Assembly: GCA_963552615.1 (NCBI GenBank)
Contig: CAUVKG010000003.1
Span: 15,163-79,162 of the forward strand
Length of the DNA stretch: 64,000 nucleotides
Source: an uncultured Candidatus Saccharibacteria bacterium
GTDB taxonomy: Bacteria > Patescibacteriota > Saccharimonadia > Saccharimonadales > Saccharimonadaceae
Reading direction: 5' to 3'
Shown: one piece after another, positions 1 through 64,000 of the stretch
Position numbering within the stretch: the stretch's first letter is position 1
Layout: every line of letters starts with the position of its first letter
Position numbers and translations under genes: made by a program
The notes under the pieces: model-generated
The model's database searches: none
What the model saw: only the letters and a program-made list of their open reading frames with translations
What the model was told of the DNA's origin: nothing

Positions 1-1
1 T

Positions 2-583
2 ATGCGTAGCCATGGTTCACGCCCTGATTTATTCCCAATAGCCAGTTACCCTAATGCTTCCACGCTGCCGGCCGTTCGACACTATCAGGTATCCGGTGAG
101 CTACGCCGACAGTACCCACTGTTAGACCGGATGCTAAAGATTGGCGAGCCGTATATCGGCTATCCATATGTCTGGAGCGGCTCAGACCCGGAGACATCAT
201 TTGACTGCTCGGGCTTTATTGATTTTATTATGTGTCGCCTGGGGTGCTGCTACCGCAATCAGATCAAGGGGCGAGCAGTGCGTCTGCCGGTAGCGGGCAG
301 GCAGATTGGCGGTACTTTTTACGACGGTATCTACGAGAAGTGCCGGCCTATTCCGCCTAGCGAAGCGCAGCCCGGCGATCTGGTCTTTTTCACCGGGACA
401 TTTGACGCATCCTATAGGCAGAATAACTTGAGCCACGTCGGTATCTATGTTGGCGACGATACCTTCCTGGCTTGCGGCATATCCGCCGGGGTCGGTTACC
501 AGAGATTCGATGATCAGGCCGGAGTCGGTCGTACTTGGCGGCAATTGCTAAGTTGCTACGGGCGATTGGTTCAAGAAGGTTAG
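2..583 (+). CDS. NlpC/P60-family peptidoglycan peptidase, C-terminal portion (probably 5'-truncated by the window edge)
   Basis: ORF track. Cys context FDCSGFIDFIM and His context LSHVGIYVGDD fit the NlpC/P60 Cys-His core. Confidence 0.7.
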   Translation: MRSHGSRPDLFPIASYPNASTLPAVRHYQVSGELRRQYPLLDRMLKIGEPYIGYPYVWSGSDPETSFDCSGFIDFIMCRLGCCYRNQIKGRAVRLPVAGRQIGGTFYDGIYEKCRPIPPSEAQPGDLVFFTGTFDASYRQNNLSHVGIYVGDDTFLACGISAGVGYQRFDDQAGVGRTWRQLLSCYGRLVQEG

Positions 584-622
584 TTAGTCTAGTGTATAGT
601 TATATCTCGTTAGAGCTTAGTT

Positions 623-631
623 TGCTATAAT
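623..631 (+). promoter_or_regulatory. extended -10 element TGcTATAAT, 12 nt upstream of ATG 644
   Basis: Read directly: tttgctataat at 621-631. Confidence 0.4.
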
Positions 632-643
632 GACGTTAGGTTT

Positions 644-2494
644 ATGAAGAATTATGAGAGCACCGGATCGTCGGCTGAGACGAACGATCAAGATAGGGAG
701 AATACCGAGGAGGTGGTGGATACTGAGAGCTACGCTCACGTTTATCCATACAACAATATCCCAACCGAGGCTCGGGCGACGCTGGAACGGTGTTTTTCGA
801 TCAGTGATGTTGATCATTACGATCAAGCGAACGTCGGCGAGATGGAACAACGAGTCAAGCTGTCTGATATCAATCAGCAGCAACGGATGATTCGTAACTA
901 CTGTGGCGACGAACTCGCATCGTCGGCGTACGTGGCAGCGGCATTGGGCACGGTGGAGGATATCAACGACGGTCTGGCCGAGAACCGGAATATCGGCGTG
1001 GTATCGGGCGGAGTGCCTCTGAGCCATTTCTTCGCCGATGGTAAGGCGCCTGACGAGGTGTATGATCCCGAGAATATCTATATCGCCGGACTATTGCAGG
1101 ATCGACGTCGGCTTGACCTATACTACAAGAGCATTATGACCGAGGGGCAGAGCCGCCATGATTGTTATTACCGACCAAAGCAGGAAGAATGGCTGTCCGA
1201 CCCTCAGCTGGTAACGCCTGACGTGCTCTACGGCATGGTGAATGATATCAACGTCGAGTCGATGCTCATCTCCGGCGTTGAGATGCTGCGCTGGCTACAG
1301 AGTCACCAGGATGATAACCGCAAGACCTTTGACCGGGTGCTCTACTCGGAGAAATTTATCGCTCCGGTCGCCGAGGTGATCGGCTATGATACATTAGCCA
1401 TGTCGCTCAATGGTCTATCGAAAAAGGTGCGTCTCAACTATGGTGGTCGAGGTGACCTGATCATGCGAGCTGACGCCATCCTGGAGCGCTTTCAAGACTT
1501 TGACGGCAATCATAGCGTTGCGCACAATGCTCAGACTGCCTTTTGCGATATCACCAAACAGCTTTTTGGTGATGATAATATCGACCCGAAGCCAAACTTA
1601 CCGGTCAGTTACAATGATGGCAATGACTCGGTCTACGGTGATACTGCGCCGACGATGGTGCGGGCTGACGGACAGCCGATCGATGTGTCCTGGCGGTTTC
1701 GCTTAAAGACGAGTGGATCGCTGGCGTGGAAGATGTATCAGCGAGAGTGTGAGGGCGGGTCTAACGAACATATACCGATGGATATCCTGGGTATCACCGC
1801 CGTGGTCAAGGACGAGGCGGACCAGCAGGCGCTGTTTAACGCCATGGTCAAGGGGCTGTGCCGAGACGACAATCAGCTGGTACCGTATCCATCGCCCTCT
1901 CGTACCTCGGCTATTCATCTGCGGGGTACGGACGACTTCATCAACCGGATGGCGAGAGGAATAGACATTGACCCGTCACAGCTTGACTTACACCAGGTGG
2001 GATCGCCCGAGGCGTTGCACCTAGGTAAGATTACCGGCTTTTATCATGGTCTTCCTTTCGAGTTGCAGTGTGTTACCAGGGAGTATCGTGACTCGATGCA
2101 GACGGGTCAGTTGGCTCATATCATCTATAAAAATAATGGCAATGGCTTGATCAAGAGTGAAGATCGGTTGCAGTGGGCGAAGCTGCTGGCGGATATTCGA
2201 CGACGACGTCTGCGGATCGGTAAGCCTATGCTGATTGGTTCGTTTCCGGAGGATCAGAATGGCGATGGCATCACTGACCGACCTTACATCGGTAGAAGTG
2301 AACGAGATGCTATCCGCTTTATCAGTGACTTAATGCAGTCAAGGAGTATCGTCACCCGAACTATCGGGACGATAGCTCTACCGCCTGTCGTGGGAGATAT
2401 CGTCTGGCTGGATGATCGTGTCAAGCATATGTACGGTGCAGAGGAGGCGCGTCGACGACGCCGAGGTGACACTTCGGGGAGAGGTAATAGCTAG
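644..2494 (+). CDS. 616-aa protein with a divergent RelA/SpoT-like (RSH synthetase-type) nucleotidyltransferase domain in its C-terminal half; N-terminal ~340 aa unknown
   Basis: Ordered blocks RLKTSGSLAWKM, MDILGITAVV, SAIHLRG and LPFELQCVTREYRDSMQTGQLAHIIYK match the RxKxxxSxxxK / DxxGxR / YxSxH / ExQxRT..H..YK pattern of RelA_SpoT domains, with substitutions. Confidence 0.55.
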   Translation: MKNYESTGSSAETNDQDRENTEEVVDTESYAHVYPYNNIPTEARATLERCFSISDVDHYDQANVGEMEQRVKLSDINQQQRMIRNYCGDELASSAYVAAALGTVEDINDGLAENRNIGVVSGGVPLSHFFADGKAPDEVYDPENIYIAGLLQDRRRLDLYYKSIMTEGQSRHDCYYRPKQEEWLSDPQLVTPDVLYGMVNDINVESMLISGVEMLRWLQSHQDDNRKTFDRVLYSEKFIAPVAEVIGYDTLAMSLNGLSKKVRLNYGGRGDLIMRADAILERFQDFDGNHSVAHNAQTAFCDITKQLFGDDNIDPKPNLPVSYNDGNDSVYGDTAPTMVRADGQPIDVSWRFRLKTSGSLAWKMYQRECEGGSNEHIPMDILGITAVVKDEADQQALFNAMVKGLCRDDNQLVPYPSPSRTSAIHLRGTDDFINRMARGIDIDPSQLDLHQVGSPEALHLGKITGFYHGLPFELQCVTREYRDSMQTGQLAHIIYKNNGNGLIKSEDRLQWAKLLADIRRRRLRIGKPMLIGSFPEDQNGDGITDRPYIGRSERDAIRFISDLMQSRSIVTRTIGTIALPPVVGDIVWLDDRVKHMYGAEEARRRRRGDTSGRGNS

Positions 2495-2500
2495 CTGAGC

Positions 2501-3157
2501 GTGGGTACTCTGCTCTTAGTCGAGGACGAACCGGCGGTTCGTCATGGCACGGAGCTGTTTCTGCGCCAGCGTGGCTTCACGGTATTAGTTGCCGCTAGTG
2601 GCGAGGAGGCACTGGCCAAGTATAGCCGGGCGGATGTGGTGATCTTAGATATCATGTTGCCGGGTCTTAGCGGCATAGAAGTGCTCAGTCGTATCCGTCA
2701 GCAGAGCGATGTGCCGGTATTGATGCTGACGGCTCTGCAGGACGAGCCGACTCAGATCGCCAGCTTCGACGAACTGGCAGATGATTATATCAGCAAGCCC
2801 TTCTCGCTGGTGATCCTGGAGAAGCACATTCGAGCTTTACTGCGACGTCGGAGGTCGGCTACCAAGGATCAATGGCGGCGAGGCTTAGCCACGGTAGATT
2901 TCGAGGCGTATCAGGGCTTTTATGACGGCAGCGACGCTCATCTCAAGCCTAAAGAAGTCCGGCTCTTAAAGCTTCTGGTGGACAATCCCGGTGTCGTCTG
3001 GTCTCGTCAGGCGATAATCGAAAAGCTATGGCATGATGCAGCCGATGTGCCTTTTGATCGGGTGATAGATGTCTATATCAAGAATCTGCGCCAAAAGCTG
3101 CGGCTCGACTGTATCGTTACCGTTAAAGGGGTCGGTTATCGCTATGAAGCGTCTTAA
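2501..3157 (+). CDS. OmpR-family response regulator (GTG start)
   Basis: Receiver motifs LLVEDEP, DIMLPGLSG, LTA, DDYISKPF. Winged-helix end VDVYIKNLRQKL...TVKGVGYRY. Confidence 0.9.
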   Translation: MGTLLLVEDEPAVRHGTELFLRQRGFTVLVAASGEEALAKYSRADVVILDIMLPGLSGIEVLSRIRQQSDVPVLMLTALQDEPTQIASFDELADDYISKPFSLVILEKHIRALLRRRRSATKDQWRRGLATVDFEAYQGFYDGSDAHLKPKEVRLLKLLVDNPGVVWSRQAIIEKLWHDAADVPFDRVIDVYIKNLRQKLRLDCIVTVKGVGYRYEAS

Positions 3158-4529
3158 GCTCTTCCCGAAGACCTTCTTAGTCTCGATGGGGCTCTTTTTA
3201 GCGTTGATCGTACTGATGCATCTGCTGATCTACATCCTGATGCCCCGACTTTACCTCGACCAAAAGCAGCAAGAAGCTTCAGAGAGCTTAGCTTCGCTGG
3301 AGGCGCAGTTAAAGGGTCGGTCACTTAACCAAATGCGTCAAATCTGTCAGAGGTTCTCTATCGCTAAGAATGTCAATATCACTCTGACGGCGAACGGACG
3401 AGACGACTATTTCCAAGGATTTCAGACGATCAATATTGTGACGGATAGGGGTAAGTCGGCTGACGTTGATGTGGTCAAGATCGCCGATGGGCAATCAGTT
3501 GATCCACGCTCGGTGATCTTAAAGCAGAGCAGCTTAAAGGATGCCGATGGACGAAAGCTTAGCGTCAGACTGCTGGTAAATGTTGAACCGGTCAAGCAAG
3601 CCAAGCTGGCGACACTTCATGCCTTGCCCTATACGGTGTCTGCTTCGCTGCTGGTGGCACTACTCTTTTCCTATTGCTATAGCCGATTCGTAACCAAGCC
3701 GATTCGCCGGATGGCTAAGGTCACCACTCTGATGCAGCACCTGGAGAAAGGAGTGCAATATTCTGTCGAAAGTAGCGATGAGATTGGCGTACTGGGACGT
3801 AACATTAACGAACTTTATCAGAGCCTATGGCAAACGATCCGCTCGCTGGAGCAGGAAAATAGGCGAATTAGCAAGCTGGAGAAAGAAAGGCTGGTGCTGC
3901 TAAGGGCTACATCGCACGAGCTTAAGACGCCGCTAGCCAGCCTGCGAATTATGCTGGAGAATATGCAGCTGAATATCGGCGAGTATCAAGACCGTGACCG
4001 CTACCTGGCGGAATCGCTAGCGCAGGTTGATCGCCTGACTAAAATGGTCAATGACATCTTAAGGGCAGGTAGTCTAGCTGAGAATGCCTTGCGGGGCGAG
4101 AAGAAGCTGCGGATCGATCAGATCGTTGCTGAAGTGATCGATGATTATCGCTTGTTGGCCAAAGCTCGTCGGGTTACCTGCCGGCTCGATCTAGCGCCAA
4201 CCTTTACGAAAGCTAACTATGACATGATGCACCACGTCATCTCTAACCTGATCTCAAATGCCGTACGCTATAGCGAGGTGGGCAGCGTGATCAAGGTTAC
4301 CTGCCGTCAACATAGATTGGTGGTAATCAATAAATGTCAGCCACTTACTCAGGCGCAGTTACAGCGAGTGTTTGACCCCTTTTATCACACAGATCGCCAA
4401 GTGTCGTCGGAGTCAGACGGAAGCGGGGTGGGGCTATATATCGTCAAAATGCTGTTGGAGGCTAAGAGGCTGGAATACAGCTTCTCTCCGGTCAAGCAGG
4501 GCATGGCTTTTACTATCTATTTTCCATAA
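3144..4529 (+). CDS. Membrane sensor histidine kinase (HAMP-HisKA-HATPase)
   Basis: ATG 3144 (MKRLKLFPKTF, TM helix) overlaps the regulator stop by 14 nt. H-box SHELKTPL, G-box DGSGVGLYIV. Confidence 0.9.
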   Translation: MKRLKLFPKTFLVSMGLFLALIVLMHLLIYILMPRLYLDQKQQEASESLASLEAQLKGRSLNQMRQICQRFSIAKNVNITLTANGRDDYFQGFQTINIVTDRGKSADVDVVKIADGQSVDPRSVILKQSSLKDADGRKLSVRLLVNVEPVKQAKLATLHALPYTVSASLLVALLFSYCYSRFVTKPIRRMAKVTTLMQHLEKGVQYSVESSDEIGVLGRNINELYQSLWQTIRSLEQENRRISKLEKERLVLLRATSHELKTPLASLRIMLENMQLNIGEYQDRDRYLAESLAQVDRLTKMVNDILRAGSLAENALRGEKKLRIDQIVAEVIDDYRLLAKARRVTCRLDLAPTFTKANYDMMHHVISNLISNAVRYSEVGSVIKVTCRQHRLVVINKCQPLTQAQLQRVFDPFYHTDRQVSSESDGSGVGLYIVKMLLEAKRLEYSFSPVKQGMAFTIYFP

Positions 4530-4631
4530 TTGCGCCTATATCGCTTAATCATTCGCAACTGCTTATATCATTTCATACTCATTTCACATATGCCTGCTAG
4601 ATTAGCTCAGGATATATTTGAAAGGAGGAAA

Positions 4632-6014
4632 ATGTCATTCATTCGAAGAGCTTGGCTATATATCACCAGGAAAAAGCTCAAAACACTGATCTTACTGGCG
4701 ATCTTGCTCTGTATGGCGACGGTGATGCTAAGCGGCTTCGCCATTAAGCATTCGACGGACAGGGCGGCGCAGTCGCTGGATAAAACACTGAAAGTCGGTT
4801 TTAACCTGGGGAACAACCCTCGCACTAACCCCGGTACGGCTCGTGGCTCGGGTACCGTCTCAGGTAAAGCTATCGATGAGATCAGGAAACTGCCGGGGGT
4901 AACCGACTATGTCAAGCGTCAGAATGCTACAGTGGACTTCACTGATACCAAGCTAGTCCCCTTGCCTAATGGCGGTAGCGGCTATGATGCCGAGAAGGAC
5001 AAGCAGTTCGGTAATGCGGCGACCATTCTGGGGGTTAATAAATCAGAGCTGGAGAACAAGTTTCGGGCGGGGTCACTCAAACTGGTGGCGGGGCGTCACA
5101 TCACTGAGCAAGATAGCCACAAGATATTGGTACACCAGGCTTTTGCTAAGGCAAATAAGCTCAAGCCGGGTAGTAAGCTTAAACTCAAGGCCAACCAATA
5201 CGACACCGACAATGAGCACCCGTCAAAGGACGAAGTAGAGGTCGAGGTTGTCGGCATATTTAACGGGAAGAACCCCAAGGAAGCTGCCTATCAAGTGGAG
5301 CTCTTTGAGAATATCTTTTTGACCGACATTGCGACGACTCGTCAGCTCAATGCTTATACAGCACAGAGTGAGATTTACCAAGATGCTAACTTCTTCACCA
5401 AAGGTAGCAAGCAGCTTGATGAGGTGATGAACCAAGCCCGTCAATTGTCGGTTGACTGGAATAAATACCAGCTGAACAAGAATAGCCAAGAGTTAGCCGG
5501 TGTGACTGAGTCGGTAAATGGCGTCTATAATCTGGTGGATGGTATGCTCTGGGCTACTGCACTGGTCAGCATAGCCGTGATTGGTATGGTGCTATATCTG
5601 TGGATGAACGAGCGCAAGCGTGAGGCGGGGGTGCTGATGGCGACGGGCATATCGCAGTCTGAGGTCATCTTGCAATACATAGCCGAGCTGGTCATGATAG
5701 CCATACTCAGCTTCGGCGCATCCTACTTTACCTCCGGGCTAATCGCTCAGCAGCTAGGTAATCAGATGGTGTCGCAGGCTTCGCAGGCTGCTGCGAGCCA
5801 GGCGAGTGAGTCGCTCAACGGAGCTTCGCTGGGAGCTGATGCTGATTCGGTCACCTCGTCTCGCACCTTAGACAAAGTAACCGTCGGTACTACTCCGGCT
5901 GACCTGATAGCGGTGTGGGGAGTGGGGCTAGTGGTGATCGTCATCGCCGTGCTATTCGCTTCTCGCCCAATCACCGGGTCAACGCCAAAGAAGCTATTAA
6001 CCGACATAAGCTAG
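4632..6014 (+). CDS. MacB/FtsX-type ABC permease (TM1, large extracytoplasmic domain, 3 C-terminal TMs)
   Basis: AGGAGG 4623-4628 then ATG 4632. Topology is read from hydrophobic stretches. The upstream part of the track ORF was rejected. Confidence 0.8.
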   Translation: MSFIRRAWLYITRKKLKTLILLAILLCMATVMLSGFAIKHSTDRAAQSLDKTLKVGFNLGNNPRTNPGTARGSGTVSGKAIDEIRKLPGVTDYVKRQNATVDFTDTKLVPLPNGGSGYDAEKDKQFGNAATILGVNKSELENKFRAGSLKLVAGRHITEQDSHKILVHQAFAKANKLKPGSKLKLKANQYDTDNEHPSKDEVEVEVVGIFNGKNPKEAAYQVELFENIFLTDIATTRQLNAYTAQSEIYQDANFFTKGSKQLDEVMNQARQLSVDWNKYQLNKNSQELAGVTESVNGVYNLVDGMLWATALVSIAVIGMVLYLWMNERKREAGVLMATGISQSEVILQYIAELVMIAILSFGASYFTSGLIAQQLGNQMVSQASQAAASQASESLNGASLGADADSVTSSRTLDKVTVGTTPADLIAVWGVGLVVIVIAVLFASRPITGSTPKKLLTDIS

Positions 6015-6024
6015 GAGGAGTGTG

Positions 6025-7257
6025 ATGATCAAGCAAGCTTTAGTGGCCGTCCGACGCAAGCGTCAGCGCAGTCTCGTCATTGGTCTGATCATGACTCTGG
6101 TACTAACTCTGCTGGTTAGCACTTTGGCCGTACAGCATACCATGGAGCAGCTCAGGAAATCCGTCGAAGGTGGTATCAGGGCGGGCTTTAGCTTAACAAG
6201 CCGGCGAACATCAGATATCGTACCGGGTAGCCTAGCCCGTAAGGTCAGTCAGCTTAAGGGGGTCAAGGCGCATAACTACCAAGTGGAAGTGGTCGCAGCT
6301 CTACCGGATAAACGCTTGGTTGAGGCGACTAACCGAGGAGTTCAGCTGGATGACCGGCCGACCGAGGAAACTAAGCTGGTTGGAGTGGAGAGAAGTGACT
6401 ACTTGAGTGAATTCACCGGTAGACTCTACCGCTTGAGGCGAGGTAAGCACATCACGCCCGGTAGCCGGAACGTAGCGTTAGTCCACGAGGCATTCGCTAG
6501 GCAAAACAAGCTCAGGCTGGGCGATCAGATGGTGATTGCTAAAGGAGAGCGACGAGTGACGGTCACGATCGTCGGTATATTTGACGGTAGGGACGAAAAG
6601 CCGACTATTATACCGGCCGACATGGCGGAGAATCGGCTTATCACTAATCTTGAAACAGCGCAGCAACTCAACGGCAGCTCAGCTTTAACCAGAGCCACGT
6701 ATCTGGTTAAGCGTCCGGATCAACTCAAAGAAGTTACTGATCGGACCCGGAAGTTGTCCGGCGTAGATTGGGGTCGATATAACCTGACTGATAATGCTGC
6801 CTCCTTCGCCGGCGTGCTGGAAAACATCATGCGAGTTCAGCACATCCTAACTATCGCCACCATCGCTGTGGCGGTGGCTGGGCTGGTAGTGATGTCGCTA
6901 GTGCTGGTCTTCTGGGTGAGAGGGCGATTGCATGAGATCGGCATCTTGCTGGCGATTGGTACGCCGAGGCACCGAATCGTCGGGCAGTTCATCATCGAGT
7001 TAGTGGTAATAGCTGTCGTCAGCTCTGTCTGTGCCGCTCTGGCCGGCTCGGTTATCTCGGCACAACTATCGACAAGCCTAACTTCGTCGGTAGACCATAA
7101 TCAATTGGCAGGGAGCTCGGGCGAGGTAGTCGTAGCGCCGATCGCTTATCTTATGGCATTTGCTTTAGGCTATCTGGTTATGAGCCTGTCAACCGTCGTT
7201 GCTATGACACCGATAATGAGCCAACCGCCCAAACGTATTTTAAGTAAAATGAATTAA
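6025..7257 (+). CDS. Second, paralogous MacB/FtsX-type ABC permease
   Basis: AGGAGG 6013-6018 with 6-nt spacing to ATG 6025. Same TM1 / large loop / 3-TM layout as the preceding gene. Confidence 0.8.
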   Translation: MIKQALVAVRRKRQRSLVIGLIMTLVLTLLVSTLAVQHTMEQLRKSVEGGIRAGFSLTSRRTSDIVPGSLARKVSQLKGVKAHNYQVEVVAALPDKRLVEATNRGVQLDDRPTEETKLVGVERSDYLSEFTGRLYRLRRGKHITPGSRNVALVHEAFARQNKLRLGDQMVIAKGERRVTVTIVGIFDGRDEKPTIIPADMAENRLITNLETAQQLNGSSALTRATYLVKRPDQLKEVTDRTRKLSGVDWGRYNLTDNAASFAGVLENIMRVQHILTIATIAVAVAGLVVMSLVLVFWVRGRLHEIGILLAIGTPRHRIVGQFIIELVVIAVVSSVCAALAGSVISAQLSTSLTSSVDHNQLAGSSGEVVVAPIAYLMAFALGYLVMSLSTVVAMTPIMSQPPKRILSKMN

Positions 7258-7265
7258 GGAGGACT

Positions 7266-7910
7266 ATGTCTATATTAACGCTACAGAATATCGCCTATTC
7301 GTATGCTGATGGCACTAAGAACGTACTTAGCGGAGCTAACTATCAGTTTGAGCAAGGCAAGTTTTACGCCATCGTGGGTAATTCCGGCACCGGCAAGTCA
7401 ACGCTGCTGGGACTATTAGCCGGGCTAGATAAGCCGACCAGTGGGCAAATCCTGTTTAAGAATAAGGATATCGTTCAGCAGGGTTATTCTTATCACCGCA
7501 AGCATCACATCTCACTCGTCTTTCAGAATTACAATCTGATCGACTATCTCACGCCACTGGAGAACCTTAAACTGGTTAACCCCCGAGCCACCACCAAGAC
7601 TTTACGCACGATGGGGCTGGATGACGAGCATATCAACCGCAATGTCATGAAGCTCTCCGGCGGGCAGCAACAGCGAGTAGCTATCGGCAGAGCACTGGTA
7701 TCACCGGCGCCGATTATCTTGGCGGATGAGCCTACCGGCAATCTGGATGAAGCGACGGCCAGTGATATCATCGACATACTCCACCAGGTGACCAAGCGGG
7801 ATGACAAGTGCATCATCGTAGTCACTCACAGCAAACGTCTAGCGAAGACGGCAGATATAGTGCTCAGATTAAAGGCGGGCAAGCTGGTCGAGCAGGGAAA
7901 CGCCGACTGA
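7266..7910 (+). CDS. ABC transporter ATP-binding protein (MacB/LolD-like)
   Basis: Walker [10 protein letters not shown], signature LSGGQQQRV, Walker [10 protein letters not shown]-loop VTHS. AGGAGG RBS. Confidence 0.92.
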
Positions 7911-7922
7911 GCGATGTGGTGC

Positions 7923-7950
7923 TTGAACTTATCGCCATATCTGCTACTAT
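7923..7950 (+). promoter_or_regulatory. Candidate sigma70-type promoter for rplJL (TTGAAC, 16 nt, TACTAT)
   Basis: Read directly: TTGAAC 7923-7928, TACTAT 7945-7950. Confidence 0.3.
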
Positions 7951-8096
7951 ACTTGTAACGTTATCAGAGACAGTGGCGGTCGCTATAAGAGTAATAGCAC
8001 TTAATCAAGCTACCGAGATAAACCCTTTTCTAGATAACGATACCTTAACAATTAGGTTCGCATTTATCTAAAACTATCTAAAACCAAAGGAGACTT
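7951..8096 (+). promoter_or_regulatory. ~145-nt untranslated leader of rplJ; candidate L10-leader autoregulatory region
   Basis: Long non-coding gap before rplJ. L10(L12)4-binding leaders are common at this position. I did not fold the structure. Confidence 0.25.
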
Positions 8097-8621
8097 ATGG
8101 CTATATCACGTAGCAAGAAAGAAGCTTTGGTTGCCGAATTAGTCCAGGATCTGGCTGATGCACAGATGGTTGTCTACGCCGAATACAGCGGTATTAGCGT
8201 GGCTGACCTGCAGCAATTGCGTCGTCAAGCGAGAGAAAATGGTGTCACCATCAAGGTGGTCAAGAATCGCCTGATGCGAGTCGCCATGGATCAGCATGAT
8301 TCGCTGAAACAGACTGACACCAGCGCTATGAAAGGGCAGGTGCTCTACGCCTTTTCTAATGACGACGAGGTACTGCCGGCTAAGGTGCTGGCTCAGTTTG
8401 CTGATAAAACTCCCGAGCTTAAGCTGGTTGGAGCTTTTAACAGCCTGGGGCAGAGCCTGAGTACGGCTGAGGTGACTGATCTAGCTAAGCTACCGACCAA
8501 GAACGAGCTGATTGCTCAGACGGTGGCTCAGCTGCTATCGCCGGTCAACGATACTGTCAATGCGCTGTCCGGCAATCTATCGGCATTGCTGGATGGCATT
8601 GCTGACCACGCCTCGGCGTAA
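8097..8621 (+). CDS. rplJ: 50S ribosomal protein L10
   Basis: Typical L10 N-terminus (SRSKKEALVAEL...VYAEYSGISVADLQQLRRQAR) and position directly upstream of L7/L12. Confidence 0.9.
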   Translation: MAISRSKKEALVAELVQDLADAQMVVYAEYSGISVADLQQLRRQARENGVTIKVVKNRLMRVAMDQHDSLKQTDTSAMKGQVLYAFSNDDEVLPAKVLAQFADKTPELKLVGAFNSLGQSLSTAEVTDLAKLPTKNELIAQTVAQLLSPVNDTVNALSGNLSALLDGIADHASA

Positions 8622-8656
8622 TTCGGTAATCATAATAAATATCTAAGGAGATAACT

Positions 8657-9031
8657 ATGGCTGATGTAAAGAAATTAGCAGAAGAGCTAACCAAGTTGAC
8701 CGTACTTGAGGTCAACGAGCTAAAGAACGTACTAAAAGACGAATACGGTATCGAGCCGGCTGCGGCAGCTGTTGCTGTAGCAGCCGGTCCGGCTGCCAGT
8801 GCTGACGCCGGTGAGGAGAAGACGGAGTTTGACGTAGTCCTCAAGGAAGTCGGTGGACAAAAGGTCGCCGTTATCAAGGCGGTTAAGGAGATCACCGGTC
8901 TGAGCCTAGGCGAGGCGAAAGCCATTGTCGAGGATGCCCCCAAGGCAGTCAAGGAGAAAGTTAGTAAAGACGAGGCTGAGACGGCTAAGAAAGCCCTGGA
9001 AGACGCTGGTGCTACCGTTGAGCTAGCTTAG
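8657..9031 (+). CDS. rplL: 50S ribosomal protein L7/L12
   Basis: Ala-rich hinge [14 protein letters not shown]-terminal domain [35 protein letters not shown]...[12 protein letters not shown]. Confidence 0.95.
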
Positions 9032-9061
9032 TGAAAATAACCGAACCTAATTGTTATGCTT

Positions 9062-9092
9062 AAAGCCAGCCCTCTAGCGGGGCTGGCTTTTT
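9062..9092 (+). terminator. Rho-independent terminator of rplJL
   Basis: Stem GCCAGCCC (9065-9072) / GGGCTGGC (9080-9087), 7-nt loop, then TTTTT. Confidence 0.85.
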
Positions 9093-9207
9093 GTAATATC
9101 TGCAATGCGGGGGGGGCATAATAGAAGCCCTGCCGCTTCCCCTAGTGGGATCAGTTTTAATAATATTTGCAACGGCTAGACAAGCGGCTGGAATAGCCGC
9201 TTGATAC

Positions 9208-9414
9208 TTGCAACACTTCAGTATTTATTCATCAATATCACAACGTATCACACTTAACCTCTGGCGTGGTTGTGGAAAGTCTATTAACAAACATTGTGGT
9301 GGCGGTAACGGTGGCAAAAACTGCGGTAGTGGCGGTAGTGGCTGTGCCGGCGGAAGCTGCGGAAGCGGTTGTGGCGGAAACAATTGTGGAAGCGGCTGCG
9401 GCAAGGGTAGGTAA
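9208..9414 (+). other. Gly/Cys-codon-rich degenerate repeat; possible small Cys/Gly-rich peptide, coding status unresolved
   Basis: Seven TGY-GGN-rich units encode CGGGNGGKNCGSGGSGCAGGSCGSGCGGNNCGSGCGKGR. The only start is TTG and there is no SD. Other frames and the opposite strand are also open. Confidence 0.25.
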
Positions 9415-9497
9415 TACAACAAGGGCATAGAAGGAGCTATGCCAAGCCCCGTTGCGGTGTATAAATGTATTAAAATAATACTATCATCGTAACGGGG

Positions 9498-10187
9498 TTA
9501 TTTACTTTTTCGGCGCAGTTCTTTGTAGCTAGCTAGAGTAGCCTGGTCAATTGTCTGTTTAGTCTTAGATAGATAACGCTTAACTAAATAATAGCCTAAT
9601 TTATACCCTGCCCAGCGGGGTAGCAGATCATCGCCGGAGAAAAAGATCGTTTCGTAGTCGTACTCCATGTTATCTAATTTATTCCTTAGGGCCGTCATCA
9701 TAGTGCTGATTTCTTTCGGTTCTGCTCGCCGGACTTCAGCCAGGAAGAACTGTCGTAGCTCGTAGCCGGATTGATTCATTGCCTGCTCCTCCAGCACTAC
9801 CGCCAGACCCTCCATGATCATACCGTCAAATAACGTCTCGGCAAACTCGGGTACTTTCTCCCAGCGTAGCGAGTGAGACAGTTCATGACAGACCGTCTCA
9901 AAGATGAAGTCCTCGCTCGGTTCGTGCTGACTTTTATCTAGTGCTACGACTATTAGACGAGAGTGATAAGTTCGTCCGCCAATACCGTCCTGCTGGATAG
10001 TCGGTGTCGTGGGTGATGATGAGACAACTATCAGATCAAGGTCGTAATCAAATGACCGGAATACACCGGATACAAAGGTCTCTGCACTCTTAACGGCACG
10101 ACGAATAGCGGTCACGTCCGTATCAGTAAAATCCTTGCCGGCATTGGCAATGTAGAGATGTATCCGACTCATGATCTGATTATACAC
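9498..10187 (-). CDS. Putative Zn-dependent metallopeptidase (HExxH; DUF2268-like)
   Basis: VCHELSHSLRWE HExxH motif, with size and layout like DUF2268 proteins. Confidence 0.55.
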   Translation of the reverse strand: MYNQIMSRIHLYIANAGKDFTDTDVTAIRRAVKSAETFVSGVFRSFDYDLDLIVVSSSPTTPTIQQDGIGGRTYHSRLIVVALDKSQHEPSEDFIFETVCHELSHSLRWEKVPEFAETLFDGMIMEGLAVVLEEQAMNQSGYELRQFFLAEVRRAEPKEISTMMTALRNKLDNMEYDYETIFFSGDDLLPRWAGYKLGYYLVKRYLSKTKQTIDQATLASYKELRRKSK

Positions 10188-10214
10188 CTGAGCCCCGTTA
10201 ATATAGGGTCTAGC

Positions 10215-10305
10215 TTGACAAATGCGGGGGTGTTACAGTGGAGACTATCAGGTTGTATGCGAGACCGGCTCACATGACCTGCGTTCTTTGAAAGGAGCTA
10301 GTAGA
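10215..10305 (+). promoter_or_regulatory. Copy A of a conserved TTGACA promoter plus 5'-UTR hairpin plus SD module
   Basis: TTGACA 10215-10220, GTGTTA block, hairpin 10249-10281 (CAGGT..ACCTG), GCGTTCTTTGAAAGGAG. Aligns with 40436-40524(-) and 41074-41163(-). Confidence 0.55.
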
Positions 10306-10347
10306 ATGTCAACTAATGCTTCGGATCTTAGGCTAGCTCAAATCTAA
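10306..10347 (+). CDS. 13-codon ORF (MSTNASDLRLAQI) behind leader copy A; possibly a decayed cassette ORF
   Basis: ATG 10306 lies 9 nt after AAGGAG. It overlaps the 3' end of the convergent ASCH gene by 20 nt. Confidence 0.2.
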   Translation: MSTNASDLRLAQI

Positions 10348-10666
10348 TGCCGATGACTCCGAATTGCACTTGCTTCTCGGGGCTATAGAATTCGTTAAGT
10401 GTGGCTATGAGGTTATCCTTGGTTGCGGCTTTGTCAGCTAATATAGCGATGTCAAAATCCTTACATAAGTCAACGAATGAGTCGTAGTGTAATAGCCCGA
10501 CAACTCTTGCTTGAACGCTTTTGTCATTAGATCCGGAAAACTCAATAAGGTCTCCCAGGTCAATCCGGCGACGTTTATCGTCAAAAAGTCGTAATTCTAT
10601 ACGTTTTGTGCCACCTTTGATATAGCTAAAATATGGCTCTTTCAAATGCATCTTATGTGTTTTCAT
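10328..10666 (-). CDS. ASCH (PUA-like) domain protein
   Basis: MHLKEPYFSYIKGGTKRIELRLFDDKRRRIDLGDLIEF is a typical ASCH N-terminal pattern. Confidence 0.65.
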   Translation of the reverse strand: MKTHKMHLKEPYFSYIKGGTKRIELRLFDDKRRRIDLGDLIEFSGSNDKSVQARVVGLLHYDSFVDLCKDFDIAILADKAATKDNLIATLNEFYSPEKQVQFGVIGIRFELA

Positions 10667-10784
10667 GTTCCATATTGTACACGATAAATGCAGTGAGTCA
10701 GTACACGGCTATTGACTGCAGACAGGTTCGGCGGTATAATCCAGCCAGTATAGGTTAAGATACAGACAGAAAGAGAGTCTACTT

Positions 10785-11312
10785 ATGAGCGAGAATAATA
10801 TAGACGACTCAGCCCTGCCCGAGAAGCAAGTCAAGCGACTACAGGTTCTTCTTAGCGAGGCTGAGACTAATTTGGCGGCAGCCAGAGAGCTGCTGACCTC
10901 CATTCTGGGGCCAAATGATATCCCGGCTCGGACTAACGAGCAGCTGACGGGGCGGGTGATAGAAGGCGTCTTCGACGGGCAAACCATGCATGACGGTGAG
11001 GGTAAATCCTACCCTGTGCCGGCGAACTATGCCTCGAAATCAAAATTGGTAGAGGGCGATATCTTGAAGCTAACTATTGCCGATGACGGCTCGTTTATCT
11101 ATAAACAGATTGGCCCGGTCGCCCGCAAGCAGGTAGTTGGCGTCTTGACTCAGCACGACGGTGCTTACTATGTCGAGGCGGGCACCAAGGAGTATCGAGT
11201 ATTGCTGGCGTCGGTCACATTCTTCAAGGCACATATCGGTGATCAGCTATCGGTAATTATTCCCGAAGATAATCGTGATGCCGAGTGGGCGGCGGTTGAG
11301 GCGATACTATAG
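10785..11312 (+). CDS. Hypothetical protein (175 aa)
   Basis: Long ORF in gene-dense context, abutting the next gene. No motif recognised. Confidence 0.6.
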   Translation: MSENNIDDSALPEKQVKRLQVLLSEAETNLAAARELLTSILGPNDIPARTNEQLTGRVIEGVFDGQTMHDGEGKSYPVPANYASKSKLVEGDILKLTIADDGSFIYKQIGPVARKQVVGVLTQHDGAYYVEAGTKEYRVLLASVTFFKAHIGDQLSVIIPEDNRDAEWAAVEAIL

Positions 11313-11314
11313 CT

Positions 11315-12187
11315 ATGGCTGAGTCTAACCAATCCAATAAGGAAGCCGGTGGTAATCAGTTTAATTACACACCGATCTCCCCGGAAGAGCAGCGAGCTAA
11401 GCAAAAGCAGGTCATCAGAGGTGCAGTCACTTTAGTGGCGATGATCGTCATCTTCGTCATGATCGTGGTCGGCTTTATCAGCTACTCCGTCGGCTATGAT
11501 GCGGGCAAGAAGAGCAGTAAGAGTAACTCTGTCTCGGCTAAGTCGGCCGGCTCAGAGAAGTCGAATACCGCTCAGTCAAGCGATGACGACTCAAACTCCG
11601 GCATCTCGGGCGAGGCGAGCGAGTATCAGTCGCCGAGTAAGGTGGGTGAAGGTAAAATCCCCGACCACTTCCGGGGTAAAGAAGGGGCTGAGGTGGTGGC
11701 CATTGAGTATGCAGATTTCACCTGTCCGTACTGCGTCCGGCTAGCCACTAATCTCATCTCGGTTCATGATAAATACGATAAGAAGGTGCAGTTCATCTAT
11801 CGCCACTACAATGTCGGCCACACTTACTCAGAGGTCACCTCTAAGATCGCCGAGGCGGCTTATCTGGTGGGAGGCGAAGATGCGTTCTGGAAGGCTGCCG
11901 ACCAGATGTACCGAGATAGCACCTGGATGGCAGGTGAATACATGAATACTGACCAGTTGCAAGATAAAATTCGTCAGCTGGCAGATAAAGTCGGGCTTGA
12001 TAGCGGAGCGGTGGTCGATAAGTATAACGACAGTGCCAATAACGGCATAGACGAGAAGATTAAGAGAGACCGTCAGCTAGCTCAAGATTCGAGCGTGGCC
12101 GGTACGCCGACTTGGTTTATCAATAAAAAGAAAGTAAATAGCTCGGCCTCCGCTATCACTGGCACACTCGAAGAATTGACCAAGTGA
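11315..12187 (+). CDS. Membrane-anchored DsbA-family thiol:disulfide oxidoreductase
   Basis: N-terminal TM, Ser-rich linker, thioredoxin-fold CxxC motif FTCPYC, C-terminal GTPTWFIN. Confidence 0.8.
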   Translation: MAESNQSNKEAGGNQFNYTPISPEEQRAKQKQVIRGAVTLVAMIVIFVMIVVGFISYSVGYDAGKKSSKSNSVSAKSAGSEKSNTAQSSDDDSNSGISGEASEYQSPSKVGEGKIPDHFRGKEGAEVVAIEYADFTCPYCVRLATNLISVHDKYDKKVQFIYRHYNVGHTYSEVTSKIAEAAYLVGGEDAFWKAADQMYRDSTWMAGEYMNTDQLQDKIRQLADKVGLDSGAVVDKYNDSANNGIDEKIKRDRQLAQDSSVAGTPTWFINKKKVNSSASAITGTLEELTK

Positions 12188-12205
12188 GCTTTAGCGTTTT
12201 TCATT

Positions 12206-12214
12206 TGCTATAAT
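12206..12214 (+). promoter_or_regulatory. Extended -10 TGcTATAAT 6 nt upstream of the dnaX ATG (leaderless-type arrangement)
   Basis: TATAAT 12209-12214, ATG 12221, no SD in between. Confidence 0.45.
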
Positions 12215-12220
12215 AGCCTC

Positions 12221-13717
12221 ATGAGTAATAGTGGAGGTGGTACTAGGCTTGCCCTGTATCGTAAGTATCGACCAACTAGCTTGGCTCAGGTGATCGGTCA
12301 GCCGCAAGTAACAGAAATATTACAAGCCTCGCTCGACCATGGCGCCTTTGCTCATGCTTATCTCTTTACCGGGCAGCGAGGTACCGGCAAGACGACCGTG
12401 GCTCGTATCCTGGCACATTTAGTCAACGGACTAGACTACAGCGACAACCTGAGCAACGACAGCATTGATATCATTGAGATAGATGCCGCCAGTAATAATG
12501 GCGTCGATGATGTGCGGCAGATCCGAGACAGCGTCCAGCTGGCACCGATGAACTGTCGCTACAAGATATATATCATCGACGAGTTTCATATGCTCAGCAA
12601 GCCGGCTTTCAACGCTCTACTCAAAACCATTGAGGAGCCGCCCGAGTACGTCATTTTCGTCCTCGCCACTACCGAGTTACAGAAGGTGCCGGCTACCATT
12701 TTGTCACGAGTGCAGCGGTTTCATTTCAAGCCCGTACCGGTCGATCTCTTAGCTAAACATCTGCGCATGATCGCTGAGTCGGAACATATCAACGTCGATG
12801 ACGATGCCCTGAGATTGATTGCTGAGCACGGTGGCGGCAGTGTGCGTGATGCGATTACTCTGCTGGATCAGCTAGCCGGCAACCAATCCATCACCGTGGA
12901 GACCGTCAATGACGTCCTGGGTCTGATCTCGCAAGCAGAGATGAGCCAATTAGCGACCAATATCACCGAAGGGAAACCTCAGCCGGTCATCAGCCAGGTT
13001 AACGAGCTGATCGGTAATGGAGTCGGTGCTACGGCTTTAGCCAAGCAACTAATCGACCACCTGACTAAGCTGGCACCGGATCAGCCCGAGCTTTATCGGC
13101 TAATAGAGCGCCTGTTGGAAGTCGGTCGAGCTGGCTTGCCCGAGATCAAGCTGATGGCTATCTTAGTCGACGCATCGTTACCGAGAGTGTCCACCAGTCC
13201 GTCAGTTGTACCTAGGGCTACGAAACCAGCTCAATCCACTGTAGCTCAAGTGACTGCTAAATCTACTCCGGTGTCCAAGCCCGCCGCTAAGGCTAGTTCG
13301 ACCGGTGACAGCCAGTCGAAGACGACAAACACTAAGAAAACTGCCCCAACTGCCGCTCCGGTATCAGCCGAGCCGGCAGAGGCAACCGAGTCGATCAAAG
13401 AGCTGGTCTGGGCGGATGTAATTAACCAACTGGCAGAGCAGAACCGTCCTTCTACTAAATCACTGCTGGAGCAGGCGGACTATCGCTACAGCGCTTCGAC
13501 GAATACTCTGACATTATTCTTTGGTAAGACCTTTCATCGCAAGCAAGCTAAGACCGGTCGCTTTCAAGATAGCTTGCTGACCACGCTGAACGAGCTCTAT
13601 CAGGTTAAGCCAACGATTGTCATATCAGAGGAGCCGGCTCCGCTTGACTCTGACGTCGCCGCAGTTCTAAGTGTAGTTGGTGGAGAGGTAACCACTATTA
13701 GCGATGGCACGATCTAG
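12221..13717 (+). CDS. dnaX: DNA polymerase III subunit gamma/tau
   Basis: YRPTSLAQVIGQ, Walker A GQRGTGKTT, IIDEFHMLS, SRVQRFHFK. Low-complexity Pro/Ala/Ser/Thr linker in the C-terminal half. Confidence 0.9.
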   Translation: MSNSGGGTRLALYRKYRPTSLAQVIGQPQVTEILQASLDHGAFAHAYLFTGQRGTGKTTVARILAHLVNGLDYSDNLSNDSIDIIEIDAASNNGVDDVRQIRDSVQLAPMNCRYKIYIIDEFHMLSKPAFNALLKTIEEPPEYVIFVLATTELQKVPATILSRVQRFHFKPVPVDLLAKHLRMIAESEHINVDDDALRLIAEHGGGSVRDAITLLDQLAGNQSITVETVNDVLGLISQAEMSQLATNITEGKPQPVISQVNELIGNGVGATALAKQLIDHLTKLAPDQPELYRLIERLLEVGRAGLPEIKLMAILVDASLPRVSTSPSVVPRATKPAQSTVAQVTAKSTPVSKPAAKASSTGDSQSKTTNTKKTAPTAAPVSAEPAEATESIKELVWADVINQLAEQNRPSTKSLLEQADYRYSASTNTLTLFFGKTFHRKQAKTGRFQDSLLTTLNELYQVKPTIVISEEPAPLDSDVAAVLSVVGGEVTTISDGTI

Positions 13718-15161
13718 CTCTACTTCAGCTGATTTATCTGATAGTCGCCCCGGTGACCAGCCACTGGTCGAAGCGGCTATTGCCGGCTCGGTTGACTACT
13801 CCGGCACGGTTGAGACCACTACTGTCGAGGGAGGTAAGCTCCCACCACAGAACTTGGCTGCCGAGATGTCTCTCCTGGGGGCGCTCCTGATTGATGATGA
13901 GACTCTGGTTGACATAGCCGACCAAGTCAAAACGGATGATTTCTACGATCGACGCCACCAGGCTATTTTTAAGGCTATCATGAAGCTGTATCAGAAGAAC
14001 GCTCGGGTCGATCTGCTGACCGTAAGTAGCGAGCTTAGTAAGGCGCACCAGCTTGATCAAGCCGGCGGGCGTAGCTACCTCAGTGATTTAACCAATACCA
14101 TACCGAGCGCCAGCCACGCCGTCGACTACGCTCGGATTGTTCGGGAGGCATCCGTCCGACGCAAGCTGACTAAGGCAGGAGAAGTAATCTCGGATCTGGC
14201 CAACAAATCAGCAGACGACATCCAGGAGATTCTATCGCAGGCGGAGGCGAGCCTCTATGCTGTCAGCTCCGGCTCGCAGCACAGCGACATGGTTTCACTG
14301 GAATCTTTACTCAGTGACGCCTTCGAAAAGATGTCCTACCTGCACCAGAATAAAGGCGAGCTACGGGGCATCCGCACCGGCTTTAAGGACTTAGACAAGA
14401 TGACGGCGGGCTTGCAGAAGTCCGACCTGATCGTCCTGGCGGCTCGGCCGGCTATGGGCAAGTCCACCCTGGCTCAGAATATCGCTTACAATGTGGCGAT
14501 GCGGGAAGGCAAGTCAGTTCTCTTCTTTAGTCTGGAGATGAGCAACTCACAGGTGGTTGACCGGATGATCTCAGAGGCCTCCGGGGTTGATAGCTGGAAT
14601 ATCCGCACCGGCAACCTTACCCAAGAGGACTTTAGTAAGATTAGCGACACCATGGGGGAGATGAGCGAGATACCGATCAAGTTTGAAGACAAACCCGGCA
14701 TGACCATGCTGGAGATGAAGGTCAAAGCGCAGCGAGAGGCGCATAAGAATCCTCTCGGGCTGATCATCGTTGACTATCTCCAGCTAATGTCGGGCAGTCG
14801 CCAGTACGGCGATAACCGGGTACAAGAGATCAGCGAGATCTCCCGGGGGCTCAAGCTGATGGCACGAGAGCTGGACGTACCGGTGCTGGCGCTGTCTCAG
14901 CTGAGCCGTTCCGTCGAGCAGCGCCCCGACAAGCGGCCGATGCTATCTGACCTGCGAGAGTCCGGATCTATCGAGCAGGATGCCGATATCGTCATGTTCG
15001 TCTACCGCGAGGATTATTACAATCCCGACACTGAGCGTCAGCACATCACTGACCTGATTATCGGTAAACACCGTAACGGTCCGGTCGGTACCGTCGAGCT
15101 GTACTTCCATCCCGAGAAGCTGAAGTTTATGTCGCTGGAGAAGCGCAAGCACGATAAGTAG
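13704..15161 (+). CDS. dnaB: Replicative DNA helicase DnaB
   Basis: PPQNLAAEMSLLGALL, Walker A ARPAMGKST, IIVDYLQLM, ALSQLSRSVEQR, SDLRESGSIEQDAD. Confidence 0.9.
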   Translation: MARSSSTSADLSDSRPGDQPLVEAAIAGSVDYSGTVETTTVEGGKLPPQNLAAEMSLLGALLIDDETLVDIADQVKTDDFYDRRHQAIFKAIMKLYQKNARVDLLTVSSELSKAHQLDQAGGRSYLSDLTNTIPSASHAVDYARIVREASVRRKLTKAGEVISDLANKSADDIQEILSQAEASLYAVSSGSQHSDMVSLESLLSDAFEKMSYLHQNKGELRGIRTGFKDLDKMTAGLQKSDLIVLAARPAMGKSTLAQNIAYNVAMREGKSVLFFSLEMSNSQVVDRMISEASGVDSWNIRTGNLTQEDFSKISDTMGEMSEIPIKFEDKPGMTMLEMKVKAQREAHKNPLGLIIVDYLQLMSGSRQYGDNRVQEISEISRGLKLMARELDVPVLALSQLSRSVEQRPDKRPMLSDLRESGSIEQDADIVMFVYREDYYNPDTERQHITDLIIGKHRNGPVGTVELYFHPEKLKFMSLEKRKHDK

Positions 15162-15209
15162 ATCCGGATCGGTCCACCTCTGGTTCGCTTCCGGTTGGCT
15201 TGAGCCGAC

Positions 15210-16715
15210 TTATTCGTAGACGGCAAGTAGCAGTGAGTCGTGTTGAAGCCAGCCGGTGTAGACATGACTCAGCTTCAGCTTCTGCACGTCAGACCTGATC
15301 GCCCTGTCGGCGATCGCCAGCTTGAGCGGCGGGGCTTTCGAGTCAACCAGGCTGCCACCGGTTTGCTTCGCCTCAAGTGACTTAATCAGCTCATTTATTC
15401 GCTTATCGTCGTGGCGGTAGACCCGTAGATTGCTGTAGCGATTAGTCAGTAAGCTATATAGCTGATAGTCCGTCTCTGAGTGCGCTACCAGTCGTATCTC
15501 AGCGTGGGGGTTGCTCGTGAGGAGCTGGTTGACGGCGGGCAGGGTCTGGTCATACTGGTAGACCACACCGGCTCGGTAGCTGACCGCACTGATGTAACGG
15601 TTGATATCCAGTAGGCTGATTGAACCAATCAAGATTGATAGAGCCAAGATGGCGAGGCTGCGAGCGTAGGGATTCTGAGGGAAGAGCCCGTGCCATTTGT
15701 CAACGATATATCTGATGGCGATAACCTCCAGTAGGATAGTCGGAATGAAGAGTAGGTAGATATAGTCGGGATTAAACGCAGCCATACTCACACCGACGAT
15801 CAACAGGCTGATGATCATATACGAGCGCAGGCTGAGCAGTCCGCCCCGCTTAGCTAGAGTGATCAGACCAATGACTACCATGATAGCGCCGGTGATAGTC
15901 AGCATCGGGGTCATTAGTCCACCGGTCAGACCGGCTGAGCCGACGACATAGCCGGCTGCAAGCTGATGCAGGTTGGCCAGGCTGGGAGTACCGATGGCCA
16001 GTAGACTCGCCAAGGTGACGCGACTCTTGCCGATTAGCAGCATGGGGGCGAGTAGTAAAATCAGGTAAGCCACAGCTATCCCGGCGAGCAGCTTCTTGCG
16101 GCGCTTGATAATGTAGCGAGACTTGGGGTGGAGGAGAGCAGCCACCGCTAGTGCCGCTATGATATAGAGTCCACCCGACATATAGCTAAGCGCCACCAGA
16201 TCCAGTGCTAGACCAATCGCCGGAGCAGCCTTTTGCTTGGTATTGACGACATAGTAGCCGAATAAAATCGCCAGAGCCAGCAGCAGCACCGTCATGACTG
16301 CCGGTGTGCCGGCTCGCCCCAGGCTAATAGTAAAGGCTGAGCAGGCCATCAGTAAACCACCCATCATGGCTAGACTTGGTCGGTAGATAGCTCTGATCGC
16401 CAGCATCATCGTCAAGATACTAGCCACCACTAAGAATAAAGCGGGCAGTCTCAGGGCAAAGATCGTTATACCATAGAGCTTGATCGCTAGGGCCTCTAGG
16501 ATCAGCCAAGGAGCATTAACTAGGCCGGTAACATTACCACCGGCCAGCCGTCCGCTAGCTATCGCCGACAGTTTCTCGCTAACTGACAGACCGGACGGCA
16601 CTGACCAGAAGCGATAGATACTGATAGCCAGCACTATCACTGCCAGTAGAATGCCGGTCAGTAGATAGCGGTATCGATAGAGCCAACTCCGCTGGATGGA
16701 ACGCTTGCGTCTCAT
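15210..16715 (-). CDS. Polytopic membrane protein, possible GT-C-type (ArnT/PMT-like) glycosyltransferase
   Basis: More than 10 hydrophobic segments followed by a soluble C-terminal domain. The family call is by general architecture only. Confidence 0.4.
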   Translation of the reverse strand: MRRKRSIQRSWLYRYRYLLTGILLAVIVLAISIYRFWSVPSGLSVSEKLSAIASGRLAGGNVTGLVNAPWLILEALAIKLYGITIFALRLPALFLVVASILTMMLAIRAIYRPSLAMMGGLLMACSAFTISLGRAGTPAVMTVLLLALAILFGYYVVNTKQKAAPAIGLALDLVALSYMSGGLYIIAALAVAALLHPKSRYIIKRRKKLLAGIAVAYLILLLAPMLLIGKSRVTLASLLAIGTPSLANLHQLAAGYVVGSAGLTGGLMTPMLTITGAIMVVIGLITLAKRGGLLSLRSYMIISLLIVGVSMAAFNPDYIYLLFIPTILLEVIAIRYIVDKWHGLFPQNPYARSLAILALSILIGSISLLDINRYISAVSYRAGVVYQYDQTLPAVNQLLTSNPHAEIRLVAHSETDYQLYSLLTNRYSNLRVYRHDDKRINELIKSLEAKQTGGSLVDSKAPPLKLAIADRAIRSDVQKLKLSHVYTGWLQHDSLLLAVYE

Positions 16716-16745
16716 TTACTGCCCATTTTAGCATATGTTATAATC

Positions 16746-16754
16746 TGAGGAGTT
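16746..16754 (+). promoter_or_regulatory. Extended -10 TGtTATAAT upstream of ybaB (this gene has a normal SD leader)
   Basis: Read directly. GAAGGAGG RBS follows before ATG 16772. Confidence 0.4.
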
Positions 16755-16771
16755 TTAAGAGAAGGAGGACA

Positions 16772-17071
16772 ATGGCGGGATTCAAGGATCAGATGGCGAT
16801 GATGCAGAAGCTGCGTAAAGCGCAAAAGGAACTGGCCAACGAGCTGGTCGAGGTTGAAGCAGGCGACGGGGCAGTAGTGATTCAGTTTAGCGGTGAGCTC
16901 AAAGTAGTGGATGTCAAGATTGACCCTGAGCTAATCGACCTGGACAATAAAGCCCAGCTGGAGGGCTGGATCAAGAGTGCTATCCGTGACGGCTTGAAAG
17001 CCGCTCAGGAAGTTGCCACCGAGAAGATGAAGCCACTAATGGGCGGTCTAGGTGGCATGATGGGCATGTAG
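16772..17071 (+). CDS. ybaB: YbaB/EbfC-family nucleoid-associated protein
   Basis: MMQKLRKAQKEL...VEVEAGDGAVVIQFSGELKVVDVKIDPELID pattern and adjacency to recR. Confidence 0.85.
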   Translation: MAGFKDQMAMMQKLRKAQKELANELVEVEAGDGAVVIQFSGELKVVDVKIDPELIDLDNKAQLEGWIKSAIRDGLKAAQEVATEKMKPLMGGLGGMMGM

Positions 17072-17076
17072 AGTCG

Positions 17077-17709
17077 ATGCCACCTAGCGATTATTCCGCT
17101 CTGCCTCGTGCTCTAAACGAGCTGATTGAAGCTTTTAGCGCCTTGCCTGGCGTCGGCTTTAAGACCGCCGAGCGCTACGCTTACGCTTGCCTCAAGAGCG
17201 ACCGATCTAAGTCTCGTCAATTAGCCTTGACTCTGAGCGCCCTGCATGACAAGGTCAAGCGTTGTCCAGTTACTTTCGCCTTGATCGATACCGATGATGA
17301 AGTGTCACCTCTATATTGCGACGATCGTCGCAACAAGCAGCTAGTCGCTGTAGTCGAAGATCCTTTCGATGTGCTGGCGCTGGAATCAACTGGGCAATAC
17401 CAGGGGACTTACCATGTACTGGGCGGGGTTATCTCGCCGATCGACGGTATCGGTCCGAACCAGCTGCATATCAGCGAGCTGATTGACCGCCTGCGTCGTG
17501 ACCAGGTCAAAGAAGTCATCTTGGCCACTAACGCCAGTGTCGAAGGCGAGTCAACCGCCCTCTACATCCAGCGTCAATTAGAAGAGGCGGAACTGGCGGA
17601 TCTGATGGTGAGCCGTCTGGCTCGAGGCATACCGATCGGCGTCGACTTGGAATATGCCGACAAGATTACTCTGGGGCATGCTTTAAGTGGACGCAAGCGA
17701 CTGGACTAA
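17077..17709 (+). CDS. recR: Recombination protein RecR (Cys4 zinc-finger region degenerate)
   Basis: LIEAFSALPGVGFKTAERYAY (HhH), Toprim block LVAVVEDPFDVLALE, ILATNASVEGESTALYI. Confidence 0.9.
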   Translation: MPPSDYSALPRALNELIEAFSALPGVGFKTAERYAYACLKSDRSKSRQLALTLSALHDKVKRCPVTFALIDTDDEVSPLYCDDRRNKQLVAVVEDPFDVLALESTGQYQGTYHVLGGVISPIDGIGPNQLHISELIDRLRRDQVKEVILATNASVEGESTALYIQRQLEEAELADLMVSRLARGIPIGVDLEYADKITLGHALSGRKRLD

Positions 17710-17744
17710 TTGACCGCCCCTCTGCTTCTCTTTAGCAGGATTAA

Positions 17745-17782
17745 TATAAAAATATAGCCGGCACGCTTAGTACCGGCTATAT
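17745..17782 (-). terminator. Rho-independent terminator for the minus-strand gene 17806-18513
   Basis: Stem ATATAGCCGGCAC / GTACCGGCTATAT (one mismatch) followed on the minus strand by TTTTTAT. Confidence 0.65.
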
Positions 17783-17805
17783 CACAGTGGTCTGCCGCCT
17801 GGCTA

Positions 17806-35081: not shown

Positions 35082-36344
35082 ATGAAGCAATCACCTGATG
35101 TCGAGCTGACCATTAGCACTAAGACTTTTATTCGGTTCTGGCTGGTGATTCTGGGGTTCATTACATTAGCTTTGGTTTGCTGGGCAGCTCGGATGCCTCT
35201 TGCCATGTTAGCCATCTCATTCTTCATGGCGCTGGTGCTTAATCGCCCCGTCTCTTTCATCGCTCGTTATTTACCGGGCAAATCCCGCACCGTGGCCATC
35301 TTCATCGCTTACTTGATTATCGCTATCATGATCGGCGTCTTACTACTTACCATAGTGCCGATCTTCGCTCGCCAGCTATCCTCGTTCCTCGCTAATCTAC
35401 CTAGTATGGTCAATCACCTAAAGCAAGAGTCGAGCTGGCTGGGTAGTTTATTGGCCCATTATCATCTGACCGACCAGTTTAACCAATGGCTGGTTGACGC
35501 CGGGGCGCAGCTGAGGCACGCCACCAGCAATATGGGGGCAGCCTTCTTCGACGCTCTATCCAATATCTTCGTCGTCTTAGGTAATACCTGCCTGGTACTC
35601 TTCGCTACTTTTTTCATGCTGGTCGAAGGGCCGAACTGGGAAGAGAAGTTCTGGCGTCTAGCCTATACTAATCCGACCCGTCGTCGACGCCACCGCCGGA
35701 TGGCTCGCAAGATGTACGATGTCATCAGTGGCTACATGGTCGGGCAGGCGACAGTCGGGGTGATCAGCGGCACTTTTACCGCTGTAGTGGTCGGCATCTT
35801 AGCCACAGTCTTTCGTTTCGATATCAGCCTGGTCTGGCCGGCTTGGATCACCATCTTTATGATGATCTTCGTGCCGATGTTTGGCGCCGTCATCGGTGGC
35901 ACGATTGTTACCCTGATTTTGCTGGTGTATTCTCCGCCGGCTGCTATTATCTACGCCATTGTCTTCACCATTGAGCAGCAGATCGAGAATAATTTCGTCC
36001 AGCCCCGAATCCAGTCCAGACACATGGAAACCTCCGCTCTGATCATCCTAGTCTCCATGACCCTGGGGATGCAAGCCGGTGGGTTACTCGGGGCAATGAT
36101 CGCCATTCCGCTGTCCGGTTGTGTCGTTATCTTGATGCGTGATTTCCTGCAGTCACATGGGCGAGGCGAGATAAACCAAGATAGCTCCGGTGAGCCGCAC
36201 CTTGCCGGTGTATCCAGCGCACCGGTCATCTTCGTGCCGGCTGATCGCCAGTACATCGGACCGGAGCTGGATATCATTCCACCCCTAAGCAACGACCGTG
36301 GCCAGAGACGTCGTCGTCGGCCAAGCGGTCGCTCTAAGCACTAG
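35082..36344 (+). CDS. AI-2E (PerM/UPF0118) family transporter
   Basis: Eight-TM layout with a central soluble loop and typical family sequence texture. Basic Arg-rich C-terminal tail. Confidence 0.7.
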   Translation: MKQSPDVELTISTKTFIRFWLVILGFITLALVCWAARMPLAMLAISFFMALVLNRPVSFIARYLPGKSRTVAIFIAYLIIAIMIGVLLLTIVPIFARQLSSFLANLPSMVNHLKQESSWLGSLLAHYHLTDQFNQWLVDAGAQLRHATSNMGAAFFDALSNIFVVLGNTCLVLFATFFMLVEGPNWEEKFWRLAYTNPTRRRRHRRMARKMYDVISGYMVGQATVGVISGTFTAVVVGILATVFRFDISLVWPAWITIFMMIFVPMFGAVIGGTIVTLILLVYSPPAAIIYAIVFTIEQQIENNFVQPRIQSRHMETSALIILVSMTLGMQAGGLLGAMIAIPLSGCVVILMRDFLQSHGRGEINQDSSGEPHLAGVSSAPVIFVPADRQYIGPELDIIPPLSNDRGQRRRRRPSGRSKH

Positions 36345-37599
36345 TCCGGTAGTAGCGACGGCAGAAATCATCACGAAATTGCTGGTAGCTACCACTCATG
36401 ATAGCCCGGCGTATCTGCTCACACAGCCGGATGATAAAGCGAGTATTGTGTGCCGTCAGCAGATTAAACGCCCTAGCTCGTTCAGTATGCTCAGCTGATT
36501 TGAGCAGAGCTCGTAGCTCGGCTCTAGTATGACCAGCCCGACAGGTCGGACAGTCGCAACCCGGAGATAGTACTTGTATGTCATCCCGATACATTGATCG
36601 CTTGATATTATAATTACCGTCTAGAGTATAGATTCTCCCGTGACGAGCCTCCCGAGTCGGGGCTACGCAATCAAAAGTATCCACCCCGGCTTCTACGCCG
36701 ACGAAGATATCGTCAGGGTGACTTAGACCCAGTAAATGGCGGGGCTTGTCGGCGGGTAAGATTTCATTCATCGCCTCTAAAATCTCGCTCAGGTTTGCTT
36801 TATCTAGTGCGCCGCCCAGCCCGAAGCCGTCAAAATAGTGACCATCGATATTCATCCTTGAGATATCTCGAGCCGCCCGACGCCTCAAGTCGAGAAAATA
36901 GCTACCCTGAAGTACTCCATAGAGAGCCTGGTAGGGGCGATCTGAGCGCAGAGCCGTCTGTCTGATATGCTCAGCTAGCCCACGCTCTGCCCAGCGCCTA
37001 GTCCGCTCCAGCGAGCGGACATTATACTCATAAGTATCATTGATATTAGTCAGCTCATCAAAAGACATCATCACATCCGCTCCGATCTTGTGCTGAGTAG
37101 CGATCGATATCTCCGGGGTAAACTTGATGATTCGACCGCTGAATGGATCACGAAACTCCACCCCCTCTTCATCGACCAGCGCCAAACGCTCGTCCGGCTC
37201 ACGTAGCTCGCTCTGATTAGCTTTGTCACCCGCCATAGAAATCACCTTACCCAGACCTGACCCCAGCGACATTACCTGAAAGCCGCCCGAGTCAGTGAAG
37301 GTTGGACCCTGCCAACCCGACCACTGAGCCAATCCACCGCTAGCCGAGATAATAGTTGCCCGACGATACAGGTGGTAGCCATTGCTCAACATGACCTGCG
37401 CCCCGACTGCCCGCATGTCTGACGGTGGCAAGAACCGCACCGAGCCCATCGTCCCGACCAAGTTAAAGTTCGGCGTCTTGATATCGCCATGTGGTGTGCG
37501 AATGACGCCGGCTCGCATCAACGGATAGCCGGCATCACCCTGGGACACTATCCGGAAGCCAAAGCTTGACTGATTCACACTAGATATTATATCAGCCAT
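36334..37599 (-). CDS. tgt: tRNA-guanine transglycosylase (queuine tRNA-ribosyltransferase)
   Basis: IKTPNFNLVGT, TDSGGFQV, Zn site CDCPTC...H. Confidence 0.9.
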   Translation of the reverse strand: MADIISSVNQSSFGFRIVSQGDAGYPLMRAGVIRTPHGDIKTPNFNLVGTMGSVRFLPPSDMRAVGAQVMLSNGYHLYRRATIISASGGLAQWSGWQGPTFTDSGGFQVMSLGSGLGKVISMAGDKANQSELREPDERLALVDEEGVEFRDPFSGRIIKFTPEISIATQHKIGADVMMSFDELTNINDTYEYNVRSLERTRRWAERGLAEHIRQTALRSDRPYQALYGVLQGSYFLDLRRRAARDISRMNIDGHYFDGFGLGGALDKANLSEILEAMNEILPADKPRHLLGLSHPDDIFVGVEAGVDTFDCVAPTREARHGRIYTLDGNYNIKRSMYRDDIQVLSPGCDCPTCRAGHTRAELRALLKSAEHTERARAFNLLTAHNTRFIIRLCEQIRRAIMSGSYQQFRDDFCRRYYRTSA

Positions 37600-37605
37600 G
37601 GGCTA

Positions 37606-37614
37606 TGGTAGAAT
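37606..37614 (+). promoter_or_regulatory. Extended -10 TGgTAGAAT 8 nt upstream of ackA ATG 37623; read on the other strand it is TATTCT, 10 nt from the tgt ATG
   Basis: Only 23 nt separate the divergent start codons 37599 and 37623. Confidence 0.4.
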
Positions 37615-37622
37615 ATGGGCAT

Positions 37623-38894
37623 ATGGAAAGTAGTATTCTCGTCATCAATAGTGGCAGTTCTTCGCTCAAGTTCTCGCTGCTGGACACCGCCACCCATCAA
37701 GTCATCGCCAAAGGTATCGCCGAGGAGTTGAAGACGCCCCGAGCTAACTTCACCATCAAGGCCAATAACGCCAAGGAGACGGACAAGCTGGATGACCCGT
37801 CTTTCGAGGGAGCGATGCAGCGCCTATTTGACGAGCTGGAAGAGCGAGGGCTCAAGCGTACCGTCATGGCAGTGGGACACAGAGTGGTAAACGGTATCGA
37901 TAAGTTCACCCATCCGGTCCGCCTGACCGACAAGATAGTCGACGAGATCGAGGCCTTGAAGCCCTACGCCCCTTTGCACAACCCGCCGGCCGCCGCTGCT
38001 ATGCGAGCCGCTATGAAGGTTATGCCCGAGTTGCCCCAGGTGGCAGTCTTTGACACTGCCTTTCACAGCACTATGCCCGAATATGCTTTCCGCTACGCCG
38101 TGCCTGATGACTGGTATCAAGATTACGGTGTCCGACGCTACGGCTTTCACGGCACCAGCTACAAGTACGTCAGCAATCGGGCTGCCCAACTCCTCAATAT
38201 ACCGATAGAAGATAGTGCTTTCGTCATCGCCCATATCGGCAGTGGCGCCTCGCTGGCGGCAGTACTCAATGGTCAATCAGTCGATACCACCATGGGCTTC
38301 ACTCCGCTAGATGGCATCGTCATGTGTACTAGAGCCGGCTCAGTTGACCCGGCTATTATTCCTTACATGATGGATCGACTGGGTGAGAGCGCCGAGGAGA
38401 TAGTCGATGATCTGAACCACCGTTCGGGGCTGCTTGGCATGTCAGGCTTTAGCAGTGACCAGCGAGAAGTCTCGGCCGCTGCCACTAAAGGCGACGAGAA
38501 GTCAGCCATCGCCATGGAGACACTGGCCTATAGTATCGCTAAGAATATTGCCGCTATGATGGTAGCGCTACCTAGAGTAGATGCCCTTATCTTCACCGCC
38601 GGTGCCGGCGAGAATGCCTCGGGGCTACGAGCAGGGATCGTCGAGCATCTCAAGGTGTTTAACTATCAGATAGATAAAGATCAGAACAAGCGAATTCGTG
38701 GACGCAACGGGCTGGATGGAGTGATATCAGAGAAAGACACACCGGTGATCATGGCTATCCGCACCAACGAAGAGCTGGTCATCGCCGAAGAAACCGAGGC
38801 GGTGGTCAGCGGCAAGAAAACAGCAGCCAAGGGTAAGGACACTAAAGCGACCAAGCGACCACGCTTCACTCCCCGCAATTGGAACGACGAGTAG
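37623..38894 (+). CDS. ackA: Acetate kinase with a Lys-rich C-terminal extension
   Basis: ILVINSGSSSLKF, GHRVVNG, FDTAFH, GFHGTSY, NEELVIA. Confidence 0.9.
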   Translation: MESSILVINSGSSSLKFSLLDTATHQVIAKGIAEELKTPRANFTIKANNAKETDKLDDPSFEGAMQRLFDELEERGLKRTVMAVGHRVVNGIDKFTHPVRLTDKIVDEIEALKPYAPLHNPPAAAAMRAAMKVMPELPQVAVFDTAFHSTMPEYAFRYAVPDDWYQDYGVRRYGFHGTSYKYVSNRAAQLLNIPIEDSAFVIAHIGSGASLAAVLNGQSVDTTMGFTPLDGIVMCTRAGSVDPAIIPYMMDRLGESAEEIVDDLNHRSGLLGMSGFSSDQREVSAAATKGDEKSAIAMETLAYSIAKNIAAMMVALPRVDALIFTAGAGENASGLRAGIVEHLKVFNYQIDKDQNKRIRGRNGLDGVISEKDTPVIMAIRTNEELVIAEETEAVVSGKKTAAKGKDTKATKRPRFTPRNWNDE

Positions 38895-38910
38895 GCATAT
38901 CGGGGCTAAC

Positions 38911-38950
38911 AAAAAATATGACCGGTCTCAGCACCGGTCATATTTATTTT
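38911..38950. terminator. Bidirectional rho-independent terminator between convergent genes
   Basis: Perfect 11-bp stem ATATGACCGGT / ACCGGTCATAT, loop CTCAGC, flanked by AAAAAA and TTATTTT. Confidence 0.85.
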
Positions 38951-38982
38951 AGAAGTAAGGCAAGCTTCCACTATACCTACGT

Positions 38983-39819
38983 CTAGCGGTCTGCTTGCTT
39001 CGTCTTCTTCTTGTCAGACAGGTAACTATTCAGGCAAGAGCTAAAGCCACCCAGCACCAGCACGACAGAGACAGGCAATAGCCACTGACCATAATCAGTC
39101 ACGACAGGCTTGGTCACCGCCCAAACAATATAGAGAATCACATTGACTCGATGACGCCCGCCATCACTAAAGACCATCGACATCAAGGCGTCCACACCAC
39201 ACAAGATAAACGGAATCAGCCCGATGTAAAAGATGATCCGCCCTGCCTTGTTCGTCTCCAAGACTTTACCCAGCCAACTCTTGTTGGCTTTCTTCTTACC
39301 GTTCGGGTCGCCAATCCGGTTAACCTTGCCGAGATGGCCGGCTTTCGCTACGAAGATATTATTCTCGCCCGACTTGATTTGCCCCAGCACATCGCTAACT
39401 ATGACCGGGATCTCGACATTGGGCAGGCTAGCTACCAGCTGATAATGGCGAGATGGATCTGACGCCTCGTGCCCCTGTATCCACTTGACGGCAGCGGGGT
39501 AGCTATCCGTCTTCGCTGCATCGACCAGCTGTCCTTTCTCATTAATCGTGCCGATGCGATAAGATATGTCAGCGGTCGGCATGATGCGGACGAAGATAGT
39601 CTTAGTCGGCTTCTTCAGCTCGTAGGCATAGACGTCGTCGCTATGCTTCTTCAGCGTCAACTCTTTGCTGACCCGGCGAGACTTTAGCTCGTCGGTGATT
39701 TGGTCTAGATAGCTAGCTACTTGGCTTCGCTTAATGACGTATCCTGAGCTGGCACTTACCGCTCCCCGCATTTTATCGACCGTCAATCGAAATAGTACAA
39801 AGACTAAGTCATCTGCCAT
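38983..39819 (-). CDS. Hypothetical membrane protein (soluble N-terminal domain plus C-terminal TMs)
   Basis: ORF track. Three C-terminal hydrophobic helices. Confidence 0.55.
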   Translation of the reverse strand: MADDLVFVLFRLTVDKMRGAVSASSGYVIKRSQVASYLDQITDELKSRRVSKELTLKKHSDDVYAYELKKPTKTIFVRIMPTADISYRIGTINEKGQLVDAAKTDSYPAAVKWIQGHEASDPSRHYQLVASLPNVEIPVIVSDVLGQIKSGENNIFVAKAGHLGKVNRIGDPNGKKKANKSWLGKVLETNKAGRIIFYIGLIPFILCGVDALMSMVFSDGGRHRVNVILYIVWAVTKPVVTDYGQWLLPVSVVLVLGGFSSCLNSYLSDKKKTKQADR

Positions 39820-39863
39820 CTCTTCTCCTTAAAAGTTACATAGTAGGGCAACAAAATAAGCTT

Positions 39864-39938
39864 TGGTTGGGATGGAGGGATTCGAACCCCCGAATACCAG
39901 GACCAAAACCTGGGGCCTTACCACTTGGCGACATCCCA
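39864..39938 (-). tRNA. tRNA-Gln (anticodon UUG)
   Basis: Hand-folded. Acceptor UGGGAUG/CAUCCCA with U1-A72, anticodon arm CCAGG-UUUUGGU-CCUGG, T arm GGGGG-UUCGAAU-CCCUC, encoded ACCA. Closely resembles E. coli tRNA-Gln. Confidence 0.85.
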
Positions 39939-39976
39939 ATAAAGCTAATAAGATTATACACCATTCCGAGGTCGGT

Positions 39977-40078
39977 AAAAAAGGAAAATCCCCCTACTCG
40001 TAAGTAGGGGGACTGGAGGGTGGATAGAGATGCCGGCGAGCCGGCGCACAAAAAACATGCGCTGACCCGCCGGAGCAA
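39977..40078 (-). repeat. Conserved ~100-nt structured 3' module, copy 1 (includes terminator 39977-40011)
   Basis: A 45-nt block is identical to 40873-40917. Terminator stem CCCCCTAC/GTAGGGGG is followed on the minus strand by ATTTTCCTTTTTT. Confidence 0.7.
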
Positions 40079-40081
40079 GCG

Positions 40082-40435
40082 CTAGCTCTTAAGGGCTGAC
40101 GCCCTCAAAAGCTTGGGGTCGCCTAAGATCAGGCGACCATCCACTTGCACCCCCTGAACAGGGGTTGTAAGGACTAGCTCCTCCTCTTTAGAGGAGGAGC
40201 CGTTCATCTCGGAGCAACGGTTGTCACCGCTGCTCCGAGTCTCTCTCTGCAGAGCAAACAAATGTTGCTCTGCTTTCTCGATACTCTCGAGGGCTCGCTC
40301 AAGCGAGTCCTCGAGACAAGCACCTGCTACCGAGCGGGCGCTTTCAAGCGCCTGCTCTAGCTGGCTACGAGCTCCCTGGAGCTCGTAGCCAATATTTAAC
40401 GTTCTAAACGACACACACTCTTCCATATCATACAT
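40082..40435 (-). CDS. Hypothetical 117-aa protein (cassette ORF B; helical, Glu/Leu/Ala-rich N-terminal half)
   Basis: ATG lies 5 nt after GGAGGA of leader copy B. The stop lies a few nt before the 3' module. Confidence 0.6.
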   Translation of the reverse strand: MYDMEECVSFRTLNIGYELQGARSQLEQALESARSVAGACLEDSLERALESIEKAEQHLFALQRETRSSGDNRCSEMNGSSSKEEELVLTTPVQGVQVDGRLILGDPKLLRASALKS

Positions 40436-40524
40436 ATTTCCTCCAAAGAACGCAGGTCATACGAGCTTTTCTCGCATGCAACCTGATAGTGTTCATTCAT
40501 AACACCCTTATCCTTATTTGTCAA
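40436..40524 (-). promoter_or_regulatory. Copy B of the conserved TTGACA promoter plus 5'-UTR hairpin plus SD module
   Basis: TTGACA (40519-40524 rc), 17 nt, TATGAA. Hairpin 40453-40485, then GCGTTCTTTGGAGGA. Confidence 0.6.
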
Positions 40525-40610
40525 GTAGCGTCCTACATTAACGCCTTAACTGCAAAGGATGAGCTCAATAAAGACACGTTTCAAGTTTAGTCCCGTGGTT
40601 TAATGGATTT

Positions 40611-40810
40611 TTGGAAAGTCAATTAACCGGAAAGGACGTTAGAAACGTGTCTAACAACAAGTATATACAACTTTGCTACGATGAACGTATAGTTATCGAG
40701 AATAGGTTAAAGAATGGTGAATCATACACTGCTATTGCCAAGTCGCTTGGACGCTCAACCAGTACTATCTCTCGTGAGGTTAATAGCTTTATTGAGGAGC
40801 AAATACAAAG
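40611..40810 (+). pseudogene. IS30-family transposase N-terminal HTH remnant (only ~65 aa of similarity)
   Basis: YDERIVIENRLKNGESYTAIAKSLGRSTSTISREVN matches the IS30 HTH_38 pattern (LGRSxSTISREI). The frame then runs into the 3' module repeat and there is no DDE domain. Confidence 0.5.
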
Positions 40811-40821
40811 ACTGCCAGGTC

Positions 40822-40917
40822 GAAAACGGGAAAATCCCCCTGCTCGAAAGCAGGGGGGTGGAGGGTGGATAGGATGCCGGCGAGCCGGCGCACAAAAAAC
40901 ATGCGCTGACCCGCCGG
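40822..40917 (-). repeat. Conserved ~100-nt structured 3' module, copy 2 (includes terminator 40822-40857)
   Basis: Aligns with 39977-40078. The terminator stem is changed in a compensatory way to CCCCCTGC/GCAGGGGG. Confidence 0.7.
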
Positions 40918-40923
40918 GTAGAA

Positions 40924-41073
40924 CTAACTCTTAGATTCACCTCCTTCCAGAGGCTTGACGACAAAGGACTCCAGACGAAATCCCCTTTCCTCGCAGGCGG
41001 CGATAGCCGCCACTGCGATTTCGATCATCTCGGGGCTAACCTCGCCCCGAACATTGCTTACCTCATAGTCCAT
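40924..41073 (-). CDS. Hypothetical 49-aa protein (cassette ORF C: MDYEVSNVRGEVSPEMIEIAVAAIAACEERGFRLESFVVKPLEGGESKS)
   Basis: Not in the ORF track (under 60 aa). ATG lies 6 nt after AAGGAGGG of leader copy C. The stop abuts 3' module copy 2. Confidence 0.5.
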   Translation of the reverse strand: MDYEVSNVRGEVSPEMIEIAVAAIAACEERGFRLESFVVKPLEGGESKS

Positions 41074-41163
41074 TGTTCCCTCCTTAAGGAACGCAAGCCA
41101 TCCGGTCTGTTACCGGATGCAACTTGATGGTATTACTCTAACACTTTATCTCTCTTTTGTCAA
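41074..41163 (-). promoter_or_regulatory. Copy C of the conserved TTGACA promoter plus 5'-UTR hairpin plus SD module
   Basis: TTGACA (41158-41163 rc), 17 nt, TAGAGT. Hairpin 41094-41126 with 8-bp perfect stem CATCCGGT/ACCGGATG. Confidence 0.6.
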
Positions 41164-41316
41164 GCTTGGGCATAATAGAGCGGCTTTACACTGAGGCAGC
41201 AAGACCCGCCATTCTTCACCCGGCATCCTCAGCCATACCACATTAGCCCTTGACTATTATTTATTATAGATATATTTTATCCACGATGAATATTAAATAT
41301 CAGCCGGGGAGGCCGT

Positions 41317-41856
41317 ATGAAGCTAACTAAGAGCTTTGAGCAGGGAGTCTGCCTGATGGCAATCCTCGCCACTCAGACTAAGGCTATCCCCGTCTCATCT
41401 CGCACTTTACAGCGACGCCTGCCGACATCTATGACTTATAGCCAGAAGTTGCTGCGCAAGCTGGTTGTCGCCGGTATCGTCAAATCAGTGCCGGGGAATA
41501 GTGGTGGATTCGCCCTGGCTCGTCCCATCGGGCAGATCTCCATCTTGGAGGTGGTCGAAGCACTGGAGGGCAGAGTAGACAGCTTTCCCAGTACGGGGCT
41601 CTTTAGTGCTATCTTTACTAACCAAACCGGTGCCAACGCTCACCAAGCCATCACTACAGCCGACCAGGCGGTACACCGTATCTTCATGACCGCCGACGGC
41701 GTCTGGCGACAGGTGCTGAGCGAAGTAAATATCGGCGATATCATTGACCGAGTCATTTCGTCACATCGCCATTTGCCTCAGCTGGACTGGAACGACCCCG
41801 GCGTCGAGACCAATGCTATCTTCACCATTAACCAAAAGGAGGCCACAGATGATTAA
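41317..41856 (+). CDS. Rrf2-family transcriptional regulator (no Cys cluster)
   Basis: MKLTKSFEQGVCLMAILA...SSRTLQRRL...LLRKLVVAGIVKSVPGNSGGFALARP wHTH pattern. Confidence 0.7.
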   Translation: MKLTKSFEQGVCLMAILATQTKAIPVSSRTLQRRLPTSMTYSQKLLRKLVVAGIVKSVPGNSGGFALARPIGQISILEVVEALEGRVDSFPSTGLFSAIFTNQTGANAHQAITTADQAVHRIFMTADGVWRQVLSEVNIGDIIDRVISSHRHLPQLDWNDPGVETNAIFTINQKEATDD

Positions 41857-43897
41857 GGCGGAGCTCAAAAATATCCGACAGAGCAAGATGCTGCTGGTCA
41901 CTACCATCGCTATTTGTTGTATCCCGGTACTGTATGCCGTAGTTTTCCTGAAAGGCATCTGGGATCCATATAGCCACTTGGATCAGCTCAAGGTTGCCGT
42001 AGTCAACCAAGATCAGCCGGTGTCGTACCAAGGCAAGACGATGAACCTGGGGCAAAAGGTGGTCGATAGCCTGCACCGCAACCGCACCTTCGACTGGCAG
42101 TTCGTTGACGAGGATGAGGCAAAGCAGGGAATGAAGGATAATAAATACTACCTGGCGGTAACCATCCCGACTGACTTCTCCCATAACGCCACTACCGTTA
42201 CACAGCTTGACCCGCAGCAATTAAAGCTCCGTTATCAGACTAATGCTTCACTTAATTACCCGATCGAGACGGTAGCGAGTACGGCAGTCAGCCGGATCAA
42301 GTCGCAGATCTCTGCCGAGATTACCACCACCTATGCCAACGCCCTGATAGATATTATCAAGCAGTCGGGACGAGGGCTTCAGACTGCTTCCGCCGGGGCA
42401 GGCGAGCTGAGTAGCGGAGCAGGCAAGCTGTCGGATGGGCTAGTCCGGCTGTCTAATGGCACCGACACTCTTGCTAGCGGCTCTCATCAGCTGGCTAGTG
42501 GCTCGGCCGGTCTGGCCAACGGAGTAGACCGGTTGACTAATCAGACTTTAGACCTAGGCACGGGTATGAAAGCATCTTTGCCTCAGCTTGATCAGCTGAA
42601 TAACGGCGCTAGTAGTCTCGCCAAGTCTCTTCAGCTAGCCGGTCAACAGACCAAGACAGAGCTAAACGGACTCAGTAGCAGCCTCATCAGACTGGATCAG
42701 TTCAAGACGACCGCCGGCAGCAGCCTTGGTCATATCGGCACCGTCCTAAGCGACCCCGATATCCGGTTAGCCATAGCTAGGAAGGCGCAGAGTGGCAGCA
42801 ACCCTCAGTTCACCCAGTCCGCCAAAGCCCTAGCGCAGCTAGACTTGGCTAAGCTCCAGGCTAGCCTGGCTCAATTACCGGACGTTCAAACCACTACTAA
42901 CCATTTCACTAAGCTGACTAATGGACTTGACCAGCTGACCCAAGGTGCTAACCAACTAGCCGATGGCACCAACCGCTTGGCAAGTCAGCTCCACCGGACT
43001 AGCGACCAGCTCAATAGCCCCTTGACCAAGACAAAACTTCACCAGCTGGCGAGTGGGGCGAGCCAGCTAAATAGCGGCATTACCCGACTGGACGCCAACA
43101 TACCGACGCTCAAGAGTGGCGTAAATCAGCTAGCAAGCGGAGCAAATCAATTAGCTGATGGTAGCGAATTACTCCGAGCTAGGCTACAATCCGGTGCCGA
43201 CACTATCGCCAAGACACCGATATCCGGTAAAACCGCTCGCCAGATTAGCCAGCCGGTCACCCTGGAGCATCAGCGCCGGAGTCAGGTTCCTAACTATGCC
43301 CACGGCCTGGCGCCGTACTTCTTCTCAGTCGCTATCTTCGTCGGCTGTCTGGTCTTCTGCTCAATCTACCCGGTAGAGCGTAAAGCTGACCGGCGGGGTA
43401 GTTGGCGAGGCTGGTATCTCAGCAAGGTCACCATCGGTGCCGGCGTCGCCACTGCCATGGCGCTGATCATGGGAGTGATCATGCAGGGAGTCGGCTTTCA
43501 CTTGGCTAACCCCGTCCGCTTCTACGCTATCCTCATCCTCTATGCTAATGCCATGATGTTTCTCAATCTCTTCCTCGCCATATCGATGGGTAATATCGGA
43601 CGCTTCATCGGTATGGTGATCATGATTCTATCGCTTGGCTCAGCCGGCGGCACTTTCCCAATTGAGACCTCGCCGGGGTTATATCAAGCTCTTCACCAAG
43701 TAGTCCCCATGGCATACTCACTGACCACCATTCGCTCCGCCATCGCCGGCGGCATCACCGAGTCGTCGGTTACCGCCTCATACATCTACATGACCGTCAC
43801 CTTGGTGATCAGCCTATCTTTACTAGCCTTCGCCATGTCACACCGAGCCAAGCACCAATCAAGTCCGACCAAGCTAGCCGGTACTCATTCTCACTAG
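41849..43897 (+). CDS. YhgE/Pip-domain membrane protein
   Basis: AGGAGG then ATG 41849 (ATGATTAA overlap with Rrf2). N-terminus MIKAELKNIRQSKMLLVTTIAI..AVVNQD. Repeated QLASGxxxLxxG coiled units. C-terminal 5-TM ABC-2-like domain. Confidence 0.8.
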   Translation: MIKAELKNIRQSKMLLVTTIAICCIPVLYAVVFLKGIWDPYSHLDQLKVAVVNQDQPVSYQGKTMNLGQKVVDSLHRNRTFDWQFVDEDEAKQGMKDNKYYLAVTIPTDFSHNATTVTQLDPQQLKLRYQTNASLNYPIETVASTAVSRIKSQISAEITTTYANALIDIIKQSGRGLQTASAGAGELSSGAGKLSDGLVRLSNGTDTLASGSHQLASGSAGLANGVDRLTNQTLDLGTGMKASLPQLDQLNNGASSLAKSLQLAGQQTKTELNGLSSSLIRLDQFKTTAGSSLGHIGTVLSDPDIRLAIARKAQSGSNPQFTQSAKALAQLDLAKLQASLAQLPDVQTTTNHFTKLTNGLDQLTQGANQLADGTNRLASQLHRTSDQLNSPLTKTKLHQLASGASQLNSGITRLDANIPTLKSGVNQLASGANQLADGSELLRARLQSGADTIAKTPISGKTARQISQPVTLEHQRRSQVPNYAHGLAPYFFSVAIFVGCLVFCSIYPVERKADRRGSWRGWYLSKVTIGAGVATAMALIMGVIMQGVGFHLANPVRFYAILILYANAMMFLNLFLAISMGNIGRFIGMVIMILSLGSAGGTFPIETSPGLYQALHQVVPMAYSLTTIRSAIAGGITESSVTASYIYMTVTLVISLSLLAFAMSHRAKHQSSPTKLAGTHSH

Positions 43898-43946
43898 ACT
43901 AAGCATTAGCATAAGCAGTGTTAGTCTGATACAATGAAGGGTAGTT

Positions 43947-45725
43947 ATGAGTGGGCAAGTACCGAAAGGGAAGCAGCGGGCTTCCCAAGCTAAGATTGAA
44001 GATGTCGCTGAGTTTTACCAGACGATCGACCGTCGCAACCTGATCCACAAGATCAGCCCCGTGCGACCATACGTTTACACCACCATGGAGGTCTACGACC
44101 AGGCTAATGGTATCCGTGGGGCAGGAGGACTGGGCGTGCTGGCTGCCGACACCCGTCGGGTGGCGGAAGACCTGGAGATACCATTCGTCACTTTAACCCC
44201 CTTCTACCAGACTGAGCGACACCAGCGCCTGGAGAAACTTGAGCCACATGACGACTATGTTAGCCGTAGCCCCGAGGCAGAAGGTTTCCAGGCGATCGGG
44301 CAGGTGGTGCTTCATATCAAAGACAAGCCTGACGCTACGCTGGATATCTACCAGAAGCAGCTGGGTAGCAGTCGTTTCCTCTGCATGACCGAGCCAAACT
44401 TCGGGCCGCTCTACTGCGATACACCTTCCAGTGACCACCGTCTCTATCAGATGACATCGCTCGGCTTCGGTGGCTATGCCGCCCTCAAGATGGCTGACCT
44501 TAAACCCGCCGTTATCCAGCTCAACGAGACCGCCACTGTCTTCGCCGCCGTAGCCCGCCTGGATGAGCTCTGTAGTAACGGTATGAATCTGTATGAGGCG
44601 ATCGTCTACATTCGTAAGCACACCCTCTATACCAATCACACCTTAGTGCAAGCCGCCGAGTCGCAATTCAGCTACGAGCAGTTTGACCGCTTCGTCTTTC
44701 CTAATATCAAATCACCGGCAGTTGACCACTACATCGGCGGGCTATTCCGAGACGGCTATCTGCAGCTTAGCAGCTTGACGATTGAGCTGGCCGAGGCGAA
44801 GAACTGCGTCTCTAAGCTCCACGCCAAGGTAGCTGATTATCACGATCTGTCGGGCGAGAAGACTCACTTCAGCGCCATCACTAATGGTATCCACCTGCAG
44901 AGTTGGGTTAAGCCGGAGCTACTTGATTTCTACAAGCACAGCGGCATCATTGACCGTTTCAACATGCCCGGAGCGGCAACTGCTGATCAGATTCGCCGGA
45001 TCTTTCGGGCTAATCTTAGCCGGCTGCGTCAGCTCAAGCAGCAGGGTAGAGCTCAGCTCAATAGCGAGCTGGCTCATCGACAAGACCAGTACGGAGCTGT
45101 AGTCCAGATCCCTGAGGACGCCATCCTACTGGAGTACAAGCGCCGTTTTGTCGAGTACAAGCGCCCCTGGATGCCTTTCGAGGATATCGAGCAGCTCAAG
45201 GGTATCTTAGTTAGTTACAACGCTCATTACATTATGGCGGGAATGATCGCCGGTAATGTCTCGGCTAATGATTCTACCTACCGGAAGCTGGCGAGTATGC
45301 TACAGCGCATCGCTGACGACCCGGTCCTCAGGCGACGAGTTCACTACATCACCGACTATGACGAGAACCTGGCTAGAGCGATGAGCTTCGGCTCAGATAT
45401 CTCGGTCAATGTGCCGGTAGTCGGTCTGGAGGCCTGTGGCACGTCATTTATGAAAGACCTAGCTAACTTAGCATTGCTGGTGACCACTAATGACGGTGGC
45501 GTTGCCGATGTTGCTCCACCGACCACTCTGCTGGTCAGTGGTGACGACTATCAGGAGGAGGTTAGCTCGCTCTACAGTCGCCTGCGCCAAGCCATCAATA
45601 TCTGTCGCCATGACGATCGCTGGAGCGACGCCGTCGCCACTACCTTAGCCGGTTACCTTACCACTATTTGTGGTGCCAGGATGATGCGAGATTATCTCCA
45701 CTACCTCTTCCGCTCTGATGACTAG
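43947..45725 (+). CDS. glgP: Alpha-glucan phosphorylase (GT35, short form)
   Basis: GAGGLGVLAAD, YTNHTLV, AITNGIH, PLP-Lys context EACGTSFMK. Confidence 0.85.
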   Translation: MSGQVPKGKQRASQAKIEDVAEFYQTIDRRNLIHKISPVRPYVYTTMEVYDQANGIRGAGGLGVLAADTRRVAEDLEIPFVTLTPFYQTERHQRLEKLEPHDDYVSRSPEAEGFQAIGQVVLHIKDKPDATLDIYQKQLGSSRFLCMTEPNFGPLYCDTPSSDHRLYQMTSLGFGGYAALKMADLKPAVIQLNETATVFAAVARLDELCSNGMNLYEAIVYIRKHTLYTNHTLVQAAESQFSYEQFDRFVFPNIKSPAVDHYIGGLFRDGYLQLSSLTIELAEAKNCVSKLHAKVADYHDLSGEKTHFSAITNGIHLQSWVKPELLDFYKHSGIIDRFNMPGAATADQIRRIFRANLSRLRQLKQQGRAQLNSELAHRQDQYGAVVQIPEDAILLEYKRRFVEYKRPWMPFEDIEQLKGILVSYNAHYIMAGMIAGNVSANDSTYRKLASMLQRIADDPVLRRRVHYITDYDENLARAMSFGSDISVNVPVVGLEACGTSFMKDLANLALLVTTNDGGVADVAPPTTLLVSGDDYQEEVSSLYSRLRQAINICRHDDRWSDAVATTLAGYLTTICGARMMRDYLHYLFRSDD

Positions 45726-45760
45726 ATAGCCGAGGTAGGCGAGAAGCAACCACCTTAGCC

Positions 45761-45789
45761 AAAAAGATATCGCCGGCACACAAGCCGGC
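45761..45789 (-). terminator. Candidate terminator hairpin for the minus-strand ABC operon
   Basis: GCCGGC-ACACAA-GCCGGC stem-loop followed on the minus strand by GATATCTTTTT. Confidence 0.45.
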
Positions 45790-45846
45790 TTAGCTTTAGC
45801 GGGCTTTCACCTATAAGTACCGGCGCACAATCCACCTCGGCTACCG

Positions 45847-47151
45847 TTACTCGTAGCGCAACGCCTGAATGGGGTCTTGCTTGGTCGCTCGTTTAGCCGG
45901 CAGAGTACCGGCCAGGAAAGCCACCACCATGACTATCACCACGATCGCCCCGACATAGAGAGGATTGAGCTCAATCAGATTGAAGCCGGGTAAGCCGGAC
46001 AAGAAGTTGCGCCCTGCCCACGGATTAACTGTCTGCTTGATCACCACTGCCAGACCGGCCGCCAGCATCCCGCCCCAGAAGCCCAAGCTTACCGCCTCCA
46101 GGCTAAATAAGGCAAAGATCCGCCCCGAGCTTAGCCCCATCGCTTTCATCAGACCGATCTCACGAGTGCGCTCCTGCACTGACATCAGCAAGGTATTGAC
46201 TATGCCGATCGAAGCAGTGATCAGAGCGATCACCCCGAAGATAGTCAGGATCACCGTAATGGCGTTAAAGAAGAGCTTGATCGACGAAATGTAATCATCC
46301 TCCGAGATACTGCTATAGCCCATATTGGTCAGCTCCTGCTTGATCTGAGCCAGTTTTTCTTTCGACTCGTAGCCGGGCTTGACCTGGATGATGATCAAGC
46401 CATGCTGGCTCTGCAAGGCTTCGGGCATGCCGGCCAGGTAAGCACTCCTGATCAGTTGGCCTGCAGCATCGTTCAGGAATACTCGACCGAAGCCGACAAT
46501 GCTCTGATTTTGTACGCCGACTATTCTGATCTTCACTTCATCTATCTGACCACCCAGCCGGTGCGGTACGCCCACTCGAACCATCTGTCCTATCGCTTGC
46601 TTGGCGGAACTAAAGCCAAGCGGCTCCAGATAGCGATCAGGCAAGATAGCCTCCGCCTCTGAGCCGTCAATCCGAACACTGCGACCGGCCGCCAGATCCA
46701 GCTTGATGCTGCTAGCCGCCAGTGGTCCGACCGTCAGCTTGTACTTCTTAGCCTCGTCCCGGTCACGAGTGATATAGCTCGGGTAGAGGAGGTCACTTAG
46801 CTTAGCCAGCTTGACTCCCTTGAGACGCTTGATCCCGGCCAAGTCACGATCGGTCAGCGATACCTGCTGACTCTGCCCCTGATTACTTCGGTATTCCTGT
46901 ACCTCGGTTGCTCCCAACGTCATCATGCTCGACATCCGATCGGCTATACCTTTAGGCATGACCTCAATGATATCGTTGCCACCGGTACTCTCGACCTGCT
47001 TGTCGATATAGCCATTGACTCCGGCATTGATGCCGACGGTCAACATGATAGTTAACGAGCCGACCGTGATCGCCAGGGTAGTCAAGATAGTTCTCGAACG
47101 ATTACACCATAGGTTATGATTCGCTCGCTTGATAATATCCGTAAGTCTCAT
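45847..47151 (-). CDS. MacB/FtsX-type ABC permease
   Basis: TM1 plus ~250-aa periplasmic domain plus 3 TMs. GLMKAMGLS and the ending DPIQALRYE are typical. Confidence 0.85.
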   Translation of the reverse strand: MRLTDIIKRANHNLWCNRSRTILTTLAITVGSLTIMLTVGINAGVNGYIDKQVESTGGNDIIEVMPKGIADRMSSMMTLGATEVQEYRSNQGQSQQVSLTDRDLAGIKRLKGVKLAKLSDLLYPSYITRDRDEAKKYKLTVGPLAASSIKLDLAAGRSVRIDGSEAEAILPDRYLEPLGFSSAKQAIGQMVRVGVPHRLGGQIDEVKIRIVGVQNQSIVGFGRVFLNDAAGQLIRSAYLAGMPEALQSQHGLIIIQVKPGYESKEKLAQIKQELTNMGYSSISEDDYISSIKLFFNAITVILTIFGVIALITASIGIVNTLLMSVQERTREIGLMKAMGLSSGRIFALFSLEAVSLGFWGGMLAAGLAVVIKQTVNPWAGRNFLSGLPGFNLIELNPLYVGAIVVIVMVVAFLAGTLPAKRATKQDPIQALRYE

Positions 47152-47861
47152 TTCCGCTCCTTTTGATCACCGACGACTTGACCATCGGCAATCCGAACTT
47201 GCCGACCGCAACGCTGAGCTAAGTCAGGATCATGGGTAACAATGACCAAGGTGATACCTCGCTCTTGATTAAGCCGAAAGAGCATATCCTCCACTACTCG
47301 ACTGGTCGCCGTATCCAGATTGCCGGTCGGTTCATCGGCTAAGATGATGGAAGGCTTGTTGACAATCGCCCGAGCGATGCAGACTCGCTGCTTCTGCCCG
47401 CCCGATAGGTCACTCGCCCGAGCGTAAGCCTTGTCCAGCAACCCGACTGTCTCCAGGGCATCCAGCGCCCGCTTGCGACGCAGCTTAGGACGAATCCCGG
47501 CGATCACCATCGGCAGCATGACATTGTCTAAGACACTATCTCTGGCATTCATAAAGAATTGCTGGAAAACAAAGCCGATCTCCTGATTGCGTAGACGATT
47601 GGAGGCACGCCTGGAGCGCCGTCCGACTTCTGAGCCATTAATCAATACCTTGCCACTAGTCGGTCTATCGAGTGTTGCCATGACATGAGCCAGGGTAGAC
47701 TTGCCACTGCCGCTTCTACCGATGATGGCTATCGCCTCGCCCGAGCGGATATCCAGGTCGATACCTCGCAGCGCCTCGACGGCATTGTCGCCCTTGCCAT
47801 ACACTTTGGTCACTCGGTGCAACGAAATAATCGGCTTAGACTCAGACTTATTGGTCACCAT
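47148..47861 (-). CDS. ABC transporter ATP-binding protein (MacB/LolD-like)
   Basis: [33 protein letters not shown]. 4-nt overlap with the permease. Confidence 0.92.
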
Positions 47862-47898
47862 AACTAGCTTTAGTTTATCATATCCTGAGCCTGCGCCG

Positions 47899-47907
47899 TG
47901 GTATAAT
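47899..47907 (+). promoter_or_regulatory. Extended -10 TGgTATAAT 7 nt upstream of GTG 47915 (leaderless-type)
   Basis: TATAAT 47902-47907, GTG 47915. Confidence 0.4.
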
Positions 47908-47914
47908 TCAGCTA

Positions 47915-49852
47915 GTGAGAACGATCAAACAGTGGGCAGATCTATATGACTCAGCTGACTTTCATCAGCAGTACTATTATGACGGCAATGATCTCGGCGC
48001 TACCGTGACGGAGCAGGAGACCGTGATCAAGCTATGGAGTCCGGTCGCCCAAACCATCAAGCTCAACTTCTACCACGACGGTAAATCGGCAGGTCAGCCT
48101 TACTGGCAAGCCACTATGACTGAGCAGACGAACGGCGTCTGGGTGTGGTCAGCCCCTCGCAGCTTTCATGGCGCCTATTACGACTTCACCATTACCATTG
48201 ACGGCGAGACTTATCTAGCCGGCGACCCCTACGCTCGCACCACCGGTATCAATGGTAGACGAGCCATGCTGGTAGACCTCAGTCAGACTAATCCGCTCGA
48301 CTGGCTAAACGACCGCCCGCCCAAGCTCACGCCGGAGCAAATCATCGACGAGATACACATCAAGGAGTTTTCGTCCGATCCGGCCGGTGGCTGGGCCGAG
48401 CCGGTGCGAGGCAAGTTCTTAGCCCTGGCTATCCCCGACACCAGCCTGAATAGTGACGGTCGGACCAAGACAGGGCTGGCTTACCTCAAGCATATCGGCA
48501 TCACCCACTTGCAGCTCATGCCCATCTACGACTTCGGCTCGGTCGACGAGCGGAGCGGCAGCGAGTTTAACTGGGGCTACGACCCGGTTAATTACAATGT
48601 GCCGGAGGGCTCGTACTCGACTGACCCCTGCCACGGCGAGGTGCGCATCAGAGAGCTCAAACGAGCTATCCAGTCACTCCACCAGCAGGGCTTTCGAGTG
48701 ATTATGGACGTAGTCTACAATCACACCTGGAGCTTAGATACAGCGCTAGAGCAGACCATGCCTTATTACTTCTATCGCACTAAGGATGGTGAGCTTACCA
48801 ATGGCTCGGGGTGCGGTAACGATCTGGCCAGCGAGCGGTCAATGGTAGCCAAATACATCACCGACAGCGTCCTCTACTGGACAAACGAGTATCACCTCGA
48901 CGGCTTTCGCTTTGACTTGATGGGAGTGCTGACGGTGGAGCTGATGAACCGGATCCAAGATCTCCTTGACCGGCAGTTCGGAGCAGGCGAGAAGCTCATC
49001 TACGGTGAGCCTTGGGCGGCCGGTAGCAGTGCGGCTATGGACGGACAGCCGCTGGCTAATCGAGACAACCTTAAGCTCCTGAGTCACCGCATCGGCATCT
49101 TTTGTGACAAGACCAGAGATGCCATTAAAGGGTCGGCCGGCAATATAGCGGAAGCCGGCTTCGTCAATGGAGCAGCGGATAAAGAGGAAGCACTCCTGAG
49201 GAGTGCTGTGGCTTGGTGTGGCGAAGGCTCAGACGTCGCTAGCCCGGCGCAGATCATCAACTACGTCTCTGCTCATGACAATCAGACTCTCTGGGACAAG
49301 CTCACCAGCACCACGCCCGACGAGTCGCTGCGTCGCAAACAGTACCGTCTCGCCGTCGGCATCTATCTGACCTGCCAGGGACGACCCTTCATGCTGTCGG
49401 GCTCGACTTTTCGTCGGACCAAGCACGGCCAGAGCAATTCCTACCGCTCGCCGATCGAGCTTAGCCAGCTCGACTGGAGTAGAGTAGGTGAGGAGCGGTC
49501 ACTAGCCGAGTTTTATCGAGGACTTATCTCTCTTCGTCAGCAGCTGCCCGCTCTCTACGACAAATCGCCTAGCGCCTACCGGCGTCAATACGATAGTTGG
49601 CACACCTCCGGCGTAGTCGGCTTCTCGCTGGATAACGACGACCAGGACCATTCATCACCCTGGGCTAAGCTGATGATTGTCTATAATCGCAATCAAGCAC
49701 CCCATCTCCTTAACCTTAACGGCAAGTGGCAAGTTTTAGCTACCACCAATGATACCCGGCTGTGGCAGAATCCTCAATCGGCCGAGAGCGAAATCGGCGT
49801 TGAGCCGGTCAGTTTCATCATCCTGGGGCAGAGACGTGAAGCGAATCATTGA
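47915..49852 (+). CDS. pulA: GH13 pullulanase / debranching-type alpha-glucosidase
   Basis: All four GH13 regions are present: MDVVYNHT, GFRFDLMG, YGEPW, YVSAHDN. NWGYDP is typical of pullulanases. Confidence 0.85.
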   Translation: MRTIKQWADLYDSADFHQQYYYDGNDLGATVTEQETVIKLWSPVAQTIKLNFYHDGKSAGQPYWQATMTEQTNGVWVWSAPRSFHGAYYDFTITIDGETYLAGDPYARTTGINGRRAMLVDLSQTNPLDWLNDRPPKLTPEQIIDEIHIKEFSSDPAGGWAEPVRGKFLALAIPDTSLNSDGRTKTGLAYLKHIGITHLQLMPIYDFGSVDERSGSEFNWGYDPVNYNVPEGSYSTDPCHGEVRIRELKRAIQSLHQQGFRVIMDVVYNHTWSLDTALEQTMPYYFYRTKDGELTNGSGCGNDLASERSMVAKYITDSVLYWTNEYHLDGFRFDLMGVLTVELMNRIQDLLDRQFGAGEKLIYGEPWAAGSSAAMDGQPLANRDNLKLLSHRIGIFCDKTRDAIKGSAGNIAEAGFVNGAADKEEALLRSAVAWCGEGSDVASPAQIINYVSAHDNQTLWDKLTSTTPDESLRRKQYRLAVGIYLTCQGRPFMLSGSTFRRTKHGQSNSYRSPIELSQLDWSRVGEERSLAEFYRGLISLRQQLPALYDKSPSAYRRQYDSWHTSGVVGFSLDNDDQDHSSPWAKLMIVYNRNQAPHLLNLNGKWQVLATTNDTRLWQNPQSAESEIGVEPVSFIILGQRREANH

Positions 49853-51017
49853 TGAGGTGGTCAAGCTGGAGCAGCTGGTCCCGGGCGGGCAAGCTATCGG
49901 CAACCTAGCTGATGGCAGGAAGGTCTTCGTCTGGGGAGCTTTACCGGGCGAGACCGCCCTAATCCGGCTAACCAAGCTGAAGAAGACTCACGCCGAAGCC
50001 ATCGTCAACGAGGTCATCAAGCCGTCGCCCGATCGGATCGCCCCGAGGGACGATTGCTTCCTCGCCACTTCACCCTGGCAGATCATGACCGAACCTGCCG
50101 AAAACCGGCATAAGGTGGCGCTGGTCAAAGAAGCTTTCCGTCAGCACCGGGTGGAGATCGAGCCGAACGAAATCGCCGGCGACGGGCAGTATTATCACTA
50201 CCGCAACAAGATGGAGTATTCGCTGTGGTGGGATCATCAGACTGAGCGCATCTACCCGGCTTTTCACCAGCGGGGTAGCCACCGCAAGATTGCCGTACAG
50301 CGCAGCTCGATAGAACGGGTCGAGATTTGGCAGGAGGCTAATCGCCTGATCGATCAGCTCAATAGCACCGGAGCTCAAGCCCGCCACTATCAATCAATCA
50401 TGATCAGGTGCAACCGGGCGGGGCAGGTTAGCAGTGCTCTCTTCGCTATGAATCAGCCTCACCCTCAGATGGAACAGCTTAGCGATACTATATTAGGGCA
50501 CCGCTATACCTACTCGCCAAACGGCTTCTTCCAGATCAACCTGCCGGTCTATCAGCTGGCGCTACAGACCATCAAGCCATTCATCACCACCAACCAAGTC
50601 GTAGATATGTACGCCGGCGTCGGCACTATCGGGCTATCGGTGGCTCGTGACCGCCGGTTAGCCTTGGTTGAAACCGATCGCCATGCCTTTGGCGAGCTGG
50701 AGCACAATTTACCCGGCGATCATCCTAACATCACCGCCATACACGCTCGTTCCGAAGAGGCATTAGAGTATATCACGCCCGAGGCTGCCATCATCGTCGA
50801 CCCACCTCGGGCCGGACTGGATGGCAAGTTGGTTGCCCGTCTAGCCGAGGTAAAGCCGCCTCGTCTCATCTACCTCTCCTGCAATCCCGTCACCCAGGCT
50901 CGAGATATCGCTCGTCTCGGCTCAGATTATCGCCCCATCCTTTGCCAACCGTTTAACTTCTTCCCTCGCACACCTCACATCGAGAACCTGGTGGTGCTGG
51001 ACTTAGCCTCCGGTTAG
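49836..51017 (+). CDS. TRAM-domain RNA (uracil-5)-methyltransferase (RlmD/TrmA family)
   Basis: GTG 49836 overlaps the pullulanase stop. DMYAGVGTIGL, VDPPRAGL, YLSCNP (catalytic Cys). Confidence 0.8.
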   Translation: MKRIIDEVVKLEQLVPGGQAIGNLADGRKVFVWGALPGETALIRLTKLKKTHAEAIVNEVIKPSPDRIAPRDDCFLATSPWQIMTEPAENRHKVALVKEAFRQHRVEIEPNEIAGDGQYYHYRNKMEYSLWWDHQTERIYPAFHQRGSHRKIAVQRSSIERVEIWQEANRLIDQLNSTGAQARHYQSIMIRCNRAGQVSSALFAMNQPHPQMEQLSDTILGHRYTYSPNGFFQINLPVYQLALQTIKPFITTNQVVDMYAGVGTIGLSVARDRRLALVETDRHAFGELEHNLPGDHPNITAIHARSEEALEYITPEAAIIVDPPRAGLDGKLVARLAEVKPPRLIYLSCNPVTQARDIARLGSDYRPILCQPFNFFPRTPHIENLVVLDLASG

Positions 51018-51066
51018 CCCATGAGCTTGCCACGGCTGAAGACCTGGACTATACTAATAATCAGTA

Positions 51067-51828
51067 ATGACAGGTGGGAAAGAGGTAAACCAAAAAGTAG
51101 CCGGTGGCAGTAGTGCCATATTGCTAAGTCAAGTTAGCCAATCTTATCAGCTCAGGCGTCAGACCGTGACCGCCCTAAGGAATGTATCGTTAAGCATTCA
51201 GCCGGGCGAGTTTGTCGCTATTACCGGAGAAAGTGGCAGTGGTAAGAGTACTATGCTGCGACTGATCGGTGCCCTGGAGAAACCTTCAGCCGGTCAGGTC
51301 TACATCAATGGACAAGACATCGCCAAACTCAACGACAACCAGCTGAGTCAGCTACGTAGCACCAGTATCGGCTTCGTTTTCCAGGCGTTTCACCTCCAGC
51401 CGTTCCTCTCTGTCGTCAATAATGTCGTAGTGCCGACGATGTTTGCCGGACAGCCCTACAATCAAGCCCGAGATAAGGCTCGCCAGACTCTCTACGCCGT
51501 CGGACTTGACGAGAAGATCGATGCCTTGCCGAGCGAACTATCGGGCGGGCAAGCTCAGCGAGTCGCCATCTGCCGAGCCATCATCAATCGCCCTAGCATA
51601 TTGCTAGCTGACGAACCGACCGGCAACCTGGACTCAGTCAACAGCCAGACCATCACTAGTATCTTTCATCAGATTAATCGCCAGCTTGGTACGACAGTAG
51701 TGATAGTTACCCATAATCAGCAGATCGCCAGAGAAGCCGACCGAGTCATTGAGCTACGTGATGGGATGATCGTCAGAGATACAGCCGCCCCCAACCGACC
51801 GGAAGAGACGAAGGCGGAGGTGCTATGA
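51067..51828 (+). CDS. ABC transporter ATP-binding protein (MacB/LolD-like)
   Basis: [33 protein letters not shown]. Confidence 0.92.
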   Translation: MTGGKEVNQKVAGGSSAILLSQVSQSYQLRRQTVTALRNVSLSIQPGEFVAITGESGSGKSTMLRLIGALEKPSAGQVYINGQDIAKLNDNQLSQLRSTSIGFVFQAFHLQPFLSVVNNVVVPTMFAGQPYNQARDKARQTLYAVGLDEKIDALPSELSGGQAQRVAICRAIINRPSILLADEPTGNLDSVNSQTITSIFHQINRQLGTTVVIVTHNQQIAREADRVIELRDGMIVRDTAAPNRPEETKAEVL

Positions 51829-53843
51829 TCAAGACTCTAAACGCTATCCGTCTCGCCAAAGCAAAGTTTCACACTAAGCGCCGACTGACCATTCTGTCGC
51901 TGATTACCTCAGGGTTACTCTTCGGCGTACTGATAGCCACGATTATCATCGCTAACGGGGTCATCACCAGCCTGGATCATTTCATCAAGGAGATAGGCGG
52001 TAAGCGCTATCAGGTCGCCATCAATGCCAACATCCCGTTCAATAAGATTACCGACAAGTTCAACAATCCATCTCACCGGACCATCGACGAGGTCAGAAGC
52101 TTCGAGACCCAATATCGGGCTGCCAAGAGTAAGCAATATCAGGCGCAAGGGCTAAAGTATGACCCCAGCGAAGATGCGCCGGCACTTAAGTTTGACGAAT
52201 TCAGCAACAAGAGTGAACCGGCTAAGTACCAAGTCACTATTGACCGTAGCTCAAGCATCACCAAGCAATTATTTAGTCAAGAATATGAGCGATGGGCCAA
52301 GTCAGCCACTAATAAGACAGCCAATCTAGTTGCCACCGCCAAGAAGTATGGCTCCACCGGCTATTACCCCAGCCCCAACGGTGACTTAATCTACAAATTT
52401 ATCGACACCAAGCTAGTCATGGATGGTAAGGAAGAGCTCAAAGATTGGGTAGATAGCAAGCTTATCTACGACGACAACCCGATTAGCTCCGCCCACTACA
52501 TCGGCGCCGCCGGTAAGCTGACAGACAAATATATCACTTATCATGGTCGGCTCAAGGGTGTCCCGGTAGTCATCCCCGCCGCTCACTTAGCTAAGAAATT
52601 TGCCGGCCGGCTTGGTGTCAGCCCGCAGCCACCCGCTGACGATCAGGCTAGGGTAGACTGGCTCAAACAGATCAAGACTAAAGCGAGCGGCTTCACTTAT
52701 CAGATCTGCCATCGCAACAAAGTCGAGCAGGACATCTTGACTAAGATTCAGCAGGCGAGAAATGAGCTAGCCGGTACTGATTCCAAGGATTCTAATGGTA
52801 GTAATGCCAATAAATCGAAGACCGCCTGGGTGCCGACCGATGGGGCGGGGCTATATTATCGTCTACCGACCACACCTTGTGGTGATATCACCATCATTGC
52901 CGATAAGCGCACCGCCGAACAGAAAGCAGAGCAAGACAAGCAAAATCTGCTCAAACAGCGCCAAGGCGAGCCAATCTTGCCGTACCACCAGCTCATCACC
53001 ATGCAAGTTGTGGGCGTGTCTAACGAGTCGAACGCACAGGACGACAACGGCAAGGATCTTATCGGTATCGGCAAGTCAATCTTGGCTGCTCGTCCATTCT
53101 TCCATAACATGGCGCTCATCCCGGTCAATCTTTATAGCCGCCTGCCGACCAAGCAGAAGCTTGACAATATCGTCGGCGAAAAACCCGATATACTTGACAC
53201 TCTGGACTTACCCGACCGGCTTGCCAAGCAATTTCCCTACGGACTACTGGAGTTTGCTACTGCTCAGCAGGCTCATCGGTTCATGACCGAACAAACCACG
53301 ACTGAGCAAAGGGCTAGCGACAGTAGCAAGCCCTATGTAGCGGAGCAATACGGTGTCAACTTCCTGGTGCTTGACGAGCTGGCGAGACAGCTCAGGCAGA
53401 CCATCACCATCGTCGCTGCTGTCATCGCCGGGCTGGCTATCATCATCATCTGGACTACCATCTCTCGAATCATCTCCGAGAGTCGACAAGAGACCGCCGT
53501 CTATCGGGCTATCGGCGCCAAGCGCCGAGATATCACCCTGATATACCTGGTGTATGCCCTGATGCTGGCTATCTTAACCATCATCATCGCCGGGATTATC
53601 GGTATGGGCATATCGGTCGCCATTGACCAAGTCTTCGCCCCGAAGCTTACCGCCATCGCTCGGTCGTCAGTCAGCATCATCGGCGGGTCATCACAGATCA
53701 AGCTATTTGTCATCGATGAATCAGCCTTGGCTCAGTTGGCACTCGTCAATCTCAGCGTCATCGTAGTGGCGCTAATCGCCAGCATCCAGCCGATCATCAG
53801 CAACACCCATCGCCCACCCGCCAGCGACCTCAGGGCAGAGTAG
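51825..53843 (+). CDS. FtsX-type ABC permease with a very large (~480-aa) extracytoplasmic domain
   Basis: 4-nt overlap with the ATPase. TM1 near the N-terminus, three TMs in the last ~130 aa, YRAIGAKRRDI motif. Confidence 0.75.
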   Translation: MIKTLNAIRLAKAKFHTKRRLTILSLITSGLLFGVLIATIIIANGVITSLDHFIKEIGGKRYQVAINANIPFNKITDKFNNPSHRTIDEVRSFETQYRAAKSKQYQAQGLKYDPSEDAPALKFDEFSNKSEPAKYQVTIDRSSSITKQLFSQEYERWAKSATNKTANLVATAKKYGSTGYYPSPNGDLIYKFIDTKLVMDGKEELKDWVDSKLIYDDNPISSAHYIGAAGKLTDKYITYHGRLKGVPVVIPAAHLAKKFAGRLGVSPQPPADDQARVDWLKQIKTKASGFTYQICHRNKVEQDILTKIQQARNELAGTDSKDSNGSNANKSKTAWVPTDGAGLYYRLPTTPCGDITIIADKRTAEQKAEQDKQNLLKQRQGEPILPYHQLITMQVVGVSNESNAQDDNGKDLIGIGKSILAARPFFHNMALIPVNLYSRLPTKQKLDNIVGEKPDILDTLDLPDRLAKQFPYGLLEFATAQQAHRFMTEQTTTEQRASDSSKPYVAEQYGVNFLVLDELARQLRQTITIVAAVIAGLAIIIIWTTISRIISESRQETAVYRAIGAKRRDITLIYLVYALMLAILTIIIAGIIGMGISVAIDQVFAPKLTAIARSSVSIIGGSSQIKLFVIDESALAQLALVNLSVIVVALIASIQPIISNTHRPPASDLRAE

Positions 53844-53895
53844 GGCAAGTGGTCAAATAAGACTTAGCCAGGCAATAGCTATAAACCGCCTGGCG

Positions 53896-53904
53896 TGGTA
53901 GAAT
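53896..53904 (+). promoter_or_regulatory. Extended -10 TGgTAGAAT 9 nt upstream of ATG 53914
   Basis: Read directly. Confidence 0.35.
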
Positions 53905-53913
53905 CAGACTATT

Positions 53914-54540
53914 ATGACAAGGGGAAGAAAGAAGAAACTGCAACAACACGTTCGCACGAGCATCGTCGCCCGAACTATCTACCGCATTATCTGCGTCACG
54001 CTAGTAGTCGTCGGTGTCTTTGGGCTATACCAGGCTCTTACCATCGCCGACGACTACGTCGCCTACACTAAGCGTACCACCACCACCAAGGCAACCATCC
54101 GAGGAGTGAGGCGCACGACTGACCGCTACGGCAATGAGAGCTGTCGAGTAAAGTACGACTTCAAGCTTGGCGACAAAGAGTACAGTAGCAAGACTGGTTG
54201 GCAACCGGCTATTAATTACGCCGGCTGCTACATCAAGACTGCTGACGAGGCAGCAGGGCAATCACAGCCGGGCAAGTACCGTGAAGTCAGTCAGGTTAAG
54301 CAAGCCACCATTCGCTACGATAAGCTCAACCCGACTAACAACTCCTATGGTGATAATCAAAAAGATGAAGAGTGGCTACTCTTCATCGCTATTGCCACAG
54401 CTATCATTAGTGCTTTACCGCTGGGTATCGGCTTCGTTGGACTGGTCGCTATCCATCGAGCTCTCGAGATTGAAGAGGATGCTCTAGAGGAGGACCAGCG
54501 AGCCGCTCGCAAGCAGAAAGCGAAGTCAGAGAGGGATTAG
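53914..54540 (+). CDS. DUF3592-like two-TM membrane protein (paralog 1)
   Basis: TM, then beta-rich domain (ATIRGVRR...CRVKYDFKLGDKEYSS...ATIRYDKLNPTNN), TM, charged tail. Confidence 0.55.
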   Translation: MTRGRKKKLQQHVRTSIVARTIYRIICVTLVVVGVFGLYQALTIADDYVAYTKRTTTTKATIRGVRRTTDRYGNESCRVKYDFKLGDKEYSSKTGWQPAINYAGCYIKTADEAAGQSQPGKYREVSQVKQATIRYDKLNPTNNSYGDNQKDEEWLLFIAIATAIISALPLGIGFVGLVAIHRALEIEEDALEEDQRAARKQKAKSERD

Positions 54541-54543
54541 TCC

Positions 54544-55263
54544 GTGACGCACAGCACCAGCCGTCGTCTCATCGGGATAATGTTTCGTCCCGCTTGCCAG
54601 ATCTTGATCTTGATCGGGCTAGCTACCTTACTGCTGTCTATCGTCACCATCTGGCAGTACCAAGCCTCGACCAGACGCACCAAGGAGACACATGCCCGGG
54701 TAATCAGCGTAAATAAGATAACCGGCATCGGTAACGACGAACGTGGTCGCAATAATCAGGCTTGCCAGGTAGATTATCGCTTTCGGATCAAAGGCGACGA
54801 GTACACCGCCATCCTAGGCTATCGCGGCGAACCGACCACCGATAAATGCCGCCTCCACAATGGACAGTCAGTCAAGGTCAAGTACGACCCGAATCACCCC
54901 GCTAATAATGCCTATCTGCCCGACCACCAGAACTCGGGCAAAAAGACGCTCCGCCAGACTATCTTTGCCTCCGGTAGTATCGCCGCAACCGGTATCGTAC
55001 CCATCATTATCGGGGTGGTCGGGCTACGCATCGCCAAGCACCGCCATACAGAGCGTTGGCTCAGTCGCATCTCAGCCAGCCACGGTGAAGACGAAGAGCC
55101 TAAACCGCAAGCAGATACTACCGACCAAGCAGCGTGCGACGCCGAGCCGACCGACCAGACAGGAACAGAAGCTACTAAACCGAAGATCGGCAAGGCTAAG
55201 AGAATTGCTAAGACTACACCAAAATCCGGCGGTAAATCATCAAATAAGAAGAAAAGCACCTAG
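54544..55263 (+). CDS. DUF3592-like two-TM membrane protein (paralog 2, GTG start, Lys-rich tail)
   Basis: Same layout: ARVISVNK...CQVDYRFRIKGDEYTA...VKVKYDPNHPANN. Confidence 0.55.
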   Translation: MTHSTSRRLIGIMFRPACQILILIGLATLLLSIVTIWQYQASTRRTKETHARVISVNKITGIGNDERGRNNQACQVDYRFRIKGDEYTAILGYRGEPTTDKCRLHNGQSVKVKYDPNHPANNAYLPDHQNSGKKTLRQTIFASGSIAATGIVPIIIGVVGLRIAKHRHTERWLSRISASHGEDEEPKPQADTTDQAACDAEPTDQTGTEATKPKIGKAKRIAKTTPKSGGKSSNKKKST

Positions 55264-55748
55264 CTAGTCTGTAAGCGCCGATAGCTAAATTTGACGCTAG
55301 GCCGCCAGCTACCCACCGCCGTGGGGTCGTATTGCTTGATCACACCGCAGGTCACTTCTCCTATTTGTACTAGAGCGGGGCAGTAGGGCGCCATCGTCTT
55401 GTAGTAAAAGAGGTCTTCGCTGGTCACCACCATTCTACCCGGAAACATAGCGTTGAACTTGTCTCTAGCGACGGTGTCGAAATATGCTTCGTCATCATGG
55501 GGCGGCAGGTACTTCAGTGCTTTTAAGCCCATCCGGCTAATGATTTTGCGGGCGTCTCGCAAGGTTAGACGCATCGGCGAATCAATGAAGCAGTACAGCT
55601 GATGCTTTTCGCTCAGAAAGACTGTTGCCACAGCACTACGGCCGGCTGGTATCTGCCGGACGATGATCGACTGAATCTTAGTATCCAGCTTGAACTCCTC
55701 ATAGATACGGCGCTCTAAGCTAACTTCATCGTACAGCTGATCATTCAT
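55260..55748 (-). CDS. Hypothetical protein (162 aa)
   Basis: ORF track only. Convergent 4-nt overlap with the preceding gene. Confidence 0.5.
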   Translation of the reverse strand: MNDQLYDEVSLERRIYEEFKLDTKIQSIIVRQIPAGRSAVATVFLSEKHQLYCFIDSPMRLTLRDARKIISRMGLKALKYLPPHDDEAYFDTVARDKFNAMFPGRMVVTSEDLFYYKTMAPYCPALVQIGEVTCGVIKQYDPTAVGSWRPSVKFSYRRLQTS

Positions 55749-55960
55749 AACTACCGTAATTTTAACATATCCGGCGCTGACATATGGTGTTATTATTGTT
55801 ATGGGTAGTGCTGTCTGTTTGGTCTTTCATGATACTACAAACATGGCACTACTCGTTTTGCTTGGAGATTTGGCAGGGTCATGCGATAAAGCCAATAAAT
55901 ATATCGCTGGATTTAGAAAAGTATGTAATTACATTCAACAAAATAACGGAGGACTATTAC

Positions 55961-56482
55961 GTGGAAACTGAACTAGAGCTAACTTATCTGGTTAAATCAA
56001 TACCGAAAGAGATCGCCAGTGTATCACCCAGCCATCTGCTAGATATCTACATTCCTGATACCCCGGGTCATGCTCATTTGCGTTTACGCCGGCAAGATGA
56101 CCATTGCGAGATAACCAAGAAGACGCCCATCAAGGATGGCGACGCCTCGGCTCAAGTAGAGCAGACCATTAGCCTAAGCAAAGATGAATTCGAGGCACTT
56201 GCTGTAGCTAGCCAAAAGAGAGTTGCTAAGGATCGGTATAAGATGCAGATTAGCGGTAGTAAAGCCGAGCTTGACGTTTTTACCGGCAAGTTAGCCGGGC
56301 TTGTGCTAATTGATTTCGAATTTGATTCGCTTGACGCCAAGGCGTCGTTTACTCCGCCCGACTTTATCTTGGCAGATGTTACTCAAGAAGACTTTATCGC
56401 CGGCGGTTTGCTGGCCGGCAAGGGTTATGAAGATATCGCCCCCGAGCTGGCTAGATTTGGCCATCAGCGCCTGCATATGTAG
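55961..56482 (+). CDS. CYTH-domain (triphosphate tunnel metalloenzyme) protein
   Basis: GGAGG 55948-55952 then GTG 55961. N-terminal ExExK-like VETELELTYLV, later LRLRR, EITKK, ELDVF, LIDFEF strands. The upstream 59 codons of the track ORF were rejected. Confidence 0.55.
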   Translation: METELELTYLVKSIPKEIASVSPSHLLDIYIPDTPGHAHLRLRRQDDHCEITKKTPIKDGDASAQVEQTISLSKDEFEALAVASQKRVAKDRYKMQISGSKAELDVFTGKLAGLVLIDFEFDSLDAKASFTPPDFILADVTQEDFIAGGLLAGKGYEDIAPELARFGHQRLHM

Positions 56483-56770
56483 CAATCGTTTTATCTTCTT
56501 TGCGTACAACAGCTTGCGCTATAGGGTAGCCATCCTTATTGGATAGCCCAAACTGGCTGGCAGCTAGCAGGTAAGCAACCTTATACTATCAGACAATTGC
56601 AACGTATGATTGCCTGTTAGCGCCAGCAATACTTAAGCCGTCAAAGCACACTAACTCAGAGCAGTTAAGGCATTAATGTAGAAAGTGTATTTGCAGCCGC
56701 ACCGCTTTATGCTATAAATAAATCTGTCTTAAACAATCAATGGTAGCAATACCACTCAAGAAAGAACATT

Positions 56771-57430
56771 ATGACAGAAAGACCATCATTTATTGTTACC
56801 GGCGCAAGCGCCTCGGACAGTAAAGAGGTGTTTGTGGCGACCGGTAATGCTTCAAAGCTAAACGACTATCAGATTTACCTGGGCGACGAATATAAACTAA
56901 CATCGCCAAAATCAGCCAACATCAAAATTGAAATCCCCGAAGGTATTGATTCAATTAAGGATAATGCTATCGCTAAAGCTAGGGCGTATGCCATCAGGAC
57001 AGGCAAGATATCAATCGGCGATGACACCGGTTTCTTCATCAAAGAATTAAATGGCGAACCGGGAGTAGCGTTACGACGATGGGGCGGTGAGCTACCGGAA
57101 AGCACTAGTAATGAAGTATTTTGGAAGTTCCTGCAGAAAAAGACCAAGAATCTAAAGAACTATGATTGCTACTTCAAACAATGTGTTGCCATAGTCGCAC
57201 CAAACGGAGCTTATGAAATCGTTTATAACGTAAATAATGGATTCCTCAATAAGGACAAATTACAACGTCCATACAACAACTCCGGGTATCCTATTGGAGC
57301 GGCCTTTGAGTCATATAACCGCAATAAGACATGGGATGAGATGACCGATAGCGAGAAAAAAGAATTCGACAAGCAATTTATAAACGAGTTAAAAGAAAAA
57401 ATTAATCGTGTCATGAAACAATCTAGCTAG
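56771..57430 (+). CDS. Ham1/RdgB-family non-canonical purine NTP pyrophosphatase-like protein
   Basis: VFVATGNASKLNDY and GDDTGFFIKELNGEPGV match the ATGNxxK / DSGLxVxxLxGxPG motifs. The gene is visibly AT-richer than its surroundings. Confidence 0.65.
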   Translation: MTERPSFIVTGASASDSKEVFVATGNASKLNDYQIYLGDEYKLTSPKSANIKIEIPEGIDSIKDNAIAKARAYAIRTGKISIGDDTGFFIKELNGEPGVALRRWGGELPESTSNEVFWKFLQKKTKNLKNYDCYFKQCVAIVAPNGAYEIVYNVNNGFLNKDKLQRPYNNSGYPIGAAFESYNRNKTWDEMTDSEKKEFDKQFINELKEKINRVMKQSS

Positions 57431-57480
57431 CTGTTCAGAAAAGCCGCTCATGTAGTCCAATAAAACCACCCGGGATAGGG

Positions 57481-57486
57481 TAGAAT
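57481..57486 (+). promoter_or_regulatory. -10 TAGAAT 6 nt upstream of ATG 57493 (leaderless-type)
   Basis: Read directly. Confidence 0.35.
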
Positions 57487-57492
57487 ATAGTC

Positions 57493-60400
57493 ATGGATTA
57501 TGAAGCTGAGTTTAGCAGGCGTCTCAAAGGATTAAATGCCCAGCAGCGGCAAGCTGTCGATATTATCAGCGGCCCCTTGATGGTGGTGGCCGGACCGGGC
57601 ACCGGCAAGACTGAGCTTCTCGCCGTGCGGGCAGCCAATATCCTACATCAGACCGACGCCGACCCGTCAAACATTCTCTGCTTGACCTTCACCGACTCCG
57701 GCTCGGCTAATATGGTGAAACGCCTGGCTCAGATCATCGGCTCGACGGCTTATCAGGTAGAGATCCAAACTTTTCATAGCTTCGGCTCGACAATTATCGG
57801 GCGCTTTGGCGAGTATTTTTACAGCGGCGCCAATTATCAGCCAGCCGATCAGCTAACTCAGGCCGAGATTCTGACTGAAATCATAGCCGGGCTCAGCTAC
57901 GACAACCCCCTGGCCACGCTCAACCCTAGCGGTCAGCCAATCTATCTAAAGACTATACAGAAGCTCATCGGCGACTTTAAGAACTCGGGGCTGACCCCGG
58001 ATCAGCTGGAAGAGCTGGTTAAGCAAGATCTGGACTTTAGTACCGATATAGAGCCCACCATCAACGAAGTATTTACTAAGAGTATCAGCAAGAAAACTAT
58101 TTCTAAGTGTGATGACCTCCTGGTCGAGCTGCGACGACTCGCCACACAGACCCCGCCGTTAGCCCAGGCTATTACTCCGACCCTAGCTCAGATCATGGCT
58201 AATGACTTAGCAGAGGCTTACACTACAGCTAGTGAAGACGACAGCACCAAGCCAATCACCGCCTTCAAGAACCGCTGGGTCGGTAATAGTGACAACGGCG
58301 CTAAGACACTCAAAATCACCGAGCATTGTCGTAAGCTTAAGCTTGCCCTGGACATCTATCGTCAGTACTTGATTAAGATGGACGAGTGCCAACTATACGA
58401 CTTTAACGACATGATCCTCCGGGTGATTCAAGCGATCACTGAGCATCCCGGGCTAAAGGCCACCCTACAGGAGCAGTACCAGTATGTCATGGTCGACGAA
58501 TTTCAGGATACCAACGAAGCGCAGATGCGCCTGCTTCATCTACTGACTGACTATGACGATCAGCCTAATCTGATGGTGGTGGGTGACGACGACCAGGCCA
58601 TCTATCGCTTCCAGGGGGCAGACATCGGCAATATTCAGACCTTTACTCGCCGTTACCCCAAGCTGCGCCAGGTCAACCTGCAGACTAATTATCGTAGCGG
58701 TACCGCCATTATCAAGCTGGCAGAGCAGGTAGCCGGCGATATCACCGAGCGCCTAACTAATGCCGACGGCACGCCCAAGCAGCTGGTGGCTCACCATAGC
58801 GACTACAAGTGCCGGATTGATTGGGCGGTTGCCACCAACCAGGCCGGTGAATTTAGCCATGTTGCCGACAGAATCAAACAAGCAATTGATCAGGGGGTGA
58901 AGCCGGCTCAGATCGCCGTCATCGCTCGTCGCCACAAGAGCCTGGTTCAGCTGACCGACTTTCTGACCGCTCTCAATATTCCTTTTACCTACCAGCACCA
59001 GCAAAATGTCTTTGATTCCGAGCTGATCAAGCTGCTGCTTAACTTAGCCCGAGCGGTAGTTTGCATCGCTCACAACAATATCACCGATGCTAATGCTTAT
59101 CTGCCACATATTATTGCCAGCCCGGCTTTCGGCATCAGCGGGGAAGAGTTTTATCAGATCAGCCTGGACACCGAGGCGCAGTGGGGTAATTGGTTTAAGG
59201 CTATCGCTAAGCGTCAGCCCCGCCTAATTAGCTGGCTCAAAGAGCAGGCGCAACGCTCACTAGATAGCCCCTTAGAGGTAATGTGTGCCGAGCTGATGGG
59301 GATTACCGGACTACCGAACGACGAAGACGATAGAGAAGTAGACCAGCCGGACGACCCGGTATCTTCAGTCGGAGAAGAGTATCGCTCGCCAATTTACCGG
59401 TATTATTTCGGAGCAGATAAGCTAGTCCAAGATAGCCTAGCTTACTTAAACTTCCTCGGCGACTATACCACCCTGAGCCAAGCCCTGGAACAGTACCAGC
59501 CTGACCGCAAAAATACTTTGAGCGACTTGCTGAAATTTGCCGACAGATATCAGGCGCTTAACGAGAGCCTCAGCTCAGTCACCACTTACGGTACTGCCGA
59601 AGGTGTCCAGCTAATGACCGCCCACAAAGCCAAGGGGCTGGAATTCGACACTGTCTACCTGATAGACGCCGAGAGTGAGGAGTGGGGAAGTAAGTGTAGA
59701 GAGAAAAATGCCATGATCAAGCTGCCACCTAATCTACCTCTAGATAATGCCGGCACTACCGACGACGAAAAGCGCCGTCTATTCTTCGTCGCCATCACCA
59801 GAGCCATGCGCCAGCTTCATCTATCATCGCACTCCGGCCAGGGCAGTAAGGAGCTGAATCAGCTGGAATACGCCCTGGACTACATCCCGGCGACCAGCCT
59901 AGATGAGCCAGATGCACCCGAAGCTACCAAGGAGCTAGCCACTAGTGCTTTTAGCTTCCTCTTAGACAGTAGTCTCGACCGAAAGTCGCTCCTAGCCGAC
60001 CGATTGAGCAGCTACTCCTTGTCAGCCAGCGACCTGAACGCCTTTACCGACTTGACTTATGGCGGTCCGGAGCGGTTCTTGCTCGACCGGCTCCTGCGCC
60101 TACCCGGAGTTCAGACCGTCAACCAGCTGTTCGGCACCGCCATCCATGCCGTCATGCAGAGTCTGCACAACTACGCCGGCAGCGAAGACCACCCCGGCAA
60201 GATGCCACCGATCGAGCAGACCTATCAAGTCTTTCAAACTAGCTTCCGCACCACCAGCTTAGACGAAGCCACTGCCCGGAAATGGTCAGCCAAAGGTCGA
60301 GCGATAATAGACGCCTACTATGAAAAACGCTCCGAGAGTTTTCGCCCTAATCAGCGAGCCGAGCTCAGACTGGAGGCGACTATCTCCGACGGTGTGAGAC

Positions 60401-60813
60401 TAAACGGCAAGCTGGATGCCGTCGAATTAGATAGCCACAAACGCCAGGCTATCATCACCGATTACAAGACCGGCAAGTCTTTCCCCGGCTTCAGCTCGAT
60501 CAATAAAGATAGCATCCATGCCTATGCTAACCAGCTAATGTTTTACAAATTACTCTTTGAAAGCTCGAATCAGTATCACGACTGGCAAGTCACCGAAGGG
60601 GTAATCGAATTCGTCGTACCCGACCCTAAGACCGGACAATTGATCGCACCGGTATTTGACTACGGCCGGCTAGCCGACATGGCAGAATTCACCAAGCTAG
60701 TTCAAGCGGTCTATAGGAGAATCATTAATCTCGACTTCCCGGATGTCAGCCAGTTCGCCCGGTCGCTAACCGGCACTAAACAGTTCGAAAGGTGGCTGAT
60801 TGAACACGATTAA
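57493..60813 (+). CDS. UvrD/Rep-superfamily helicase fused to a C-terminal PD-(D/E)xK nuclease (AddA/PcrA-like)
   Basis: AGPGTGKT, VDEFQDTN, GDDDQAIYRFQGA, NYRS, TAHKAKGLEFD, RRLFFVAITRA. Nuclease motifs GKLDAVEL...ITDYKTGK. Confidence 0.85.
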   Translation: MDYEAEFSRRLKGLNAQQRQAVDIISGPLMVVAGPGTGKTELLAVRAANILHQTDADPSNILCLTFTDSGSANMVKRLAQIIGSTAYQVEIQTFHSFGSTIIGRFGEYFYSGANYQPADQLTQAEILTEIIAGLSYDNPLATLNPSGQPIYLKTIQKLIGDFKNSGLTPDQLEELVKQDLDFSTDIEPTINEVFTKSISKKTISKCDDLLVELRRLATQTPPLAQAITPTLAQIMANDLAEAYTTASEDDSTKPITAFKNRWVGNSDNGAKTLKITEHCRKLKLALDIYRQYLIKMDECQLYDFNDMILRVIQAITEHPGLKATLQEQYQYVMVDEFQDTNEAQMRLLHLLTDYDDQPNLMVVGDDDQAIYRFQGADIGNIQTFTRRYPKLRQVNLQTNYRSGTAIIKLAEQVAGDITERLTNADGTPKQLVAHHSDYKCRIDWAVATNQAGEFSHVADRIKQAIDQGVKPAQIAVIARRHKSLVQLTDFLTALNIPFTYQHQQNVFDSELIKLLLNLARAVVCIAHNNITDANAYLPHIIASPAFGISGEEFYQISLDTEAQWGNWFKAIAKRQPRLISWLKEQAQRSLDSPLEVMCAELMGITGLPNDEDDREVDQPDDPVSSVGEEYRSPIYRYYFGADKLVQDSLAYLNFLGDYTTLSQALEQYQPDRKNTLSDLLKFADRYQALNESLSSVTTYGTAEGVQLMTAHKAKGLEFDTVYLIDAESEEWGSKCREKNAMIKLPPNLPLDNAGTTDDEKRRLFFVAITRAMRQLHLSSHSGQGSKELNQLEYALDYIPATSLDEPDAPEATKELATSAFSFLLDSSLDRKSLLADRLSSYSLSASDLNAFTDLTYGGPERFLLDRLLRLPGVQTVNQLFGTAIHAVMQSLHNYAGSEDHPGKMPPIEQTYQVFQTSFRTTSLDEATARKWSAKGRAIIDAYYEKRSESFRPNQRAELRLEATISDGVRLNGKLDAVELDSHKRQAIITDYKTGKSFPGFSSINKDSIHAYANQLMFYKLLFESSNQYHDWQVTEGVIEFVVPDPKTGQLIAPVFDYGRLADMAEFTKLVQAVYRRIINLDFPDVSQFARSLTGTKQFERWLIEHD

Positions 60814-61792
60814 CTTCTGGGCCAAGCTACCATCACCTTTCAGTGTGCTGGCTCCGATGGAAGATGTGACCGACATCGTCTTTCGTCGTGTCGTCGCTCG
60901 GGCGGCTCGCCCCGACGTCTTCGTGACCGAGTTTACCAATACCGCCAGCTTCTGCAGCGAGCAAGGCAATTTTTCCACCGTTGGTCGCTTGGCGCACGAT
61001 GCCGGCGAAGCACCCATTGTGGCTCAGATCTGGGGAACTGAGCCAGATCACTTCGCCATCATGAGTCACGCTCTCAGAGAGCAGGGCTTTGACGGGATAG
61101 ACATTAATATGGGCTGTCCCGCTAAAGATGTAGTTAAGATCGGTGCCGGCTCAGGTATGATCGGTAATTGTCAGCTGGCCCAGCAGATTATCTCTGCTAC
61201 CAAGGAGGGCGGACTACCGGTATCAGTTAAAACTAGGCTGGGGCTAACGAGAGTAGCGGAGTACCGGGATTGGATTACCTTTTTGCTTAGCCGAGGGCTA
61301 GCCTGCCTAACAGTCCATTTGCGTACCCGCAAGGAGATGAGCAAGGTCCCGGCCCACTACGAGCTGATCTCCGAGCTGGTCAGTTTGCGAGACCGGCTAT
61401 CGCCACCGACTAGGCTGGTTATCAACGGCGATATCGCCGACTATGCCCGGATCACTGCGCTCTATCATCAGTATCCCGGCGTAGATGGCTGCATGATCGG
61501 ACGAGGCGTCTTCGCTAATCCGTTTTGCTTTGACCGCTCTGGCAGACCGCACAGCCGGTCTGAACTGCTTGATCTATTCCGCTATCACTTAGATCAGTAC
61601 GATAAATATCGCCAGATCATGCCCGCCGAGCGACCCGAGCTAGTCCGCAATTTCGACTCGCTCAAGCACTTCTTTAAGGTGTACATTCGTGATTTTGATG
61701 GCGCCGGCGACTTACGAGCGAAGCTTTACGCTTGTAGGTCTACCGACGAAATCGGACGAATACTGGCCGAAGTTCGCTATATCATAATGTAG
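60800..61792 (+). CDS. dus: tRNA-dihydrouridine synthase
   Basis: LAPMEDVTDIVFR, GFDGIDINMGCP, SVKTRLG, TVHLRT. TTG start overlaps the helicase stop. Confidence 0.85.
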   Translation: MNTINFWAKLPSPFSVLAPMEDVTDIVFRRVVARAARPDVFVTEFTNTASFCSEQGNFSTVGRLAHDAGEAPIVAQIWGTEPDHFAIMSHALREQGFDGIDINMGCPAKDVVKIGAGSGMIGNCQLAQQIISATKEGGLPVSVKTRLGLTRVAEYRDWITFLLSRGLACLTVHLRTRKEMSKVPAHYELISELVSLRDRLSPPTRLVINGDIADYARITALYHQYPGVDGCMIGRGVFANPFCFDRSGRPHSRSELLDLFRYHLDQYDKYRQIMPAERPELVRNFDSLKHFFKVYIRDFDGAGDLRAKLYACRSTDEIGRILAEVRYIIM

Positions 61793-61864
61793 AGAGGGTA
61801 CTTGAAAAATCAATAAACTAGACGTACAGTTACAGCGTGTTTGTAATATATTTTATGGAGATTT

Positions 61865-64000: not shown

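Follow-up and report, generated by a model that had tools for sequence, protein, structure and literature searches.

A structured 3' module common to interchangeable small-protein cassettes at one locus of Saccharibacteria, and its probable role as a cis-acting 3' UTR

Fold-back inhibition is a feature of the type I toxin mRNA of hok/sok. The ends of other bacterial transcripts carry stabilisers, such as the 5' stem-loops of ompA and aprE, the 3' retroregulator of cry1Aa and the STAB-SD of cryIIIA (Bacillus thuringiensis). At the DNA level, phage morons are known from lambdoid phage genomics as autonomous units of promoter, ORF and terminator. The icaR mRNA of Staphylococcus aureus shows an interaction between its 5' and 3' UTRs, the latter bearing the motif UCCCCUG, which is complementary to the Shine-Dalgarno (SD) region (PMC3868564). 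A 5'/3'-UTR interaction was also described for hbs of Bacillus subtilis (PMC5737220). In Helicobacter pylori, the type I toxin mRNA of aapA1/IsoA1 is subject to fold-back inhibition (PMC5416894, PMC6733600), with mRNA folding and 3' processing described for aapA1 (PMC5416894).

Here, a 64-kb stretch of Saccharibacteria DNA (the window) was found to contain two copies of a module of ~100–110 nt, whose RNA strand is the minus strand (table 1). The copies belong to two alleles of one hypervariable slot, joined across an IS30 remnant. The module is probably a cis-acting 3' UTR of interchangeable small-protein cassettes and would also serve as a homology arm for allele exchange. Both copies lie 3–6 nt past the stop codon of a minus-strand ORF, in agreement with the original prediction, which had placed them within a few nucleotides of the stop codons. 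The identical 45-nt core that it had reported occurs exactly at 40029–40073 and 40873–40917 only (0 expected from 100 shuffles), and flanking similarity widens each core copy to the full module. A covariance model recovered the two copies and nothing else above noise in the whole 64 kb. The similarity between the cassettes already begins in the final codons of the ORFs (AAGAG[C/T]TAG).

In the RNA, an 18-bp hairpin comes first, then a linker that is devoid of G and contains an invariant CCUCC, and last an intrinsic terminator with a stem of 9 bp. The arms of the hairpin (CCGGCGGGUCAGCGCAUG / UGUGCGCCGGCUCGCCGG) form one A.C mismatch and several G-U pairs, the latter valid on the minus strand only. 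The minus-strand fold of the original prediction exists, with a stem longer than it had described. By folding, the terminator of both copies has a G+C-rich stem of 9–12 bp, a UNCG tetraloop (UACG or UUCG) and the U tract AUUUUCC(U/C)..., on the sense strand and downstream of the ORF, as in intrinsic terminators in general; a terminator scan picks up copy 1 (12 pairs, tail TTCCTTTTTT). For the two minus-strand copies the folds reach z = -5.9 and -4.1; on the plus strand they are weaker. In the Rfam search of the 64 kb, the tRNA alone passed the gathering threshold and no curated RNA family was assigned to the module; a permissive scan of 39940–41200 gave chance-level matches only, far below threshold.

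Each cassette has its own predicted promoter (TTGACA-17-TAnnnT) and a 5' leader with a hairpin, which always accompanies the 3' module. This leader hairpin is 97.7% paired and shows compensatory changes in 6 of its 13 pairs; its score was reached by 0 of 500 shuffles. The promoter and leader are common to both units, as sequence comparison confirmed, and the arrangement proposed at the outset, namely two adjacent units of promoter, unrelated ORF and 3' module, is supported.

Table 1. Features of the two cassettes and their borders (positions in the 64-kb window)
Feature	Position	Strand	Basis or detail
tRNA-Gln (anticodon UUG), just downstream of module 1	39864..39938	(-)	ARAGORN; Rfam tRNA
3' module copy 1, after 117-aa ORF	39971..40080	(-)	similarity, folding, covariance model (124 bits)
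Copy 1 U tract	39977-39989	(-)	
Copy 1 terminator stem-loop	39990-40011	(-)	UACG loop, A-U allele
Copy 1 G-free linker	40012-40032	(-)	CCUCC at 40015-40019
Copy 1 hairpin	40033-40073	(-)	
117-aa acidic ORF, cassette 1	40082..40435	(-)	frame kept through 3n indels; 183 homologous clusters; dN/dS
Cassette 1 promoter and 5' leader	40436..40524	(-)	read from sequence; transcription start inferred
Cassette 1 SD GGAGG	40440-40444	(-)	
Cassette 1 leader hairpin	40452-40485	(-)	
Cassette 1 -10 TATGAA	40496-40501	(-)	
Cassette 1 -35 TTGACA	40519-40524	(-)	
Truncated left end of IS30-family IS, between cassettes	40533..40828	(+)	Pfam HTH_38; BLAST to L053, L113, L134, L024
3' module copy 2, after 49-aa ORF	40817..40924	(-)	similarity, folding, covariance model (116 bits)
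Copy 2 U tract	40823-40835	(-)	partly IS-derived
Copy 2 terminator stem-loop	40836-40857	(-)	UUCG loop, G-C allele
Copy 2 linker	40858-40876	(-)	CCUCC at 40860-40864
Copy 2 hairpin	40877-40917	(-)	
49-aa acidic ORF, cassette 2	40924..41073	(-)	ORF list; strain comparison
Cassette 2 promoter and 5' leader	41074..41163	(-)	promoter scan: 10/12 matches, TG
Cassette 2 SD GGAGG	41079-41083	(-)	
Cassette 2 leader hairpin	41093-41126	(-)	
Cassette 2 -10 TAGAGT, TG before	41135-41140	(-)	
Cassette 2 -35 TTGACA	41158-41163	(-)	
Rrf2-family regulator gene, divergent	41317..41856	(+)	Pfam Rrf2 1.5e-24; gene tables

Among ~60 related Saccharibacteria contigs the module is confined to one locus, with one or two copies per genome as counted on contigs. 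In all related contigs the variable locus is bounded on the left by the Rrf2 gene; its right border, likewise fixed, is the tRNA-Gln gene. The search for further copies suggested by the original prediction revealed no repeat family: collections of genomes, metagenomes and viruses were scanned by pattern, all retrieved copies lie between these two genes, and most pattern matches in genome contigs are due to chance in GC-rich genomes. The cassettes occupy one hypervariable slot in a human-associated clade of Saccharibacteria (TM7); the bacterium of the window is a mouth/gut member.

The tRNA-Gln gene is also a prophage attachment site in related genomes. In the prophage-bearing contigs L180–L182, homology to the window ends at 39862 and the prophage begins at the 3' end of the tRNA, on the opposite side from the cassette. 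A phage origin of the cassette was rejected, the matches in IMG/VR having proved to be junction contigs of host and prophage. Like morons, the cassettes are self-contained, with a sigma-70-type promoter, a small ORF and an intrinsic terminator, and their presence beside a prophage attachment site varies. Unlike morons, they are not part of the prophage but flank the tRNA on its host side, have conserved structured UTRs in common and act as alleles of one chromosomal slot.

The slot holds alternative small acidic ORFs of 49, 55, 75, 79, 117, 120 and 125 aa, which are unrelated or mosaic. All of them are set between the common promoter with its leader hairpin and the 3' module, which in the sense RNA follows the stop codon of each allele at once. 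For instance, the C-terminal ...ACEERGFRLESFVVKPLEGGESKS of the 49-aa ORF recurs in the 50-, 55- and 125-aa alleles of other strains. No ORF class is tied to one terminator allele, linker form or downstream context, each being found with both versions of all three, and some strains have a single cassette (L013/L016 and L021/L025). These single cassettes, mosaic ORFs and reassortments bear out the replacement of ORFs between fixed flanks that had been anticipated. One ORF class meets the module inside the 5' arm of the hairpin and some alleles at the last codons; junctions that differ in this way between alleles point to exchange by homology and not at a specific site. The gene and Pfam tables for the 10 kb on either side contain neither an integrase nor another recombinase. 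The module was originally considered a possible recombination substrate; this holds in the sense of homology arms, whereas a site-specific site is disfavoured by the missing integrase and the differing junctions.

The tandem junction of the two cassettes passes through the IS30 fragment with microhomology. The fragment corresponds to the HTH_38 N-terminal part of the transposase, a full copy of which (412 aa) is present in L053, and its junction with module 2 is identical in several species. A recent local segmental duplication, named beforehand as evidence against the module, is not what the strains and the IS30 junction show: the ORFs are unrelated, each cassette stands alone in some strains and a truncated IS30 lies at the junction. 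The two neighbouring genes have the same leader and tail because they are alternative versions of one variable slot, side by side. The two module copies of the window are kept alike by gene conversion, which can explain their identical 45-nt core.

The variation of the module was followed in 58 distinct copies. Their hairpin is 92% paired and 12 of its pairs change on one side only, via G-U, so that its covariation is almost wholly one-sided; the search patterns themselves, by ascertainment, account for part of the near-invariance of its 3' arm. The terminator stem is 100% paired and has one compensatory pair (GC in 30 copies, AU in 27 and GU in 1). In other strains, both terminator alleles are found behind each of the two ORFs and at both positions, and in L024 the alleles are exchanged between its two copies. 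The difference seen originally between the two terminators (A-U versus G-C) is therefore real and compensatory but not copy-specific: since ORFs, linkers, terminators and contexts reassort freely, the pair represents a polymorphism with two alleles. All aligned module variants have CCUCC unchanged, amid a linker that varies in length and sequence.

The ORFs of the slot are protein-coding, with dN/dS of ~0.2–0.3. For the 117-aa ORF, a non-coding structured RNA was ruled out by indels of 3n, by third positions being the most variable and by dN/dS values of 0.15–0.33. The RNA structure within this ORF is nevertheless real. Its mRNA is a chain of ~9 conserved hairpins, and the structure of the ORFs exceeds that of synonymous shuffles (z = -10.7 for the 117-aa ORF, and -12.1). 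The transcript folds with z = -15.2, and the most structured 300-nt stretch of the 64 kb (-6.8 sd) is the cassette transcript. The hairpin chain includes 11 compensatory pairs, and the ORF stems have 34 G.U versus 10 A.C; the compensatory substitutions in the coding hairpins change amino acids. In the 75-aa allele the ORF has no excess of structure (z = -0.2), and therefore the hairpin armour is not universal. The original prediction did not extend to these extreme hairpin chains, nor to the joining of the alleles by IS30 or the invariant anti-SD CCUCC.

No family was assigned to the ORF products in Pfam, PHROGs, NCBIfam, PADLOC or PDB sequences. An AlphaFold model (pLDDT 68) gave generic helical-hairpin (Rop-like) matches in Foldseek with E ~0.7, which do not count as evidence. 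All products have a pI of 4.2–5.3, a GRAVY below 0 and no 19-residue Kyte-Doolittle stretch above 1.4, and a type I toxin was ruled out by this hydropathy.

The CCUCC of each module is complementary to the GGAGG of the same mRNA, with 6–7 bp possible, so that a C-rich 3' UTR motif faces the SD of its own mRNA as in icaR; such complementarity is generic, any CCUCC fitting any SD. The thermodynamic pairing probability of SD and linker is 0.57 and 0.98 in the two mRNAs of the window and at least 0.3 in 22 of 26 distinct cassettes, in folds whose long-range pairs are unreliable as a class. RNAalifold, run with no constraints, closes the consensus of eight sequences by GGAGG:CCUCC. Covariation cannot support this pairing because both motifs are invariant. 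According to the folding models, CCUCC would likely mask the ribosome site of the same mRNA.

In the proposed mechanism, the terminator would end the transcript in cis and insulate the tRNA-Gln gene, and the hairpin and terminator together would bar 3' exonucleases. The single-stranded CCUCC may bind the ribosome-binding site GGAGG of the same mRNA; by this closure the fully hairpinned transcript would become a translationally masked, RNase-resistant form, as in the mRNAs of icaR and type I toxins. As DNA, the conserved leader and module may act as homology arms, between which the ORF would be replaced by homologous recombination.

This anatomy resembles that of icaR and hbs in its C-rich 3' UTR anti-SD (CCACCCUCC in the place of UCCCCUG) and in the proposed control of initiation and RNase access. 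It differs in that the pairing is predicted, sequence homology is absent and the phylum is Saccharibacteria; moreover, the 3' UTR is short (~100 nt), common to unrelated ORF alleles and placed on a continuous chain of hairpins. With hok/sok and aapA1 the cassettes have in common a compact structured mRNA with a small ORF and its own transcription, a 3' element predicted to sequester the SD, possible 3' processing and a variable locus associated with mobile elements. On the contrary, the products are acidic and soluble (49–125 aa), have no hydrophobic helix, and the promoter scan showed neither an antisense RNA gene nor a promoter for one, the single promoter-like site that faces the cassettes on the plus strand being inside the IS30 fragment. 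The hydrophobic character of such toxins being absent, the cassettes are not members of the type I family and only the logic of their RNA is alike. Finally, as in transcripts with end stabilisers, this small transcript, which is probably expressed at a high level, has a stem-loop at or close to its predicted 5' end and, at the 3' end, a stable hairpin with a terminator; here the 5' and 3' elements are combined in a pair that is common to alternative ORFs, and an anti-SD is part of the 3' element.

A rather unlikely explanation is that the module is a passive end, i.e., a strong terminator with a fortuitous hairpin at the flank of a recombination hot spot, whose copies are homogenised by gene conversion and have no regulatory function. 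The module diverges (p-distance of 0.03–0.22) just slightly less than the neighbouring genes do at synonymous sites (dS of only 0.16–0.36), and because the compared genomes are so close, sequence conservation alone is weak evidence of function. Gene conversion between copies is evident in L024, and the one-sided changes of the hairpin also fit a passive end. Against it, the substitutions in the hairpin overwhelmingly preserve pairing, and on the sense strand only. CCUCC has persisted in a changing linker, the partner hairpin of the leader covaries strongly and the remaining transcript is under clear structural selection.

It is doubtful, on the other side, that the cassettes go beyond a cis-acting 3' UTR and form a new class of hypervariable, hairpin-armoured RNA–protein modules of episymbiotic Saccharibacteria, with transcripts that fold over nearly their whole length into conserved hairpins and are closed by SD:anti-SD pairing of the dedicated 5' leader with the 3' module, and with the RNA itself as a functional product. 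Such a module might be a store of dormant mRNA freed by 3' processing, or a very stable RNA for interactions with the host or phages, on which the acidic helical-hairpin proteins could act. A function in conflict or interaction would then be suggested by the diversifying exchange of alleles in a slot that has an IS30 hot spot and a prophage attachment site as its bounds.

It is improbable that the module gives rise to a 3'-UTR-derived sRNA, in which processing would free a stable fragment of ~100–140 nt, made up of the hairpin and a CCUCC seed, acting in trans on other ribosome-binding sites. An unpaired C-rich seed beside a stable hairpin, as found here, is typical of the SD-targeting C-rich sRNAs of Firmicutes. 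The RNA runs searched are Logan contigs of uncertain library type, and most of their matches fall on the multicopy IS30 part or the tRNA. In a single run (X15), the only contig from 20 kb of the window covers 40014–40149 at a depth of 26.6, with Illumina adapters on both sides. This fragment starts in the interior of the ORF, spans the hairpin and stops with ...CCACCCUCCA at the base of the terminator; CCUCC is retained at its 3' end. However, it is one contig, possibly made of PCR duplicates of one molecule, from a library whose type is a guess ('RNA?'), and it is absent from the sibling runs and the other RNA runs searched. No specific target can be predicted, because the seed matches every SD, and the literature search yielded nothing relevant on a transcriptome or sRNA of Saccharibacteria for this locus.

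Variable ORFs that are each followed by an imperfect palindrome, in tandem and with presence/absence polymorphism, also recall integron cassettes, and an attC-like site would be a hairpin in single-stranded DNA, the target of a recombinase for the insertion or excision of the cassettes. This is highly improbable, since every cassette has its own promoter and no recombinase gene appears in the 10 kb to each side. In addition, the G-U pattern favours RNA of the sense strand and selection at the RNA level, the allele junctions vary (inside the stem or at the last codons), and a tandem junction through IS30 with microhomology looks homologous or illegitimate.

A dispersed mobile repeat (REP/MITE-like) or a plus-strand mini-ORF antisense to the module (GGAGGGTGG-N8-ATG, MPASRRTKNMR) is hardly credible: the palindrome adjoins an IS and its plus strand reads as a good SD with an ATG, but the former was ruled out because the element is found just twice in the window and once or twice in each genome, at an unvarying locus, and has neither terminal inverted repeats nor target duplications, and the latter was rejected since loop-length indels shift its frame and stop between variants and since the promoter scan showed no plus-strand promoter-like site facing the cassettes except one inside the IS30 fragment.

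To our knowledge, few regulators are known from Saccharibacteria and other CPR bacteria, whose genomes are tiny, and hardly any cis-regulatory RNAs have been described there. The locus adds two uncatalogued structured UTR elements, a covarying 5' leader hairpin and a 3' module of hairpin, anti-SD and terminator. It is also a natural case of alternative ORFs swapped between fixed regulatory ends, which could potentially be used as a portable expression cassette for genetically difficult organisms. Selection for RNA hairpins acts on its coding sequences at the same time (z of about -11 to -15, and compensatory changes), a combination of coding and strong hairpin selection that, as far as we know, is seldom seen other than in RNA viruses and toxin mRNAs. 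Should the predicted closure between the 5' and 3' ends be true, post-transcriptional control of the icaR/hok type would reach a new phylum and genes that are not toxins.

The 45-nt core occurs exactly twice in the window, where chance expectation is none, and similarity between the two module copies reaches about 100–110 nt in ungapped and gapped comparisons. As the original prediction had it, each copy closely follows a minus-strand ORF: it begins 3–6 nt past the stop codon, and in both ORFs the last codons already fall within the region of similarity. On the minus strand both copies fold into an 18-bp hairpin whose loop is U-rich, a linker of ~20 nt that lacks G, and a G+C-rich stem of 9–12 bp, capped by a UNCG tetraloop and with a U tract after it (z-scores −5.9 and −4.1). 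The plus-strand fold is weaker because several pairs are G-U. A terminator scan detected copy 1, a covariance model run over the 64 kb found the two copies only (124 and 116 bits), and no matching family exists in Rfam. Both units also have the promoter TTGACA-17-TAnnnT and a leader hairpin at the 5′ end, so that they share non-coding parts at either end, as had been proposed.

Coordinates of the cassettes and associated features
Feature	Sequence	Position	Strand
Module copy 1	window	39971-40080	minus
Module copy 2	window	40817-40924	minus
45-nt core	window	40029-40073; 40873-40917
117-aa ORF (cassette 1)	window	40082-40435	minus
49-aa ORF (cassette 2)	window	40924-41073	minus
Cassette ORF forming a chain of hairpins	L107	5492-6058 (oriented)
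Truncated left end of IS30-family element (HTH_38)	window	40533-40828	plus
Full IS30 copy	L053	640-1973
Different IS30	L180	~13300-14226
Contig of sequencing run X15	window	40014-40149	minus
Plus-strand mini-ORF reading	window	40015-40070; 40860-40915	plus
Third promoter and leader hairpin	window	10215-10348	plus
ASCH-domain gene	window	10328-10666	minus
Three tandem large ORFs	window	18617-27857	plus
tRNA-Gln 3′ end (prophage start)	window	39862-39864
Prophage-bearing IMG/VR contigs	L180; L181; L182	1-12600; 607-4433; 790-2319
Mosaic neighbourhood	window	36334-37599; 43900

In plus-strand orientation the module offers a strong SD (GGAGGGTGG), a spacer of 8–9 nt, an ATG and the 11-codon ORF MPASRRTKNMR. 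Its frame and stop vary among module variants, so that this ORF probably arises only as a side effect of CCUCC...CAU. A third copy of promoter and leader hairpin (TTGACA-17-TACAGT; ...ATCAGGTTGTATGCGAGACCGGCTCACATGACCTGCGTTC...) leads only into a 13-codon ORF (MSTNASDLRLAQI), which enters the 3′ end of the convergent ASCH-domain gene, with no 3′ module beside it. Possible readings of this third copy are an orphan cassette, a decayed one or an antisense promoter.

Many metagenome contigs from the human mouth and gut carry identical versions of the flanking proteins and of both small ORFs. When bacterial assemblies, one genome per species, were scanned with a pattern, real copies came from Candidatus Saccharibacteria MAGs only, the other matches being chance hits in GC-rich genomes. 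Further copies came from protein-guided look-ups and from metagenome (26 loci) and viral-contig (3 loci) scans; a covariance-model search of 57 sources gave 74 matches, or 58 distinct sequences. On every contig long enough to show it, a divergent Rrf2-family gene lies upstream of the module; most of these contigs have tRNA-Gln(UUG) directly after the module. Since this position is constant wherever contigs extend and each contig carries one or two copies, the module is a locus-specific element and not a dispersed repeat; the search for further copies proposed with the original prediction found them only in this Rrf2/tRNA-Gln slot. A REP or MITE is thereby dismissed.

The ORF upstream of the module differs between genomes, in accordance with the earlier suggestion of unrelated ORFs replacing each other among strains. 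The slot holds a 117-aa class (variants of 116–127 aa and a truncated 79-aa form), a 49-aa class (relatives of 50, 55 and 125 aa with the same C-terminal ...ACEERGFRLESFVVKPLEGGESKS), a 75-aa class, and chimeras of ~120 aa whose N-terminal part comes from the 125-aa class and whose C-terminal beta domain is that of the 117-aa class. The 49-aa cassette stands alone in two related contigs (L013 and L016) and the 117-aa cassette in two others (L021 and L025). All products are acidic, without hydrophobic segments, and none matched a known protein family. The mRNAs are not those of type I toxins, since the products are acidic, soluble proteins; an integron attC is excluded by the lack of an integrase within 10 kb on either side and by the own promoter of each cassette.

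The two window cassettes are separated by the truncated IS30-family end. A related contig (L053) carries a full copy at the same position, with a 412-aa transposase (NF033563, 192 bits), roughly a dozen nt ahead of the −35 box in a 117-type cassette. Module 2 meets the IS interior at a junction that is identical in several species and shows microhomology, which suggests that a single illegitimate joining event put an "A" allele before an IS-bearing "B" allele. The IS30-family elements of the window, L053 and L180 occupy approximately the same spot, about 12–28 nt upstream of the cassette −35, and in sequencing run X2 the same IS end adjoins a type-A cassette promoter; this site resembles a hot spot for insertion of IS30. 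In L083 and L145, elements of other IS types (IS3/IS481-like) lie just past the module.

No ORF class is restricted to one terminator allele, one linker form (CUAU or UCUAU) or one downstream context; each occurs with both. In L024 the terminator alleles of the two copies are swapped relative to the window, and in the 75-aa class the junction with the module falls within the hairpin's 5′ arm. These arrangements show that homologous exchange and gene conversion pass through the module, in keeping with its suggested role as a recombination substrate. The compensatory terminator pair reported originally does exist, but as an allelic dimorphism (G-C 30, A-U 27 and G-U 1 among the 58 distinct copies), linked to a UUCG/UACG loop difference, and not as a distinction of copy 1 from copy 2 as such.

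Across the 58 copies the module terminator is 100% paired and the hairpin 92%, with 12 of its 18 pairs varying one-sidedly via G-U intermediates valid on the sense strand only. The alignment is moderate evidence for a selected RNA structure, because the hairpin shows hardly any two-sided changes, its 3′ arm is partly fixed by the search patterns that collected the copies, and the genomes are close (neighbor-gene dS 0.16–0.36 vs module p-distance 0.03–0.22). For the 5′ leader hairpin the alignment evidence of selection is strong: among 20 distinct sequences it is 97.7% paired with compensatory changes in 6 of 13 pairs, a covariation reached by none of 500 shuffles.

Unexpectedly, the cassette ORFs are themselves chains of near-perfect hairpins. 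The 506-nt cassette-1 transcript has a fold z of −15.2, and no other 300-nt stretch of the window is as structured (−6.8 sd). Synonymous-codon shuffles that kept the protein gave z = −10.7 and −12.1 for the 117- and 125-aa ORFs, about −3.3 for the 49- and 55-aa ORFs, −0.2 for the 75-aa ORF and −2.2 to +2.0 for five neighboring genes. Despite this structure, indels of 3n that keep the frame, most variable third positions and a dN/dS of 0.15–0.33 identify the 117-type ORF as protein-coding. RNAalifold of eight 117-type cassettes gave about eleven local hairpins with compensatory changes at 11 pairs, several of which, in our reading of the alignment, alter amino acids. In the 79-aa variants a 67-nt deletion removed two hairpins; the downstream ones are kept, with covariation, though untranslated there. 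By a strand-neutral definition, G.U outcomes exceed A.C in the ORF stems (34 vs 10), which favors selection at the sense RNA level.

Position, strand, anatomy, leader association and reassortment of the module are matters of observation, and we consider it very probable that it is the common 3′ UTR and terminator of allelic cassettes. It would end transcription and insulate the tRNA-Gln gene, for which a separate −10 box of the TATAAT type seems to lie just downstream, while the module's two stable stems would guard the mRNA 3′ end. Nearly all of the transcript lies in local hairpins, leaving single-stranded the ribosome-binding site GGAGG and the linker CCUCC, two invariant and perfectly complementary pentamers. 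Folding predicts their pairing in the window's two mRNAs (p = 0.57 and 0.98) and in 22 of 26 distinct cassettes (p ≥ 0.3), and unconstrained RNAalifold of 8 sequences places the same closing helix in the consensus. This complementarity is generic, and covariation is uninformative for it as both motifs are invariant; masking of the SD by the linker is thus a tentative proposal. The mechanism as a whole we hold to be somewhat favored. The predicted pairing resembles the 5′–3′ UTR interactions of icaR (PMC3868564) and hbs (PMC5737220), and also type I toxin mRNAs that are inhibited by folding back, for instance aapA1 (PMC5416894, PMC6733600). The module probably works like a regulatory or stabilizing 3′ UTR paired with a 5′ leader.

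In run X15, a single contig (depth 26.6, adapters on both sides) is all that is present from 20 kb of the window. It spans the ORF interior and the hairpin, and its 3′ end, ...CCACCCUCCA(C), falls at the base of the terminator stem. The contig may consist of PCR duplicates, its library type is a guess and sibling runs lack such a fragment; it is a possible hint of 3′ processing.

Related genomes have, in place of the 278-aa gene side, a prophage (RecT, YqaJ exonuclease, portal and CHAP-SH3 lysin) that begins exactly at the tRNA 3′ end. It therefore seems that phages of this Saccharibacteria clade use tRNA-Gln(UUG) as an attachment site. The cassettes lie on the host side of this tRNA, which excludes a phage moron. 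The wider neighborhood is mosaic between strains (L021, L145 and L148-L151): some carry an AAA_14/DUF4143 gene after the ABC-2/DUF3533 gene, and in others a GmrSD-type (type IV restriction) gene occupies the TGT gene position beyond ackA. The dS of neighboring genes differs strongly within one genome pair (for instance, with L021, 0.00 for the 278-aa gene vs 0.32 for ackA), a sign of frequent recombination. Elsewhere in the window, three tandem ORFs of ~980–1040 aa with near-identical internal DNA segments (e.g., around 21459 and 24679) resemble an array of paralogs that encode large proteins, possibly surface ones.

We rate the locus as an uncatalogued pair of 5′ leader and 3′ module that brackets interchangeable, hairpin-armored small ORFs in Saccharibacteria.

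What the first reader, a model, noticed from the sequence alone, without database searches (positions are those of the whole stretch)
40436..41163. Conserved promoter plus covarying 5'-UTR hairpin shared by unrelated small ORFs
**Shared layout.** Copies B (40436-40524, -) and C (41074-41163, -), plus copy A at 10215-10305 (+), share the following order of elements. TTGACA; 17 nt ending in GTGT; a -10 hexamer (TATGAA / TAGAGT); about 12 nt; a hairpin; GCGTTC(T/C)TT; an SD; the ATG.

**Covariation.** The hairpin changes in a base-pair-preserving way. In B it is CAGGT-TG-CATGCGAG[AAAAG]CTCGTATG-ACCTG. In C it is CAAG-TTG-CATCCGGT[AACAG]ACCGGATG-G-CTTG. Several paired positions differ while pairing is kept.

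**ORFs.** The ORFs behind B and C (117 aa and 49 aa) are not similar to each other.

Preserved pairing across sequence changes argues for a functional RNA element, such as a stabiliser, a translational control element or a protein/ligand-binding leader, rather than a simple duplication. I do not recognise it as a known riboswitch or leader class.
Basis: partly seen in the sequence, partly recalled or inferred. Interest (0 to 1): 0.7.

Follow-up and report, generated by a model that had tools for sequence, protein, structure and literature searches.

The report
Conserved 5'-UTR hairpin in Saccharibacteria cassettes
Three copies of a strong promoter followed by an mRNA hairpin are real, and the hairpin is kept by compensatory mutations, but they head duplicated gene cassettes found only in one group of oral Saccharibacteria, so this is an undescribed yet fairly ordinary mRNA leader.

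Summary
All three copies are at the stated coordinates, and a covariance model finds no others in the window. The organism is an oral Candidatus Saccharibacteria (TM7, Nanoperiomorbus-like). The module occurs in about 54 related genomes as at least seven sequence types.

- **Pairing:** across 40 distinct sequences, 97.5% of stem cells pair, against 21-37% in slid controls. Seven of 13 pairs changed on both sides. The wobble pairs favour folding of the sense strand.
- **Position:** the stem starts 8-10 nt after the -10 hexamer, so it should sit at the very 5' end of the mRNA.
- **Known families:** no Rfam family matches.

The interpretation needs correcting.

- **ORFs B and C:** they do not align to each other. 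They belong to one mosaic family of small proteins that also shares a 3' UTR. They lie in tandem upstream of tRNA-Gln.
- **Copy A:** it is a relic. Its promoter spacer is 13 nt, and it has a 13-codon stub left by loss of an ASCH/acetyltransferase operon that is intact in other genomes.

My best explanation is inferred, not shown. The hairpin is a 5'-terminal mRNA-stabilising stem-loop. A weaker second hairpin partly covers the Shine-Dalgarno sequence. A site for a trans-acting RNA-binding protein is the main rival. Interest is modest.

The parts
40496..40524 (-). Copy B promoter: -35 TTGACA (40524-40519), 17-nt spacer, TG-extended -10 TATGAA (40501-40496)
   Evidence: Sequence read; exact pattern match. 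Its score of 9 of 12 passes the total in the consensus scan, which still does not list it because the -10 hexamer TATGAA lacks the required final T.
40453..40485 (-). Copy B hairpin 1: CAGGU-UG-CAUGCGAG[AAAAG]CUCGUAUG-ACCUG (5 bp, 2-nt bulge, 8 bp, 5-nt loop)
   Evidence: (z = -2.6)
40433..40452 (-). Copy B: conserved CGUUCUUU (40452-40445), SD GGAGG (40444-40440), ATG (40435-40433). A weak hairpin 2 may form between UUCU and GGAA.
   Evidence: SD mostly unpaired in this variant, P = 0.80
40082..40435 (-). ORF B, 117 aa: an orphan Saccharibacteria protein with a long helix and a small C-terminal beta domain
39977..40073 (-). Cassette B 3' UTR: long hairpin (40073-40033), C-rich ATCCACCCTCCA, and an intrinsic terminator (40014-39977)
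41135..41163 (-). Copy C promoter: -35 TTGACA (41163-41158), 17-nt spacer, TG-extended -10 TAGAGT (41140-41135)
   Evidence: 10 of 12 matches, TG present
41094..41126 (-). Copy C hairpin 1: CAAGU-UG-CAUCCGGU[AACAG]ACCGGAUG-GCUUG
   Evidence: (z = -4.7)
41071..41093 (-). Copy C: CGUUCCUU (41093-41086), SD AAGGAGGG (41085-41078), ATG (41073-41071). GUUCCUU pairs with AGGGAAC to form a 7-bp hairpin 2.
40924..41073 (-). ORF C, 49 aa: the short form of the same mosaic family (tail ...ACEERGFRLESFVVKPLEGGESKS)
40823..40917 (-). Cassette C 3' UTR. The first 45 nt (40917-40873: the long hairpin plus CATC) are identical to those of cassette B. The C-rich segment (90% identical) and the terminator (86% identical) differ slightly.
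10215..10239 (+). Copy A promoter relic: -35 TTGACA, a G-rich spacer of only 13 nt (10221-10233), -10 TACAGT
   Evidence: Not reported by the promoter scan.
10249..10281 (+). Copy A hairpin 1: CAGGU-UG-UAUGCGAG[ACCGG]CUCACAUG-ACCUG, with one C.A mismatch and one U.G pair
10282..10347 (+). Copy A: CGUUCUUU, SD AAGGAG, and a 13-codon stub ORF (10306-10347). The stub overlaps the 3' end of the convergent ASCH gene at 10328-10666 (-).
40659..40782 (+). IS30-type HTH_38 fragment inserted between cassettes C and B. It is not part of the leader.
   Evidence: E = 3.9e-14. It is absent from the same spacer in L055 and L056.
39864..39938 (-). tRNA-Gln (UUG), immediately downstream of the cassette array

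Best explanation
**What the module is.** Each copy is the head of a self-contained expression cassette. It has a near-consensus sigma-70 promoter (TTGACA, 17 nt, TG-extended -10). Transcription should start 0-4 nt before a 33-nt bulged hairpin.

**Proposed function of hairpin 1.** It acts in cis as a 5'-terminal stem-loop. It would shield the mRNA from 5'-end-dependent decay, as the stem-loops in E. coli ompA and B. subtilis aprE leaders do. This would give high, stable expression.

**Proposed function of hairpin 2.** The conserved pyrimidine stretch CGUUCYUU just after hairpin 1 can pair with the 3' half of the Shine-Dalgarno region. That forms a short second hairpin that tunes ribosome access.

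**Origin of the copies.** They arose by duplication of whole cassettes. The stem has since drifted under selection for pairing.

**Shown versus inferred.**
- Shown: the structure, its covariation, its strand, its fixed position after the -10 hexamer, and its strong conservation.
- Inferred: the transcription start, the stabilising role and the effect on translation.
For: **Occurrence and structure**
- There are three copies in the window and no more.
- A pattern scan found 71 loci in about 54 Saccharibacteria genomes, plus 3 chance hits.
- The model and protein-guided look-ups added types D, E, F and G.
- On 40 distinct sequences, 97.5% of cells pair and 7 of 13 pairs changed on both sides. 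One pair shows six standard pair types. Slid controls pair at 21-37%.
- RNAalifold predicts the same helix de novo.
- The type A C.A mismatch is repaired in two different ways, to C-G in L002 and to U-A in L060.

**Strand**
- From the table, 42 cells are G.U on the sense strand. These would be A.C on the other strand. That gives about 97.5% pairing on the sense strand against about 91% on the antisense strand.

**Position and conservation**
- The distance from the -10 hexamer to the stem is 8-10 nt in every type.
- In 19 B-type loci, mean pairwise identity is:

| Region | Identity |
|---|---|
| Hairpin | 0.99 |
| -35 to hairpin | 0.93 |
| Coding sequence | 0.80 |
| Third codon positions | 0.75 |
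| Upstream of -35 | 0.57 |

- Twenty-three over-extended gene calls, found only by homology of the coding sequence, read through the B leader as YQVACEK(S/G)SYDLR. This is essentially invariant, while the proteins diverge to 69% identity.

**Hairpin 2 and cassette ends**
- Hairpin 2 appears in the minimum-free-energy fold of most types. The SD is then about 45% unpaired.
- The B-E cassettes also end in a long 3' hairpin and an intrinsic terminator.
Against: - There are no transcript data, so the start site is only predicted.
- A plain protective hairpin does not need a conserved 2-nt bulge (UG, or UA in types D and G). It also does not need a fixed 5-nt loop or the invariant flanks AUCA and CGUUC. 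These features hint at sequence-specific recognition.
- Hairpin 2 is weak in the window's copy B (SD 80% unpaired), absent in type E, and missing from the RNAalifold consensus.
- Copy A folds no better than shuffles. It keeps its hairpin in about 30 genomes where the operon is gone, which a pure mRNA stabiliser does not explain.
- The sampled genomes are closely related, so some of the conservation is shared ancestry. The B-type loci were selected by a pattern that fixes 19 of 38 positions.
Confidence: 0.45

Rival explanations
1. The hairpin is the binding site of a trans-acting RNA-binding protein or ribonuclease. This factor would co-regulate translation or decay of a small regulon: the mosaic small-protein cassettes and the ASCH-acetyltransferase operon.
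For: - The unpaired features are more constant than the stem. The 5'-side 2-nt bulge sits at the same position in all seven types. The loop is always 5 nt, and in all types but E (GGAGG) it starts with A and ends with G.
- The flanks AUCA and (U)GCGUUC are invariant in types A-D, F and G, while 7 of 13 stem pairs changed.
- The same leader heads two unrelated gene sets: ASCH plus a GNAT-like gene, and the small proteins.
- The hairpin persists on the ORF-less copy A.
Against: - No candidate binding protein was identified.
- The encoded proteins differ between cassettes, so autoregulation by the product is unlikely.
- The constant features could reflect recent common ancestry or gene conversion.
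- Type E changes both the loop (GGAGG) and the 3' flank (CAUACAUU) yet keeps the stem.
Confidence: 0.25
2. Hairpin 1 followed by CGUUCUUU acts as a promoter-proximal transcription attenuator or pause site. It would terminate a fraction of transcripts before the ORF.
For: A stable stem (-15 to -24 kcal/mol for the leader) is followed by a U-rich stretch in types A and B (CGUUCUUU, 5 U in 8).
Against: - The first two bases after the stem are C and G.
- Type C has 4 U, and type E has CAUACAUU.
- The terminator scan does not report it at any copy.
- No alternative antiterminator pairing was found.
Confidence: 0.08
3. The inverted repeat works at the DNA level. It would be either an operator for a dimeric regulator, such as the neighbouring Rrf2-family protein (41317-41856), or a recombination site that promotes cassette shuffling.
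For: - The repeat lies just downstream of the promoter.
- An Rrf2 regulator gene is divergently adjacent to cassette C in the window and in many loci.
- Promoters, hairpins and ORF modules are mosaic between cassettes.
- In L078 the cassette lies between 159-nt inverted repeats.
Against: - Half-site sequences differ between copies in one genome (CATGCGAG, CATCCGGT, TATGCGAG). One regulator would not tolerate that.
- The asymmetries are G.T wobbles on the sense strand plus a conserved one-sided bulge. These fit RNA rather than duplex DNA.
- No recombinase gene lies beside the window cassettes, and no flanking repeats surround them. The IS30 piece is a truncated HTH only.
Confidence: 0.1
4. The hairpin has no function of its own. 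It is simply carried along with duplicated cassettes, and the apparent covariation comes from a few inherited events.
For: - Only about seven independent types exist, all in one narrow clade.
- Within a type there is little variation.
- The shuffle control in the count of structure pairs does not correct for relatedness.
Against: - Seven pairs changed on both sides, with 97.5% pairing kept, while slid registers pair at 21-37%.
- There are two independent repairs of the type A mismatch.
- The leader is far more conserved than third codon positions and the upstream DNA.
Confidence: 0.07

Closest known systems
5'-terminal mRNA-stabilising stem-loops (E. coli ompA 5' UTR hairpin; B. subtilis aprE and ermC leaders). 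Cited from established knowledge, not tested here.
   Same: A stable hairpin is predicted within a few nucleotides of the mRNA 5' end. It lies upstream of a strong SD, acts in cis, and works in front of different ORFs.
   Different: - There is no sequence relation to those leaders.
- This hairpin has a conserved 2-nt bulge and conserved flanks, which those stabilisers do not need.
- The 5' end and any effect on half-life have not been measured.
FourU-type RNA thermometers (Salmonella agsA 5' UTR)
   Same: Both are two-hairpin 5' UTRs. In both, a U/C-rich stretch in the second hairpin pairs with the SD.
   Different: - Hairpin 2 here is only 4-7 bp, and half of the SD lies in its loop.
- It is absent in type E and weak in the window's copy B.
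- Rfam families gave no hit.
- There is no temperature evidence.
Phage 'morons' and similar autonomous promoter-gene-terminator units
   Same: Each B-E cassette is a compact unit with its own promoter and factor-independent terminator. The cassettes are stacked in an intergenic hot spot next to a tRNA gene. In L001 that tRNA gene also has a prophage directly on its 3' side.
   Different: - The window cassettes are chromosomal and lie upstream of tRNA-Gln. They are outside the prophage seen in L001.
- There are no PHROG hits.
Mycoplasma hyorhinis vlp genes: paralogous genes with near-identical 5' regions and a homopolymer tract in the promoter spacer. Cited from established knowledge.
   Same: - Paralogous genes share a highly conserved promoter and leader.
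- Their coding regions are mosaic and fast-evolving.
- In types A and D a poly-G tract lies between -35 and -10, and its length differs between genomes (13-18 nt).
   Different: - The proteins have no signal peptide or lipoprotein features.
- The B and C promoters have no homopolymer tract.
- Length variation within a population has not been shown.

Membership tests
Any Rfam 15 family (riboswitches, leaders, thermometers, sRNAs) | Match to the family covariance model at or above the gathering score | tested here: not met
   The whole window at gathering threshold gave only tRNA-Gln. The region 39800-41300 at E<=10 gave no match overlapping either leader.
5'-terminal stabiliser stem-loop | A hairpin beginning within about 5 nt of the mapped mRNA 5' end | not testable with these tools
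   Only predicted. The stem starts 8-10 nt after the -10 hexamer in all types. No transcript data were available.
5'-terminal stabiliser stem-loop | Pairing is maintained by selection, whatever the stem sequence | tested here: met
   97.5% of cells pair, and 7 of 13 pairs changed on both sides. Slid controls pair at 21-37%. The de novo consensus fold is identical.
5'-terminal stabiliser stem-loop | Removing or weakening the stem shortens mRNA half-life | not testable with these tools
   This needs an experiment.
FourU / SD-sequestering RNA thermometer | The SD is base-paired to a U-rich strand in a conserved, marginally stable hairpin | tested here: inconclusive
   Hairpin 2 is in the minimum-free-energy fold of 9 of the 12 leaders folded (types A, B, C and D). 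It is missing from the window's own copies A and B and from type E. Type F was not folded. SD P(unpaired) is about 0.45 in most, 0.80 in the window's B and 0.71 in type E. Hairpin 2 is not in the RNAalifold consensus.
Intrinsic terminator / attenuator | A G+C-rich stem immediately followed by a U tract | tested here: not met
   The terminator scan does not report hairpin 1 at any copy. The tails are CGUUCUUU, CGUUCCUU and CAUACAUU.
Terminal repeat of a mobile element (IS or MITE) | The element lies at the end of a repeated mobile sequence, with an inverted partner and a transposase or target duplication | tested here: not met
   No flanking inverted or direct repeats surround the window cassettes. 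The IS30 HTH fragment is a separate insertion, absent in L055 and L056. The repeat unit runs from promoter to terminator, not to IS ends.
Palindromic operator for a dimeric regulator | Conserved half-site sequence and symmetric departures from symmetry | tested here: not met
   Half-sites differ between copies in one genome. Departures from symmetry are strand-specific G.U pairs plus a one-sided bulge.

The most novel reading that the evidence does not exclude
The hairpin would be the recognition element of a dedicated RNA-binding factor. Together with hypermutable poly-G promoter spacers, it would mark a contingency regulon of rapidly recombining small-protein cassettes (plus an ASCH/acetyltransferase operon). 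Oral Saccharibacteria would switch and diversify these during episymbiosis. That would be a phase-variable, post-transcriptionally co-ordinated cassette system in a CPR bacterium.
Probability: 0.12. Interest if true: 0.6.

Novelty: new member of a known kind. Interest (0 to 1): 0.33.

Why it matters
- Almost nothing is known about cis-acting RNA regulation in Saccharibacteria or other CPR bacteria. These organisms have very small genomes and few regulators.
- This is a compact, well-supported structured leader attached to a near-consensus promoter.
- It gives a concrete handle for expression studies and for building expression tools in these episymbionts.
- It also flags a clade-specific, fast-recombining family of small proteins next to tRNA-Gln whose role is unknown.
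- The element is a simple hairpin in about three copies per genome and in one genus-level clade, so its wider significance is limited unless a specific binding partner or switch is found.

Tried and rejected
- **Rfam:** searches at gathering threshold and at E<=10 found nothing for the leader.
- **Metagenome pattern scan:** it returned only two loci, both type E, and added no new types.
- **Viral scan:** there was one hit (L001). It is host DNA beside a prophage, on the other side of tRNA-Gln from the phage genes.
- **Protein families:** Pfam, PHROGs, NCBIfam and PADLOC gave no significant family for the B, C or E proteins.
- **Structure:** the AlphaFold2 model of protein B (pLDDT 73.5) shows a long helix and a small beta domain. 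It has no Foldseek match in the PDB at E<=0.001.
- **Literature:** searches found no description of the element. The stored part of the supplements of a human-microbiome structured-RNA catalogue (PMC8040213) did not contain these sequences. Only 200 of 408 files were searchable.
- **Rejected after consideration:**
  - An integron attC-like site. It has no GTTRRRY core and no integrase, and each cassette has its own promoter.
  - A CsrA site. Most loops lack GGA.
  - An RNase III substrate. The helix is too short.
  - 5'UTR-3'UTR pairing between the SD and the C-rich 3' motif. Only 6 nt are complementary, and this was not tested further.
Full report

Yes. Reading the sequence shows the same order of elements at all three sites: TTGACA, a spacer ending in GTGT, a -10 hexamer, a short gap, a bulged hairpin, CGTTCYTT, an SD and ATG.

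| Copy | Strand | -35 | Spacer | -10 | Hairpin | ATG |
|---|---|---|---|---|---|---|
| B | - | 40524-40519 | 17 nt | TATGAA | 40485-40453 | 40435 |
| C | - | 41163-41158 | 17 nt | TAGAGT | 41126-41094 | 41073 |
| A | + | 10215-10220 | 13 nt | TACAGT | 10249-10281 | 10306 |

- The 16-mer ATGRCYTGCGTTCYTT matches exactly only at these three places.
- A covariance model (R1) run with filters off and E<=10 finds these three copies and nothing else in 64 kb.
- Leaders B and C fold far better than shuffles (z = -2.6 and -4.7). Leader A does not (z = -0.2) because of a C.A mismatch.
- The gap between the -10 hexamer and the stem is 8-10 nt, not about 12.
- Copy A's spacer is 13 nt, not 17.

**2. Where does it come from and how widespread is it?**

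- A pattern was built that leaves the covarying positions free (CANGTTGNAT-N15-ATGNCNTGCGTTC). It hit 74 loci in the species-representative genome collection.
- Of these, 71 are from about 54 assemblies labelled Candidatus Saccharibacteria or Candidatus Nanoperiomorbus (TM7 group G5, human oral). The other 3 are chance hits in other phyla, about as many as expected.
- The window is therefore from an oral Saccharibacteria genome.
- Each genome carries about two to four copies.
- No Rfam family matches, either at gathering score or at E<=10.

**3. Covariation**

- Model R1, run on the fetched loci, found types D and E.
- Contigs encoding divergent protein relatives gave types F and G.

| Type | Hairpin sequence |
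|---|---|
| D | CAAGU-UA-CACUUGGU[AACAG]ACCAAGUG-GCUUG |
| E | CAAGU-UG-CAUCUGAG[GGAGG]CUCuAGAUG-GCUUG |
| F | CAAGU-UG-CACCUGAU[AACAG]GUCAGGUG-GCUUG |
| G | CAAGC-UA-CACCCGGU[AACAG]ACCGGAUG-GCUUG |

On 40 distinct sequences:
- 97.5% of stem cells are standard pairs, against 21-37% when the 3' partners are slid by 1-3 columns.
- 7 of 13 pairs changed on both sides.
- One pair shows GC, CG, GU, UG, UA and AU.

Other support:
- RNAalifold predicts the same helix without being given it.
- The C.A mismatch of type A is repaired independently to C-G (L002 group) and to U-A (L060).
- From the table, 42 cells are G.U on the mRNA-sense strand and would be A.C on the other strand. Nine C.A cells go the other way. 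Pairing is about 97.5% on the sense strand and about 91% on the antisense strand.

The structure is therefore real, selected, and most likely formed by the sense transcript. One caveat applies. There are only about seven independent types from one narrow clade, and alignments fitted to the model lean towards it.

**4. What the copies are attached to**

The ORFs are not simply 'unrelated'.

*The B-E cassettes*
- The window's B (117 aa) and C (49 aa) proteins give no BLASTP alignment.
- In other genomes the C-type leader precedes chimeric proteins. One (L015) joins the coiled-coil middle found in B-like proteins to the exact C-terminal tail of the window's C protein. Others (L044, L061, P0160) join that middle to the B-type tail ...DGRLILGDPKLLRA.LKS.
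- Every B-E cassette also shares a 3' UTR. It has a long hairpin (CCGGCGGGUCAGCGCAUG...UGUGCGCCGGCUCGCCGG), a C-rich ATCCACCCTCCA and an intrinsic terminator.
- In the window the first 45 nt of that 3' UTR (the long hairpin plus CATC) are identical behind B and C. They occur nowhere else.
- One to three such cassettes sit in tandem directly upstream of tRNA-Gln.
- The proteins are orphans. There were 183 and 46 unnamed relatives, all from this clade. No Pfam, PHROG, NCBIfam or PADLOC family matched. The AlphaFold2 model (long helix plus small beta domain, pLDDT 73.5) has no significant PDB neighbour.
- In the window a truncated IS30-type HTH (40659-40782) lies between C and B. It is absent from the same spacer in L055 and L056, so it is unrelated to the leader.

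*Copy A*
- In L014, L026, L049, L063, L069, L072 and L073 the A-type leader drives a 120-aa ASCH-domain gene. This is followed by a 169-aa gene with a weak RimI-like acetyltransferase match.
- In the window and about 30 other genomes those two genes are gone. After six codons the sequence runs into the 3' end of a different, convergent ASCH gene (10328-10666, -). This leaves a 13-14-codon stub.
- The G-rich promoter spacer is 16 nt in 6 of the 7 intact operons. In the stubs it ranges from 13 to 18 nt, and it is 13 nt in the window.
- Copy A in this window is therefore best read as a relic with a probably crippled promoter, although its hairpin is intact.

**5. Constraint**

Among 19 B-type loci, mean pairwise identity differs sharply by region.

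| Region | Mean pairwise identity |
|---|---|
| Hairpin | 0.99 |
| -35 to hairpin | 0.93 |
| Hairpin to ATG | 0.95 |
| Coding sequence | 0.80 |
| Third codon positions | 0.75 |
| 100 nt upstream of -35 | 0.57 |
| tRNA-Gln | 0.92 |

These loci were selected by a pattern that fixes half of the hairpin positions, so an unbiased check was made. Twenty-three over-extended gene calls were retrieved purely by homology of the coding sequence. They read through the leader as ...YQVACEK(S/G)SYDLR..., which is essentially invariant. The proteins themselves fall to 69% identity.

**6. Mechanism**

*Shown*
- A near-consensus promoter with a TG-extended -10.
- A selected hairpin that starts 8-10 nt after the -10 hexamer in every type.
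- A conserved pyrimidine stretch and a strong SD.

*Inferred*
- Transcription starts 0-4 nt before the stem, so the hairpin is 5'-terminal.
- By analogy with the well-studied ompA and aprE leaders (established knowledge), it protects the mRNA from 5'-end-dependent decay.
- CGUUCYUU can pair with the 3' half of the SD region. This gives a 4-7 bp hairpin 2, present in the minimum-free-energy fold of most types, with the SD about 45% unpaired.
- Hairpin 2 is weak in the window's copy B, absent in type E and not in the consensus fold. I treat translational tuning as a secondary, tentative role.

*Rivals*
- **Protein binding (main rival).** The one-sided 2-nt bulge, the 5-nt loop and the flanks AUCA and GCGUUC are more constant than the stem. 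The hairpin also persists on the ORF-less copy A. A passive stabiliser needs none of this.
- **Attenuator.** Unlikely, because there is no proper U tract and the terminator scan does not report it.
- **DNA operator.** Unlikely. Half-sites differ within one genome and the asymmetries are of RNA type.
- **Mobile-element end.** Unlikely. The window cassettes have no flanking repeats.

**7. Comparison and novelty**

- The element works like a 5'-UTR stabiliser or translation-tuning leader.
- It is not a member of any curated RNA family.
- It is a new, clade-restricted member of a familiar kind.
- The cassette organisation recalls phage morons: an autonomous promoter and terminator, with stacking next to a tRNA gene.
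- Through the variable poly-G spacer in the A- and D-type promoters and the mosaic ORFs, it also recalls the Mycoplasma vlp contingency genes. Neither resemblance has been tested.

**8. Verdict**

The RNA structure is functional and unknown to Rfam. But the copies are duplicated cassettes of one family plus a relic, not unrelated genes.
- Interest is modest, at about 0.33.

Noticed in passing
window 10221-10233; loci L002-L073 (A type); L006 and L040 (D type): The -35/-10 spacer of A-type and some D-type promoters is a poly-G tract. Its length differs between otherwise near-identical genomes, giving spacers of 13-18 nt. It is 16 nt in 6 of 7 loci with an intact downstream operon. This suggests slipped-strand (phase-variable) promoter strength or decay.
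   Followed up: partly
window 40073-39977 and 40917-40823 (-): All B-E cassettes share a 3' UTR with three parts. The first is a long hairpin with some compensatory variation between genomes. The second is the C-rich motif ATCCACCCTCCA, which resembles the 16S 3' end and is complementary to the SD GGAGGG. The third is an intrinsic terminator. Whether the C-rich motif pairs with the cassette's own SD was not tested.
   Followed up: partly
L078 3215-5695 (another Saccharibacteria species): A homologous cassette with a type F leader sits between tuf and rpsJ and is flanked by 159-nt inverted repeats. A 91-nt perfect inverted repeat (3215-3305 / 5605-5695) encloses the cassette plus rpsJ. Here rpsJ lies on the opposite strand to rplC-rplD-rplW-rplB. 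This may be an invertible 2.3-kb segment that uncouples S10 from its operon.
   Followed up: no
L001 105-12049 and tRNA-Gln 12599-12673: In this IMG/VR contig, prophage genes (portal, head protein, endolysin, RecT, RecE-like exonuclease) lie directly on the 3' side of tRNA-Gln, which fits integration at or next to it. The B cassette lies on the other side of the tRNA.
   Followed up: partly
window 18617-27857 (+): There are three tandem paralogous ORFs of 979, 1038 and 993 aa, with 70-88% nucleotide identity over long stretches. They were not characterised.
   Followed up: no
window 9498-10666 compared with L014 and L026: The neighbourhood of copy A is rearranged between genomes. The genes involved are a DUF2268 protease, two different ASCH genes and a GNAT-like gene. 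The changes include an inversion of the block relative to rplL and loss of the ASCH-120/GNAT pair.
   Followed up: partly
window 40611-40934 (+): A truncated IS30-family transposase N-terminus (HTH_38, E = 3.9e-14) is inserted between cassettes C and B. The same fragment follows C-type cassettes in L034, L041 and L044.
   Followed up: partly
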